Source of the DNA: Ostrea edulis
Lineage: Eukaryota
Reading direction: 5' to 3'
Assembly: GCF_947568905.1 (NCBI RefSeq)
Contig: NC_079164.1
Coordinates: 10,850,001 to 10,914,000 of the forward strand
Length of the DNA stretch: 64,000 nt
Shown here piece by piece: positions 1-64,000 of the stretch; the first letter of the stretch is position 1, and each line of letters begins with the position of its first letter. Below the pieces are notes generated by a model, which saw only the letters and a program-made list of their open reading frames with translations, was not told where the DNA came from and ran no database searches. The position numbers and the translations under genes were made by a program.

Positions 1-31
1 CAAGTGCTCTCTAGAAATCTTCAGACGGGTC

Positions 32-1221
32 TTTTTTATACGTCCGTCATTATGGCGCTGCCTGTACGGCTGGCTGGCTGGTTGGCTGTCCGTCCGTCCT
101 GGGTCATGTTTTCCGGACTTTTTTCCGTAACGGATGCATGTACAACTTTGAAATTTGGTCACAATATCTCTCTCAAGAATTGTAAGAGTGAGTTTGCATT
201 CTAGCTGGGTTGGTCCATCATTGACCTATTTTAGGACTATAAGTAGGTCTAACAGTTTCCGGACATTTTTTCGTTACAGATACAGATATTGTCCTGAAAT
301 TTACACATAAGATTCCTTTCAGAGGACAACAAGTTCAGTTTGTATTTTAGCTGGATTGGTCCGTCCGTGCGTGACCTACATTAAGACTAAATGTAGGTCA
401 AACAGTTTTCCGGACTTTTTTCATTATGGATGCAGATATTGTCTAGATATTTAGTCAAGGGCTTTCTCTTGGAGGAATAAAAGTTTGGTTTAAATTGCAT
501 TTCAGCTGGATTGGTCCATCCTTGACCCACTTTTAAACTAAAAATAGGTCAAACAGTTTTCCGGGCTTTCTTCATTATGGATACAGATACTGCCCTGAAA
601 TTTAGTCAAAGGCTTCCTCTTGCAAGAATACAAATTCAGTTTGCATTTCAGCTGGATTGGTCCATCTTTGACCCACTTTTTAGAAGAAAAAAAGGTCAAA
701 TAGTTTTCCGGGCCTTTTTCCACTACGAATACAGATATTGCCCTGATATTTAGTCAAAGGCTTCCTTTCGGAGTAATGTAAGTTCAGTTTGCATTTCAGA
801 TGGATTGGCGCACTATGGCCTACAGTACTTTAGGGGTAGAAGTAGGTCAAACAGTTTTCCAGATGATTTTTTTGGTATGGTCACAGGTATTGCTCTGAAA
901 TTTAGTCACAACCTCCCTTTCAGATAAATACATAATCATTTCACATTTCAACTTAATTGGTGCACCATGACCTACTTTAGGGCTAAAAGTAGATCGAATT
1001 GTTTCCTGAACTTTTTATCATCATAGATAGATATTGCACCGACATTTTGTCACAACCTCACTCTCAGAGAAATGCATAATCAGATCACATGTCAGATGGA
1101 TTGGTGCACCATGACCCACATTAAGGCTTTTCTATTCAGAATGTGTGTTGTATCAATTCAGCATGCACAATATTTTCACTGTCCGACGGGCGTATATCGT
1201 ACCGTCTGCGGTACTCTTGTT
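32..1221 (+). mobile_element. Non-autonomous Helentron/Helitron-associated element (DINE-1/HINE-like) with ~146-bp internal tandem repeats
   Basis: 5' TTTTTATACGTCCGTC and 3' GACGGGCGTATA (1185-1196) form subterminal inverted repeats. They are followed by hairpin GTACCG-TCTG-CGGTAC (1199-1214) and TCTTGTT. There is a GTCC microsatellite near the 5' end and about 7 degenerate internal units (e.g. GCATTTCAGCTGGATTGGTCC at ~497 and ~643). Confidence 0.8.
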
Positions 1222-2407
1222 TCAGGTTATCAAGTCAATCAATAGAAAATGTAGACTAAGCATTGTTTACTCAATAGCATAATATAAATTGGTTGATAAT
1301 TCAAACCCTGTGAAATCTTAAGGCTTGGTTTCAATGGACGAAAAAAATTGTATCCCCGTATTGAATATGTCGTATATTTGGTATTAATCAAATACAATGA
1401 TGAATTCTACTTTGCATTCAATAAAACGTCGATAGCATATATTTGCCAAACATTATGAATGTTGCGTGTGTAAGATGTAGATGTATTAGTGTGTGTACCT
1501 AGTTCTTTACTTATAAAATTTTAATGCATAAAACTCAATCTTCGTTCATTGTACCAATCACGGGTTCCTGTTTTACACAATCATACATATAGAATATTTC
1601 GCGTTATAATGCGAAAGTTATGCGTTTATTCGCGAAAATTTCGCGTTTATTAAAATGTTCGCTTTTATTTGGGAATGGTTTCCGTTATAACTCTGGGAAA
1701 AATCTGCTACGAAAATGAGTTCAACTGACTTTCGTATATAATACATACATTTTCTTTTTTGGAATTTGTGAGATATGTACACAATATGATGTGAACAATT
1801 TGATAAGCAAACATTAGGGATGCTTCAACAATGACTGAAGATGACTCCCTCTGTGATAAAAATACTGACAATATTATAATTGTTGATGCTCTCTGTGTGG
1901 AAATGAGGGTATCGCTACTTCATGCTCATCGAAAGATTGGAACCTGAGGGATGGTGATGCAGACATCTTGGAAGAAGAAAAACACGTTACTAGAATCTTT
2001 TGAAAATCAAAGAGAAAAACTGCAAGAAAACCATATGTCACAGAGATTTTCTTTTTGTTTTAATAAATGCTCATTAGAAACGGTCTCCTCTAGGACTATT
2101 TTGAGGAGTATGTTATTTGTGATGAAAGGCGGTCATATTATTGAGATGGCCTGTTGGAATGAAATGTCAGTCAAAGTTCTGAAAGCTGAATTATATACGA
2201 AAGGGACACGGACTCCAGTCTCAAAGCTAGACCTAGTTACTCATGCACCGTGGATTTGGTATTCAGCTGTTGAGAATTTCTTGTTATATCATGCTTATGG
2301 CACGCCAAATTCACAAAAATGAGCTAAACATAGTTTCACAGTCGATAAACTAGGTTAGTGAAGATGTTGCCGGTGCGCTTTGGCTAACCAGAAATTATTC
2401 TCTTTAA

Positions 2408-2452
2408 AGAAGTCGAGAGGCATAGCGATGAAGGCTATGCCTCTCGACTTCT
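2408..2452. repeat. Perfect 19-bp-arm palindrome, probable transposon relic
   Basis: AGAAGTCGAGAGGCATAGC-GATGAAG-GCTATGCCTCTCGACTTCT. Its reverse-complement half recurs at ~26322-26349. Confidence 0.75.
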
Positions 2453-2978
2453 CTAAAGAGAATAACCAGAAATGTGTGTCAGAAAATCCGACAGCAAAAA
2501 TAACGGCGAAACCTGCATTGTAGAATAGAATAGAATATTTATTCAGCATTACTAGGTTGCATATTGACAATATTACATGATATACATTTATTTTGTTGTC
2601 TTTTCGACTTTTCGTTATTTCGAGGCGAAAAGTCGCTAATTATCGTTTTGTCGACTTTTCGCCTTGAACAGTTGAAAAGACGACAAAACGCTAAACGAAA
2701 AAGACGACAAATTATTGACTATGAGTAGGCCTATGTCAATGTTTCTACATTGACATAGGTATTGAATTTTCATCACAATACTGATTGAAAATGTGCTCCA
2801 CAACAAGTGTGCTATATGGGAAGGGCAGATGGGAAGTAAAGTAAAACAATATCATTGATGTTGTCACAAACACAGTACAGGGGTGATTTACTGGTATACT
2901 CCACGAAATAAGATTGAGTACGAGCTAATATATGCAACTGTGGAACGAGTTAACAAAAGTAATCAAAATGGAGGCAAG

Positions 2979-4763
2979 ATGAACGAGCCGATCCGACGTC
3001 CAGAGCAAGTGTCGCCAAAATCAAGCCCCCGAGGGTCCCGATCACCGGCGTACCCCCGCCCTGACTCTTCGGGGACTCTGAAAACAACAATAAGTCTGGG
3101 AAGAGGAGTACCATCAGTTATTCATTCCGGTCCATTTTATCTTGTGAAAGACATTGGACCAACACGTATGTCAATATAGCATTTAAATCTATCATTATAA
3201 CATTCTGTCTGCCTTATTAGTTTATATTATTAAGATAATATAATGTAAAATTTTAGTTTTATCAGTATATCTAATTTTACTCATATAAGAATAAACTTAC
3301 GGGAAAATATGGGGGAAAAAACTTGCTTTCTAAAATTCGAAATTTCGTTTTAAAAGGTCATCTAAACAAAAATGTAAACATTGAAAACTATTTCTTCGCA
3401 AAGAGCTCACATTTAGATCTATACAATTATCAACCATATTTTTGTGCTATTTGATACCACATGGTGTACGATTTTGTATACATGTATGCAGTGATTTTTC
3501 AATGGGGTCCTGTGGCTTTCAACAGGTTGGGAACACTTCCCCTATAGCGAGATATTCTCGCTAAAACGCGATTATCCTTCTCTAGCGAGAATAAATATAT
3601 CCCGTACAACCAAGAAAAACACCCGTGGAGTACATCTCTTCGTGTTTCACTCGAAAAAAAGAAAAAGTGCTAAAATGTCCGATACTTCTGCAAATATATT
3701 AATCAAAACAAAAACACTCACGATGTGTATTGGATTTCAGACTGCTTCCCTCTTACGCAGCAACTTTGATATGCAATTTCATGACTATGTTGTCAATTTC
3801 ATAGAAACAATTCGCATCATGTTGAATGCGTGTCGCACTTATTCAGCGTTGCACAGGATTTGCCATTATTTTCAATAAAGACGCCAAAAACACCTGGTTT
3901 ATGGTAATGTTTATTTCTCGCTAAAGAGGGATTATCGCGTTTTAGCGAGAATATCTCGCTATAGGGGAAGTGTTCCCAACCTGTTCAAATGGGATACATT
4001 GTTCACGGTGCAACACGAGTTATTTCCCCCTGAATACAGGGGGCGCACAACACGATAGGGTCCTCAAGCGATTGCATCATTAATATAAGGGATAGATAGA
4101 AAATTTACTATTTCTGAATGTTATCAAGTGCCAGTTAAGGAATTTTGTAGAAATTAAGTGTAATTACTGACAAACAATATGACTGTACAAAATTCTTAGT
4201 CATTTATTATATTTATGTGTCCCGTATGTGATTTTTCGCAATCCACGGTATCTCAGATATGATCAGAGTAACAAGGATGAGCAATTCTTCATTATTACTT
4301 TTTATCAATACATGTATTATCGACGACCAAAAAACTATAATGAATATGTCAGAATTACATGTGCAACCAACGCATGCAATCATTAACTTGTAATCCCTTC
4401 ACACTGCGGACAAAAATATGTACTACATTAATTGATCCATCAATTTTTCTGTTGACATCTTTTTTCTAACTTACGCGAGTGAAATTTAATGTTTGTGTAA
4501 ATCAACTTAACCGAAGTACACACAAAAAAATCGTCAAGCGGGCAGCAATGAAGAGAGTGGAAGGAGGGCTGCCCTATTTTTTTCGACGATTTACTTTTTC
4601 TGTGATCCTTAGTCATTACATGCGAAGTTTGTTTTTTTAACAAGCAAAGTTTGATCTATAGGTTGCCCCTTTTTTATATAAAAGTATTGAATTATAGTGG
4701 AACTATAGAATTTAAGGGACAAAAGAATTGAATTTCAGGACTAACCTCGCCGGATCTTAACAA

Positions 4764-4794
<31 letters not shown>

Positions 4795-7700
4795 CTGTGC
4801 TGCACCTTTGTTCACAGTTTTGTGTGTGGAACATACCACATTGAAAAATATTTGATATATTCACACAAATATAGTAGAAGTTCTCCATTATCTCATACTT
4901 CTCGTGAAACTAACAAAACAAAAAGTTTCTGGTTCTGCTTCGTTTGAGTTACTTGAAATAATTTATTTTTGCGAATGTATTTAATGCATGTTTGAAAGCA
5001 GAATTTTTTTTTTTAAAAATGGGGCTCTTAAAAGCAGTCTTTGCTAAAGACAACAAACTGCCTGGCTTGAATTGTTTTGGTTAGTCTAATTAATTTCATT
5101 TTATGTAGCATGATATACCATTAGATAATGATGTATTGTTGCAAGTCTTCTCAAATTGTAATTCAAAAAACTTTCACATTTACTGAATTTACTTTTCTTT
5201 TTGGAGCAGATCCATCAATTATCACGGGAAGTAACAACCTCATGATTCACTATGGACTCCAGAACTCGTTCAGCAAGTTCTGTAAGAAGGAGGGGAAAGA
5301 GGAACTCAGTGCATTTCTGCCGAACCTCCCAGGGTATATAGACACTCCAGGAATGCAGGATAACAGGTAACATCAAACATTTTAAATTTTAGATGGAATT
5401 TAGTGTGAAAAGCAAAGTTTGATATTTAGAAATGGTATTATTTAGATTTTGTGACGACTGATGATATACATAAAGAACACTGCTACAAAAATGTCATAAA
5501 AGGTTTTTAAATGTTTCAGTTCTTTGAGGTCCTTAATAGAAAACCCACCAAAGACCAGTAAGGAATTGGTGCCTTTATTAGGATCTTCACTGCAGGGATT
5601 CCGGTTACACCCCGGACCAGTAAGAGAGAGAGAGAGAGAGATTTTGTTTTGAAAGAAAAAGTATCTAAAGATCTAAAGAGATACACATGTGTTTGTTTAG
5701 ATGACCTAGAAAAGTTTTACCTGATCCAAATACACCAAATGAGCTTCTACGATCTCTAGAAATCTCTGTTTAATTGTGTATTTTTTTGCTTCTATTCAAT
5801 CAGAAACAACAAAATAGTTTTTGTTCAGATGAGACATGTTAGATGGCAAAATGTATGACTGCTTAGTAATGGGTATGTTCAAATGAAGAGTCTGGCATCC
5901 ATGCTTCCGGTCCATGACTGGAATCAGTGTCGGGTGGGGGTTTTTTTTTGGGGGGGGGGGGGGGGGTATTTTGGTCTTTAGACAGGGTAGTTTTCAGACT
6001 GTAACTGATTCAGAAGTCAATTTCCATCCAGAACATTATATGCAAACTCTTTGTGAGACAAAGGCGTGCTCAATGGTCACACAGAGACCCTAAACTTATG
6101 AATATAATTTCTTTACACTTACAATTGAATTGCTGGGGTGGCTTGGTATCAGTGACCTCAACCTCATCTTAAGGGAAAGGAGACTCTGCTGGTATGGCCA
6201 TGTTGTCAGATTCAGCAGTGCAGTCAAGTACGCTCTAAACATACAAGTTCCTGGTAGACTTAGAGTTGGTCGGCCAATGCTATCATGGAGAGAGCTGATG
6301 GAGAAAGATCGAAGAAAATGGAAGCTTTCTACTGCCGACCCTCATGACCAGAAAAAATGGAGATCTGAGGTGAGATCTGCCATGAGTGCAGCCAGCCAGA
6401 TACGTGGAAGGGGGTCGACTAGTGTGGACAATACCCATACATCTGCACGTAAATAAAAATAAACCAACAACGAACAACCTATAAACTTGAAGCTTCACAG
6501 AAAGAATCCCAATTTCATGAAGAAATGCTTGGTTCAATTGGAAGGTCAATCATACAGGAATACGACTTTGAAAGTCACAAAATACCATACAGAGTCTATG
6601 AAAGATTTTTCCATATTGATTTAGGGTCAAAAGTTCAAAGGACAAGCTCGCAGTACACTGACTTAATAGCATGATTTTAATCCTATTTTTGTTATTAAAG
6701 TCATTGAATTTCACACTGACTGCCCTCAAGACAAAAATGTTTTCCATTGATTTTAGGGAGAAAATAACAAATTATAGGAAAATAGCTTTTTTTTTCGCAC
6801 ATGGATTGCATCTGGACCCAGAGGTAGATATGTGATAGGCACCATACCATGTAAGAGTAGAGGTATGAAAGTGGGGTCAACTGTGCACAATTTCAATTAA
6901 TATGTCTATGTTTGAATTTGACTTGCAGTGGGTGAGTGCCATTAGTTCTAGTAAAACAGCTGTTTAGTATTTGTCCAATTATTGTCTTTTGCTTTATTTG
7001 AGGCCACAATAAGGCATCCGAAGTTCATTCGTCAGTAAGAGCAAGCTGACACAGGTGAACATTGTGGTTCATAGGCATTGTTATAGGGTTTAAAAGCTAT
7101 GAATATAATATCATTTATATTGATGATGCACAATCATTTTTCAGCTTCCTGAACAATATAGATTTATGAGCCATATGCCCAAAAAGAAACACAAATTAAA
7201 GAAAAGACGGGAAGAAAAGCCGGGAAATATGCCGGATACACAAGGTGAGACTGAATCATCTAAAGAGAATGAAACCATTGAATAGATCATATTTATCCCC
7301 TCACAACATAGTTGTGCAGAAAAAAGTGTGTTATTGGTTCATTCATATGATCAAGCATTTGTGCATTGTACATTTGAATTCATGTAAATGTTCAATCTAA
7401 AGTCACATTTTCATTTTTAACCAAATGCTCATTTCTATTTTGCATTATGATCTGGTGCCTTTTTGTCAAGAAATGGAAATTTCTTATTTTCTTTTGGTCA
7501 TTGATTGTGATTTCAAGAGTAAATTTGATCAGATTTCAGTGATGCTTGCGTGGATGCTTTCTTTTAGAACAAGAGGCCTGCAGGTCTTATCGGTCACTTG
7601 AGTTAAAAGTATTACTAGCACCAAGGGCTACAAAATTTATAATAATTTTCTTGTTCTGCATATGTAAAATAATTTTTGATATTCAACAGCAGAACACCCC

Positions 7701-9845
7701 CAAATTTTACCTGTATCCTGATCAATTGTAAGTCTTCTGTCAATTAAACATTTAACAATGACCTCAGGTGGAGTGACATCTGTAGAAACTGTGGTCTGGA
7801 GCTACCCCAGAGAGGTGTTTTGATAACAATAACAGTCAGTACCTACCAGCATTCTTTAGATCTCAAGGAAGCCATCTGGTAGTTTGACCTGTCCACAATT
7901 GCTATTTTCTCCTAATTAATTTTTTTAAGTCCCCTGAACAATGCAATTTTAATATAACTGCATTTTTTTTCCTCCTCTATATACATGCATTATAAGTTAC
8001 AATAAAAAATCAAGTGATAATTTGCACATTAATTTCTGAAATTTATGATAGCTCTATATTTATAAAAGAAATTATTCATTGAGCCAATGACTGAGAGAAA
8101 GAGAGAAAGAGGGGGTGGGTTTGTCAGCTACAGTTAGGGATACAACCATTATACAAACACTAAGACCAAAGAAACTCTGCAGATGGCCAAGAGACATATC
8201 CTGTGTATATCAAAAGTATAGACAACACCCTGATCTCTCAGCCAGGTAAATAACAATGACCATAAATGAGCTCTGTCCACATCCAGTGATCCGTGAAGAA
8301 ACCATATGGTATTTTGTGGGGAGGGGGGTCTTTAAGCCTTAGAGTCAAAATCCCAGGGTTGCATAGTTCACAAATTTCGTACCTCCCTTCTGTTTTTGCT
8401 ACATATCCATTTAGTTTTTATATAGTATCAGCAAAATTGAAGACATCTTTCAAATGATAAAGACATTTAAGGAGGAATAACACATCATCGTTATGGCTGA
8501 CTTCATTTTGAAACATGAATGAAAATATAAATATCAGTAATATTTGTACATTCCTTTTAAATTTGATTGCCTAGGTGGATAGTGTCAGATGCTGATCTTG
8601 GGGTTCAAATTTAGCAGATTACTTTCTACTAAAATTACATTTCTTAACTAAACAAGGTAAATTTGAAAGTTTACAATTTCAAAATATTATTTTTGGCCCC
8701 ACCCAGGTACCAAAACCCCATACCCCTGTTGAAATTATGGTAAAGGGCTACCTGCTCCTTATAATATCCATTTAGTTTCAACTTAGTATCAACTAGTTCT
8801 AATTGTAACGGGGACCGTTACAGATGTTCCCCAAACCTCCCCCAATTAAAAAGTGATGTCCTTGTGAATCTATAGGAAAAAATCATTTTATTTTAGCCTT
8901 TAATTACATGTAGTACGTTCAATATGGTCATTTCAGTACCAAGAAATGAAAGAAAGCGTTGCACGTGCATACACGCACACGCGTGTATGATTCCGAATTT
9001 TTGTTGATGTCGTTCAACAGGCATTTGTATCATATACCCACAGTATGAATTTCATAACGTTTCCACCAAATATAAGGAAGTTATAGCGATTTTAAAATCG
9101 TCCAATCAGAAATCAGCACACGTGCATGCACGTGATGAGCAGTAATTCTAACCACAGCAATTTGTAAGGAGTACCAAGATACATCTAAACCCCTAATATG
9201 AATAGAATTTGATGAAAAACAAAAACGTTATCGTCCTTTAAAAATTGAACATTTAAAAACCGTTGCACGCGCATGCGCGTGGGCATTTTTTGTTACACCA
9301 ACATATAGATACACATATTGTCTACATATGCTGTGAATATCATCTCATTCGCTTCATAAATAAGATAGTTACAAACGTTTTAGCATTATCCAATCAAAAT
9401 GAAGTGCATGCGCGTGCAAATTGGTAATTTTGACTATGTAAATCAGTTAAGGGTCTCAATATCTACCTATGATATGAATTTCAAGCCATTTCAATGAACA
9501 ACAAAAAAGTTAGACTGATTCCAAAGTTAGCGTACAAATTTTGTAATGCGCGTGCACGCGCATGCGTGCGCGTGCTGGCAAAATAACTATTATTTTTCAT
9601 ATGTACAAATGATATACTATCATCCTATTTAGGTTTTATATCGCTTCCTTCAATATTCTGATTTTCCATTTTTTGTACCAAAATTGCAATGCACGTGCGC
9701 GCGCGTGCATGCACGTGCAAACAAAATGACTATCACTATGCACATCTACAAAAGCTATACTATCATCCTGGAAAGTTTCATATCGATCCCTTTTGTAGTT
9801 TCTGAGAACACTACCGGACAAAAAAGTACCGGAGAAAAAGAATAA

Positions 9846-9895
<50 letters not shown>

Positions 9896-10397
9896 TGTTG
9901 ATGCACTCGGAGTTAAAAAAAAAAAAAAAAGACAAATGAGTCCCAATTTAGTTTCCGACTTTAAGACACTTTAGATATAATCAATTTTTCATATCATAAG
10001 CTTCTGAAGCAAAGTTGCGGTGAAATTCGACTCTCCAGGCGAGCCATAAGGCCCGTGGGCCTATTTCTTGATGTCATTTGTTAGCCCTCTATAGACTCAA
10101 CAACTTTAGTTCTATATGTCTTTACAAAATATTTACCTGTAAAAAGTTATTGAGATCGACCGATATCGACAAAAAATCGACTCTACAGGCGAGCCATTAG
10201 GACCATAGGCCTATTTCTTGATATCAATCGATAGATCTCGATAAACTGAACAACTTTTGTTCAATATGTCCTTACAAAATATTTACCAGTTACAAGTTTT
10301 TGAAATCGACTGATATCGACAAAAATCGACTCTACAGGCGAGCCATGAGGCCCACAGACCCAATTTTTGATATTGATCGATAGGTTATGACACATTG

Positions 10398-10428
<31 letters not shown>

Positions 10429-10832
10429 AATATGTCGTTTTAAAGATATGAGGCGTCAAATATTTACGATTTTGGCCCTTAAAATCTCTAATTACGTAAC
10501 ATATGACCTACTTTTTGATTTGATAAGATCAAGCTCGTTGAGATGAACATTTCCGCTTCTACAACTTATTATAAAATATTAATACTTTCTGAGATATTCT
10601 CAAAAACATTTGGACCCTTCTGAACCCCTAATTTAAAGGGCCAGCCCGTTTTGCTTGATATCGTAAGAAAGGCCTTGTCATTTTAAACATTTTTTGCTCA
10701 ACAAGTATTTAGAAATTCTTTACCGTTCTCGAGTTATCTCTACAAGAAATATTTAGGGGCCAAACTGTAGCTCCCTAACGGGGCCACATAGGGAAAAAAC
10801 GAAATGTACATATTGTTTAGATTATCATTCTG

Positions 10833-10864
<32 letters not shown>

Positions 10865-10914
10865 ATTTGTCGTTTTCAAGATATGAGGCGTCAATTATTT
10901 ATGATTTTGGCCCT

Positions 10915-10945
<31 letters not shown>

Positions 10946-11349
10946 CTTTTTGATTTGATAAGAACAAGCTCGTTTAGATGAACATTTCCGCTTCAATGAC
11001 TTATTACAAAATATTAATAGTTTCTGAGATCTTCTCATAAACCTTTGGACCCTTCTGGGCCCCTAATTTTAAGGGTCAGCCCCTTTTGCTTGATATCGTA
11101 AGAAAGGTCATGACATTTCAAACATTTTTTGTTCAACAAGTATTTAGAAATTCTTTACCGTTCTCGAGTTATTTCTAGAAGTAATTTTTAGGGGCCAAAC
11201 TGTAGCTCCCTAACGGGGCCACATAGGGTAAAAACGAAATATGCATATTGTTCAGATCATCATTCTGAACAACTTTTGTTCTTTATTGCTTTTCAAAATA
11301 TTTGTCGTTTTCGAGATACAAGGGGTAAAAAATTTATGGTTTTGGCCCT

Positions 11350-11380
<31 letters not shown>

Positions 11381-13376
11381 AATTTTTATATGAATAGATT
11401 TGGATTGTTGAGATGAACATTTTTTGTTCTTTGACTTATACCAAAATATTAACGATTTTTGAGATATTTGATCTAGACTTTGAGCCCTTCTAGATCCCTA
11501 ATTTAAGGGGCTAGCCCCTAAATCTTGATATTTTCGAAAAGATCTCGTAAATGTGCACAACTTTTGTTCTACGTGTCTTAACAAAATATTTGCAAGAAAA
11601 AAGATATTGGAGATCAAAGGTCAAAACTCGCCGAAATCGGCGAAAAATTTTGGCATCCATTTTTTCAGGTCCAGGCGAGCGTTTAGGCAAATCGCCTCCG
11701 GTAAAATCGAATCCCCCACAAATCTTCTAAAATGTTTACTCTATCTTGTGTAGAAATTTCAAGACTCTAGCTTCAAAACTAACGGAGGAGATGCGTGGAC
11801 AACAAGACCCTTCAAAAAGTCACTAAAAGAGAGATAACTCCTGAACGGAAGTGACGTCAAGCACGAAATTTTGCAAGCAAAGTCTCGTCACCAAAAGACA
11901 CCTTTCCTGAAAATTTCGTGAAAATCGATCGAGAAATGGCTGAGAAAAACGCGTGTACTACCAAGGAAAATAATAATAATAATAATAATGAAGAAGAAGA
12001 ACGCGAACAATAATAGTAAGGTCTTCCGCAGGAGACGGAAGACCTTAATAATAATAATAATGAAGAAGAAGAACGCGAACAATAATAGTAAGGTCTTCCG
12101 CAGGAGACGGAAGACCTTAATAATAAGAAGAAACAGAGTAAAAACAATATGTTCCCAAACTTTGTTTGGGGAACATAATAACATTAAAGATGTTATTTAT
12201 CATAATGAATGTTATTTATTATAATAGATGTTTTACAAATATTAAATCACTATATGTTAAGTTTGGCCCTTCCCTCAAGTCAGAATCTTTACCCCCAGGG
12301 TCATGAAATTTACGACTTTGGTAGAGACTGTCCTATTTTACATGGCTATGCATTCAGTTGTCTTACAGATGTGCTGTTGTACAGAAAAAGAATTATCACA
12401 ATTGGTAAATTTTTGCCCCACCCTTATAGCCCTATGGGTGCAGGGGTCCTAAAATTTAAAAATTATGTTTCCCTTGTCTTATAGACACTTCATACCAAAT
12501 TTGGAAAGAACTGGAAGGGTAGTTATTAAGAAAAATTTAATATTCAATTGTTGATGCACAGCAGACGACAACAGAAGCAGCCCAATAACAATAAGTCACC
12601 TGACTAACTGAAGTGACCTAAAATTCTGGTTGCTTTGGACATTCAGAATTCAGATCAAAGGTGGAGAGTTTCAAGTGTCCGTCCTTAAGTAGAATGATTC
12701 TTTATCATCAAGATACAGTCTACTCCACTTATATTGAAGTCATTAATACTGAACTGTCTGTTATATTTAACTTTAAATAAGGATAAAATGAACAATTCAG
12801 GTATGTCCCCAGAATTTCAATATATCCGGAGTAGACTGTAGCTGGCAGCTAGTAGCTAACTTTCCTTTGTATAAATAGCCAGTTAGACTGTAAAATGTAA
12901 AAGATGATTTGCCTTGATAATAAATGTAGAGTATCATATATAAATGCAGAGTATTATATTCACAGATAATTCTCCCGAAGTGAAAACCAAGAAAGTTAAA
13001 ACAGAAGAGAACCTTAAAAAGAAGAAGAAGAAGAAAAATAAAAAGAAAGCAAAAGAAAAAGATGATGGTAAGTCATTCTTAATGAACTGAAAGTTTTCTC
13101 TGTTTTTGTTTAATTCAAAAATGAATTTGATTTTTGAAATACATACAGTTGAACTTTGGTATCTCAGACACCGATATCTTGAATATCATGGATACGTTAA
13201 AGTGATTCGGAAGTCCCAATTATTAATTCTGTAAGTATTTTAACCTCAATATCTTGAATCCTAGGATGTCTCGGAGGTTTTTCTTGGTGCCATTGAGTTG
13301 GAGATAACGAGGTTTGACTGTATATATAATTCATATCTGAATCATTAACAATTTCCTTTCAGATGGCCAGTCCTGA
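2979..13376 (+). CDS. MED19: Mediator of RNA polymerase II transcription subunit 19 (6 coding exons, ~219 aa)
   Basis: Exons 2979-3165, 5210(or 5207)-5366, 5520-5619, 7145-7244, 12966-13067, 13363-13376, all GT-AG and phase-consistent. The protein contains GPFYLV..., ITGSNNLMIHYGL...FLPNLPGYIDTPG.QDNSSLRSLIENPP, GFRLHPGPLPEQYR and a Lys-rich tail, matching the Med19 family. AATAAA at ~13547. Confidence 0.93.
3523..3983. mobile_element. MITE with ~70-bp TIRs, CAGG termini and 5-bp TSD (hAT5-like)
   Basis: CAGGTTGGGAACACTTCCCCTATAGCGAGATATTCTCGCTAAAACGCG... and its reverse complement ending at 3983. TTCAA flanks both sides (3518-3522, 3984-3988). Confidence 0.8.
6130..6460 (+). mobile_element. 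5'-truncated RTE-clade LINE 3' fragment in MED19 intron 3
   Basis: The translation RERRLCWYGHVVR...GRLRVGRPMLSWRELMEKD matches the RRLRWFGHV.R / GRP..TW C-terminal motifs of RTE ORF2. An A-rich tail follows. Confidence 0.75.
8890..12125 (-). mobile_element. Composite of non-autonomous Helentron/Helitron-like elements in MED19 intron 4
   Basis: Terminal hairpin AGGTCTTCCG-CAGGAGA-CGGAAGACCT with (AAT)n, duplicated at ~12020-12050 and ~12090-12120. Matching AGGTCTTCCG, a CTCGTTGC hairpin and CTAG at ~9848-9890. Three ~434-bp direct repeats (starts ~10397, 10831, 11266), ~150-bp repeats at 10020-10400, and CACGCGCATGCGCGTG palindromes in 8960-9720. Confidence 0.65.
13146..13320. mobile_element. 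Tc1/mariner (pogo/Tigger-like) MITE
   Basis: TA-CAGTTGAAC...TTTGACTG-TA, with imperfect TIRs and a TA TSD. Confidence 0.65.
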
Positions 13377-13618
13377 AGGTCCTCAATATAGTGAATAACT
13401 GGGTATTGTGAATAAACTATGGCAGCAGCAGTGTTCTTTGTATATTTTGGTTACAGTCAGACAGAACCACTTTCTACTTGTACATCGAGTGTGTGCAGAG
13501 TATGCATGGGTGAATGAAGACAATGGCAATGAATTTACTTGAATGTAAGAATAAAATGTGTGAATTGTTTTATGGTGTTTTTTTTTTTTTATATAATTTA
13601 ATCACATAATATCACTGA

Positions 13619-13815
13619 ATATCGAGCTCCAGGCAGACCAAAGATGGTGTGGGAAGATTTAGTAAATTGAGACCTAGAGTCCACAGGGTTGGATAATGTC
13701 AATTCACAGGATCACCAAGTATGGAAACAATTAAGACTTCGATCTTGACAGGACAACCAGGCCTCACCCTAGCAAAAGGATTAATAAAAGGCCTGGATAA
13801 TCAAAATGAATGACA
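13619..13815 (+). mobile_element. Degenerate RTE-like LINE 3' end downstream of MED19
   Basis: Translates as RAPGRPKMVWEDLVN*DL, the GRPK.TW.D.V..DL motif, with stops. Confidence 0.5.
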
Positions 13816-14183
13816 ATGACATTTTGATTTATATGATTTCATTGTGTGACAATTTCAATCCCCTCAATGTAAGAATTAAGAGTAGATGTTGACAGGATTT
13901 TTTGCTGTCCAGAAAAAGCCAAACATTTGACAAATGAATTGACAGACCAAGGGAGGTTTGGTTACATATATTCTTGGAAAGTTACACTTTTGCTCATTTA
14001 GAGTATCTACACGTAACTTGCGTCTTGAGATGAGGTGCATATATTGACCAGAAAAAATTTGACCTTCATAATCCACATCATTTTACGTTAGTATTTAATA
14101 TCACAAAATGAATCTTGGGCAACAATTCGCAAGAACTTGAATTTGTGAGTAGTTTGTGCATATATTGCTGTAACATAAAAATA

Positions 14184-14708
14184 CAAGAGGCGCGTGGGCC
14201 ACATCGCTCACCTTAGCCCTGTCATCATTCAGCTGTTGTGATTTTTTTTATCAATCTTTATTCCCATGAAAGTTTTGACCCCATATTGTGGCCCTTAAGG
14301 ATCATAACTCAAAATGAATTCACATAACACAGAGATGCCTCAATACCAACATGACTAACAGGACCTTGCTGTTCTGGATAGGATTATAGTATGATATGGA
14401 AGACCTCGCCATAAGAAGTCTGTATACAAAACATGAAAGCTCCATCTGCAAAAGCAGATACAAGTTTATTCAAATCATAGACCCTGGGGGTAGGGTGGGG
14501 CTACAATAGCGGATCAAAGTTTTACATGTGAACATAAAGGGAAAATCTTCTCTAGAACCAGTGGGTCAGAAAAGTTGAAATTTTCATGAAAGCTTCAAGA
14601 CATGCATGCTGCAGATTTAAGTTTGTCAAACACTATTTTAGGTACGGCTTTCAAATTTTGTATAGAGATTGCGACACAATGGCGTTTGATCTTTTGACCT
14701 ACTTTAAG

Positions 14709-14743
<35 letters not shown>

Positions 14744-15772
14744 TCACCTTGGTCCATATCAGAAAACTTTCCATATATATTTGCATGTAAAACCTTAGTC
14801 TTTATTATGGCCCCAACCTACCCCTGGAGGCCATGGTTTTTGCAAACTTGAATCTACACTATGTCAGAAAACTTACATGTAAATGTGAACTTCTTTGACC
14901 CAATGGTTCTTGAGAAGGTTTTTCCTATATATTTGTATGTAAAATTTTGATCCCCCCCCCCCTTGTGGCCCCATCCTACCCCCAGGGGCCATGATTTGAA
15001 CAAACTTGAATCTGCACGATGTCAGAAAGCTTTCATGTAAATATCAGCTTTTCTGGCTCAGTGGTTCTTGGGAAGAAGATTTTTAAAGATTGTCCCTAAT
15101 ATGTATTTGTATGTAAAACTTTGATCCCCTATTGTGGCCCCATCCAAACCCCGGGGAACATGATTTTAACAAACCCGAATCTGCACTATATAAGAAAGCT
15201 TTCATATAAATCTCAGCTTTTCTGGCTCAGTGGTTCTTGAGAAGAAGATTTTTCCTATTTATTTGTATGTAAAACTTTGATCCCCTATTGTGGTCCCATC
15301 CGAACCCTGGGGGCCAGGATTTTAACAATTTAGAATCTGCACTATATCAGGAAGCTTTCATATAAATCTCAGCTTTTCTGGTTCAGTGGTTCTTGAGAAG
15401 AAGATTTTTAAAGATTTTTCCTATATATTTGTATGTAAAACTTTGATCCCCTATTGTGGCCCCATCCAACCCCCGGGGGCCATGATTTTAACAATTTAGA
15501 ATCTGCACTACCTAATAAAGCTTATCTCTAAATTTCATCTTTTCTGGCCAAGTGGTTCTTGAGATGTTTTAATGACCCTACTCTATTTTTACCTTTTCTT
15601 GATTATCTCTGGCCCTTTATTTTAACAGTTTAGAATTCCCTTTACCTAAGGATGCTTTGTGCCAACTTTGGTTGAAATTGGCCCAGTGGTTTTTGAAAAG
15701 AAGTCAAAAATGTTAAAAGTTTACAGACAGACGGACGGATGCCAGAATACGGGTGATCAGAAAAGCTCACTA
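14184..15772 (-). mobile_element. Helitron-N-type elements carrying ~166-bp Cg170-like satellite units
   Basis: AACAAGAGG...GGGCCACATCGCTCACC ends at 14184 and ~14710. The unit TTGATCCCCTATTGTGGCCCCATCC starts at 14947, 15121, 15277 and 15443. A GACA/GACG microsatellite and GATCAGAAAAGCTCAC end lie at ~15725-15770. Confidence 0.8.
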
Positions 15773-15816
15773 AAAATCTGAACCCATTATCATTTAATAT
15801 CCCCATAATTATTTAA

Positions 15817-16355
15817 AGGGACTCGTTCACGATTTTCCCCAAAAATTTCTTTTTCACTTTTAATTATCAAAATATACTATCCAATGCCTGTAAGCGGTAC
15901 CAGATAGCCTCAACCGTCTAATGTGTTTAAAACAGTTCACATAAAAATCAAAGTTATACATTTTCACAGAAGCTCATTTAAGAGAGTTTATTATTTGTTT
16001 TATAAACAAAGATTGCAGTATGTTATTGTTTACGGAATTTTCAAAACAAATGGATATCGATCTAAGTTCATTATATCTTTCACATTTCAAGCATTTTTGG
16101 AGTAAATGTGTCGTCTAAAACTTGTGACTATGCAAAATTAAGATGCTTTATATTACAAAATCAATATTTCACTTGCTTGTTTGTATATATAAAAAGACTC
16201 GAGTCTTTGTTTACATAACATAGATTTAAGGATAAAATATTTTTTATTCTTGCATTCAGTAGGTCAAAATTTTGGCTGTCGATATTAAATGAGTTGTATT
16301 TTTCATATTTACCATCAAAAATGAAAAATCTATCAAAAATCATGAACCAGTCCCT
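15817..16355. mobile_element. Kolobok-type non-autonomous element
   Basis: TTAA-AGGGACTCGTTCACGATTTT ... AAAATCATGAACCAGTCCCT-TTAA: a TTAA TSD with RR termini. Confidence 0.75.
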
Positions 16356-17689
16356 TTAAGGTAGGGCTTTCATATTTTGTACAATTAGATTCTTTATGGC
16401 AAGACCTTTTTATACTTTGGTGTTGACCTTGAACAACGGCAGGGCTCAGGTGATCAATGGGCCTCGTTTATCTATGGTGTCCATACAATTTTTCCAGAAT
16501 GAAAACCAACTGTACATACCCTGCAATTGAATACTACTTTGGAAAATGATATTGCCTTGATTATCTTTCACTTGTTGGATTACGTCTTTATATTAGGGCC
16601 GCTAGTTCTTTTAAACAAAAACATCATCATTTTTCTCGAGTCATTCTCACAGGTATATTTAGAAATTAATTTCCTTTAAGAAAATAAGCAGCACGAGTGT
16701 AAACTGCAACACTTCATACTGGAATGCTTTCCAGGAAGTTTCGACACACTTCATGAAGTGCGCCCACAAGAAGCATCTCAGTTTATGCCCGAATGTATTT
16801 TCATTGTTTATTTTCATTCGCACTATATTTGTCATAATTTGACATATCAAAGACAAAATCATTGGATAGTAAGTGCTTGGTTGTACATTGTACAAGAATC
16901 TTCTTGTTTTGTTTTTTTCAATATTTGCAATGGAGATAAGTATCTCGTACATCCTGGCACATTAAGTTTGCTTTTTGTTAGATGGTATGCCATCCTTTAC
17001 CATAGGTCATTTTCCCCCAAGACAAGATCACTTAGGATGACCTGCTTCACAGCTGTGTTACACAGGCATTGTACAACGGAGCACGAGTCTGGCAGTACAA
17101 TGACCTGCATCGTGTTGGGATCACCCCAGTGCAGTAATAATCACCTTCACATTGATGTGTATCGGCGCAAGTATCATGTCTGTGAGGAAAACTTTCTCCA
17201 GTAGCATCAAGTGCAAAGCAACATGCTCCTCCTATGAAGGGGGAATCAATATCCCATTTACAAAGGGTACTAGAGACCCTATCAGTTACCCTGTATATGA
17301 ACGGTAAAGAACATGGTGTACCAGGAAGGTAAGATTTAATCCAATAATACAGCGTGTATCTGGCTATTCTGGCCCACTGGTAATACTGGATTTTTATACT
17401 ATAGGAGAATGCATCAAATACATGTATTAAAGCTCCAAAATTTCCATTTACTCCAATCATAATTGCATGCTATGAAAATCTGAAGGACCAATATTTCAGA
17501 CTTTTCTGAAAAATTAACAAAATATTCTCCACACCAAAATTACCTGACATATGGCAAATTTGCCAAACGGTCATAAAAAACATTCTCATACATTACAATT
17601 CTATCTTCCAGATTCTCAGATTTACTTCTGAACTTCAGGATAAATATCACAAAACAGAGACTTCCTGTCAGTACTTTTATTTATAACAT

Positions 17690-19119
17690 TTAAAAGACCA
17701 TCTTATGAGGGTACTGTCGGTTTCCAAGTGAAAACATGGAACCAAGGTAACCAAACAATAATTTCTTCTCGGGGTTTTTACGGATTACATCCAGAATTTG
17801 TTTGTCAACAGCGACCTGGTCTTCTTTCCTTTCATCACTGACAGTGTACACCTAATGAACAAAACAAAGGAAATTATTATCATCACTGACAGTGTACACC
17901 TAATGAACAAAAGCAAAACAAAGGAAATTATTATCATTTTCAATTCTGATTACTGATTTAAAGGATCAATTCTGGGTAACAAAAGAAAATACCTATTATT
18001 ATATAGGGGAGAACAATTATATGAAAAAAGCCACATTGTTATATCAAAATTTCATTGCCTTTTTTTTTTAGTCGTATATACGTTTGAATTTTTCAAATCA
18101 ATCATTCTACATTTTGAACCTTAAATATATTATTTCCGATGCTGAAATTGATTCTGGCCCTGAAGTCCTTCAGGGCAGACCTGTCCCTAAATGAAATGAA
18201 GATATTTTAATAGGTTGCAATCTTGAGCAGAATTTACAAAAGGATTTTTTTTATAGGATCACCTCTGCCCTGGGGTTCAAATTCACGCAAAACCTTTTAC
18301 ACCATTATTTTCAAGTGTCTTTTTAACATCTAATACATTAACGAAAGGGGAGATCCTATATTCGGTGTTTAATAATAAGACACCTGAAAATATTAGTGTG
18401 AATAAAACACTTCTATGATTACGATTGGCAATAACTTATATGTGGTACTTAGAATGTAGACTGGCAAGCCATTGGGTAATGAATAGTAAGTCTACATGAA
18501 TAGGCAGTCCAACATAAAGGAAAATATTACATGTCCCACTGGCATGTGACTTGTGAACTACTACATGCCTCTCTGTAACTTTACCAAGTCCAACACAATG
18601 GACTCCAAGGTTATTTCGAAGATTGGGATGAACAGTACAAAACTGTACACAACATTAATTTTTCTAAAATGTCTTCAAGATTTGTTACACACAAAATGTT
18701 CTTTTTTATTAGAATAAAAATATAGCAGATGTTCTTTTTTTAACCACCTACCTCTTTTTTGGTGTCAAAGATTTCTCCCTCTGTGTGTCGGGGCTTCTTG
18801 AGCTGTTTACGGTTGAAGTATTTATCATTCAGGCGTTCTGGCAGCTTCACACCACTAATGTCCAGCTTGGTTTTTGTGGCAATAGTGTAGATTTGGTTGA
18901 TTCTTCTGAGAGGGCAACCATTCAGATGGAATGGACCTGAAAGCAGACGTATGGACATTAACATTACGACACCAATGAAAACCACTGTATAGTATTGTTA
19001 AGGAGGTTTAACAGATCAGTGAGATCACCATAATGATTGACCTCTGTTCAAAACACAAATGGAGAAATCTGTCACATAGATAAAACCACCATAGATAGCA
19101 GTGGCGGATCCAGGATTTT

Positions 19120-19159
<40 letters not shown>

Positions 19160-22100
19160 TGTGGAAGTCAAGTATTAGGCAAAATACTCAGCCATTTTGG
19201 GTCCCAATTCTGTAGTTTGCATTGTAAATGTGTGGCTAAATAGGGATGGGGGTCAGGGTCATCCCCCCCAGACTTTCTATCAAAATGCATTATTTCACTA
19301 AATAAGGTAAATTTTTGAAGTTTTCAATTTCAAAATATTGCACATATCCTCCAAGTTCCATTCAGTGTTAATCCTCTTTAACATTGGTTCTGTGACAGTG
19401 CGTGAGCATGAATACAGGGTTTGAAATTAACTCCTGTCTGCAAGTCCGGGTCTAGAAAAACTGTCGGATTAGTCAATTCCGGATATCAATCTTGAATTGG
19501 TTAAGATTTTATCAAATTTGTCCGAGTCTCTTAGATGTTTGAACTTATGGTCGATTATCTGCATGGTTACAGTGACATGCTGACCTTCCAAATTAAGTCT
19601 CGTGCAACCAGATGCTCGGTTGTCTCCATAAATCTCCAACGGGCAGAGAGTCTGGTAAAGACTCACGATAACGTTTGTAACATCAGAATGAGGCTTACTG
19701 AAATATTGGTATTCAATTTAATTTCATTGGTTGATTCAGCACACTTCCAAAGTAATGACTGCCGAAGAAATTTGTAATAGATTGGGATTGCCATTTAAGC
19801 TTAAGTTAATTTAAGGATTTACAACTAGAGTGTTTAAAAGCTGTTGGAAAAGGAAAGGATTTATTTGTTGTTCTACCTATGGGATATGGCAAAACTGTTT
19901 TGTATTCAATTTTACCAAAATTACTTAAGGAGGCAAAAGTTAAAGTACAATTTCTACCCAACAACGATTGCAGTTTTTCTATTGTACATGAAGTAATGAT
20001 TTCCCCATTAGTATCACTAATGAAGGATCAACTAATTAACATCAAATCACCGTATATGTCGGAGAAAATCAAATGGAAAGTAAATTAGCACTCCCTAGCG
20101 GTAACAGTTATTATCATGAATCTTACCAGACTCTCTGTTCGTCAGAGATTTGCAGAGAAAGTCGAGCATCTGGTTGAACGAGACTACTTCCAAACACTTG
20201 AACGTTTATAAAATGGGTTATTACACAAGTAACTCGGAGGTTACTGTATGCTTATGAAGATCGTGAAAGCAAAATAAAGTATGGTTTCTTTTTCTACTGT
20301 AGGTGTCAGAAACGGAAGTGTTTGGTTTGATTGAATACTATCGAATAAAATGAATTGATGAGATCATTTGATATGATATACTGGACAGACTAGTGAAATG
20401 CTTTGTGGACTAGTGAACATCAATAGACATTAGTCCGTACAGACTTGTGCTTGAAAAAAATTAATTTCAAACCCTGTGAATCCATCCCTGGGATCTTGAA
20501 GCAGACTTTGATTTGCATAGAAGTAAAAAATTCAGTATTTTTTAAGATATTTGTATGATGTAAAACTGATATTTAAAACTGTATATCAATCTCTGCAAGA
20601 TTTCCTCTAATTTCAGTTTTCTACAATTGAAGGAAAATTCTACCTGTGAAAAGGAAAACATTAATTTTTATTTCTTTTGGTCAAAAGGGGAAAGGTACCT
20701 TTTACCAGTAGGAAAAAGAACTTTGATAAATCCCTAAATATCTATCTATATCTATATATATAATCCTGAACTTAAATCCCCACTACACTTGTCACAAGTT
20801 GTGTACAGACATAATTTATCACAACCGCATTCAGAGAAGTCCCAGCTTCAAAGTAAAGTTTGCCTGCTTACATTTGCTTGTCGCTGTAATTTGTTCTCTT
20901 CAAACCTTGATAAATCTACACTTACCTGTCACCAAAAGTAACCCAGAATCCAACTGTTTCAAGAAGACAACTCTCTGCAATGAAAAATTAGAAAAAATCA
21001 TCAATCATAATGAAAAATGTGTACTCTACACAGGGCTAATTTCACCCCATGTTTTCTTTTCACCCTTCTCCCTTTGCAAAGGATTTCACTCCCATTTTTA
21101 AATTTACTGTAACACAGCTGCGTTAAAAGATAGACAAAACAGAAAACGGTTATGCCTGATCACGGAGAGAAATAAAACCCCGATCACTGACACAGAGAAA
21201 TAAAACCCCGATCACTGACACGGAGAGAAATAAAACCCCGATCACTGACACGGAGAGAAATAAAACCCCGATCACTGACACAGAGAGAAATAAAACCCCA
21301 ATCACTGACACAGAGAAATAAAACCCCGATCACTGACACGGAGAGAAATAAAACCCCGATCACTGACACGGAGAAAAATAAAACCCCGATCACCGACACG
21401 GAGAGAAATAAAACCCCGAACACTGACATGGAGAGAAATAAAACCCCGATCGATCACTGACACAGAGAAAATTAAATCGGGGCAAGTATTTCCAGGTATA
21501 CAGGGTTTTATCCAGCATTTAGTTATTACTACCCATTTTATATTTAAGGGGAATTTTTGAGAACGTAGTCATGAGTTTCCAGGGGATGGGGTTGGGGAAC
21601 ATCCATGGAATATAATATCCACAGATTATAACAGCCATATAAAGTGATTGATTACTCATTTTATCTATATTGTAAGTCTGACAATTATAGAAAATGACTT
21701 AGAATTTAAAAAATTTATTTTTGGTGAAAATTCTTATACAATTTCGTGAAGTTTCTACAAATGAAGAGGATTTTTTTATCTGTGGAAGGGGAAATATCCA
21801 TTTGTTGCCAAGGGGGAAATGTACATTTTACCGGTAGTAAAAACAACCTAGATAAATCCCTGACAGTATATCATGATGAAAGAGAGCTAAAAAGTTCTCC
21901 TTTCTACCCTGTATTATTCTGGTCATACTTTAAAAAAAAAGATTTATTCAACAAAATTTAACAAGTCTACTAGGGCTGAAAATCGATACTGTTGAATATA
22001 AGCACTCAATTCAATGTTCGATTCATTGCCCCAATTTTCTATTCGATTCGCTGTTTAAAATCGGGTTTGATGAAACACATGGGGTTTGACGTGTACTTAT

Positions 22101-24646
22101 GATTTTTACATGCACAAGGGACAAAATGGCGTCCGATAACTGTCAAACTGTTGTTATCCTCGAGTCTGATAAAAACAATAATGAACTTAATCAAGTTAAA
22201 ACTACAGAGTCAACAGGCATCTTACCGTTCGGCATTTTGGAAACAGTTTACTTTTGAAATTGTGACTGAATCTTTGTAAGAAAATTTTTCCTCATAGTTA
22301 TCATTGGTTTCTTTGTTTTGAAAATATTGAATTATGGCATAAGTATTGCAATACTTATCGTATCGTTTCACCCCTAAAGTCTACACATATTTGAAATTTC
22401 ACAATCCCTCTTTCCATTTTCTTTACTAGTCTTTCAATTCAAAACATGTCAATGATCATCTGCATATGAAGCTATCTTTATCATCACATCAACCAGTACT
22501 TCAAGTTCTATTGCTGTGTAGGACTGTATAGCAATCTCCTGACAGTGAAAGTTCCTATTGTCTGTTTTCTTTATAAATCATTAGATCTACAGGTATGGTA
22601 CAGTAGCTGTACACAGCCACACACCTACAAGTAGTTTGATTAGAGTTGGGCACCACAGAAAAAAAGGTACTTTGGTATACCAGATTTAATCTTGAAAGTA
22701 TTATGATTCAATTTTTCTCGTTTTTTTTTTTTTTTTTTTTTTTTACAAAAAGTTGTGATTCATTGTATATGATGAACAGTAAAATGGTTTATTGAATGTT
22801 AAATTTATTTAATTCATTCAGTAAAAATAAAAAAGGAAAACATTTACAGTTACAGATCTTTTAAATACCCCCCCCCCCCCAAAAAAAAACCTTCAAATAA
22901 CTACCTTATTTCTGAAAAGCATGTTATTAGAACCATGCTATTAAAAAAAATTTGACCCTAACACTGCAATTACTTGATGAAGAATTTACCTTTCCCTTGT
23001 GACGACCAGCCACCAGGATAAGGACGGTGCCAGGGGTTATCGAGCTCCTTACACTGTGCTTGTGCTTGGAAAAGGCAGTCTTCCTGGATCTCAGCTTTCT
23101 GGGTTTGTCTTCAGTTGGGTAATAGCGAGACTAAAAGGAGAAAAAAATATGAAAATCTGTTTTGCATGGAAATCAAACCCTTTGAAGTGAACATAATGAT
23201 AATAAAAATAAACATAAATCTTTCTTAAGTGTGAACAAAAAAATGTGAGACAGGTTCACTTCAGACGGACAGGGGAACAAACATAACTATTTCAATTGGC
23301 ACTTTATAAATGTCTCATTGTAGATCAACATTCAGGTTATATCAAATTCACCTGAAAGCCCCATTTCTGTTTGCATCACTTTATTCTGGACTTTGGATTT
23401 GGGTTTGGGTATTTCCGTTTGGGTCAACATAGTTAAATTTCAAGATTTTTGAATATACAAGTTAAAATCAAAGACGTTTATTGTAGTTTGCTACAACAAT
23501 TACTCGCTGACATGGACTCATGACAACAGAAACTCAAGCAGTCACTTCTACCAGGGTTCAAAATTACCTCATGTCCATAAGTCTGAGACTAGTAAAAATC
23601 ATGCTGGACTAGTAAACTCTTTATCGCACTAGTCCATGATCATGATATCAATCTTAAATTGGTTAAGTTTTTAGCAAATTTGTCTAAGCCTCTTACATGT
23701 TTGGTTTGATAAAATACTATTGAATAAAATGAATTTATAGGATCATTTTATATGATATACTGGACAGACTAGTGAAATTCTTTGTGGACTAGTGAACATC
23801 AATAGTGACTAATCCGTACAGACTAGTGCTTGAAAAACTTTATCTTTGAACCCTGTTTACTAATCTTTTCCATTCAATGCTTTCAGTATGTTTGGTGTTT
23901 GATGTTGATCCAGCCTGTGGCATATTTTAAATCTGTCTGACATCTCTTACATGTGGTCATTGTTTTGTCCATAATGCCATTATTGGACAATAAATTAAAA
24001 TACAACTGCACTTTAGATGTTGACACCATATTATTTAAAGTAAATGGATTTCTAATAATGATTCTATCATTGAAACAGGACCCGAAAAAAAAATCCTGAA
24101 TCAGACCCAAACAACAGAACCTGCAGTTTTCAGTTATTTGGGGTATCCAATGAAATGGGTGATTTTTTTTTTTTTCCATTGGGGACAGGATTTCCGCCTT
24201 ACATAGAGCAGTGGGAAATCCATGGATGCTGATGGAAAATGAAAAGGGAGATAACATAATAAATATGCACATCATGTAGTAGAATTTTAAAGAGAGGAGT
24301 GCAAGGATTTCGAAAAGTGAAGCTTTTATACTCCCATTTAGGAAGAATTATACAGGTTATACATCAGTATATACAGTAATCTTTGCTAATAAGCATCTAG
24401 CCATGTATGAAAATATTGAAGTTGGCCTGCTCTATTTCCAATCAAAGTAAACATATATATTATATATGGCAAGAAAGTAAACTACGTTTAAATCACCGTT
24501 CTAGTTTTCTTGACAAGTCTTGAACCACCATTTTTGTCTCCACCGATGGTCTTCTTGACCATACGGGTTTCAGTCTGTTTCTTGGCTGCTGGTTTGGCAG
24601 CGGCTGCCTTAGGCTTGGCTGCTTTAGTCTCGGCTTTCGGTCCCAT
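17690..24646 (-). CDS. RPL6: 60S ribosomal protein L6 (eL6), 5 coding exons, ~228 aa
   Basis: Exons 24646-24497, 23130-22990, 20974-20926, 18936-18752, 17851-17690, phase-consistent. Motifs [67 protein letters not shown] lies just after the stop. Confidence 0.97.
19415..20476. mobile_element. CAGGG-terminated MITE (same family as 23552 and 43506 copies) with a nested inverted-repeat element (~19597-20186)
   Basis: TIR CAGGGTTTGAAATTAA / TTAATTTCAAACCCTG with ACTAGT-rich subterminal motifs shared with the other copies. Inner pair AGTCTCGTGCAACCAGATGCTC (~19597) / GAGCATCTGGTTGAACGAGACTA (~20165-20186). Confidence 0.7.
21158..21470. repeat. 30-bp minisatellite (~10 copies) in RPL6 intron
   Basis: Unit GATCACTGACACGGAGAGAAATAAAACCCC. 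Confidence 0.9.
21971..22376. mobile_element. Non-autonomous hAT element with 8-bp TSD
   Basis: TAGGGCTGAAA...TTTCACCCCTA termini. AAGTCTAC flanks both sides (21963-21970, 22377-22384). Confidence 0.85.
23552..23855. mobile_element. Short copy of the CAGGG-terminated MITE family
   Basis: CAGGGTTCAAAATTA ... CTTTGAACCCTG with shared GGACTAGTGAA motifs. Flanks TCTAC/TTTAC are a possible 5-bp TSD with one mismatch. Confidence 0.7.
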
Positions 24647-25040
24647 CTGAACAGAATATACACATGGAATCAATGACTGCCATTTCTCGATTTTCTTAAG
24701 TTTAACATTGCGCTGTCTTTCATGAAATGTGCAGTAATCATATCTACAAAGCCCTATCACCACTTGAAAATCTCCTAAACATTATATTAATATTACAGAC
24801 AAGCTGCGAATGATAGTGCATTACTACACCTAATGTCAAAAGTAGAACCCCAGGAACCCACGTTTGTTTTTATTTACATTTTTCAACAAATCCCAATAAA
24901 ATACGGATGAATTAAAGATGGCCTATCGTAAAACATAACTTTGTCATTTTGTTTTTATTTGTAAAGTATTTTGATAGTGTACGATTACACGGATTTACAG
25001 TGGATTTTCCCCATTAGTATCAACAATCTCATACACTCAC

Positions 25041-25133
25041 ATCGACGGCCGGAAGTAAAAGAGAGCACACATGTTGATGACGTACAACGCAAGAGTACGA
25101 CTTCCTGTTTAGAAGAAACCTAAAAACAAAGCA
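25041..25133. promoter_or_regulatory. Bidirectional RPL6/INO80E promoter with RPL6 non-coding exon 1 (TCT/5'TOP)
   Basis: On the minus strand, CTCTCTTTTACTTCCGGCCGTCGAT (25065-25041) is followed by donor GTGAGT. ETS/GABP-type motifs CCGGAAGT (25049-25056) and ACTTCCTG (25100-25107). INO80E ATG at 25134. Confidence 0.8.
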
Positions 25134-28100
25134 ATGATGCCACTGGCAGGTGCATATTTTCAGTTTTATTTGTCATTTAATTTCTGAAACTTTTGAGCCC
25201 TAGAATTAACCGATTATGTTCAGTTGACATAGTCTGTATCGTAGCAGCATTTGTATGGTTGAACCACGGGTCTGTAGGTAGCCCTAGCCAGCGCTAGCGC
25301 TAACCTATTCTCAGGTCCAGTCCAAAGACTATTTCTACCTACGCAGCTATTAATAGCTACCTAGGTGTTTAAACCTAATTAAATTAGCTACTTCTAAGTA
25401 CTTTTACCTGTTTTTGAAATTATAAATGAATAATATTTAAGACGCATCTTTTAAACAGGTCCGTTCATAGTTGTTTTATGTATCGTGTTGTGCATGTGCA
25501 CACAGGAGTCTTCAGTTTTATCAATGAAGTAGAAATATATGAGAAATGGGCATAAATACTACCGCTGAGCTTCGCGAGCTCGCTACGCTCGCGAAGCTCA
25601 GCGGTAGTATTTATGCCCATTTCTCATATATTTCTACTTCATTGATAAAATTGCAGACTCCTGTGATGTGCACGGCAAAATTCGGAGTGTAAATTTGAAT
25701 ACTTTACACGTGGGTGGAGAATGCAGAGGAAATGCATGAAACCCAATGAAATTTGCCCCAATAACCTTTATTGTAAAAATGCATGAAGGTAAACTTCAAA
25801 ATTAATACAGATTTGTAAGAAATTCTAGATATTTTATCATGTAGCTTTAATCCTTGTGTGTTCCTTGTATTTCCATTTCACACTTGACCTTGATGTAGGG
25901 AGAGGGCTTAAATAGCTATGCCTACTGCCTGATTCCATTCATTTTGTGAATCCCAATAAAATACGGATGAATTAATGGCCTATCGTAAAACATAACTTTG
26001 TCATTTTGTTTTTATTTGTAAAGTATTTTGATAGTTCAATAAATTTGATCCTAAGCTCCTAGAAAATGGAACTGGGTGCTGTTATGGATGCAAATTTGTA
26101 AGGTAAGAAAGTAATCATTTTTTGTCCAATATTTTTGTGGTATTCATCATCAGTAAGTGAATCAAGAAATTTGGTACACACCATATTGCGCCGTTCCTGC
26201 GTTTGGCCACGAAATTTAAGTAAAGGAAAAAGTAGGTAAAAATAGCTACCTGAAGTAGGTTTAAGTACCTACGTAGCTATAAGTAGCTATGTAAGTAGAA
26301 ATAGTCTTTGGACTGGACCTGGAGAAGTCGAGAGGCATAGCCTTCATCGACTGGATTTACGTAATAGACAAGTTGTTTTCAAACATTTAACAGTAATGCA
26401 CAAAACTGTCACAAGGAAATCAACATTTACTTACTTTGAATCCATTTTCAACATGTCCCCTGTCCCGGGATTACGTTAACTGGTCTTGGGAGAAGCTGTC
26501 ACAATAGGGGACCAGTTAAGAAATGGCTGACGTAATTAGAGTTGTGATTTAAACCCGGAACGGGACATGTTGAAAATGGATTAAAAGCTTGTAAGTGTTG
26601 ATTTCCTTGTACAACTTAGCAAACGTGAAATCAAGAAAATTAATGATTTTGAATATGATAAAAACCTGGACAGACACCCATTTACATTAGTCCAATCATT
26701 GAGGGATTTTGATAAGTATGAAAAACACATGCTCTAACCCAATTCCATAATTTATTGGCCCCAGACCATAGGGCCATCAATTATTTCAAGTCCTAATAAC
26801 ATTGTTTTAAGAGGCCAGCGACAATTTATTAAGGTAGTGCATCGGATCTTCATAAGTTAAGGGTTATTAATTTGTCACTTAGCACTAGTGCGAGGTAACA
26901 AATCAATAACCCTTGACTTGTGAAGATGTATCTAGCGCTGATGAACATTAACAAATGTTGAAAATGAAACAGGTACAGACATAAAATTGACTCATTTATT
27001 GATATGATGAAGGTATATAATTCACAATATTACCATGCTTACTCGAATTACCTGTGTTCAGTTGTTTGTATCCTTCTTTCAGATGGACATATTGCGGGGG
27101 AGCACCAGATTGACTATAAACAGAAATATAAAACATTAAAAAAGAAGCTGAAACTATTGGTTTATGTAAGTAATATATGTTCATGTATAGTTTGTGCAAT
27201 AATGTGTACTATGTTTATATATCATTTATTATATAAATACATGATATATTGACTATTAAATACAAAGCAAATCACCTGTAGAAATACTAATGTTGCACAA
27301 TTTAATTAGTAGATTTTTCTTTTTCATCAGGAACAAGAATGCTTTCTGGAAGAATTAAGAAAGGCTCAAAGAAAATTATTAAAGGTTTCTCGAGACAAAA
27401 GGTATTGTTTATCATTCTGAAATATACAAATTCCTACATTATGATATATTTATTATAATGTTTAGATAAATGGCCAAAAAAAAAAAAAATGAAAATCGTT
27501 TTCATTGTACATGTGTAAAAATGTCAGAAAGAAACCTGTTGATGGTATGTATTAGCTGCAGAACTGTAGCTTTCTGTAGGAGGAATCTGGACAGACCGAT
27601 TTACCCCGATTCTTCTCAGAGACCTACAGTTCTGTAGCTTTCTGTGGGAGGAATCTGGACAGACCGATTTTTCCTGATTCTTCTCAGAGACCTACAGTTC
27701 TGCAGCTAGACATGTACATTTTCATTTCATTTTATTCAGGTTTGAAATATTACAGGATGTCATGAAAATATATAGATAAAAAGATTGAAAACTATCACAT
27801 AATCTCAACACTATGCAGTTTAACAAAATTTAAATACATATTCATGTAAAGTGATATGACATATAGATCATATTAACTACCTAAGGAGTAGCCCTTAAAA
27901 GTTTATAGTAGTTTATTTCCAAAGGGTCCTTATGCTGTAAATAGGATAATAACAAATGCAAGGAACATATCGGCAGGGTACTTGTAAAAATATTGCATGT
28001 ATTATTTTTCTGGGCAGCTTTCTTTTGGATCGCCTCTTACAGTATGAAAAAGTCGAGGACTCGTCAGGAGATTCTGATGTTACCGCCTCCAGTGACAGTG

Positions 28101-31100
28101 AAGCAGACGTACACACGTCTGGTAAAAAGTAAGACATGCTTTACCAAAGCCATGTAAATAATAGGATTAAAATATTCAGTATTATCTAATGATTCATTGT
28201 TACACTTGGTGATATCACCAGTCTGATTAAAATAAAACGTCTCACTTCACTCGATATACGGACAATCCCTATGTTGGAGCGACTATGATATCACAGGAGT
28301 CAGAAGTTTTATCAATTAAATTTAAATAAAAATCCTGGAAAGAATTATTCACCGTCTTCTATTAAAAAAACTAGAATACAGTGGATTATTTTTTTCCAGA
28401 TTTTTATTTTAAATCAATTCGTAAAACTTCAGACTTCTATGGTGATGTACAGCTGAAAATTCTAAAGGCGAAAAAAAAAACCACTCACAATTTGAACTTG
28501 TATTAGCTCTGACATTGGAATTGTAATCTTGAGATATTTTCTTTTGCGTTTTGATCTGTGAAAAGTTTCAACCAAACTTAGCACAATACATTTAGGAGTG
28601 TCATAAAGGGGTTCAAGAGATGCTTTGTCCTGTTACAGTTGAATTCCCTTTTTGTAATAATTGACGTGATTTTAGGAGGAAGATGACCTTGAGTCCAGGC
28701 CAGGCCCAGTTACCATTTGGATCAGAAGCCTCAACTATATTTGGAAATATTGGCATGGCGAGTTTATTTCAAGTTGCAGTAAGTTATATTTGTGTTAAAG
28801 TGTTCACAAACATACCTTCAGGTTACAACAAACATGTCTGTACTGAGACTTAGTCTGTCAGACAAAAATAGAAAAGCACATTTCAAAAACATTTCTTTTT
28901 TCAAACAATATGTGATGTTCTTGACCATTAACATTTTCTGTTATGGTTAATGTTAGAGAGTTCTTTAACAAGTAAGTCCATTGGTAGTGAATTTGACCTT
29001 GACAATGAACTCCAGCTAGTCCTTTTATTTCCATTTGTTAGAAAGATGCCAGCGTTCTGACCATTATGCCTATTGTTTTCCCACCAACAGAAACATAGAA
29101 ACATGTATGTACTATTTAGATATGGTACCATACTGGTGCATGTTTGTCCTTATCTACAAGATTTAAGCCATATTTTTCCTTAGATTTTTATCAAAATGTG
29201 GGAATGCTACTTTGCACAAAGACCTGGAACCCTATTAATTATCAAAGTCAATTGGGAGAAATCACTATTAATCTAACTTTCACTTTTTTAGATTAGATTT
29301 AGATTTAAAGGAGAAAGTTAGAATGAAATCAAAATTGAGATTGTACAAGTTCAAGAAAGCCTGGAATTAAAATGTTTATTTTCTACTCTGTTTTATTTGT
29401 CCGTTTTTAGATGGGACGTAATACGGCACCGCAATATCTGTATAACCATCTGTCTGTTTAGAGTTTTCTGTTTCTATTTTCATTTGTTTGGTATATTTAT
29501 ATCAAGCTGAAACTTGCTGTGTAGCTTGTATGGATCACTGTACGTCATGTTGCAAGTTTAATCCATCCATTTCGACCTCTTTTGCATGAGTCTTATTTTA
29601 CAGAATGGGTATTGAAGATTTGCGTGTGGCAGGGATTTTGATTTTTTGGGGGGAGGGGGTGCAGGTTGTTGAACTTTGTGAAGATGGGCATAGTGCAAGG
29701 ATTTTGATTCTCAAAACTTTTTTTAATTTTCTTTGATATTTGTAAAAAAAAAAATTAGAGGCTCAAGTTGAGCTTAGTCAATTTTGGGGAAATAGTTTAC
29801 ACACAGAGCTGTTTTTTGGTCTATTTATCTCCTGTCACAGTTTTTATGCTGGGGCCTTTTATTCATAAGATGCAAAAGAAAGTATGTTGCAGCTTGTTGA
29901 TGGCTGACACTACCTTAAGTAAAATTCTATACCTCATGACTTAGACATGTTACATGTATCTACCATTTCCAGTACTCCTTTTGTTCTTTTAAGTCTCGAT
30001 TTGTTTTATGTCTAAAATATTTTAATTATACGTATTTGCATAAACCCAAAGGTTCCAAACTGTTGGTTTTCAATTACTGTAAAATTTACACTAGATACAC
30101 GGTCATGTAATAAGCTGTAATTTTACTGTAAAAGTGGGCAAATTTACACTAGATACACGGTCACGTAATAAGCGGTCACGTAAAAATCGCGTGAATTCCT
30201 CCCCCCGCCCTCCCCCTTTCGCTGTGTATAATTATGTATATTTGATATAATTTGTATTATATTCAGTTTATACCGCTTATTTTTTTTTTCACACATAATG
30301 TTATAAGTGGTAAAATGCGTACTTAACCACCGGCATAAATAAACACTTTTACAGTATATAAGGTCAAGGACAATATCATATTTTGAAATCCAAGTTCCCA
30401 TCCTTATTTCTGACTTTGTACATGAATATATATAAATAAATAAGAAATTCTAATTTAGTTGGACTTGCTATAGGATTAATAGATTAGAACTAAATGGTGC
30501 ATGTACATATGCCTTAAATGTATCATGCCTTTCTGCTACAGGGATCTTCAAATGCAGAGCCTGCCAAAAAACGTTCTAGACCCTCTGCAAGGAAATCAAA
30601 AGGTATGCAAGAGAACTTTGTCTTCTAGCTATCTGAAGAGTATTTAAAGATTTTTTATTCATTATCTTGTAAAGACCTTCTTACCCTTTCTCGTTTGATG
30701 TTCGTGTAATTCTTCCACATAAAACATGTACCATCAAGTTTTGCGAAGACATCATAAAAATCAAGTATAAGCTTTTCTGACTTAAAAACTTGTATTTATA
30801 TAAACTTGTACTTAAAAAATTGTATTACATTTTTAATTTTTTATGAGTGTCACTTACTCTTGAGTGTATGTACCACCAACTAATATCTATATTATCATAT
30901 TCAGTCACACACAATATAAAAGGCAGCAAAATGGGGAAATATATAGGATTACACTTTATCCTCTGAAATTCCACCAAAATGGACATTTAAATTACAGGGC
31001 CTATTCATTAAAAAGGGTAGGCAAGTCTAAAATTGCAATTGAATGATGACTGCAAGCCTCCATGGTATGAATATCAGTTGATAAAGAGTTAATGACACAT

Positions 31101-31554
31101 ACATATAGGAAACAGAATAGATTCAGTTTATCCAAAATGATGAAGTCAAAAGTCTTAAACATGAAAAATGATCTTGATTTCCAACACAGCAAAGTCAAAG
31201 CTAGAGAAAGCGGAGAGTCACATGACAAGAGAGGAGCTGGAACGACATCTCGAGTCCAGGCAACACTCCTTTAAAATAGAGAAAGCACCTGCCATGTTAC
31301 CCATGGAGATATTTAGTAACGATAACTCCAATCCCGACAGGTTTGGTTTCATTTTGCGTAGGATTTACATATCATGGTTACATATTTTATATGCGATTAC
31401 ATATTATGATTAGAAATTCAATGTATTTTGGTTGATATTGAGATCTATGAAATTACATTGTAAATAAACTTGATGCTCTCGCTGTTTCAGTGAAACAGCC
31501 AATGACACCAACAAAGAAGATTACGATTCAGATCTGGTTATTGATGCGAGCTGA
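25134..31554 (+). CDS. INO80E: INO80 complex subunit E (8 coding exons, ~219 aa)
   Basis: Exons 25134-25149, 27083-27165, 27331-27401, 28018-28128, 28676-28778, 30542-30602, 31190-31340, 31491-31554, phase-consistent. [53 protein letters not shown] and C-terminal DLVID match INO80E/CCDC95. Confidence 0.92.
25501..25665. mobile_element. Fully palindromic MITE (64-bp perfect arms, 7-nt loop) with 7-bp TSD
   Basis: Perfect arms 25516-25579 / 25587-25650, extending to CACAGGAGTCT/AGACTCCTGTG termini. ATGTGCA flanks both sides. A related terminus occurs at ~28293. Confidence 0.8.
26411..26610. mobile_element. MITE-like inverted repeat in INO80E intron 1
   Basis: ACAAGGAAATCAACA...AATCCATTTTCAACATGTCCC pairs with GGGACATGTTGAAAATGGATT...TGTTGATTTCCTTGT. 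Confidence 0.65.
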
Positions 31555-31657
31555 AAGTTTACAGGATTACGATTCAGATCTGGTTATTGATGTGAGCTGA
31601 CAGTTTACAGGATTACGATTCAGATCTGGTTATTGATGCGAGCCGACAGTTTACAAG
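31519..31657 (+). repeat. 46-bp triple tandem repeat spanning the INO80E stop codon
   Basis: Unit GATTACGATTCAGATCTGGTTATTGATGCGAGCTGAAAGTTTACAG at 31519, 31565 and 31611. Confidence 0.9.
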
Positions 31658-32476
31658 ATTTAAAGACTATTATGTTTTAAGTTGTGAGCAAGACATAAAG
31701 ACTGTGAATCGCTTGTTGCTGGACAAGATTTACGGACTCTATATTTTGAAGATGTACAAATTGCGTATTGTATATGGACCACTATGTGGGATATTACATG
31801 TATAAATGTATAAGAAAGGTGTGTACATTTTTCCCTTGTGCATTGTCAAACCTAAGTGTTTAAAACTTGCATGCTTATATTTTGATGTACAAGTAAAATA
31901 TTGGAGAAATACATATTTCACAAAGAAATGTATTTATGACTCATTTATCCACACATTATGATAGATCTTCAGGTCATTTCAACCGAATTCATTGTTTTAT
32001 TTTTTGTGACCATGAAGGAAAACGGGAGACTGAGTTATCAAAATTGTGAAAAATGAGGTTAATTCAATGTTTCTGCTAGAACGTTAGAAATAATTCAGGA
32101 AGTCGTTTGGCGATTATTTTGTTTCAGCTGCGTTTACAGTTAGTTTTGATTGCGAAATTTTTATTTGCATACATACTGTAAGTTAAGTCTATATAATAAT
32201 TTTAAAGATCACTGTGAAATAGCACCTCAATATATCATTAATAAATAGAGGTCAGATGGGTTGTAAGTGCCTGTGAATGAGCAAATCAAGAAAACTCTAA
32301 CAATATGTCTAATGGAGGCCACTGGTGAAAGATTAACTCGGAATAACATGGACAGATAATATTTGTATAAACTGGATAAGTAATATGGATCGTAAGTACA
32401 GGTGATATCTTACAAAAGCCCATAAAAGAAAACTCTTTGATAAACTCAAAAGAAAAGCGCAGTAACACAAATATAA

Positions 32477-32890
32477 GGCATTATAATGAGGACAAAAGGT
32501 GTGATAGAGAGAATCTAAGGCATTGTAATGAGAACAAAAGATGTGATAGAGAGAATCTAAGGCATTGTAATGAGGACAAAAGGTGTGATAGAGAGAATCT
32601 AAGGCATTGTAATGAGAACAAAAGGTGTGATAGAGAGAATCTAAGGCATTGTAATGAGGACAAAAGGTGTGATAGAGAGAATCTAAGGCATTGTAATGAG
32701 GATGAAAGGTGTGATAGAGAGAATCTAAGGCATTGTAATGAGGACAAAAGGTGTGATATAGAGAATCTAAGGCATTGTAATGAGAATCAAAGGTGTAATA
32801 GAGAGAATCAAAGGCATTATGAGAACAAGGCATGATATAGAGAATTAAAGGCATTATAATGAGAAGGAAAGGCATAATAATGAGAACAAA
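32477..32890. repeat. 42-bp minisatellite (~9 copies)
   Basis: Unit GCATTGTAATGAGGACAAAAGGTGTGATAGAGAGAATCTAAG. It accounts for the repetitive ORFs on both strands. Confidence 0.9.
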
Positions 32891-33694
32891 AGGTGTAGTA
32901 GAGAGAATCTCATGTGCAGATAACTTCAAGTTGATTAAAAGCATATCAAGGTGTAATGAGAAATAATAACGCAAGGTTATATGGTGTTATTCATGACGCG
33001 CTAATCAGAAGCGTAACCATGTATATCGAATCGGAGGCAGTGTAATATTGAACACAAATTTGAGGTATTATATCACAATGAGAAAAGGCTATTTAAAATC
33101 ACACCATATATAGAGGCACAAAAAAGTTTAAAAACAATTAACTTCTTTACAAGTTTCTTAATGTAATCATTTTTTAAAAGGGCATTAACTGTAAATTTAA
33201 TTGTCACCAAAACTTGAATTCAATGAAAATTGCACTATAATTATATATTTCAGTAAAAGTAGTTGTATTTAATTATTTCATAAACACTTTTTAATCTCAA
33301 AGCAGACACATGAATATGAAATTTTGGTGATTAAATAATTATTGGCTTGCATGCCAATAATTCTTCCTTATTTCTTTACATTAAGTGTTATCTAATGCAG
33401 TTTTATTAGCTGGTTTCTCTTGTTTTGGTACAAAATAAATGTTTCATTGATCATTAATATACATTCCTATTTAAATTGGGGAAAATTAATGGTTGCCATC
33501 ACTTTCACAGCTAATGCCCCATTTCTGTAATACTATATATAGTACTCTAATACTCTTACATAATACGTAGAGATTACCTCCCTTAAAACATTTCTTATTT
33601 TAAAATATCAAAGTTTTAAAGTATTAATATTAGCTCTAAATCTGAAAATTTTATTTTGTTGTAAAAATGTGCTGTTATGATACATGTAGTTTTT

Positions 33695-33900
33695 TTATTA
33701 GCTCAAGTGAGCTTTTCTGATCACCTGTAGTCTGTCTGTCTGTAAACTTTCACATTTTCTACTTCTTCTCCAGAACCACTGGTCCAATTTCAACCAAAGT
33801 TGGCACAAAGTATCCTTGTGTGAAGAGGATTCAAGTTTGTTAAAATGAAAGGCCAAGCCCCTTTCCAAAGGGAGGTAATAATGAAATCAATCAAATACTA
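33695..33900 (+). mobile_element. Helitron-N-type 5' fragment
   Basis: TTTTTATTAGCTCAAGTGAGCTTTTCTGATCACC followed by a GTCT microsatellite, the reverse complement of the element end at ~15725-15770. Confidence 0.65.
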
Positions 33901-35197
33901 TATGAACACGGGCAATTATCGTCCATGTTTGACCTCAGTATAATTTATTCATGCATAAATTTTATCAATATGTCAGTCTTTGTTGCGTATTTCAACGTTA
34001 AGTCAATGTTTACATATACTCGCTCTGCTTAACCGCTTCGATCTCAAAGGGATTTTCTGGAATGTGCCTAATCACGTGAGATACGCTAAATATAGCTATT
34101 TTAGATCCGAACGATCAACTTCGCATCATTCGTAGGCTCTAGGTTTATCCATACTAGCCCGTAAAAAACAGGGTGGAACCTCGTCCCACTTTTCCTGTAG
34201 AAATAAAAATAAAACATGACGCGCCACCTAGCGAGCGTGGTTGTTGCTACTCTTAATTAAACTTCACAGTGACTTAACTAACCCTCTACCCAAGCAGTAT
34301 CAGCAGACAAAGTTTGATGATTCTTAGGTCTCGTGTAAGCCAGACATGAAAAACCTAACAGACAAACACAATCATCATACCATAATGCTTTGTATATTCC
34401 ATAAAAAAAATCCTGGTAAATCTTTTTCTATGTTGATGCCAATTAACATAAAACGGTTTCTATTTTATTTTTATATTTCTTTTTCCTCTGATAAAACTTC
34501 CTTGACTTAAATAATCACATAATGGTGTTTGTCCATGCCATCACCATTACAATATCCAAAGGTAATATATGGTGTTAATACTGAATAGTGATCTACAAAT
34601 CTTCCACCACTATCACCATTACAATCATTGATTTATTGCAATAATAATGCCTCTCTTCCGCAACACTGCAGAATACAATAATTCCGTCAACATTTTAATA
34701 GTTAGAATTCCATCGTAAGTTCAACAACAAAATTTTCAGCACTTTGTGTCTTACAAAATTTTTTTTTGTGAAAGTGGAACTCTGAACAGCTTGCACCATG
34801 AAACATTTCTTCCTATTGCCACATACATGTAGATGCTACTTGAGCCAATAGGGTAAAAATTGGCCAAGTACAACCTGAGAAATTGGAAATGTTCAAATTT
34901 TAATCCAAGATGGATGATATCCAAACAGGAACAACAAACAATACTAAAATTATAAATGTTGCACTTCTGTTTACTTTCAGAATTTTGCAGAAATAAAGTG
35001 AAATAATTTAAATAATACATTCAATTTCTATAACTAAACAACAAAGTACTTCTAATATCCTTTTGTTGAATATAAATTAATCTTTAACAAAAATACTGAA
35101 AAAACTAATTCAGAATAATCATCATGCACATTTCCTGTTTTCTGAAAAATCTTGAGTCATAGCACTGCATGGTTCTACATCACTGTACACACAGTGC

Positions 35198-38100
35198 CTA
35201 ATCAGTCTTAAACCGTTTAGGAGAGGGTTCACTTTCACTTCCCCCTTCTACATTACTACATTCATCCTCTGGGGGATTTAAGTGATGAGTGACTTGAAAG
35301 TTTCCAGCACTGTCTATGATGCACACTACATTTCCTGAATGATCGGAGTTCTCAGCTAATTTCATGGAATCTTCGTTTTCTTGAGCACTAGTATCCGACG
35401 AGTCAGGTTCTTCTTCCCCTGGTTCGGTGGAATTGTCAAAATTTTGGGTAACAGTGAACAACTGGGCGTTCGGCACCATGGTTGTCTTTTTATGCTCGGT
35501 GTGATTGTCAGAGACTGAAGCAGCATCAGGGGATGTGAGTGTTTCTACTTTGTATTCCCGTTTTATACACAATAGTTGTTGATACAGTAGATCCCGGTGT
35601 TGGCTTTCGAGCTGTTTCACTAGGTTTTCTGTATTCTTATCTAGTGGCACACTAATCTGTTCTATCAATTCTTGTTCTCTTTGTTTACATTTCTGTAGCT
35701 TCTCTTTTAAATCTTTAATCTACATTGACAAATAAGTTATCAGATCAAATTAGACTGAAAGATTTCAATGTACAGTAAAACTCTGATGTAGCGAATTTCT
35801 GCGGACATTCTATAAAAATTTGCTATAAGCGTAATTCGATATAAGCGTAATTCGCTATACATTTATAGCAAATTCAAAATTCAAATATAACAAATTCGTT
35901 ATGAAATTGATTTGTCGTACATGTATATCAGTTGTATAAGAAAGCAACAATCGATATACTAGCATTTGCATTGTCTATAAGAGAAAATAAGCCGATATAT
36001 TTTCGAGAAGAAATATTTCTATACAAGAAATATACACACTGATTTACATATGATAATCTATCTTGATGGAATATTAAGTATCAAAAGAAAAATGTGAACA
36101 AAATTATGTGCAATACATACTAACAGTCCATCACAGTGTCATTTACTTGTTGCTTTACACAAATAAAGTAGTGTTTGATAAAACTTCAAATTTTATTAAC
36201 AAGAATAGTAAACAATATCAACAATATATTTGCTAAACGTATGTGTAATTATTTTTTTGTGTTAACAACCTCTTTTGAAAAAATTCAAACAGAAATTTCG
36301 TGATAGTTATGGGATCTTTGTAAGGAAAGCGATTGTTAAAATCACAACGAATTTAAAACAAAAAAAATTATTATAAAAGGTGATTTTTACATTCATTTTT
36401 AATTCACGGGGAATAAGAATTTACTATGTTATATCCGTAAATTCGCTATATCCGTGTTCGTTATAAATGCAGATTTTTATATAGAATATATAAAGAATTT
36501 GCCAGGGCAATCGATTTCATTTTGCTATAGCCGTAACATTGCTATATCCGTGATCGCTATATTAGAGTTTTACTGTATCACTCCACAGCTAAGACAAGTT
36601 ACGAAAATGAACACAAGAAGAGGATGACATATAATGTATTAATGTAATACAATGCTTGCTTCAGTCACTTTAGATTCAAATATTTAAAAATGAATTTTAA
36701 AATAATACTTTAGAAATTTCACCTCTTTTTGTACGTTCTCTGCGTCTTAAAAAATTTGACCCCTCACCTCTGTCTGTAGGTTCTCTATGACTATCTTCAG
36801 TTGGGTTTCCGTTTGAACTTTGCCCTCGTGTAACTTTTCATATTTCTGTTGCAATTCTTCCATCTGGTTGTCGGAATTCTGATGGACAGCATGTTCCTTT
36901 TCTTCCTCAATGCCTACATCCTAATCGATCAACAAAATTTATATCAATTCCTAAACAAGCAACAAAATTTACATCAATTCCTAAACAAGCAACAAACATT
37001 ACGCCTATTACATAAATTCATGCATGTGTTTCAGAAATACTTGTAGTTTACAAAGAATGGTATTACTTTTTAAGCATCACAGGATTTGAACACATGACTG
37101 CCCCACTTCATAGTCTAGTAAAGTTTTTATTCAAAATGGTTATCAATTTCTTAATTAAATCATATATATAAATACAACATAGAGCCTCTTTCTGAATTAT
37201 TCCTTTAATCATGCTGGAAAATCTTATCCTTGACCACCATGTATCCCTTGATAACTCTGACACCTACATTTGATATTTATAACCATGTGATAAGATGACT
37301 GTACACAGTAGCAGACCTGACTAGAGATAATCTGGGTGGTGTATGAGCTGCCATCCTCTGATTCACCCTGGTCCTCCTGTATAATCATAATGTGAGTTTG
37401 TGAGTTGTCTGTAGAATCCACCGTTTCATTGGCTGCCACAGACACATGCATTGTTCCGTCAGAAGGCTTTCCATTGGTCAGACTGATTTGTGTTGTTTGA
37501 GGGTTCAGAAGGGCTGAACAAGAGTAATGAGACATTATAAATACAAAAGAATTACAATTTATGACACAACTTTAATATTTTTGATAACTTAACAATATCA
37601 CTGTTGACAATGTCCAAATGATTGAATCTGGTACAGAACTGAAGAATTTCCATCACTACTTCATAAATCCACGTATGGGTGCATCTAAAATGCTCCTCCA
37701 GCCATGCAGTTAAAGGTTCCACATGCATGCTTTTATGCATACATATTCTTCAACTAAATGTATTCTATGATTTTATCTATTTTCAGATTTTACTCATTAT
37801 TACATTTTGTATCTAATGCTTTCTTTTTGTACTTCATTCTAAGGCATGTACCTGTATAATTATGACAGTAACACAGTAAGGCTATCAACAGAGGCTCTAA
37901 CTTATACATGTTCATTGTTGTAGAACTTATCTGTAATTAATTAAATGTTGAGCAATGCTTTAACTTGTACATAATGTAGGAGTTAGTACATCTATAATTA
38001 ACTGAATGTTGAACAATGCTCCAACTTGAACGTACTGTAGGAGTTAGTATATCTATAATTAATTAAATGTTGAGCAATGCTTTAACTTGAATGTACTGTA

Positions 38101-40913
38101 GGAGTTAGTATATCTATAATTAATTAAATGTTGAGCAATGCTTTAACTTGAATGTACTGTAGGAGTTAGTATATCTATAATTAATTAAATGTTGAGCAAT
38201 GCTTTAACTTGAATGTACTGTAGGAGTTAGTATATCTATAATTAATTGAATGTTGAGCAATGCTTTAACTTGAATGTACTGTAGGAGTTAGTATATCTAT
38301 AATTAATTGAATGTTGAGCAATGCTTTAACTTGAATGTACTGTAGGAGTTAGTATATCTATAATTAATTGAATGTTGAGCAATGCTTTAACTTGAACGTA
38401 ATGTATGAGTTAATATACCTATAATTAACTGAATGTTAACCAAGTCTCTTACATGTTGTAGGAGTTAGTTTGATAGGCAACCAAATACAGTATGTAATGA
38501 GGATTCTCACTGGATGCTGATGACATTTCCGCCTTTGTGGCAATTGGTTAATTTTTCATGCAAATTTGACCTCTGACGAGACCCTCAACTAACATGTTGT
38601 TAGATGTTTGTGTAGTGGGTATGTGAGCAGATCCAACATCAAATTATAATTAGATTGAGGAGTATATCTATAATTAATATGTTGAATGGTGATACAGTAC
38701 ATTAATGAGGCTCTTACTAATTTGTATATAGTATAGGAGTATATCTATAATTAATTAAATGGTGACACGGTAGGAATGTTAATGAGCCTCTTACTTGTAC
38801 GTGTTGTAGGAGAGTATCTAAAATTAATCAAATGCTTTCACTTCGACTTGTGTAAATATTATCCTACTTACACTTGTAGCCTGTTTCAGCCAAACTAGTG
38901 GACATAACCGCCTGGGTAAGCACGGGATGGATGGACAATTCTGTTGGTTCCATGGAGTCATCTTGGTAAGAACATGGATTGTTAATCTCCTAAGTTAAAA
39001 ATACACATATAAAACACAAGTGTATAGAGGTTTCTTTACTGGTAATGATGATATACATGTATGATAACATTACTTATTTACAACATTCATTATGACAATG
39101 AAATAATGTTTTATTAATATCAGTCATTGAAAATCACAAAAGACCCATTCAAACTCAAAAAGTTTGAAAGGCTTATAAACAGCCTTACAGGTTAAAATGA
39201 GATCATAAACAGCCTTACAGGTTAAAATGAGACAGGTTAAAATGAGATCATAAACAGCCTTACAGGTTAAAATGAGATCATAAACAGCCTTACAGGTTAA
39301 AATGAGATCAGCTCCAGCATCATCTTTTTTCTCTTAAATTTTTCTTTTACCATATTTTATATATCTTATCCCATAAATATTGAAAACAATTTAATTTATT
39401 TATTTTTGTATAAAGTAAAATCCTCCCTGCGAGATTTCAGCACCATGTTTCATTCTAATGCAACAATTTTGTTATCTGCATTTTGATTGGCTACTGCACT
39501 GAGGTTTGAGCCAGTTAAACGAACATTTATGAGATGGAAAGATTTCCATTGTGACATGTGATAACAAATGAGGAGAGTTATTCAATAATCAATGTACCTT
39601 ATTTTATATACTGGGACAATTTAGTGTTTTGTCAATGAAGAAATTGACATAAATTTGAAACCTGCCTGAGCAATTTGGATTTGAAATGTTGTTTGTGGAT
39701 TTCTGAAGTGGGTCTTGTAATGTTTAATGGCTTCGTCTCTTCTATTGAAGCCATTTCGACATTTGTAGCAATGCCAGTGAGCACCCTTGAATTTCTTTTC
39801 TCCTTTGATGATACCAATAATATCGCAATGATCACAGCATCTTAATATTTTCAGCCCTGCATATCAAAACATAAAACATTATAAACATATCTCAAAACTT
39901 CGTAACATGACCTTAAATTTTGTTTCATCCGTAAATGTAGGAAATTCCAATATTAATTCGGTAATATTAAACAGTTCCTTTTACTTTATTCCATTAAAAA
40001 AATGTTTACACACCTGCAAAATCTATTCCTTTATCAACATGTTTAACACGAAAATGGGCTTTTAATATGACTGGGTCATGATAGAAATCTCTCTTTACAC
40101 ATAAAGGGCAGTGCATGTGAACCGAGTTATCAGGACATCTGTGGTCCATGCATCTCACAGGGTTATAGTTGTTTTCTGTGCCTTTGACTCTTACACTTGG
40201 GTGAGTCTAAAAGTAAAAGATGAAAACAAGAAACTATATTACAGATCACAACATAATAAAAGCTATTATATTTGGTGCATACAATATTTCGCAGAAATTT
40301 AGATTTTGCTAGTTTAGCTAGTAATGCTTTCGCCAGCATACTTTTCATGCCAAACTGCTAAGCTTCATGCAGTATGCTGGCGTAAAATGTCACACTTCAT
40401 TCCCTCATGTATTTTTAAAAAAAATTCAATTTATTTCTTAAATGTATTGTAAAATTGTGATATATTGTACATGTATCAAACAGCATTATGTCATTGTGTG
40501 CTAAAAATAAAGTTATAAAGAAATGCAAACTAAAGGTTTCGGGTTTTTTAAATATGGAAACATAAATTGTATCATAAAGTATGTAGCTAAATCAAGCGAT
40601 TGTGCCTGACACATCAATCACGGTATAATACGTACATATGATCATGGTATCCTATCCAGAGGAATTTCCGAAATATAAATAGGCGTATCCTTATGACGTT
40701 ATAAGGGACCTTTTCTGTTACTAAACATGTCGAAATGCAGGGTGTTTTCTCAAATCTATGCAAGATACATGTATTATTATTTTAGATTTGAAGAGCGTTT
40801 TATGAACATGAATACGGGACTAAACTAGCGATTGTTTTCATTTTCAAGTCATGAACAAAGTGACTCCATGTTTGTAAACTTCCTATATTGAGACTTACGA
40901 CAAAGGTGTTCAT
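35198..40913 (-). CDS. Uncharacterised C2H2-like zinc-finger and coiled-coil protein (7 exons, ~462 aa)
   Basis: Exons 40913-40899, 40206-40014, 39856-39666, 38989-38872, 37513-37317, 36920-36768, 35719-35198, phase-consistent if the 39665 donor is GC. Motifs HMHCPLCVKRDFYHDPVILKAHFRVKH and HWHCYKCRNGFNRRDEAIKHYKTH, a heptad-rich region LQQKYEKL...IKDLKEKLQKCKQREQEL, and C-terminal PSPKRFKTD. The first exon is the least certain. Confidence 0.8.
35773..36575. mobile_element. Tc1/mariner (pogo/Tigger-like) non-autonomous element
   Basis: TA-CAGTAAAACTCT ... AGAGTTTTACTG-TA, with subterminal GCTATA/GTTATA repeats. Confidence 0.8.
37930..38460. repeat. 61-bp minisatellite (~9 copies; degenerate copies to ~38830)
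   Basis: Unit TAGGAGTTAGTATATCTATAATTAATTAAATGTTGAGCAATGCTTTAACTTGAATGTACTG. Confidence 0.9.
39170..39310. repeat. 30-bp minisatellite (~4 copies)
   Basis: Unit ATAAACAGCCTTACAGGTTAAAATGAGATC. Confidence 0.85.
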
Positions 40914-41249
40914 TGCGAATCACGTTCCCTCTCACGATGAATTAAAAACAAGATATTCACATATCCATGTTTGTGAAAGGGTGCATTTGATATTCCCTCG
41001 GCCTTTCTGTGTGTGCAACGTCAGAAGTTCTGCTTATGCAGAAAAATTTGTGACGTCAAAATTTTGGTGATAAAATTAAACAAGTCGTACAATTATCAAT
41101 TTGCTTATCAACCAATTTCGTATTTTTATATTTGAAAATCTTTAATGTTGTCCTTCAAGAACACAAAAATACTGATAAAATACTTGTATACATAAAATGC
41201 ATACTATTTCAAAAACATACGACACATATACCGTACATCTTATTAAAAG

Positions 41250-41318
41250 TTGTTAAGACCGATCCCGACGGAAAAAGAAAAGAAGCAAACCGACTTGACC
41301 TTGTTGCAACATCTACAG
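41250..41318 (+). other. Putative non-coding first exon shared by ADAT2 and NDH-2
   Basis: A CpG-containing ATG-free segment ending in CAG|GTATTG (donor 41319). The next strong acceptor is TTTTTGATTTTCAAG (42038), 7 nt before the ADAT2 ATG. The 5' boundary is approximate. Confidence 0.55.
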
Positions 41319-42045
41319 GTATTGAGCGTTATTAAGGTGCTATGTAATTGCAATAAGTCTTTACATCATGCACTGCATTGACTTTATTTTCATCATATAA
41401 AGATACAGAACCTATAATGAAGGTTCAATCTCGGCCTAGTAACATGAGAAAACATCTGTCTGATATGTATAATTTTGAGCAGACATGTCATTCGAAATTT
41501 TAAGAAAGATCGCATGAAAAGGTACTGGAATCGTTCTTTTATTTTATTGCATGTCTCTTATTTTTAAAGGCCAAAAACATAGATGCTTGGGTCATATATG
41601 ATGCATGTAATGTTTCTTATTTCACTTGGAATTATTTTTAGGTAGGGTAGGTAGAATCTAGATATAAATTTTGAATATGAATACACATAGATAGTATGTA
41701 AATGATAACTATTTATAAGTTTTATGTTTATTCATTTATTAAGATCCAAGCACCTGTGGCAAAAAATATAAATTTTGATGTTTCTTCTTACATCTAAGTT
41801 CAAGTATTAGGGTAGATTGGTAGGAAATGTTCACCTTTTTCTCTCTCAAACTACACACATATTCTAATCACAATCTTCATTTAAGTTGCAGATATTATTA
41901 ACATACCAAATGGTCAACATTAACGATCATTTGACTAGTATTCTATTGTTTTCGTTTAATGATTATTTTCAAAATCACACCAGCAGCCAATCATATATTT
42001 TAAAAAAGAAGCACATGTTTGTATTTTTGATTTTCAAGGTAGATA

Positions 42046-42570
42046 ATGGATGATGCTCAGCAAAACTGGATGGTAAAATCCTTTAACTTTGCTGAAGAGG
42101 CTTTAGAAGCTGGTGAGGTTCCGGTGGGGTGTATAATGGTGTATAATGATGAAATCATAGCCGTAGGAAGAAATGAAGTGAATGAAACAAAAAATGCTAC
42201 TCGTCATGCTGAAATAGTAGCCATTGACCAAGTGTTGAAGTGGAGCAAAGCTCATGAGATACACTCTGCAGATGTATTTCATAAGACTGTTTTGTATGTT
42301 ACTGTAGAACCATGCATTATGTGTGCAGGTGCCCTGAGACAAGTGGGGATTCCCCTGGTTATATTTGGATGTTATAATGACAGGTTCGGTGGCTGTGGAT
42401 CTATTCTGTCTGTGCACGATGCCAACATCACCAGTCTAGGTCCTTCTTTTCAGTCCGTGGGTGGCATAATGAAAGACAGAGCTGTTGAGTTGCTAAAGAA
42501 GTTTTATCAAGGAGAGAATCCCAATGCTCCTGAGGAAAAAAGAAAGTCAAAGAAAGAGGAATCCAACTAA
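42046..42570 (+). CDS. ADAT2: tRNA-specific adenosine-34 deaminase catalytic subunit (174 aa, intronless CDS)
   Basis: GEVPVGC, NATRHAEIVAID (HAE) and LYVTVEPCIMCAGAL (PCxxC) zinc deaminase motifs, plus NDRFGGCGSIL and GENPNAP, typical of eukaryotic ADAT2/Tad2. Confidence 0.96.
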   Translation: MDDAQQNWMVKSFNFAEEALEAGEVPVGCIMVYNDEIIAVGRNEVNETKNATRHAEIVAIDQVLKWSKAHEIHSADVFHKTVLYVTVEPCIMCAGALRQVGIPLVIFGCYNDRFGGCGSILSVHDANITSLGPSFQSVGGIMKDRAVELLKKFYQGENPNAPEEKRKSKKEESN

Positions 42571-42800
42571 AGCATCTCACAGATATTTTATTCTTTTTAC
42601 AGATGACTGTGGTACAGTAGTGCTATGTGAGCTATGTGATTCCAAAGTAATATATCATGAACATGTATATATGAACATTGAAGACATTAAGATGATTAAT
42701 GGACTTGTATCCTCCAATTTGCTGTACTACATAACAGTTTCATGTTAAGGAAGAACTGTCTCAAGAGGATCATACAAAGAAATTGACTCCAATCCAAGAC

Positions 42801-45800
42801 ATGATTAAGTTTACAAGAAAGTGTTTCCACATAAAGACGAGTTTATTTCATAGAAATTTAACCACCCAGACAGGTCGTAAGAAACTGGTGATTCTGGGAA
42901 CAGGTTGGGGAGGTTACAGTTTGCTCAGGAATATTGACAAGAAGGTGTTTGATGTGGTGGTGATAAGCCCTAGGAACTACTTTCTGTTTACACCTTTACT
43001 TGCCAGTACAACAGTGGGAACACTAGAATTCAGGTAATCTTGTGACTAACAGATATATAAAGCCAAAAGTAATAGTTAGTGTGTTTCCGCTAACAATTAA
43101 ACAGACAAAATTAGGGTAGGTAGGAAGAAAATAGATTTATTTCTCAAACTTTCTGATCACAATGTCCTCGTTGTTAGATTAACATATTGATTATGGCCAT
43201 GTTTTTCATTATCTTTTTATTTGATTATCTTCTGAGTAAGTACAACTGTCAACTCCAAAGCAATTTAATCAATAATGTCTTGAAGAATTTGTTTAAACAA
43301 TTTGTAAGGTGTATGATTTAGGGTCCATTGAGTTGTACAGGAAACACAATTTTTATTAAAGGCCTAATGGACATGATGGACAATTTCATATGATAGGAGT
43401 TCCAAAGAGTGGAAAATAATATTTGTATTTTTCTTTGGTTATAATGAATATCAATGTAACATTATTACTGGGGTAGGTAAATGTTTCAATTGTTTGCCTC
43501 TATTGCAGGGTTCGAAATTAACTTTTTCAAGCACTAGTCCGTACGGACTATTAACTGTTGATGTTCACTAGTCAGCAAAGCATTTCACTAGTCCATCCAG
43601 TATATAATAAAATGATCTTCATTTTATTCAATAGTATTTAATCAAATCAAATACATCACAGTTGCAAACAATTCAATTTCTGACACCTATAGAAGAAAAA
43701 GAGACCACCATATTTTATTTCGCATTCAAGATCTTCAGAAGCATACAATATTAACCTCCGAGTTAATCCTTTTATAAATGTCCATAAGTGCGTTCGAGAT
43801 CGACGTTCTTGTTGTTTTGGTGCTCAGATCTTAAAGTCACAAGAGTTGGAAATTTTATCAATAAAGTAAAAAAAATTCACTCGGTTGCCCAAATCATGAG
43901 CTATAGTGTTATGAACTACTGTGTTAGAGTCACGAATGTCGAGAAAATGTGCGCACAAACGTGCATGTTCTCAGACCACACTACTTGCAATTCTTGCACC
44001 TAGAACACATTCTCGTGATGTGTACTCGGCGTTCGGAATCGGCAGGAATTTGACAATTTGTGCACGTTCGTAGAACGGCGGTCTCGAACACACTCCATGT
44101 GCTAGGAAGATCAGGCTGTCATAGTCATGCAAACACTTGACCATGCAGGTAATCAACCATAAGTTCAAACATCTAAGATACTCCGACAAATGTTGCTAAA
44201 AATCTTTACCAATTCAAGATTGAATTCTGGATTTTCACTAGTCCGTACGGACTAGTACTATAGAGAGTTCACTAGTCCGACACGTTTTTTACTAGTCTCG
44301 GACTTACGGACATGAGTTAATTTCGAACCCTGTATTGCAAAGTAGACAGTCTAGCTGACACACAAGGATCAATTTGCTACTCATTGTGTCTGTCTTTCTA
44401 TCTGTTTTGTGGTCTGTATATCTTTGGAAAGGTGCATCAGATAGATAAATAATTCATACTGAAACCAGCTGTACTTTAATATGGTAACTCCTGTAAGTAA
44501 AATATGAAAACACTTATAGATTTTTGATAATATTTAGGTCTATCATTGAACCAGTCAGAAATGTTCGCTTTCGTCAGACGGCAGACTTCCATTTGTCTTA
44601 TGCAACCAAAGTGGACAGAGACAATAAAGTTCTCCACTGCGAAAGTGTGCTGCAGCCAGGACTTGGATACACGCTGAATTACGACAAACTCGTGCTCGCA
44701 GTAGGGGCTCGCAGCAATACATTTAATGTTCCAGGTGTTGAGGAACATGCATTTTTTCTCAAGGTATGGAATTTGTGACCATTGTAAAATTCCATCACAT
44801 TATTTCTCATGTTTCTCAGATTCATGAGTGCCATGCAAGTGCTAATAATGCAACTGTTAATTGTCATACTTTTTCAACGTACATTGTATGAATGGTGTTC
44901 AGGGCCTTAGAAGTATTAAAGGGATCTTTAATGATTATGTGCGAACACTTACCATGACATGGGACCTCAGGTTTTAAGAACTCAATTCAAAAGACATTAT
45001 TTGATACACAGGAGCTTGATCTCATTTTAAAAAAAAGGGCCTCTATGTATAATATACAGGATTCTTGAATATATTTTGATATGTTGATACGGAGAGGACT
45101 TATATAGGCAGTGCCTGCTGTTCAATCCTATCATGAATTCTCATAATAAAATACTGTTTAAATTAGATATTTTGATATCATTTACTGATTGACAAAACGT
45201 GTTTATGGATGAGGCATTTGAATTGCACAAGTTGTTATGTTATCATATTGTAAACTGATACACATGTATTAACTACTGTTTCATCAATTAACAGGACATA
45301 CCTGATGCAAGGAAAATAAGGAATCGGATTATACAAAATATTGAACTTTCCCTTCACCCAGGCTTAGATGAAAATGAAAGGAAGCGGTTGCTGAACTTTG
45401 TAATTGTGGGAGGTGGTCCGACAGGGGTGGAGTTTGGTGCAGAACTGTATGACTGGATCGAGCAGGTAAATGGAACATACAGAAAAATACGGAACTAAAT
45501 TACTGAATCAAGCAGGTAAATGGAACATACAGAAAAATAGGGAACTAAATTACCAGTTCGAACAGATAAATACATTGTATGTAAATGGAAGGTCCAGAAA
45601 AATACAGAACTTTAAAAGTGTATTTCTGACCTTGGTAATTAAAAATGTGCATTGCATGTTAACAAATAGTAAAGAAAACAATATTTCATTTATTTATGAT
45701 TGTGATGCAACATTTGTGACAGGATGTTGCCAGAGTTTACCACCAGAGGAAGGACCAAGTACATGTGACCTTGGTAGAGTCCAATCAGATTTTGTCGTCT

Positions 45801-48800
45801 TTTGATGAGCGTCTGAGGCATTTTGCTGAGAAGAAAATTAAAGAAAGGGATCGATTTAAACTCGTCAAATCCTCTGTTACAAGTATGTTCTGTTTAATAA
45901 AACAATTCTTGAAACATTAACCATCGGGACTCTACAAGGAAAGGATTTTTGTAAGAGTCAGTGACAACAAACTGGGTGAAGCTTAATGACTTTCTTTTAA
46001 TATACAGGAGTGACATCATACTATGTGAAGCTCAATGGGGCCTCAGTTTTTGTGGTCTCATCCAAAGGACCATCCCATTTAGTTGACCTTCTATGACAAA
46101 CAAGGGTTACTGAGGACCTATTCTTACCTGGAGTAGCGACCTCATACTATGTGAAGTTTTATGATGTAGGGATGACATTAACTGTATGAAATTAATAAAC
46201 ATGTTCTTGATTTCAGTGTATTAAATCATCAAATGTATTGTTGGAAGTGCACAAGACTATTATTGTAGGGATGACGTCAGACTGTGTGAGACTTAATGAC
46301 CTTGTTTTATGTTGTAGGGGTGACGTCCGACTGTGTGAAGTTAAGTAATGGGGAAGATTTACCATGTGGATTAGTTGTATGGAGCACAGGCTTATCACCT
46401 ACACAGTTTGTCAAGTCACTAGATGTACAGAAAAACAAGAGTGGACAGGTATTTCCCAGTTTTGTGAATTAACAAAGCAGACCTTAGAACCAGTTTACAT
46501 GTGAAATATGATGAACCCAATGCAGACCAAAGTTACATAAATGCACACAAAGTCCTACAGAATCATTCAGATGAATTACTGAAACCACTATCAATGTAAA
46601 CGAAATAGATTATTTGATATTTGTGGAGTTAAGCAATCAAGCCTTTGGTTTGCGATTATTGGTACATGTATGTACATTAGGAATGCCCTTTTTTAATGCA
46701 GATTCTAACAGATAAATATCTACATGTTATTGGCGACACCACAGACAGTGTGTATGCTCTTGGTGACTGTGCAGACATCAAAGACAACTCACTTCCTTGT
46801 ATAGCACAGGTAGGAAAAATTCACTTCCTTGTATAGCACAGGTAGAAAATAATCTCACTCTCCTATATAGCACAGGTAGAAAAAAAAACCACTTCCATAT
46901 ATAGAACAGGTAGGAAAAATTAATGTCCATGTATAGTACAGGTAAAAAAAAAAAAACCTCCCTTCCCTGTAAAGCACTAGTAGAAAAAACCTTACTTCCC
47001 TGTATAGCGCAGGTAGAAAAAACCTCACTTCCTTGTATAGTACAAACTTTAAAAAAAATCTTACTTCCCAATATAGCAGGTAGAAAAAATTAACCTCCCT
47101 GTATAGTACAGGTAGAAAAATCCTCACTTCCCTGAATAGTGCTGGTAGAAAAAAAACTTCACTTCCTTGTATAGTACAGGTAAAAAGAAACCTCACTTCT
47201 CTATACAGCACAGGTAGATAAAATTAACTTCTATGTATAGTCAGATAGACAAAAGAACCTACTTCCTTGTACATGTATAACACAGGTAGAAAAAAACCTC
47301 ATTTCCCTGTATAGCACAGGTAGAAAAAAACTCAAATCCCTTTGTAACACAGGTAGGAAATTTTTACTTCCATGTATAGTACAGGTAGTAAAAACCTCAC
47401 TTCCTGTATAACACAGGTAGTAAAAAGCCTCACTTCGTTGCATAGCATAGGTAGGAAAGACCTCACTTCCCTGTATATCTCATTTCTCTGTATAGCAACT
47501 GCCGCAGTGGTCTAGAGGTAGATCGTTCATCCCACACTTGGAAGCTCCGGGTTAGAATCCCGGCCGCGACAGACCCAAGTTGTTAAAATAGGTATTGACA
47601 GTTCCATCGCCAAATGCTCGGCATTGGGTGTGGATATCACAGGTCCTCGGAGATGACCTTAAAAACGGATGTCCCGCGTCACAGTGGGTGTGGCACGCTA
47701 AAGAACCCTCACTGCTCGATGGCTGTAAGTGCTGAGCATAGACCTGAATTTTAAGTCCTTCAACGGTCTTGGTGCCGTCCCCATATGAGTGAAAAATTCA
47801 CAAGAGGGACGTTAAACAAGACACATTCAATCAATCAATCCCAGTATAGCACAGGTAGAAAGAAGCCTCAATTTCCTATATAGCACAGGTATAGGAAAAA
47901 GACCCACTTCTCTGTAAAGCAGAGATGGGAAATAGACAACTTACTTCTATATATGGCACATACAGTGAAACTCATTTCTAGTACATTGCAAAGACATTCC
48001 ACTACATTGTATATCTCAATACATTGTACAACATAGGTAGTCTACTTCCTTGTACATCTATATATTGTACACTGTGTTAAAAAAAAAATGAAGCACCTTG
48101 CTATAGTTAAACTGTTCAACTGATCCCAGGGTTGGCAAAAAAGTGGTCAATATGAGTATTGACTGGGCCAGTGGCCAATACTGGTTAAAACCGGTCAATA
48201 CTGGTTAATACTGGTCGATTGAAAATTATTTGGTCATTATAGTCTGTGTTATTTATTTTAAATGTTTAAGTGATCATTATGGTAAATACTGTAATTCATA
48301 ACATGCACTATCAGTTTATAATATACTTATAAGTCATAATATTAAATAAATAATGTACAAATGACTCGGTTGAATTGGGGAAGATGTAAAAGTTTCTGTT
48401 CAAATTCCTTAGTTTAACAAACTACCTATAAGTATTGTTTCATCAATCTTCATTTTAACTGTTGAATAAACATTTGAGGGGGTGGGTTGGTGATGTTTTC
48501 ATAACAATAACAGGCACACTGGTCATCACTGGTCCTAGCCTATGCTTATTAACACCTATCCACTCTCCTTCCTGTGCTCAGGTAATGTCTAGCTACCTTT
48601 TATTCTTAATCTGCCCAGGTACATGTATTTTAGAGGTCTGTCTCCAATCATCAAGCTATGTTATAGAACTGTGACCCTCTGGTAGGTACTGAAGATATTG
48701 CGGTCAGTTTCAGCAAACCAAATATATTAAACTTATGAAATTACATTTGATTATCTAATGAAAAATATTAGTCAACAATTGATCCATATAATGAAAAGAC

Positions 48801-51800
48801 TTAATTTATCTTTATCTTTGCAAGAAATGTACAAAAATAGGAAAATGGGCAGTTTAAATCACAATTGACCATTATTGACCAGTATTGACCACTTGGGGAG
48901 TATTGACTGGGACGGTTAAAACCACTGGTTAAAACAGGGCGGTTTTAACCGCCAAACCCTGAGTCTGATCCCATTAAAGAAATTTTTAACCCATGTGATT
49001 ATAATATTACAAAATGTTTGTATAACTATTTAGATAGAGGCTTTATGCAGAGAAAATAAGTTTATGGACTTTAAAGAACTGTATGAATATGTCTTACATG
49101 CTATAGTCATTGTGTCATATATTTTTATGCCCCCCTTTGAAAAAGAGGGGGCATATTGTTTTGCAACTGTCGGTCGATCGGTCGGTCTGTAGACCACATG
49201 TTGTCCGCTCAATATCTTGAGAACCTTTCACTTGATGATAATGATATTTCATATGTGGGTTGGTTATGAGTAGAAAATGACCCCTATTGTTTTTCATGTC
49301 AAAAGGTCAAGGGTCAATCTACTCTCGACAGGAATATAATGTCCACTCAATATCTTGAGAACCCTTTGCTTCAAAAACATCAAACTTAGCACACTGGTAC
49401 ATCCTAAGGAGTAGATGACTCCTATTGATTTTGAGGTCATATGGTCAAAGGTCAAGGGTCAAACTGGGCATAGGAATATACTGACCATTCAATTTCTAGA
49501 GAACCCTTTGCTTGACAGACATCAAACTTGGTACACCAGAACATCTTCAGGAGAAGATGACCCCTATTGATTTTGAGGTCACATGGTCAAAGGTCAAGGG
49601 TCAAACAGGACATTAGAATATACTGTCCACTCAATATCTTGAGAACCCTTTGCTTGACAGACATCAAACTTGGTATACTGGTACATCTTCAGGAGAAGAT
49701 GACCCCTATTGATTTTGAGGTCACATGGTCAAACGTCAAGGGACTTAATAATATAATATGGACTTAATAATATAATGTCCGTTCAATATCTTGAGAACCC
49801 TTTGCTTGACAGACATCAAACTTAGTACACTGGTATATCTTCAGGAGAAGATGACTCCTATTGATTTTGAGGTCACATGATCAAAGGTCAAGGGTCAAAC
49901 TAGACATGGAAATATACTGTCCGCTCAATATCTTGAGAACCCTTTGCTTGACAGACATCAGACTTGGTACACTGGTACGTCTTCAGGAGAAGATGACCCC
50001 TATTGATTTTGAGGTCAAAGGTCAAGGGTAAAACTGGACATAGGAATATACTGTCTGCTCAATATCTTGAGAACCCTTTGCTTGACAGACATCAAACTTG
50101 GTACACTGGTACGTCTTCAGGAGAAGATGACCCCTATTGATTTTGAGGTCACATGGTCAAAGGTCAAGGGTCAAACAGGACATAGGAATATACTGTCCGT
50201 TCAATATCTTGAGAACCCTTTGCTTGACAGACATCAAACTTGGTACACTGGTACATCTTCAAGAGAAGATGATCCCTATTGATTTTGATGTCACATGTTT
50301 TAAGGTCAAGGGTCAACCTGGACATTGGAATATACTGTCCACTCAATATCTTGAGAACCCTTTGCTTGACAGACATCAAACTTAGTACAGTGGTGTATAT
50401 TCAGGAGGAGATGATTCCTATTGATTTTGAGGTCACATGGTCAAAGGTCAAACTGAACATAGTAATATACTGTCCACTCAATATCTTGATAACCCTTTTG
50501 CTTGACGGACATCAAACTTAGTACACTGGTACATCTTCAGGAGAAGATGACCCATATTGATTTTGAGGTCAAAAGTCAATTGTTGAACTGGACATAGTCA
50601 TATATTGTCTCCTATATTTTAAGAATTATTTGCTTGATTGACACCAAACTTGGTACACTGGTACAGCATAAGGAGTAGATGACCCCTATTGATATTTAGG
50701 TCACATGGTCAATTCACTCTTGACATAGGAAGATATTGTCTGCTCAGTATTTTGAATTGATGATACATATGTACTACTATCAATTAAATGATGTGTGTGT
50801 ATAACCCTTTTCAATTTTGCACCATGGGGGGCATATGTGTTTTACAAACATCTCTTGTTTTCTCTTCTTTTCCTTTTGTTATCTGTCATTTGTTTTGTTA
50901 TTTTGACTGCATGCCAACATGATGATGTCAATAGATAAATAGAAATTGTTTAACTCCAGCAGCTTGTCTACTGTATGTCGCATTCTAGTGATGCAACTTA
51001 GTGATTCATCTTACATTCTAGTGATGCAACTTAGTGATTCATCTTACATTCTAATGATGCAACTTAGTGATACATCTTACATTCTAATGATGCAACTTAG
51101 TGATACATCTTACATTCTAGTGATGCAACTTAGTGATACATCTTACATTCTAAAATGATATGTTACCAGTGTATGATAATCTCCAGTCTACTGGAGCTCT
51201 GTACAGGCGAATCTGTTTAAAGAATCAGACCTGATGAGAAAGATTGATTTATAATTAATTATAATTACAGGTGGCTGAAAGACAGGGAGAATATGTAGCA
51301 AATCTTCTGTGCGGAAAAGCAGATAAGGAGTTCACTTTTCAAAGCAAGGGGATGTTAGCATACGTAGGGCATTACCAAGGTGTTTCCGATATTCCAAACA
51401 TGAAAATGCAGGGTAAGACTCCATGTTATGAGAATTGGTTCCCATAGCAACATAATCGCTTTAATGAGAAGATTGTTATTGATAAAAGTGAGTTAAAAAA
51501 TGGTAGTTATTTCTATGGGCTAGTAGGTCTTTGGCAGGGCTTAAAATTTTTACAAGCAGTCAGCCCTGCATTACAAGTTAATTTTAGAGCAAGTTTCAAA
51601 CACTGAATTGTAGGATAATGACCGTTCAGCCCAGTCATGAATTGGTGCTATCATTGTTGCTCTAAAACATATTTTATAAAGTTTACACCTGATAAATTAA
51701 AATTCGTGAGAAAGTTTGCTGTTTTCAATGCATGTTTCTTGGGTCACATTGGTCTCTTATTTCATGGTTAAGCATCATTTCATGTATGTAGTTCAATAAC

Positions 51801-52234
51801 ATATTAAACATTATTGGGTCATCTCAGTATACTCATGGGCTTATTATTTCATCTCAGTATACTCATAGGCTTATTATTTCATCTCAGTATACTCATGGGC
51901 TTATTATTTCATCTCAGTATACTCATGGGCTTATTATTTCATCTCAGTATACTCATGGGCTTATTATTTCATGCTTGGGCATTTTTTCATGTTCTTAGCT
52001 TGGATTATCTAACATGTTAGACTTTACTTTCTGCTTTAATAATGTTTAACCCATTACTTCCTGGTTTCTTTCATAAGGATAATTTTTTTTAATTATGTTT
52101 TAGGGATTACTTCCTGGTTCCTGTGGAGGTCGGCCTATCTGACAAAGCTGGGAAGCTGGCGACTGAGAATGCAGGTTCCCATGGATTGGACCAAAGCAAT
52201 CCTGTTCGGCAGGGATATCTCCAGATTTGATTGA
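42801..52234 (+). CDS. Type II (alternative, rotenone-insensitive) NADH:quinone oxidoreductase NDH-2, mitochondrial; 8 coding exons, ~433 aa
   Basis: Exons 42801-43033, 44538-44763, 45295-45465, 45723-45882, 46318-46448, 46702-46809, 51271-51412, 52104-52234, phase-consistent. Basic presequence; [11 protein letters not shown] and [12 protein letters not shown] (FAD); [17 protein letters not shown] (NADH); VVWSTG; YALGDCA...PCIAQVAERQG; membrane-anchor WRSAYL...[15 protein letters not shown]. No EF-hand insert. Confidence 0.93.
43506..44332. mobile_element. CAGGG-terminated MITE with 5-bp TSD (hAT5-like) in NDH-2 intron 1
   Basis: CAGGGTTCGAAATTAAC / GTTAATTTCGAACCCTG. TATTG flanks both sides (43501-43505, 44333-44337). 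Confidence 0.8.
46030..46135 (+). mobile_element. Fragment of a dispersed SINE-like repeat
   Basis: GGGGCCTCAGTTTTTGTGGTCTCATCCAAAGGACC...CTGAGGACCTATTCT. A related fragment lies at ~44955. The family assignment is from recall only. Confidence 0.4.
46789..47930 (+). repeat. ~30-35-bp degenerate minisatellite derived from the NDH-2 exon 6 / intron 6 junction (>20 copies)
   Basis: Consensus CTCACTTCCYTGTATAGCACAG|GTAGAAAAAAA. The first copy is the real exon end (46789-46809) and donor. Confidence 0.9.
47498..47840 (+). mobile_element. Full-length tRNA-derived SINE inserted in the minisatellite
   Basis: A-box-like GTGGTCTAGAGG, B-box-like GGTTAGAATCC, and a (CAAT)n tail. Flanked by degenerate CTCTGTATAGCA / CCCAGTATAGCA, a possible TSD. 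Confidence 0.85.
48127..48961. mobile_element. Non-autonomous DNA element with CAGGGTT...AACCCTG termini
   Basis: CAGGGTTGGC / GCCAAACCCTG, with subterminal GGTCAATACTGG / CCAGTATTGACC repeats. No TSD found. Confidence 0.6.
49122..50860 (+). mobile_element. Non-autonomous Helentron-associated element with ~141-146-bp internal tandem array (~10 copies)
   Basis: 5' TTTTTATGCCCCCC and 3' GGGGGGCATA subterminal IRs, GTCG microsatellite, 3' hairpin GTGTTTTACAAACAT then CTCTTGTT. The unit contains CTTGAGAACCCTTTGCTTGACAGACATCAAACTTGG. Confidence 0.85.
50985..51150. repeat. 33-bp minisatellite (5 copies)
   Basis: Unit TCTAGTGATGCAACTTAGTGATTCATCTTACAT. Confidence 0.9.
51820..51972. repeat. 30-bp minisatellite (5 copies)
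   Basis: Unit TCATCTCAGTATACTCATGGGCTTATTATT. Confidence 0.9.
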
Positions 52235-52279
52235 GAGACTTTTTCTCTTGATAATAGGAAAACTGTTCTGTTGGAGCCC

Positions 52280-52645
52280 ATAACAATTGTATACCTGTAG
52301 TTCATCACATTGCAGCCCCTAACAATTGTATACTGTAGTTCATCACATTGCAGCCCCTAACAATTGTATATATATAGTTCATCACATTGCAGCCCCTAAC
52401 AATTGTATACTGTAGTTCATCACATTGCAGCCCCTAACAATTGTATACTGTAGTTCATCACATTGCAGCCCCTAACAATTGTATACTGTAGTTCATCTCA
52501 TTGCAGCCCCTAACAATTGTATATATATAGTTCATCACATTGCAGCCCCTAACAATTGTATACTGTAGTTCATCACATTGCAGCCTGGACAATTGTATAC
52601 CTGTAGTTCATCACATCGCAGCCCCTAACAATTGTATATATATAG
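52280..52645. repeat. ~38-40-bp minisatellite (~9 copies) in the presumed NDH-2 3' UTR
   Basis: Unit AACAATTGTATACTGTAGTTCATCACATTGCAGCCCCT, starting ~45 nt after the stop. Confidence 0.9.
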
Positions 52646-53664
52646 TTCATGATGTACTATTTCTTAACATGATGTTAAGAACAGAATTATTTTGTGATAG
52701 TAGATTGTTATTACAGATTTTATTGCTGCTAAAGCTAATATCTTTGGTGACTGTTTTTCACTTGCAATCATTCTTATTCTTGCATTTGGCAAATAGTTTA
52801 TTAGATCCTCGTATTATCGTACTTAATTCAGTGATGTGATTACAAAAAACTCCCAAAATCTCCTTATGAATTTGTATGAAATGGAAGTTTTGTACATTTC
52901 TGATTGATCTGTGTTCTGGAGATGCTGGGTGATTTTTTTTTTGTGTGTGTGTGTATCTATTGCCTTTAAATGTCTGAATTTGATATGACTGTACGGTAAC
53001 CATATATTTAATGTTGTCTTTTCTCCTGATTTCACAGTCATGTCATCTTTATACAATCAGTAATGTCTTATGTTGATGGAGTCCTCAATAGACATAGCTG
53101 TTGATTACAAAGTTTCCTCTTTGAGAAATTGGTGACCGTCCATATTGCTTTCAAGAGTATGTTGATGTAATTTAAATATAATTATCTTAGTTCAGTCCCA
53201 GTAAGGAATACATTTATGTCTGTTGATGATTTGTTGTTACATTAGTTAGTATTCATTATTATGCTATATATGAGGCAACATGTATCCACACACTTTCAAA
53301 TTTATATACAATATACCTATATTTCATGGAAGATGATGCTAATTTATATTTTCAGAACATGATTTTCTTATTTACACTACACATAATTCATGAAAATTTC
53401 AATAAATGCAATTGTCATAAATATTCATTGAGAGTTTTTTTTTCTTCTTCCAAATAACAGAAGTCAGTCCAAAACTTTGTGGAAAGGTATTATGTTGGGT
53501 TATAAAGTGGGAGTGTTTTCTTTCATAATATTGACTGTACATAACCAACTTAAATGTGAGTCAGAAAGGGAGCGTTTTCTCATCTGCTCATAAGATAGGG
53601 AAAAAATCTCTTATACATGTAATCAAGACTAATATGCAAACATTATATCCAAGTTTTAAACGTT

Positions 53665-53778
53665 CATGACTCTGATCAGTGACGTGCATGACTGAGCAGT
53701 GACGTGCATGACTCTGAGCAGTGATGTGCATGACTCTGAGCAGTGACGTGCATGACTGAGCAGTGACGTGCATGACTC
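53665..53778. repeat. 20-22-bp minisatellite (~5 copies)
   Basis: Unit TGAC(TC)TGAGCAGTGACGTGCA. Confidence 0.8.
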
Positions 53779-55350
53779 CAAACAGTGGTAGAAGAATTAT
53801 TGCGCACATTAATTGGTGATAAGCATTCACTATTCTGCTTGGTCTTGTGGCAATGTTCATTTGTTTAATAATCTTTCTCCACTTTATACATAGTAATATA
53901 AAAATATTTATTCCTGTACATGTTGTATATGCAGTATTCTGTATTTTCCAACCTCCTCTCTGTAATGGAGAATAAAGCATTGATTGATTGCTAAATTGAT
54001 GAGCGCAATGATTGAAGTAATGCTCTTTTTCATTGAATAATGACATTTAATTAATTCAATTGGATGATGGAGATAAGTATTGCATATTAGATGCGTTTCA
54101 AGTTATGTAAAACCGCTCATTACCAACCTTGATGTTTCGTGAAGATTCCGTGTATCACGCACAAGCCTTGTGTTACTTTTTGCCAGCAGTGATATAAAAT
54201 GCATGCTTTATTGGACAACATGGCTCATACATGTATATTATTATATATATTTTTCTTTTACTCCTATGGTAATTATTGTCGATACTACGGATCCATCACG
54301 AATTATTTTTCGATTAAAACCATGCATAATGTAACAGAATCCTTTACCAATCTCGATGGGATGTTGTGTTGGGACTCCCTCCCCTCTGGATCCTCGCGTG
54401 TATACCAAAACCTCATCTTCACAAACTCGAAAGAATAAATTAAACAGAATGCAGCACTTTATATTACCATCTTTGTAAATGAACGATTATTTGATTTTGA
54501 AAATAAATGATGAAAACGAAAATCAAATCAGTGAAATTAATACAATTTGCTGTATGGAATATAATTTATTCCCATGTTTTCATAATTTAAAGTCCAAAAG
54601 AGTGAGGACTATTTGATATAGAAATAATATCTTTATCATTTCAACTTTTGAACATCATAGAAAATTTACGAGACCCCCCCCCCTTTTTTTTTACTACAGG
54701 AATTCCATACTTGTACAACATAACTAATCCAAATAATATAAATCAACTCATGCATCTAGGGTTTTCCCTTGTTTATATATATATATATATATATTTTTTT
54801 TTTTTTGTATCAAGTGTCCATAACGGGACACTCCCTGCCGTCCGAACCCGTCATGATTTGATCATCCCTTGGAAAACGCGTAAATTTGTTTTGATTTGAA
54901 TATATTTTGGACTAACCAATATGTTTATTATTTCATATATGCGTCGTTAATTTGTACTCTAACAAAAAAAAAAAACGTCAATCATTTACTGCCGGAGGGC
55001 AATCCCACTGTATAACAAGAGTACAACAAAATTAAATTTTTTAATATAGAGCTGTCATTGCTTTAAAAGAGACAACATATCTTCATTACGCTACGAATCA
55101 GTTCACCAGGTACTCAATAAGATAATCATCTATTTTTCTCAAAGATGAATATTTAAGGTATCAATGTACAATGTATAACGACCATATTTTATATCTAATA
55201 AACGGATGGTGGGATTTTTGTAATCATGGTATTATTTTGAAAGGTTCATCAAATAGAAATAATCCACCATAGGAATGTTTCAGGACTTTGATTACAGCTT
55301 AATTTATTTCAATTATAGAATTTTACGATGGAGTCTATGGGAGGAGCATG

Positions 55351-55405
<55 letters not shown>

Positions 55406-55824
55406 TCAAAAGAAATTGTATTGTCATACAAATCTCTTGGCATAAAGTTACATATACTTTCTCTTTATGAAGGCATAAAATAAAAGTAATAATTTACCGC
55501 ACACATTTTTAGAAAATTAGATTTTTCTTATTTTACGAAGGGCAGATAACTTTTCCAAAAAGTTCCAAGTGCAAAAAGGTCGTGAATTTCATCTATTTAT
55601 CATTTCACTTTCATCATTACTTAGCACTAGACATTTATCATTCAAAGGTGTTCATTACTCTTTCGTTATACATTGAATACCTTAAATAATGATAAAGAAT
55701 TCTAAGGTAAGAAAATCATATTTTGGTACCAAAAAAAACATCCTTACATCGAAAACTCGAAAGTATTTTATTATATCATTAATCAGTTTTTATATCAAAC
55801 GACGAAAATAAATAATTGATTCCA

Positions 55825-56440
55825 AACAAGAGGCCCATGGGCCACAACGCTCACTTCAATCACCTTGGGCCTGCTGCTCATCATTAGAATGCTTGCATAT
55901 TAATGACTAATCGATATCATTGCCAGTGGTTGTTTATAAGAACATTTTCAAAGATTGCTTATTTTCCAATGCCAAAGTTTGATCACCTAGCGAAGCTTCA
56001 CCTTGACTCGTATTGGGTCCCATCCTACTTCCACAGTCATGATTTAAACAAACATGAATCTGCGTTACCGAGGGATGCTTGCATATTAATATGAGTAAGT
56101 ATAGCCCTGTTGTTCTCGAGAGGAAGATGTTTCTTTTAAATCTTTACATAAAACTTTGATCCCGTATTGTGCATGTGGGCCTCGCCCCATCCCGGGGCTA
56201 TGATTTGAACAAACCTAAATCTGCACTGCCTAACAATGTTAGCAAATTGATAACTAATCATGGCCCTGCTATTTTAAAGAAATCTTTTTTTAAACAGATT
56301 TTGTCCTATATATTCTATGTAAAATTTTGATCCCCTATTGCTACCCCGCCCTACCACCAGGAGCTAAGATTTGCACAACCTTGAATCTGCACTGCATAAG
56401 GATGCTCGCATGTTGATATGACTTATCATGGCCTTGATAG
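55825..56440 (-). mobile_element. Helitron-N-type fragment with degenerate Cg170-like units
   Basis: AACAAGAGGCCCATGGGCCACAACGCTCAC end. Units with TTTGATCCCCTATTG and GAATCTGCACT as at 14710-15772. Confidence 0.75.
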
Positions 56441-57208
56441 TCAAAACCATTTTCTTGAAATCAAATATTAATTCCTTATCAAAAGCGCATTATTTTTTCT
56501 AAAAACGTTTTCCAATTTCAGAAAATAACTTGATTTATACAGAAGATGAAGGAGAAATACGACATCGTCATAATGGCTGACACATGTTTTTGAATATGAA
56601 TGATAAAACTATCGAATATGAATAACAACTTTTCGAATATGAATGATATGCTTTAGAATATAAATTACAAGTTTTCGAATATGAATAACAAGATTAGTAT
56701 AATAGTGCAACGTTTTACACGCCATATCTGACTTCTTTTAAAACATGAATGAAAATATAATTAGTATTAGCAATATTTGTATATTTCTTTTAAATTTGAT
56801 TACCTAGCAGGGTAACTTAGTCGGTTAATGACTGCTGATTTGTAGATCGCGGATTCGAGTCCAGCAGGGTTTTTCATTTTTTTTTGTGGTCAGATTACTT
56901 CCTACTAAAACCTTATTTTTTTATTTAATAAAGTAAATTTGAAACTTTTCATTTTCAAAATATTGTGCATATCTTCCAATGTTCATCCATATTAAATTTC
57001 TCTGGGATGTCATTCCTCCTTAAGAAAATGACGCATATTCATTTATGCAGGTAATTAAATTAACATGAAATAAATGTTGTGTAAAATCATGTAGAAATGT
57101 ATGTCAGAGTACTTTAAATAATCAACAAAGATAGCAAACAGGATATGAAAGTTATGTACAGGTGAACATACAAATTATCATTCGACTTGTCGAGCTAGAA
57201 GAGGGATA

Positions 57209-57979
57209 ATGAATGTTAGGGCCTGTGCTTTGCTTTTACTACTGGCGATTCTGGAGCTGAAACAGGTAAAGTGTGTTACATATAATTGGCGGCTCTTTTA
57301 AAGGAGAGAGAGAGAAAGACAGAGACAGAGAGGGGGAGAGAGATAACAACTTAATTTATTTAATGATCTCTTTAATTGAATGGCTGCTCTCTTTACAAGA
57401 ATATTGATGCCGCATTCATTCCTCATACAAAAGCGTTGTAATTAAATTAAACTGAATTAAAGAGATCCTCAAACAATCTCTACCCGTCGTCGGATACCCA
57501 CGGGTGACCTCGTTTTTTACTCAGACGAGATCACCCGTGGGTATCCGACGATGTTTATACCGAGCTCTAAATACCAAGCAATAATTCCATCACATCGATG
57601 CGCACATTAATTGAATTGGTGAGAGCAATAATTGAATTGATGCGCACACAAAATCAATTATTGCTCTCATCAATTTAATTAATTCGCGCATCAAATGAAT
57701 TGTTGCTCTTGTCACATGAATCAATGCGCGTATCAAATTAATTATTGCTTTCATCAATTGAATTGATGCGATCGAAGAGCGCACAATAATTGAATTGATA
57801 ACATCTTCAAATAATTAAAGATGTCTTCAATTATTTGAGTTTATGGTACTTTGGCGCTTCATTAAAAATCGGCACTTACATTTCCATACACGTGACCACA
57901 TAATGTGAAAGGGTTGGAATCTTCTGCGGACATTCCTGTCCCTATTGATATTCTCCGTTTGTATTTCTCTCCCAGACAT

Positions 57980-58044
<65 letters not shown>

Positions 58045-59453
58045 TTACGCCAAATATATTGAAATTCAGAGGACCGACCTGAATTGTTCATAATATCCAA
58101 AGGTCAATATAACCGAATTTGAACTACAAAAAAGGAAGAAAAACAAGAATTTGAACTACATAAAGATGTTACTGGGGATTTATTTTTACTTTGATATAAC
58201 AGGTTGTTCAATATAACTACTTCGGTATAAGTGGACTAGACTTCACATTAGAATTCATGATTTTTTAAAAACATAATTAACCTATTTTCTGTCTCATAGT
58301 GCTCCGGCATATGCTGTAACAATGATGGCGATTGTCCGGCATACCACTGTTGTGAGTCCCAAAGGAGAGGAAGACGATCAGTAGGGTGCTCTGTCAGCAG
58401 TGGAATATGTACACCCTTCGGTGCTCAGCAGCAACGTAAGTCTACATCCCAATATCCACCAGTTTACATCCACAATTCTACATCAATCATCCACACTTCT
58501 ACATCCAACATCCACAATCCTACATTCATCATCCACAATTCTACACCCATCGTCCACACTTCTACATCCACCATTCATAATTCTACATCCATCATCCACA
58601 ATTATACATACACCATCCAAAATTCTACATCCAACATCCACAATTCTACATCCTTCATCCACAATTCTACATCCAACATCCACAAGTCTACATCCTACAT
58701 CCGCAAGTCAACATCCATCATCCACAATCCTACATCCCTCATCCACAATTCTACATCCTCCACCTATTAAGTCAAAACACAGGCACTTGTTTCTGTAAAT
58801 GACTTATGACCTCTGTATACTAATAACAACATTGTTGTTATTAGTATACAGAGGTCATAAGTCATTTACAGAAACAAGTGCCTGTGAGTCAAAACCCAAT
58901 ATCTTCATCCATCATTTACATTAAACAAATACACAGCCAATTGACAATTTAGACTTTAAACAGTGTCCCTGGGTCTGGTGAACCCACACAGCCTACAGAA
59001 AACTTGGTGAATCTACAGACTGGGTATTGTCATGGAAAACACACAAACATAACTACATATTTCTATCTGGTTCAACAGACCAAGCTCAACAGATTAAAGT
59101 AACCGCTTGACACCATTTCCTTAGGACAACGGGTTTAAAGTAACCGCTTGACACCATTTCCTTAGGACAACGGGTTTAAAGTAAACGCTTGACACCATTT
59201 CCTTAGGACAACGGGTTTAAAGTAAACGCTTGACACCATTTCCTTAGGACAACGGGTTTAAAGTACACACATGACATCATTTCTACAGGGCATATTGGGT
59301 TTTAAGTAATCGCTGGATACCGTTTTTACAGGTTGCCATGTTGGACACAGATTCACGTGTCCCTGTCTCCCAGGATTAACTTGTGTGGGTACAGGAGTTA
59401 CCGAGATTCCACAGGGAGAGATTGGAGTTTGTCAAAGGTCAAGATACGGATAA
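57209..59453 (+). CDS. Secreted Cys-rich prokineticin/astakine (colipase-fold)-like peptide precursor, 104 aa
   Basis: Exons 57209-57265, 58300-58435, 59332-59453, phase-consistent. Sequence MNVRACALLLLLAILELKQCSG-ICCNNDGDCPAYHCCESQRRGRRSVGCSVSSGICTPFGAQQQRCHVGHRFTCPCLPGLTCVGTGVTEIPQGEIGVCQRSRYG*. Signal peptide; C-x5-C-x4-CC...C-x9-C...CPC-x5-C...C spacing. Confidence 0.82.
57487..57551. repeat. Hairpin with 21-bp perfect arms inside an AT-rich repeat (~57360-57860)
   Basis: TCGTCGGATACCCACGGGTGA ... TCACCCGTGGGTATCCGACGA, with an inner CTCGT/ACGAG stem. Confidence 0.75.
58440..58765. repeat. 21-bp minisatellite (~15 copies) starting right after the exon-2 donor of the peptide gene
   Basis: Unit ~TCCACAATTCTACATCCATCA. 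Confidence 0.9.
58778..58886. mobile_element. Perfect 109-bp palindrome (54-bp arms) with 8-bp TSD
   Basis: CACAGGCAC...AACAACA-T-TGTTGTT...GTGCCTGTG. AGTCAAAA flanks both sides (58770-58777, 58887-58894). Confidence 0.85.
59096..59331 (+). repeat. 41-bp tandem repeat related to the peptide gene exon-3 acceptor
   Basis: Four near-identical units AAAGTAA(C/A)CGCTTGACACCATTTCCTTAG|GACAACGGGTTT and one intermediate unit, then the real acceptor AAGTAATCGCTGGATACCGTTTTTACAG|GTTGCC. Confidence 0.85.
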
Positions 59454-59910
59454 AATATCCCGGTAATTAATACAAAGGATGGAGTTTATTATAGTTAAAA
59501 TTTAATGCTGCCATACAAAATGTTTCAGACGTCGAAAAAATGTACATTAGACATACAGCAGGTGCCTTTATTTGTACATGTAACATTCAAATAATATTTC
59601 AAATGCTTTGGTTTGTTTTCACCAAGATTGAAAGCGATTCTTTAAATTTTTACTAATTTGTGTACTGTACATCTTGAAAATTTCATTTTCACATGGTTGA
59701 TGTCAATTTATCTGTAAGAATTTTCGAGCACAGCTGACATTGTTCTAATAAACAAGGAAACTGACACAATAAATTTTCACGTTTGTAATTTAAAAATGAT
59801 GTAAAATAAATCGGGATCTACAGTATTTAAAAAGATAGTAAAGCTCATTTTGGTGAAAACAATTCTACAGTACTTAAGCGATATTTAGATCCAGACATAC
59901 AGCACTTAAC

Positions 59911-60322
59911 CAGGGGCAGATCCAGGAATTGCGGTTACGGGGGCGCCATTTTATGAGACAGGGGGTCTGACCCCCAGTGGATCCAGGGCGAATCCCTGGT
60001 GGGGCCCCGGGGGCGAAGTCCCCGGATTTCACAAATTTTATAGGGCTTGAAATGTCTCCTATTTAAGTCATTTGTACTATTTCTATCATTTTTAATAAAG
60101 TGAAAATAGTAAAATAACGCAAATTCTAAGAGGTTTTTTTTTTGTTCGAAAAAATTAAGTTCTCCCAATAAAGTAATGCAAGAAATCAAAAGATTTTGTC
60201 AATCAATTCTCAGGGAGTGAAAAAAATTATTGCTTCTTTAATCTTGTAGTACATTTTTCTAAACAAGATTTATCTTAAATTTTAAGGGGGGGGGGGGGGG
60301 GCTGAAATCAAATCCGCCACTG
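59911..60322. mobile_element. MITE with CAG termini and 5-bp TSD (hAT5-like)
   Basis: CAGGGGCAGATCCAG ... AAATCCGCCACTG. TTAAC flanks both sides (59906-59910, 60323-60327). A related 5' end lies at ~19096. Confidence 0.75.
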
Positions 60323-61039
60323 TTAACGATATGAAAATCCAGACCTACAGTACAAGTAAATTTGAAAATTTTCAACTTCAAAATATTGTTGTACAATCCT
60401 CCACTTTTCATCCATATCAAATTTCTCTAGTGTAGCATACCTCCTTAAACAGTTAAAGCATTTGATTTCATCCACTATCGTTAAAATGATAATCTCCCTT
60501 GGACACGGTTTTGTGTCGAGGGCCTGTCCCGAGACACAAGATTATTCCAATTTCACCTCAGATCAAAGGGATACGTCTGACTAAAAATTCTAACTTCAGT
60601 AATAAACTCCGGAGACTGAGACATATTTGTATAGTCCTAATCTTTGCACTTCGCGCGCTTTCTTGACAAATGGTCGGAAAGAAAACGATGGCGTCGAAAG
60701 TTTTGATATGAAGTTCATCGCCTATAGATAGAGGAGCAAGGACGTATTACACAGATTCATTATATTAGATCACGTGTAAAACACAAAAGGGTAGTTAGAA
60801 ATGCACAGACAGTCACGTGGTCAGAACTAGGTCGTTCCAGAGAGAAAGAGTACTGCACGACCCAGGTGCTTATTTTATGAAGTTCGCAAGCTATACTACC
60901 TACTAGTCCTATATAATTATATAGTGTAGCTTGCGAAGTTTATGAAACAAGCGACTGTGATGCAAGAAGACAGACAGTCTTTTCAAACTATTTTCATTTA
61001 TATCTTTAAAAACGAGGTTTATTTGCATGCACATTTGTA

Positions 61040-61700
61040 TCATTTAAGGTGAAGATAATGAACAGTGATAAATCTCATAATTCCTATAAGGAATACAAAA
61101 TAAAGAGTTGGGCAAACATGAACCTCTGGACACACCAGAGGCAAGATCTGCCTAGGAGGAGTAAGCATCCCCTGTCGACTGGTCACACCTGCTGAGAGCC
61201 CTATCTTTTGATCAGGTAAACGGAGTAACCAGTAGTCAAAAGCAGTGTGCCAATAACAGCCTAACAAACAGTATGAAACATGTTAGACAACACTTGCAAA
61301 GTAAATCTTTATAACGGACATAGAATTTGCAAAATGCTGACTTTAAATGAGACTGTTGAAACCCCTGTAACATCAACTTGTTTGTCTATAGCCTGAGAAA
61401 GTTTCCCAGTTTACTTTCGGAAGGTCGGTGGCCTCTTCCCAGGTACATTGTATCTGGGTTCTCTCTTCCACTAATAAAAACTGGGCACCACCAGATAACT
61501 GAAAAATTTTTGAGTGTGGCGGAAAACATAATCAATCAATCAATCGATTTGAAAATGATCAAACGCAAAACAAGCTCTTGTGTATTTAAATCAGTTGAGA
61601 GATATAAACACTATATGCAGGTGACAATGGAATATTGCTACATAAATATGGGAAGTTGACGATGGAGAAGCATAAATTATCCCGTTTGTCATACAGTAGA
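61040..61700 (-). mobile_element. Degenerate 3' part of an RT-encoding retroelement (Penelope-like), interrupted by a SINE 3' fragment (~61395-61545)
   Basis: Minus-strand translation LYDKRDNLCFSIVNFPYLCSNIPLSPAYSVYISQLI, the YDKRDDF.F.IVNFP...NIP..PAYGVYISQL motif. The inserted piece ends in (CAAT)n. The Penelope-like label is from recall. Confidence 0.65.
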
Positions 61701-62205
61701 GTTGGTAGTTTGCCATTTCTATTCATTTTCAATAAAATATCTAAGTATGAAGCAGATGTGGAGGATTCATTTCATTCAAAGAACACTGTAGTACTGATAA
61801 TTTTATTAACATCTAACTGGAGCACATACATGTGTACCTTTTTAAGGTGCTTGCCTCGCAATCAATTCCAGTGACCAGTACTTAAAGACATTTAACACAT
61901 GTACACGTATTGGGGTTTCATTGCCAAGTGCCCAGCATTAAAAACGAAAGTCTTTCCTATATAAACCCAACACGGATGGTGTTGGCACTTTAATACAGAT
62001 CCCTCTCTGTTATGATCTTGTGTCCGTGTGTGCAATTCAGCGGACAAAATTTCTAAGGCATTATTTCACGTATACAGTTGATCTCGATACGAGTGAAAAT
62101 ACTTTGAATGGGATGTAGAGCAATAAAAAAAATAAGCCTTCCAGTTCATGTATCCATTAAATATTGTGTGGAAAATTCAATTTGTTTAACAAGTACAACA
62201 GAAAA

Positions 62206-62449
62206 CTATCTTTTATTTTTGCCCATTCTTTTGCCTCCTTTAGTTTTCCCTTTCTTTCCTTTTCCTTTTCCTCTGACGTGAGTGGATTTTTTGTCTTTAG
62301 CATGGTCCTTCTTCATACGAGGATCCACTACCTTGAAGAGTCCCTGCACTCCGTGAGGACGTCTCACCCTCTTCCCAGTCCCCTTCTTTGCCACCACATA
62401 AGTGATCTCTTTCTTCTTTTGGGACAATAAGCCTGCCTTCTTGTAAATC
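62206..62449 (-). CDS. FTSJ3: Last coding exon of pre-rRNA 2'-O-methyltransferase FTSJ3/Spb1; upstream exons lie beyond the window
   Basis: Acceptor TATTACAG then IYKKAGL...[34 protein letters not shown], matching the Spb1 C-terminal domain. Basic tail and TAG at 62206. Confidence 0.9.
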
Positions 62450-62514
62450 CTGTAATATAGTACATTTGACAATGTGTCATGAAGCAGTAGGACTTTTAGA
62501 AGAGCCAACACTTA

Positions 62515-63520
62515 CACAAGAGGCCCATGGACCACAATGCTTGCCTGAGTTTCTTGGTCTTGTTTTATTTCAAAAAGATTTTTTACCCTCTTTATTAAAA
62601 AAAAAATTAAAAAATTTGACCCTATATTATGATCCCACCCTAGCCCCAGCGAGTGATGGTTTTAGCAAACATGAATCCACACACCTGAATGGATGCTTCA
62701 TTATCAATATCACTGACATGACCTTGTCATTCTGGAGATTTTTTTTTTTAAAGATTTACCCCCTATATTCATGTACTCTTCTAGTTCCAGACTAACCCCC
62801 AGCATCCATAATTTGAAAAGGTACATGATGCCCCTGTGAGAAGGTTAAAAGGTACATGATGCCCCTGTGAGAAGGTTAAGAGGTACATGATGCCCCTGTG
62901 AGAAGGTTAAAAGGTACATGATGCCCCTGTGAGAAGGTTAACAGGTACATGATACCCCTGTGAGAAGGTTAAAAGGTACATGATACCCCTGTGAGAAGGT
63001 TAAAAGGTACATGATGCCCCTGTGAGAAGGTTATATAGGGTGTTGTATAAGGGCCATGGTTTGATCAAATATGAATCCACACTACATTGGAAAGCTTTCA
63101 TATTAATATGACTAATCATGACCACTGGTTCTTAAGAAAAGGGTTTATAAAGATTTTGTTTATACATTGTTTAGATATTTGCATGTAAAGTTTGATCCCC
63201 TCTCATGTCTACTGCTACCATGACTGAGAATCAGCACTAACTGAGGATGATTTGCATGTTTTTGAGAAGAAAATTTAAATTCTCAGTTTCCCACACAAAA
63301 CTTTGAATATGCATTGTGGCCCAGACCTACCCTATGAGCATTGATTTGAACAAACTTGAATCTGCACTACCTGAGAATGTTTGCATACTATGATGGATCA
63401 TGTGTACTGTTTCTTTTAAAAATAAGATATTTGATTTATCCTATATATTCTTGTGTAAATCTTTGATTCCCTGTTGTGGCCACATCCTATCCCATGGGGC
63501 CATAATTTGAAATTTTAGAA
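62515..63520 (-). mobile_element. Helitron-N-type element with Cg170-like units and an internal 31-bp tandem array (~62820-63030, ~7 copies)
   Basis: ACAAGAGGCCCATGGACCAC end, GAATCTGCACT / TTTGATCCCC units, and array unit AGGTACATGATGCCCCTGTGAGAAGGTTAAA. Confidence 0.75.
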
Positions 63521-63834
63521 TCTAAACTCATTAATGGGACTGGTTCACAATTTTTCAAAAATTTTCCCTTCATTTATTGATGATAAACATCTAAAATATA
63601 TCGTAAATCTGGATATTTTTGCGTCAATTTACTTTTGAGAATTTGAGTAAAAAGCCTATATATTTATTTTTGTGTTTCTTATTTTTGCAGATTTATGTAA
63701 AAACATTAAAAAACGTGTGAAACATTATTTTTGAGAAAAATATTTTTGCGAATCCAAATGAATCGCAAAATCGCTAAAAATTAATCGACAGCAAAAATAA
63801 CCAGATTTACGGTAACATATTTAATGTTGACAGC

Positions 63835-64000
63835 CAAAATTTTGACCGTCTGAATGCAAGAATAAGAGCAATATTTTACCCTTTAAATCTGTGTTATGTA
63901 AACAAAGACATAAGTCTTTTCATGTTTACAAACCAGTGAAAAATTTAACTTTTAGATGACACATTTTACCTAAAGAATACTTGTAATGTGATAGATATAA
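63835..64000 (-). mobile_element. Partial copy of the Kolobok-type family at 15817-16355 (opposite orientation)
   Basis: TTTAAATCTGTGTTATGTAAACAAAGAC...TTTTAGATGACACATTTTAC is the reverse complement of ~16100-16270. Confidence 0.65.

Follow-up and report, generated by a model that had tools for sequence, protein, structure and literature searches.

The window analyzed here, to which all positions refer, is a 64,000-nucleotide stretch of the Ostrea edulis record OX387704.1. In it, a frame for ADAT2, the catalytic subunit of the tRNA A34 deaminase and an essential protein in eukaryotes, is followed on the same strand by a gene for an alternative NADH dehydrogenase (NDH-2), with only 230 nt between the stop codon of the first and the ATG (42801) of the second. 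This raises the question of whether the two are ordinary tandem genes or products of a single transcription unit. The upstream frame (42046-42570, plus strand) is an intronless run of 174 codons whose exact protein occurs in the annotation of the record. Its translation displays the HAE and PCxxC (PCIMC) zinc motifs and a Lys/Arg-rich C-terminus, and it matches the Pfam dCMP_cyt_deam_1 domain (5e-23). The closest solved structures are mouse and human ADAT2 (7nz7, 3dh1; E-values of 1e-63 to 1e-64, the best being 4.5e-64), with the bacterial TadA proteins following at 1e-19 to 1e-22. These similarities identify the product as ADAT2, with a cytidine-deaminase-fold domain closest to the eukaryotic versions. 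It appears to be encoded by a single gene in O. edulis, and no second Ostrea-labelled copy occurs among the 120 best matches listed. Exact-protein matches to ADAT2 from O. edulis and C. gigas were considered as transcripts and set aside, the Logan contigs in question being genomic and collinear with introns.

The downstream gene opens with an exon at 42603-43033 (plus strand), delimited by a spliced contig, which comprises a 5'UTR (42603-42800) and a coding part (42801-43033) with a GTGWGG dinucleotide-binding motif. The second coding exon (44538-44763, plus strand), which matches Pfam Pyr_redox_2, is fixed by the joints 43033>44538 and 44763>45295 in contigs from both run X9 and run X1. The other coding exons, located by a tblastn search of the window with the NDH-2 protein of a mussel-like cDNA contig (L015), lie on the same strand at about 45295-45486, 45720-45932, 46311-46451, 46699-46818, 51268-51420, and 52103-52234, with borders that are approximate except for 45295, which is set by the joint. 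Exons 1 and 2 match PF07992, the annotated product of 433 aa matches both PF07992 and PF22366, and the L015 orthologue recovers PfNDH2 (2.5e-65) and yeast Ndi1 (5e-59). These matches point to a type II NADH:quinone oxidoreductase related to NDH-2/Ndi1, with an N-terminal GxGxxG motif and an NDH2 C-terminal domain. Such alternative dehydrogenases have been discussed in connection with hypoxia and sulphide tolerance and are, to our knowledge, missing from vertebrates and insects.

All RNA evidence for O. edulis comes from assembled contigs, in which starts, ends, and molecule-level linkage are invisible, and the RNA status of X1 and X9 is deduced from their spliced joints rather than from the run records. 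In these contigs, a non-coding, ATG-free leader exon (41250-41318, plus strand) is joined to two different acceptors from one donor, the GT that sequence inspection places at 41319-41320. The first joint, 41318>42039, occurs in both X9 (depth 7.9) and X1 (depth 16.8), which belong to two studies; it excises a GT..AG intron of 720 nt (41319-42038) ending in the AG at 42037-42038, and the ADAT2 ATG lies 7 nt beyond the start of the exon at 42039. The second, 41318>42603, is found only in record 25 of X9 (1608 nt, depth 36.1), which omits ADAT2 and runs through NDH-2 exons 1, 2, and 3; the GT..AG intron excised in this case measures 1284 nt (41319-42602) and encloses the entire ADAT2 frame. The last 25-30 nt of the leader head both types of spliced contig (the joints being listed as 41316>42037 and 41313>42598), and the common donor indicates a single non-coding first exon with alternative splicing. 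A AAGACCGATCCCGA motif of the leader is retained in C. gigas. A preliminary description, drawn from the sequence alone, had anticipated the ATG-free leader with its donor, the acceptor 7 nt ahead of the intronless ADAT2 frame, and both outcomes of splicing, including the skipping of ADAT2 to give an NDH-2 mRNA. Two of its details fared less well: the leader 5' end at 41250 is conjectural, as only the last 30 nt (41289-41318) are reached by the RNA contigs, and of the two acceptors proposed for the gap, the one before 42738 is used by no joint in any run.

That the joints are artefacts of contig assembly is very hard to credit. The end of the leader and the stretch ahead of 42603 do have five letters (TACAG) in common, and the leader pieces are just as short as stated above, but 31-letter words are not bridgeable by five shared letters, both joints show exact GT..AG borders with one donor, the joint to 42039 recurs in two studies, and the same contigs also splice out two more NDH-2 introns correctly. 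A spliced-leader trans-spliced operon was also considered and rejected, as the leader lies in cis: it is encoded 720 nt upstream, on the same strand, and has a GT donor of its own. Runs X10 and X11 were discarded as RNA evidence; they contain intron sequence and identical contig ends (42803; 44840-45121) and are taken for reduced-representation DNA.

We consider it likely that the locus is one transcription unit, with two mRNA classes arising from a single pre-mRNA by the choice of 3' splice site. Joining the leader to 42039 retains the single-exon ADAT2 as the first reading frame and yields the ADAT2 mRNA, while joining it to 42603 discards ADAT2 within the longer intron and yields the NDH-2 mRNA. 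The distal acceptor element (42579-42606, plus strand) consists of a pyrimidine tract, a CAG ending at 42602, and ATGA, so placed that 42603 is 32 nt past the ADAT2 stop codon. By a strict criterion, 42602 is the sole acceptor-like site in the O. edulis gap, where composition-matched shuffles give such a site a chance of 4%. The element is conserved and nearly invariant in three oysters, against about 50-60% identity in the rest of the gap. Among nine molluscan sequences, five have a strict acceptor-like site on the sense strand of the gap, and the nine together have a single antisense site; the chance rate from shuffles is 1-6% for those five and 1-25% over all nine. Further, the NDH-2 contig of X1 breaks off at 42598, the result to be expected of a branch at the 42603 acceptor, and its overlap with the end of the ADAT2 3' contig at 42627 is that expected, with 31-letter words, of paths merging at the acceptor.

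The pair itself is conserved across molluscs: an intronless ADAT2 frame followed by a same-strand NDH-2 gene is present in all nine sources examined, bearing out the synteny that the preliminary description had proposed to check. These are seven named species (six bivalves and the gastropod Haliotis) and two mussel-like sources; besides O. edulis, the pair occurs in Saccostrea, C. gigas, Pinctada, Pecten, Mercenaria, Haliotis, and a mussel-like metagenome host, whose genomic contigs serve as a basis for synteny alone. Outside O. edulis, this conservation is one of gene order read from the sequence. The spacing ranges from 216 to 689 nt, and in all the non-Ostrea genomes with the pair an AG acceptor can be seen by eye no more than about 60 nt ahead of the ADAT2 ATG. 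The pair is absent in one annelid and one hemichordate. The annelid Owenia weakens the idea of an ADAT2 retrocopy inserted into an NDH-2 intron, its ADAT2 frame being intronless and yet having no NDH-2 within 10 kb. What has kept the microsynteny through the depth of Mollusca is probably a common promoter and leader, not a common function—such long conservation is most simply seen as a lock-in, because two needed genes relying on one promoter and leader are hard to separate. A further link comes from the cDNA contig L015 (2572 nt). Its ADAT2 frame (138-650) and its NDH-2 frame (938-2272) are both complete and the second is free of introns; in each genome examined, its NDH-2 part is distributed over separate exons. 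Scanning metagenome contigs with the NDH-2 protein for more such cDNA contigs returned one genomic exon only.

The annotation has two separate genes at this locus, and one could read them as ordinary tandem neighbors, with an NDH-2 start in or near the gap, a 3' end belonging to ADAT2 itself, and the joint of the leader to 42603 as minor read-through or aberrant splicing. That joint is direct in a single run, start sites are invisible in contigs, and an ADAT2 3'UTR overlapping the NDH-2 5'UTR could yield a contig like L015. Nevertheless, the leader is the only 5' path of the X9 NDH-2 contig, the acceptor is the only conserved block in the gap, and the pair has kept its close spacing over the whole depth of Mollusca. 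Moreover, the gap has no CpG, where the preliminary description had noted no promoter-like CpG segment, while the stretch of promoter and leader has 11 (observed/expected 1.12). Hence, we regard two independent genes as unlikely.

Given one transcription unit, a separate issue is how far the ADAT2 form extends. In record 3 of X1 (42451-42627), unspliced ADAT2 RNA passes the stop codon and then the 42603 acceptor and so enters the NDH-2 exon; the X9 ADAT2 contig ends at 42533, and the read-through is thus seen in X1, not X9. A hexamer scan found neither AATAAA nor ATTAAA in the O. edulis gap, in agreement with the earlier account; the ADAT2 form thus meets no canonical poly(A) signal between its stop codon and the NDH-2 exon and reads into that exon. 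We lean toward the view that it goes on across the spliced NDH-2 exons, making a structurally bicistronic mRNA. This had been put forward in the preliminary description, and the read-through in X1 and the presence of both frames on L015 agree with it, although contigs cannot prove a single molecule. A less probable but serious alternative is that the promoter and leader are common and no bicistronic mRNA is made: ADAT2 would be polyadenylated at a non-canonical site soon after 42627, in the gap or NDH-2 exon 1, and the RNA reaching the NDH-2 coding exons would all have the leader joined to 42603. Contigs are blind to RNA ends, and the gap contains the weak poly(A) variants AATATA (at 42649) and AAGAAA (at 42777). 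The depth of the NDH-2 contigs is 2.4- to 4.5-fold above that of ADAT2, which implies that the long form makes up the minor part of NDH-2 RNA. AATAAA or ATTAAA is also present in six of the nine molluscan gaps (five scored, C. gigas by eye), and early termination of the ADAT2 mRNA is therefore possible in those species. Weighing against early polyadenylation in O. edulis are the missing canonical signal, the lack of any contig break or branch between 42627 and 43031 in X1 and X9, and the unbroken course of L015 from ADAT2 to the end of NDH-2. The hexamers of the other species were in the end set aside as evidence; they occur at about the AT-rich expectation (by our own estimate, about 0.8 per 300 nt) and are thus uninformative either way. 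In X9 and X1, no contig covers 43036-43206, at the start of NDH-2 intron 1.

In a bicistronic form, NDH-2 would serve mostly as the 3'UTR of ADAT2. The 198-nt NDH-2 5'UTR (42603-42800) has nine upstream ATGs, the first at the opening base of the exon, with every frame closed before 42801. Reinitiation at NDH-2 should be poor, because the 174-codon frame and these nine further AUGs precede it; which mRNA yields the NDH-2 protein is inferred. The bicistronic form would also be unfavorable for an essential housekeeping message, because exon junctions lie far downstream of the ADAT2 stop. The preliminary description had suggested that the choice of acceptor may apportion expression between wobble-inosine formation and a bypass of complex I. 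It seems improbable that acceptor choice is a regulated switch (e.g., in hypoxia or emersion) trading ADAT2 for a complex-I bypass under a single constitutive promoter, or that NDH-2 is translated from the bicistronic mRNA through the uORF-laden spacer. Either, if true, would make this an animal operon-like unit, conserved for about 500 million years, that ties wobble editing to alternative respiration.

The architecture matches that known from VAChT/ChAT, CPNE1/RBM12, and ADAT3/SCAMP4 (ADAT3 being the partner subunit of ADAT2), of which the ADAT2/NDH-2 pair is a new, old instance; our literature search found no publication connecting ADAT2 with NDH-2. In the cholinergic locus, VAChT/unc-17 is nested in the first intron of ChAT/cha-1, an arrangement conserved across phyla (PMC3053374; PMC3875643). 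The likeness extends to one non-coding leader, an upstream frame inside an intron of the downstream gene, and conservation in relatives. In contrast, both cholinergic products act in one pathway, whereas no functional tie between ADAT2 and NDH-2 is apparent. VAChT also has promoters and a 3' end that belong to it alone and lie within the intron. With its stop codon so close to the distal acceptor, at only 32 nt, ADAT2 must instead have a 3'UTR that extends into the NDH-2 exon. Human ADAT3 is paired with SCAMP4 among shared-first-exon genes (PMC2568002, Table 1), as the preliminary description had stated. Like this pair and CPNE1/RBM12, the molluscan genes encode unrelated proteins on the same strand with a common 5'-most exon and presumably a common promoter; the different gene pair and phylum indicate an independent origin. 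The molluscan pair is conserved over bivalves and gastropods, whereas the human promoter-sharing list was checked mainly in mouse. In RPP14/HsHTD2, both proteins are documented from one bicistronic mRNA (PMC4705651), with a tRNA-processing factor as the first frame and a mitochondrial enzyme as the second, in the 3'UTR, much as here. The oyster locus differs in having a separate NDH-2 mRNA without the first frame, and in that the linkage of both frames on one molecule and the translation of the second are putative.

If this reading holds, the molluscan ADAT2 mRNA comes from a unit that also makes an alternative NADH dehydrogenase, a phylum-deep microsynteny that parallels the independent human ADAT3/SCAMP4 arrangement. 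Work on NDH-2 in oysters, scallops, clams, and abalone should then consider the upstream leader when building gene models, assigning promoters, and counting expression. ADAT2 read-through will contaminate short-read quantification of NDH-2. The ratio of the two junctions offers a simple readout for any oxygen response of the splice choice.

A bidirectional promoter at about 41050-41250 probably drives the unit. On its other side lies a divergent gene whose first exon (40899-41050, minus strand) is seen in RNA-type contigs, ending at 41031 (X1 record 1) and 41050 (X9 record 23), and showing a loose end ahead of 40899. The ATG of this gene occupies 40915-40913 (minus strand), the first exon splices on to about 40200, and the annotated gene ends at 40913. 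Exons orthologous to those of this neighbor are also found on the upstream side of ADAT2 in Saccostrea, Pecten, and Haliotis. A 59-nt block (41001-41058, unstranded) within the presumed bidirectional promoter is 88% identical among O. edulis, C. gigas (L016), and Saccostrea (L008), its flanks being unalignable. Within it are ACGTCA and a palindrome, TGACGTCA, that by sequence likeness resembles a cAMP-response element, and the block may have a promoter role. This block and the CpG-free gap are indirect pointers to one promoter for both mRNAs.

The pairing of ADAT2 with the alternative NADH dehydrogenase gene NDH-2 is real, and the splice joints described below support the reading that the two genes share a leader exon. 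Over the 12.5 kb compared, the window agrees in every base with record OX387704.1 of the Ostrea edulis reference assembly GCA_947568905.1, whose position 10,850,001 is window base 1. ADAT2 is specified on the plus strand by a single uninterrupted frame of 174 codons (42046-42570), whose product is a cytidine-deaminase-fold protein (Pfam dCMP_cyt_deam_1, 5e-23) with the HAE and PCxxC motifs. Its closest solved relatives are mouse ADAT2 (E 4.5e-64) and human ADAT2 (2.9e-63), with bacterial TadA far behind, and among 5.8 billion proteins searched, those related to it across animals carry the name tRNA-specific adenosine deaminase 2. The NDH-2 frame starts with an ATG at 42801, 230 nt past the ADAT2 stop, and its first exon ends at 43033, directly before a GT. 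The 433-aa product on record contains Pyr_redox_2 and NDH2_C, and a mollusc orthologue, encoded by the mussel-like cDNA contig L015, matches Plasmodium NDH2 (2.5e-65) and yeast Ndi1 (5e-59).

The elements on which the preliminary description had built a shared transcription unit are borne out by the sequence: a candidate leader free of ATG (41250-41318) with a GT donor at 41319; an acceptor 7 nt 5' of the ADAT2 ATG (AG at 42037-42038, exon start 42039); and a gap of 230 nt between 42570 and 42801 with neither an AATAAA/ATTAAA signal nor a single CpG. The leader/promoter stretch 40950-41320 holds 11 CpG (observed/expected 1.12). It includes a 59-nt block with TGACGTCA (41001-41058), 88% conserved among oysters, which sits between the leader and exon 1 (40899-41050, ATG 40915-40913) of a divergent minus-strand gene; this location points to a presumably bidirectional promoter. 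Saccostrea, Pecten and Haliotis have orthologs of the divergent neighbor. It spans 35500-41050 on the minus strand, and its 462-aa product has no Pfam family on record. Its exons are strongly conserved, with 90-94% amino-acid identity at 39666-39872 to the genes that precede ADAT2 in Pecten and Haliotis, so the three-gene block is old. Self-matches reveal a tandem array in one of its introns (37928-38469, period ~61 nt, copies 85-95% alike).

The RNA evidence comes from contigs assembled from four public sequencing runs, which carry no starts, ends or molecule-level linkage. Two of these runs, X9 and X1, are taken as RNA, though not recorded so, because their contigs cover exons and not introns and contain GT..AG joints at the NDH-2 introns 43034-44537 and 44764-45294; neither covers the start of NDH-2 intron 1 (43036-43206). 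The runs X10 and X11, with intron sequence present and identical contig ends, were set aside as DNA. Splicing of the leader to ADAT2, as had been proposed, is seen directly in both X9 and X1, from two studies (depths 7.9 and 16.8), as 28 leader letters followed by ADAT2 across the joint 41318>42039. The proposed NDH-2 mRNA that skips ADAT2 is likewise found: a 1608-nt X9 contig (depth 36.1) joins the last 30 leader letters to 42603 and extends past the start codon of NDH-2 into its exons 2 and 3. These last 30 nt are the only portion of the leader seen in contigs. The joint 41318>42603 was not reported in X1, in which the missing piece would by our reckoning measure only ~55 nt; the X1 contig ends are compatible with it. 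In X1 the contig of NDH-2 breaks off precisely at 42598, which equals the distal acceptor minus five letters, TACAG, shared by the end of the leader and the sequence flanking the acceptor. A second contig, coming out of the ADAT2 frame (42451-42627), has its end precisely 30 letters beyond 42598. This pattern fits a 31-letter word graph with two paths merging at the 42603 acceptor. No joint to 42738, which had been put forward as a third acceptor, occurs in the contigs of the runs examined. At this locus the sequence of X1 (organism A) departs from that of the window at ~1.4-2.8% of positions, and its gap carries an insertion of 7 nt at 42730; it stems from either a close relative or a divergent haplotype. 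The leader>ADAT2 splice is kept in it.

The distal acceptor is nearly invariant in O. edulis, Saccostrea cucullata and C. gigas (pyrimidine tract, CAG, ATGA), and the gap outside it drifts among the three oysters. When nine molluscan gaps were scanned with a strict acceptor definition, five of them had exactly one sense-strand site, against one antisense site in all nine; the chance rate from shuffles was 1-6% for those five and 1-25% over the full nine. The remaining four gaps show weaker candidates by eye. One leader would serve two acceptors, an architecture the same as that of the cholinergic (VAChT/ChAT) locus: use of the proximal acceptor would retain ADAT2, whose ATG stands in a favorable context (A at -3, G at +4), as the first frame, and use of the distal one would remove ADAT2 with the intron and yield NDH-2 mRNA. 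The NDH-2 5'UTR (42603-42800) carries nine upstream ATGs against ~4 that we estimate from composition, all with frames closing before 42801, and the first begins at the very first base of the exon in the three oysters (42603; 10562 in the Saccostrea sequence; 3169 in that of C. gigas). Hence, NDH-2 translation is likely damped or regulated at reinitiation. The peptides from the first upstream ATG are not conserved (5, 18 and 3 codons in the window, at 42603-42620, Saccostrea and C. gigas, respectively).

The bicistronic ADAT2+NDH-2 mRNA postulated earlier is plausible but unproven. The X1 contig 42451-42627 shows ADAT2 RNA unspliced across the stop codon and the 42603 acceptor; this read-through is seen in X1 only, as in X9 the ADAT2 contig reaches no further than 42533. 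Both frames lie on L015, a 2572-nt Logan contig with an ADAT2 frame (138-650), a spacer of 287 nt and a complete intron-free NDH-2 frame (938-2272). It is cDNA, since in every genome examined its NDH-2 portion is split over separate exons, and it is what assembly of a bicistronic mRNA would be expected to produce; a 3'UTR of ADAT2 and a 5'UTR of NDH-2 that overlapped by at least 31 nt would assemble alike. The ADAT2 of L015 is 80% identical to that of a mussel-like metagenome host. The last bases of L015 (2554-2572) are Illumina adapter and so not biological. We slightly favor an ADAT2 form that extends across the exons of NDH-2 and ends at the poly(A) site of that gene; that it ends instead at a non-canonical, unseen site is a distinctly less probable alternative. 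Because reinitiation after long frames is inefficient, the long form is unlikely to be translated into NDH-2.

The synteny extends across molluscs, with the pair on the same strand in every molluscan source examined. The gaps, measured from the intronless ADAT2 frame to the same-strand NDH-2 after exact-protein look-ups of ADAT2 orthologues, are 216 nt in Saccostrea, about 223 nt in C. gigas, 373 nt in Pinctada, 689 nt in Pecten maximus, 597 nt in Mercenaria, 338 nt in Haliotis rufescens, 287 nt in L015 and 315 nt in the mussel-like host whose sequence occurs in JGI and ENA metagenomes. For the first seven of these, tblastn confirmed exon 1 of NDH-2, with the same exon end after TLEF; in the metagenome host the exon was identified via a nucleotide match to L015. 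By eye, an AG acceptor lies within ~60 nt upstream of the ADAT2 ATG in every mollusc compared. In the annelid Owenia the ADAT2 frame is intronless but no NDH-2 lies within 10 kb, and the hemichordate Ptychodera has an intron-containing ADAT2 with neighbors other than NDH-2. Presence of the pair in bivalves and the gastropod Haliotis dates the linkage to their split or earlier.

Among known systems, the unit also matches promoter-sharing pairs such as CPNE1/RBM12; ADAT3/SCAMP4, the human pair named in the preliminary description, does appear among such pairs (PMC2568002). The possible bicistronic form resembles RPP14/HsHTD2, in which a tRNA-processing subunit and a mitochondrial enzyme occupy one mRNA (PMC4705651). 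A trans-spliced operon is ruled out because the leader is encoded in cis. Our literature search found no paper linking ADAT2 with NDH-2; the unit is of note for its conservation across molluscs and its parallel with human ADAT3. All four runs cover the segment 43378-44403, within NDH-2 intron 1, with numerous short contigs rich in variants, at depths of ~100-330; this segment is a multi-copy repeat, probably transposon-derived, and does not belong to the transcription unit. Self-matches further mark a minisatellite of ~33-nt units (46780-47477) that begins at the end of NDH-2 coding exon 6 (46699-46818).
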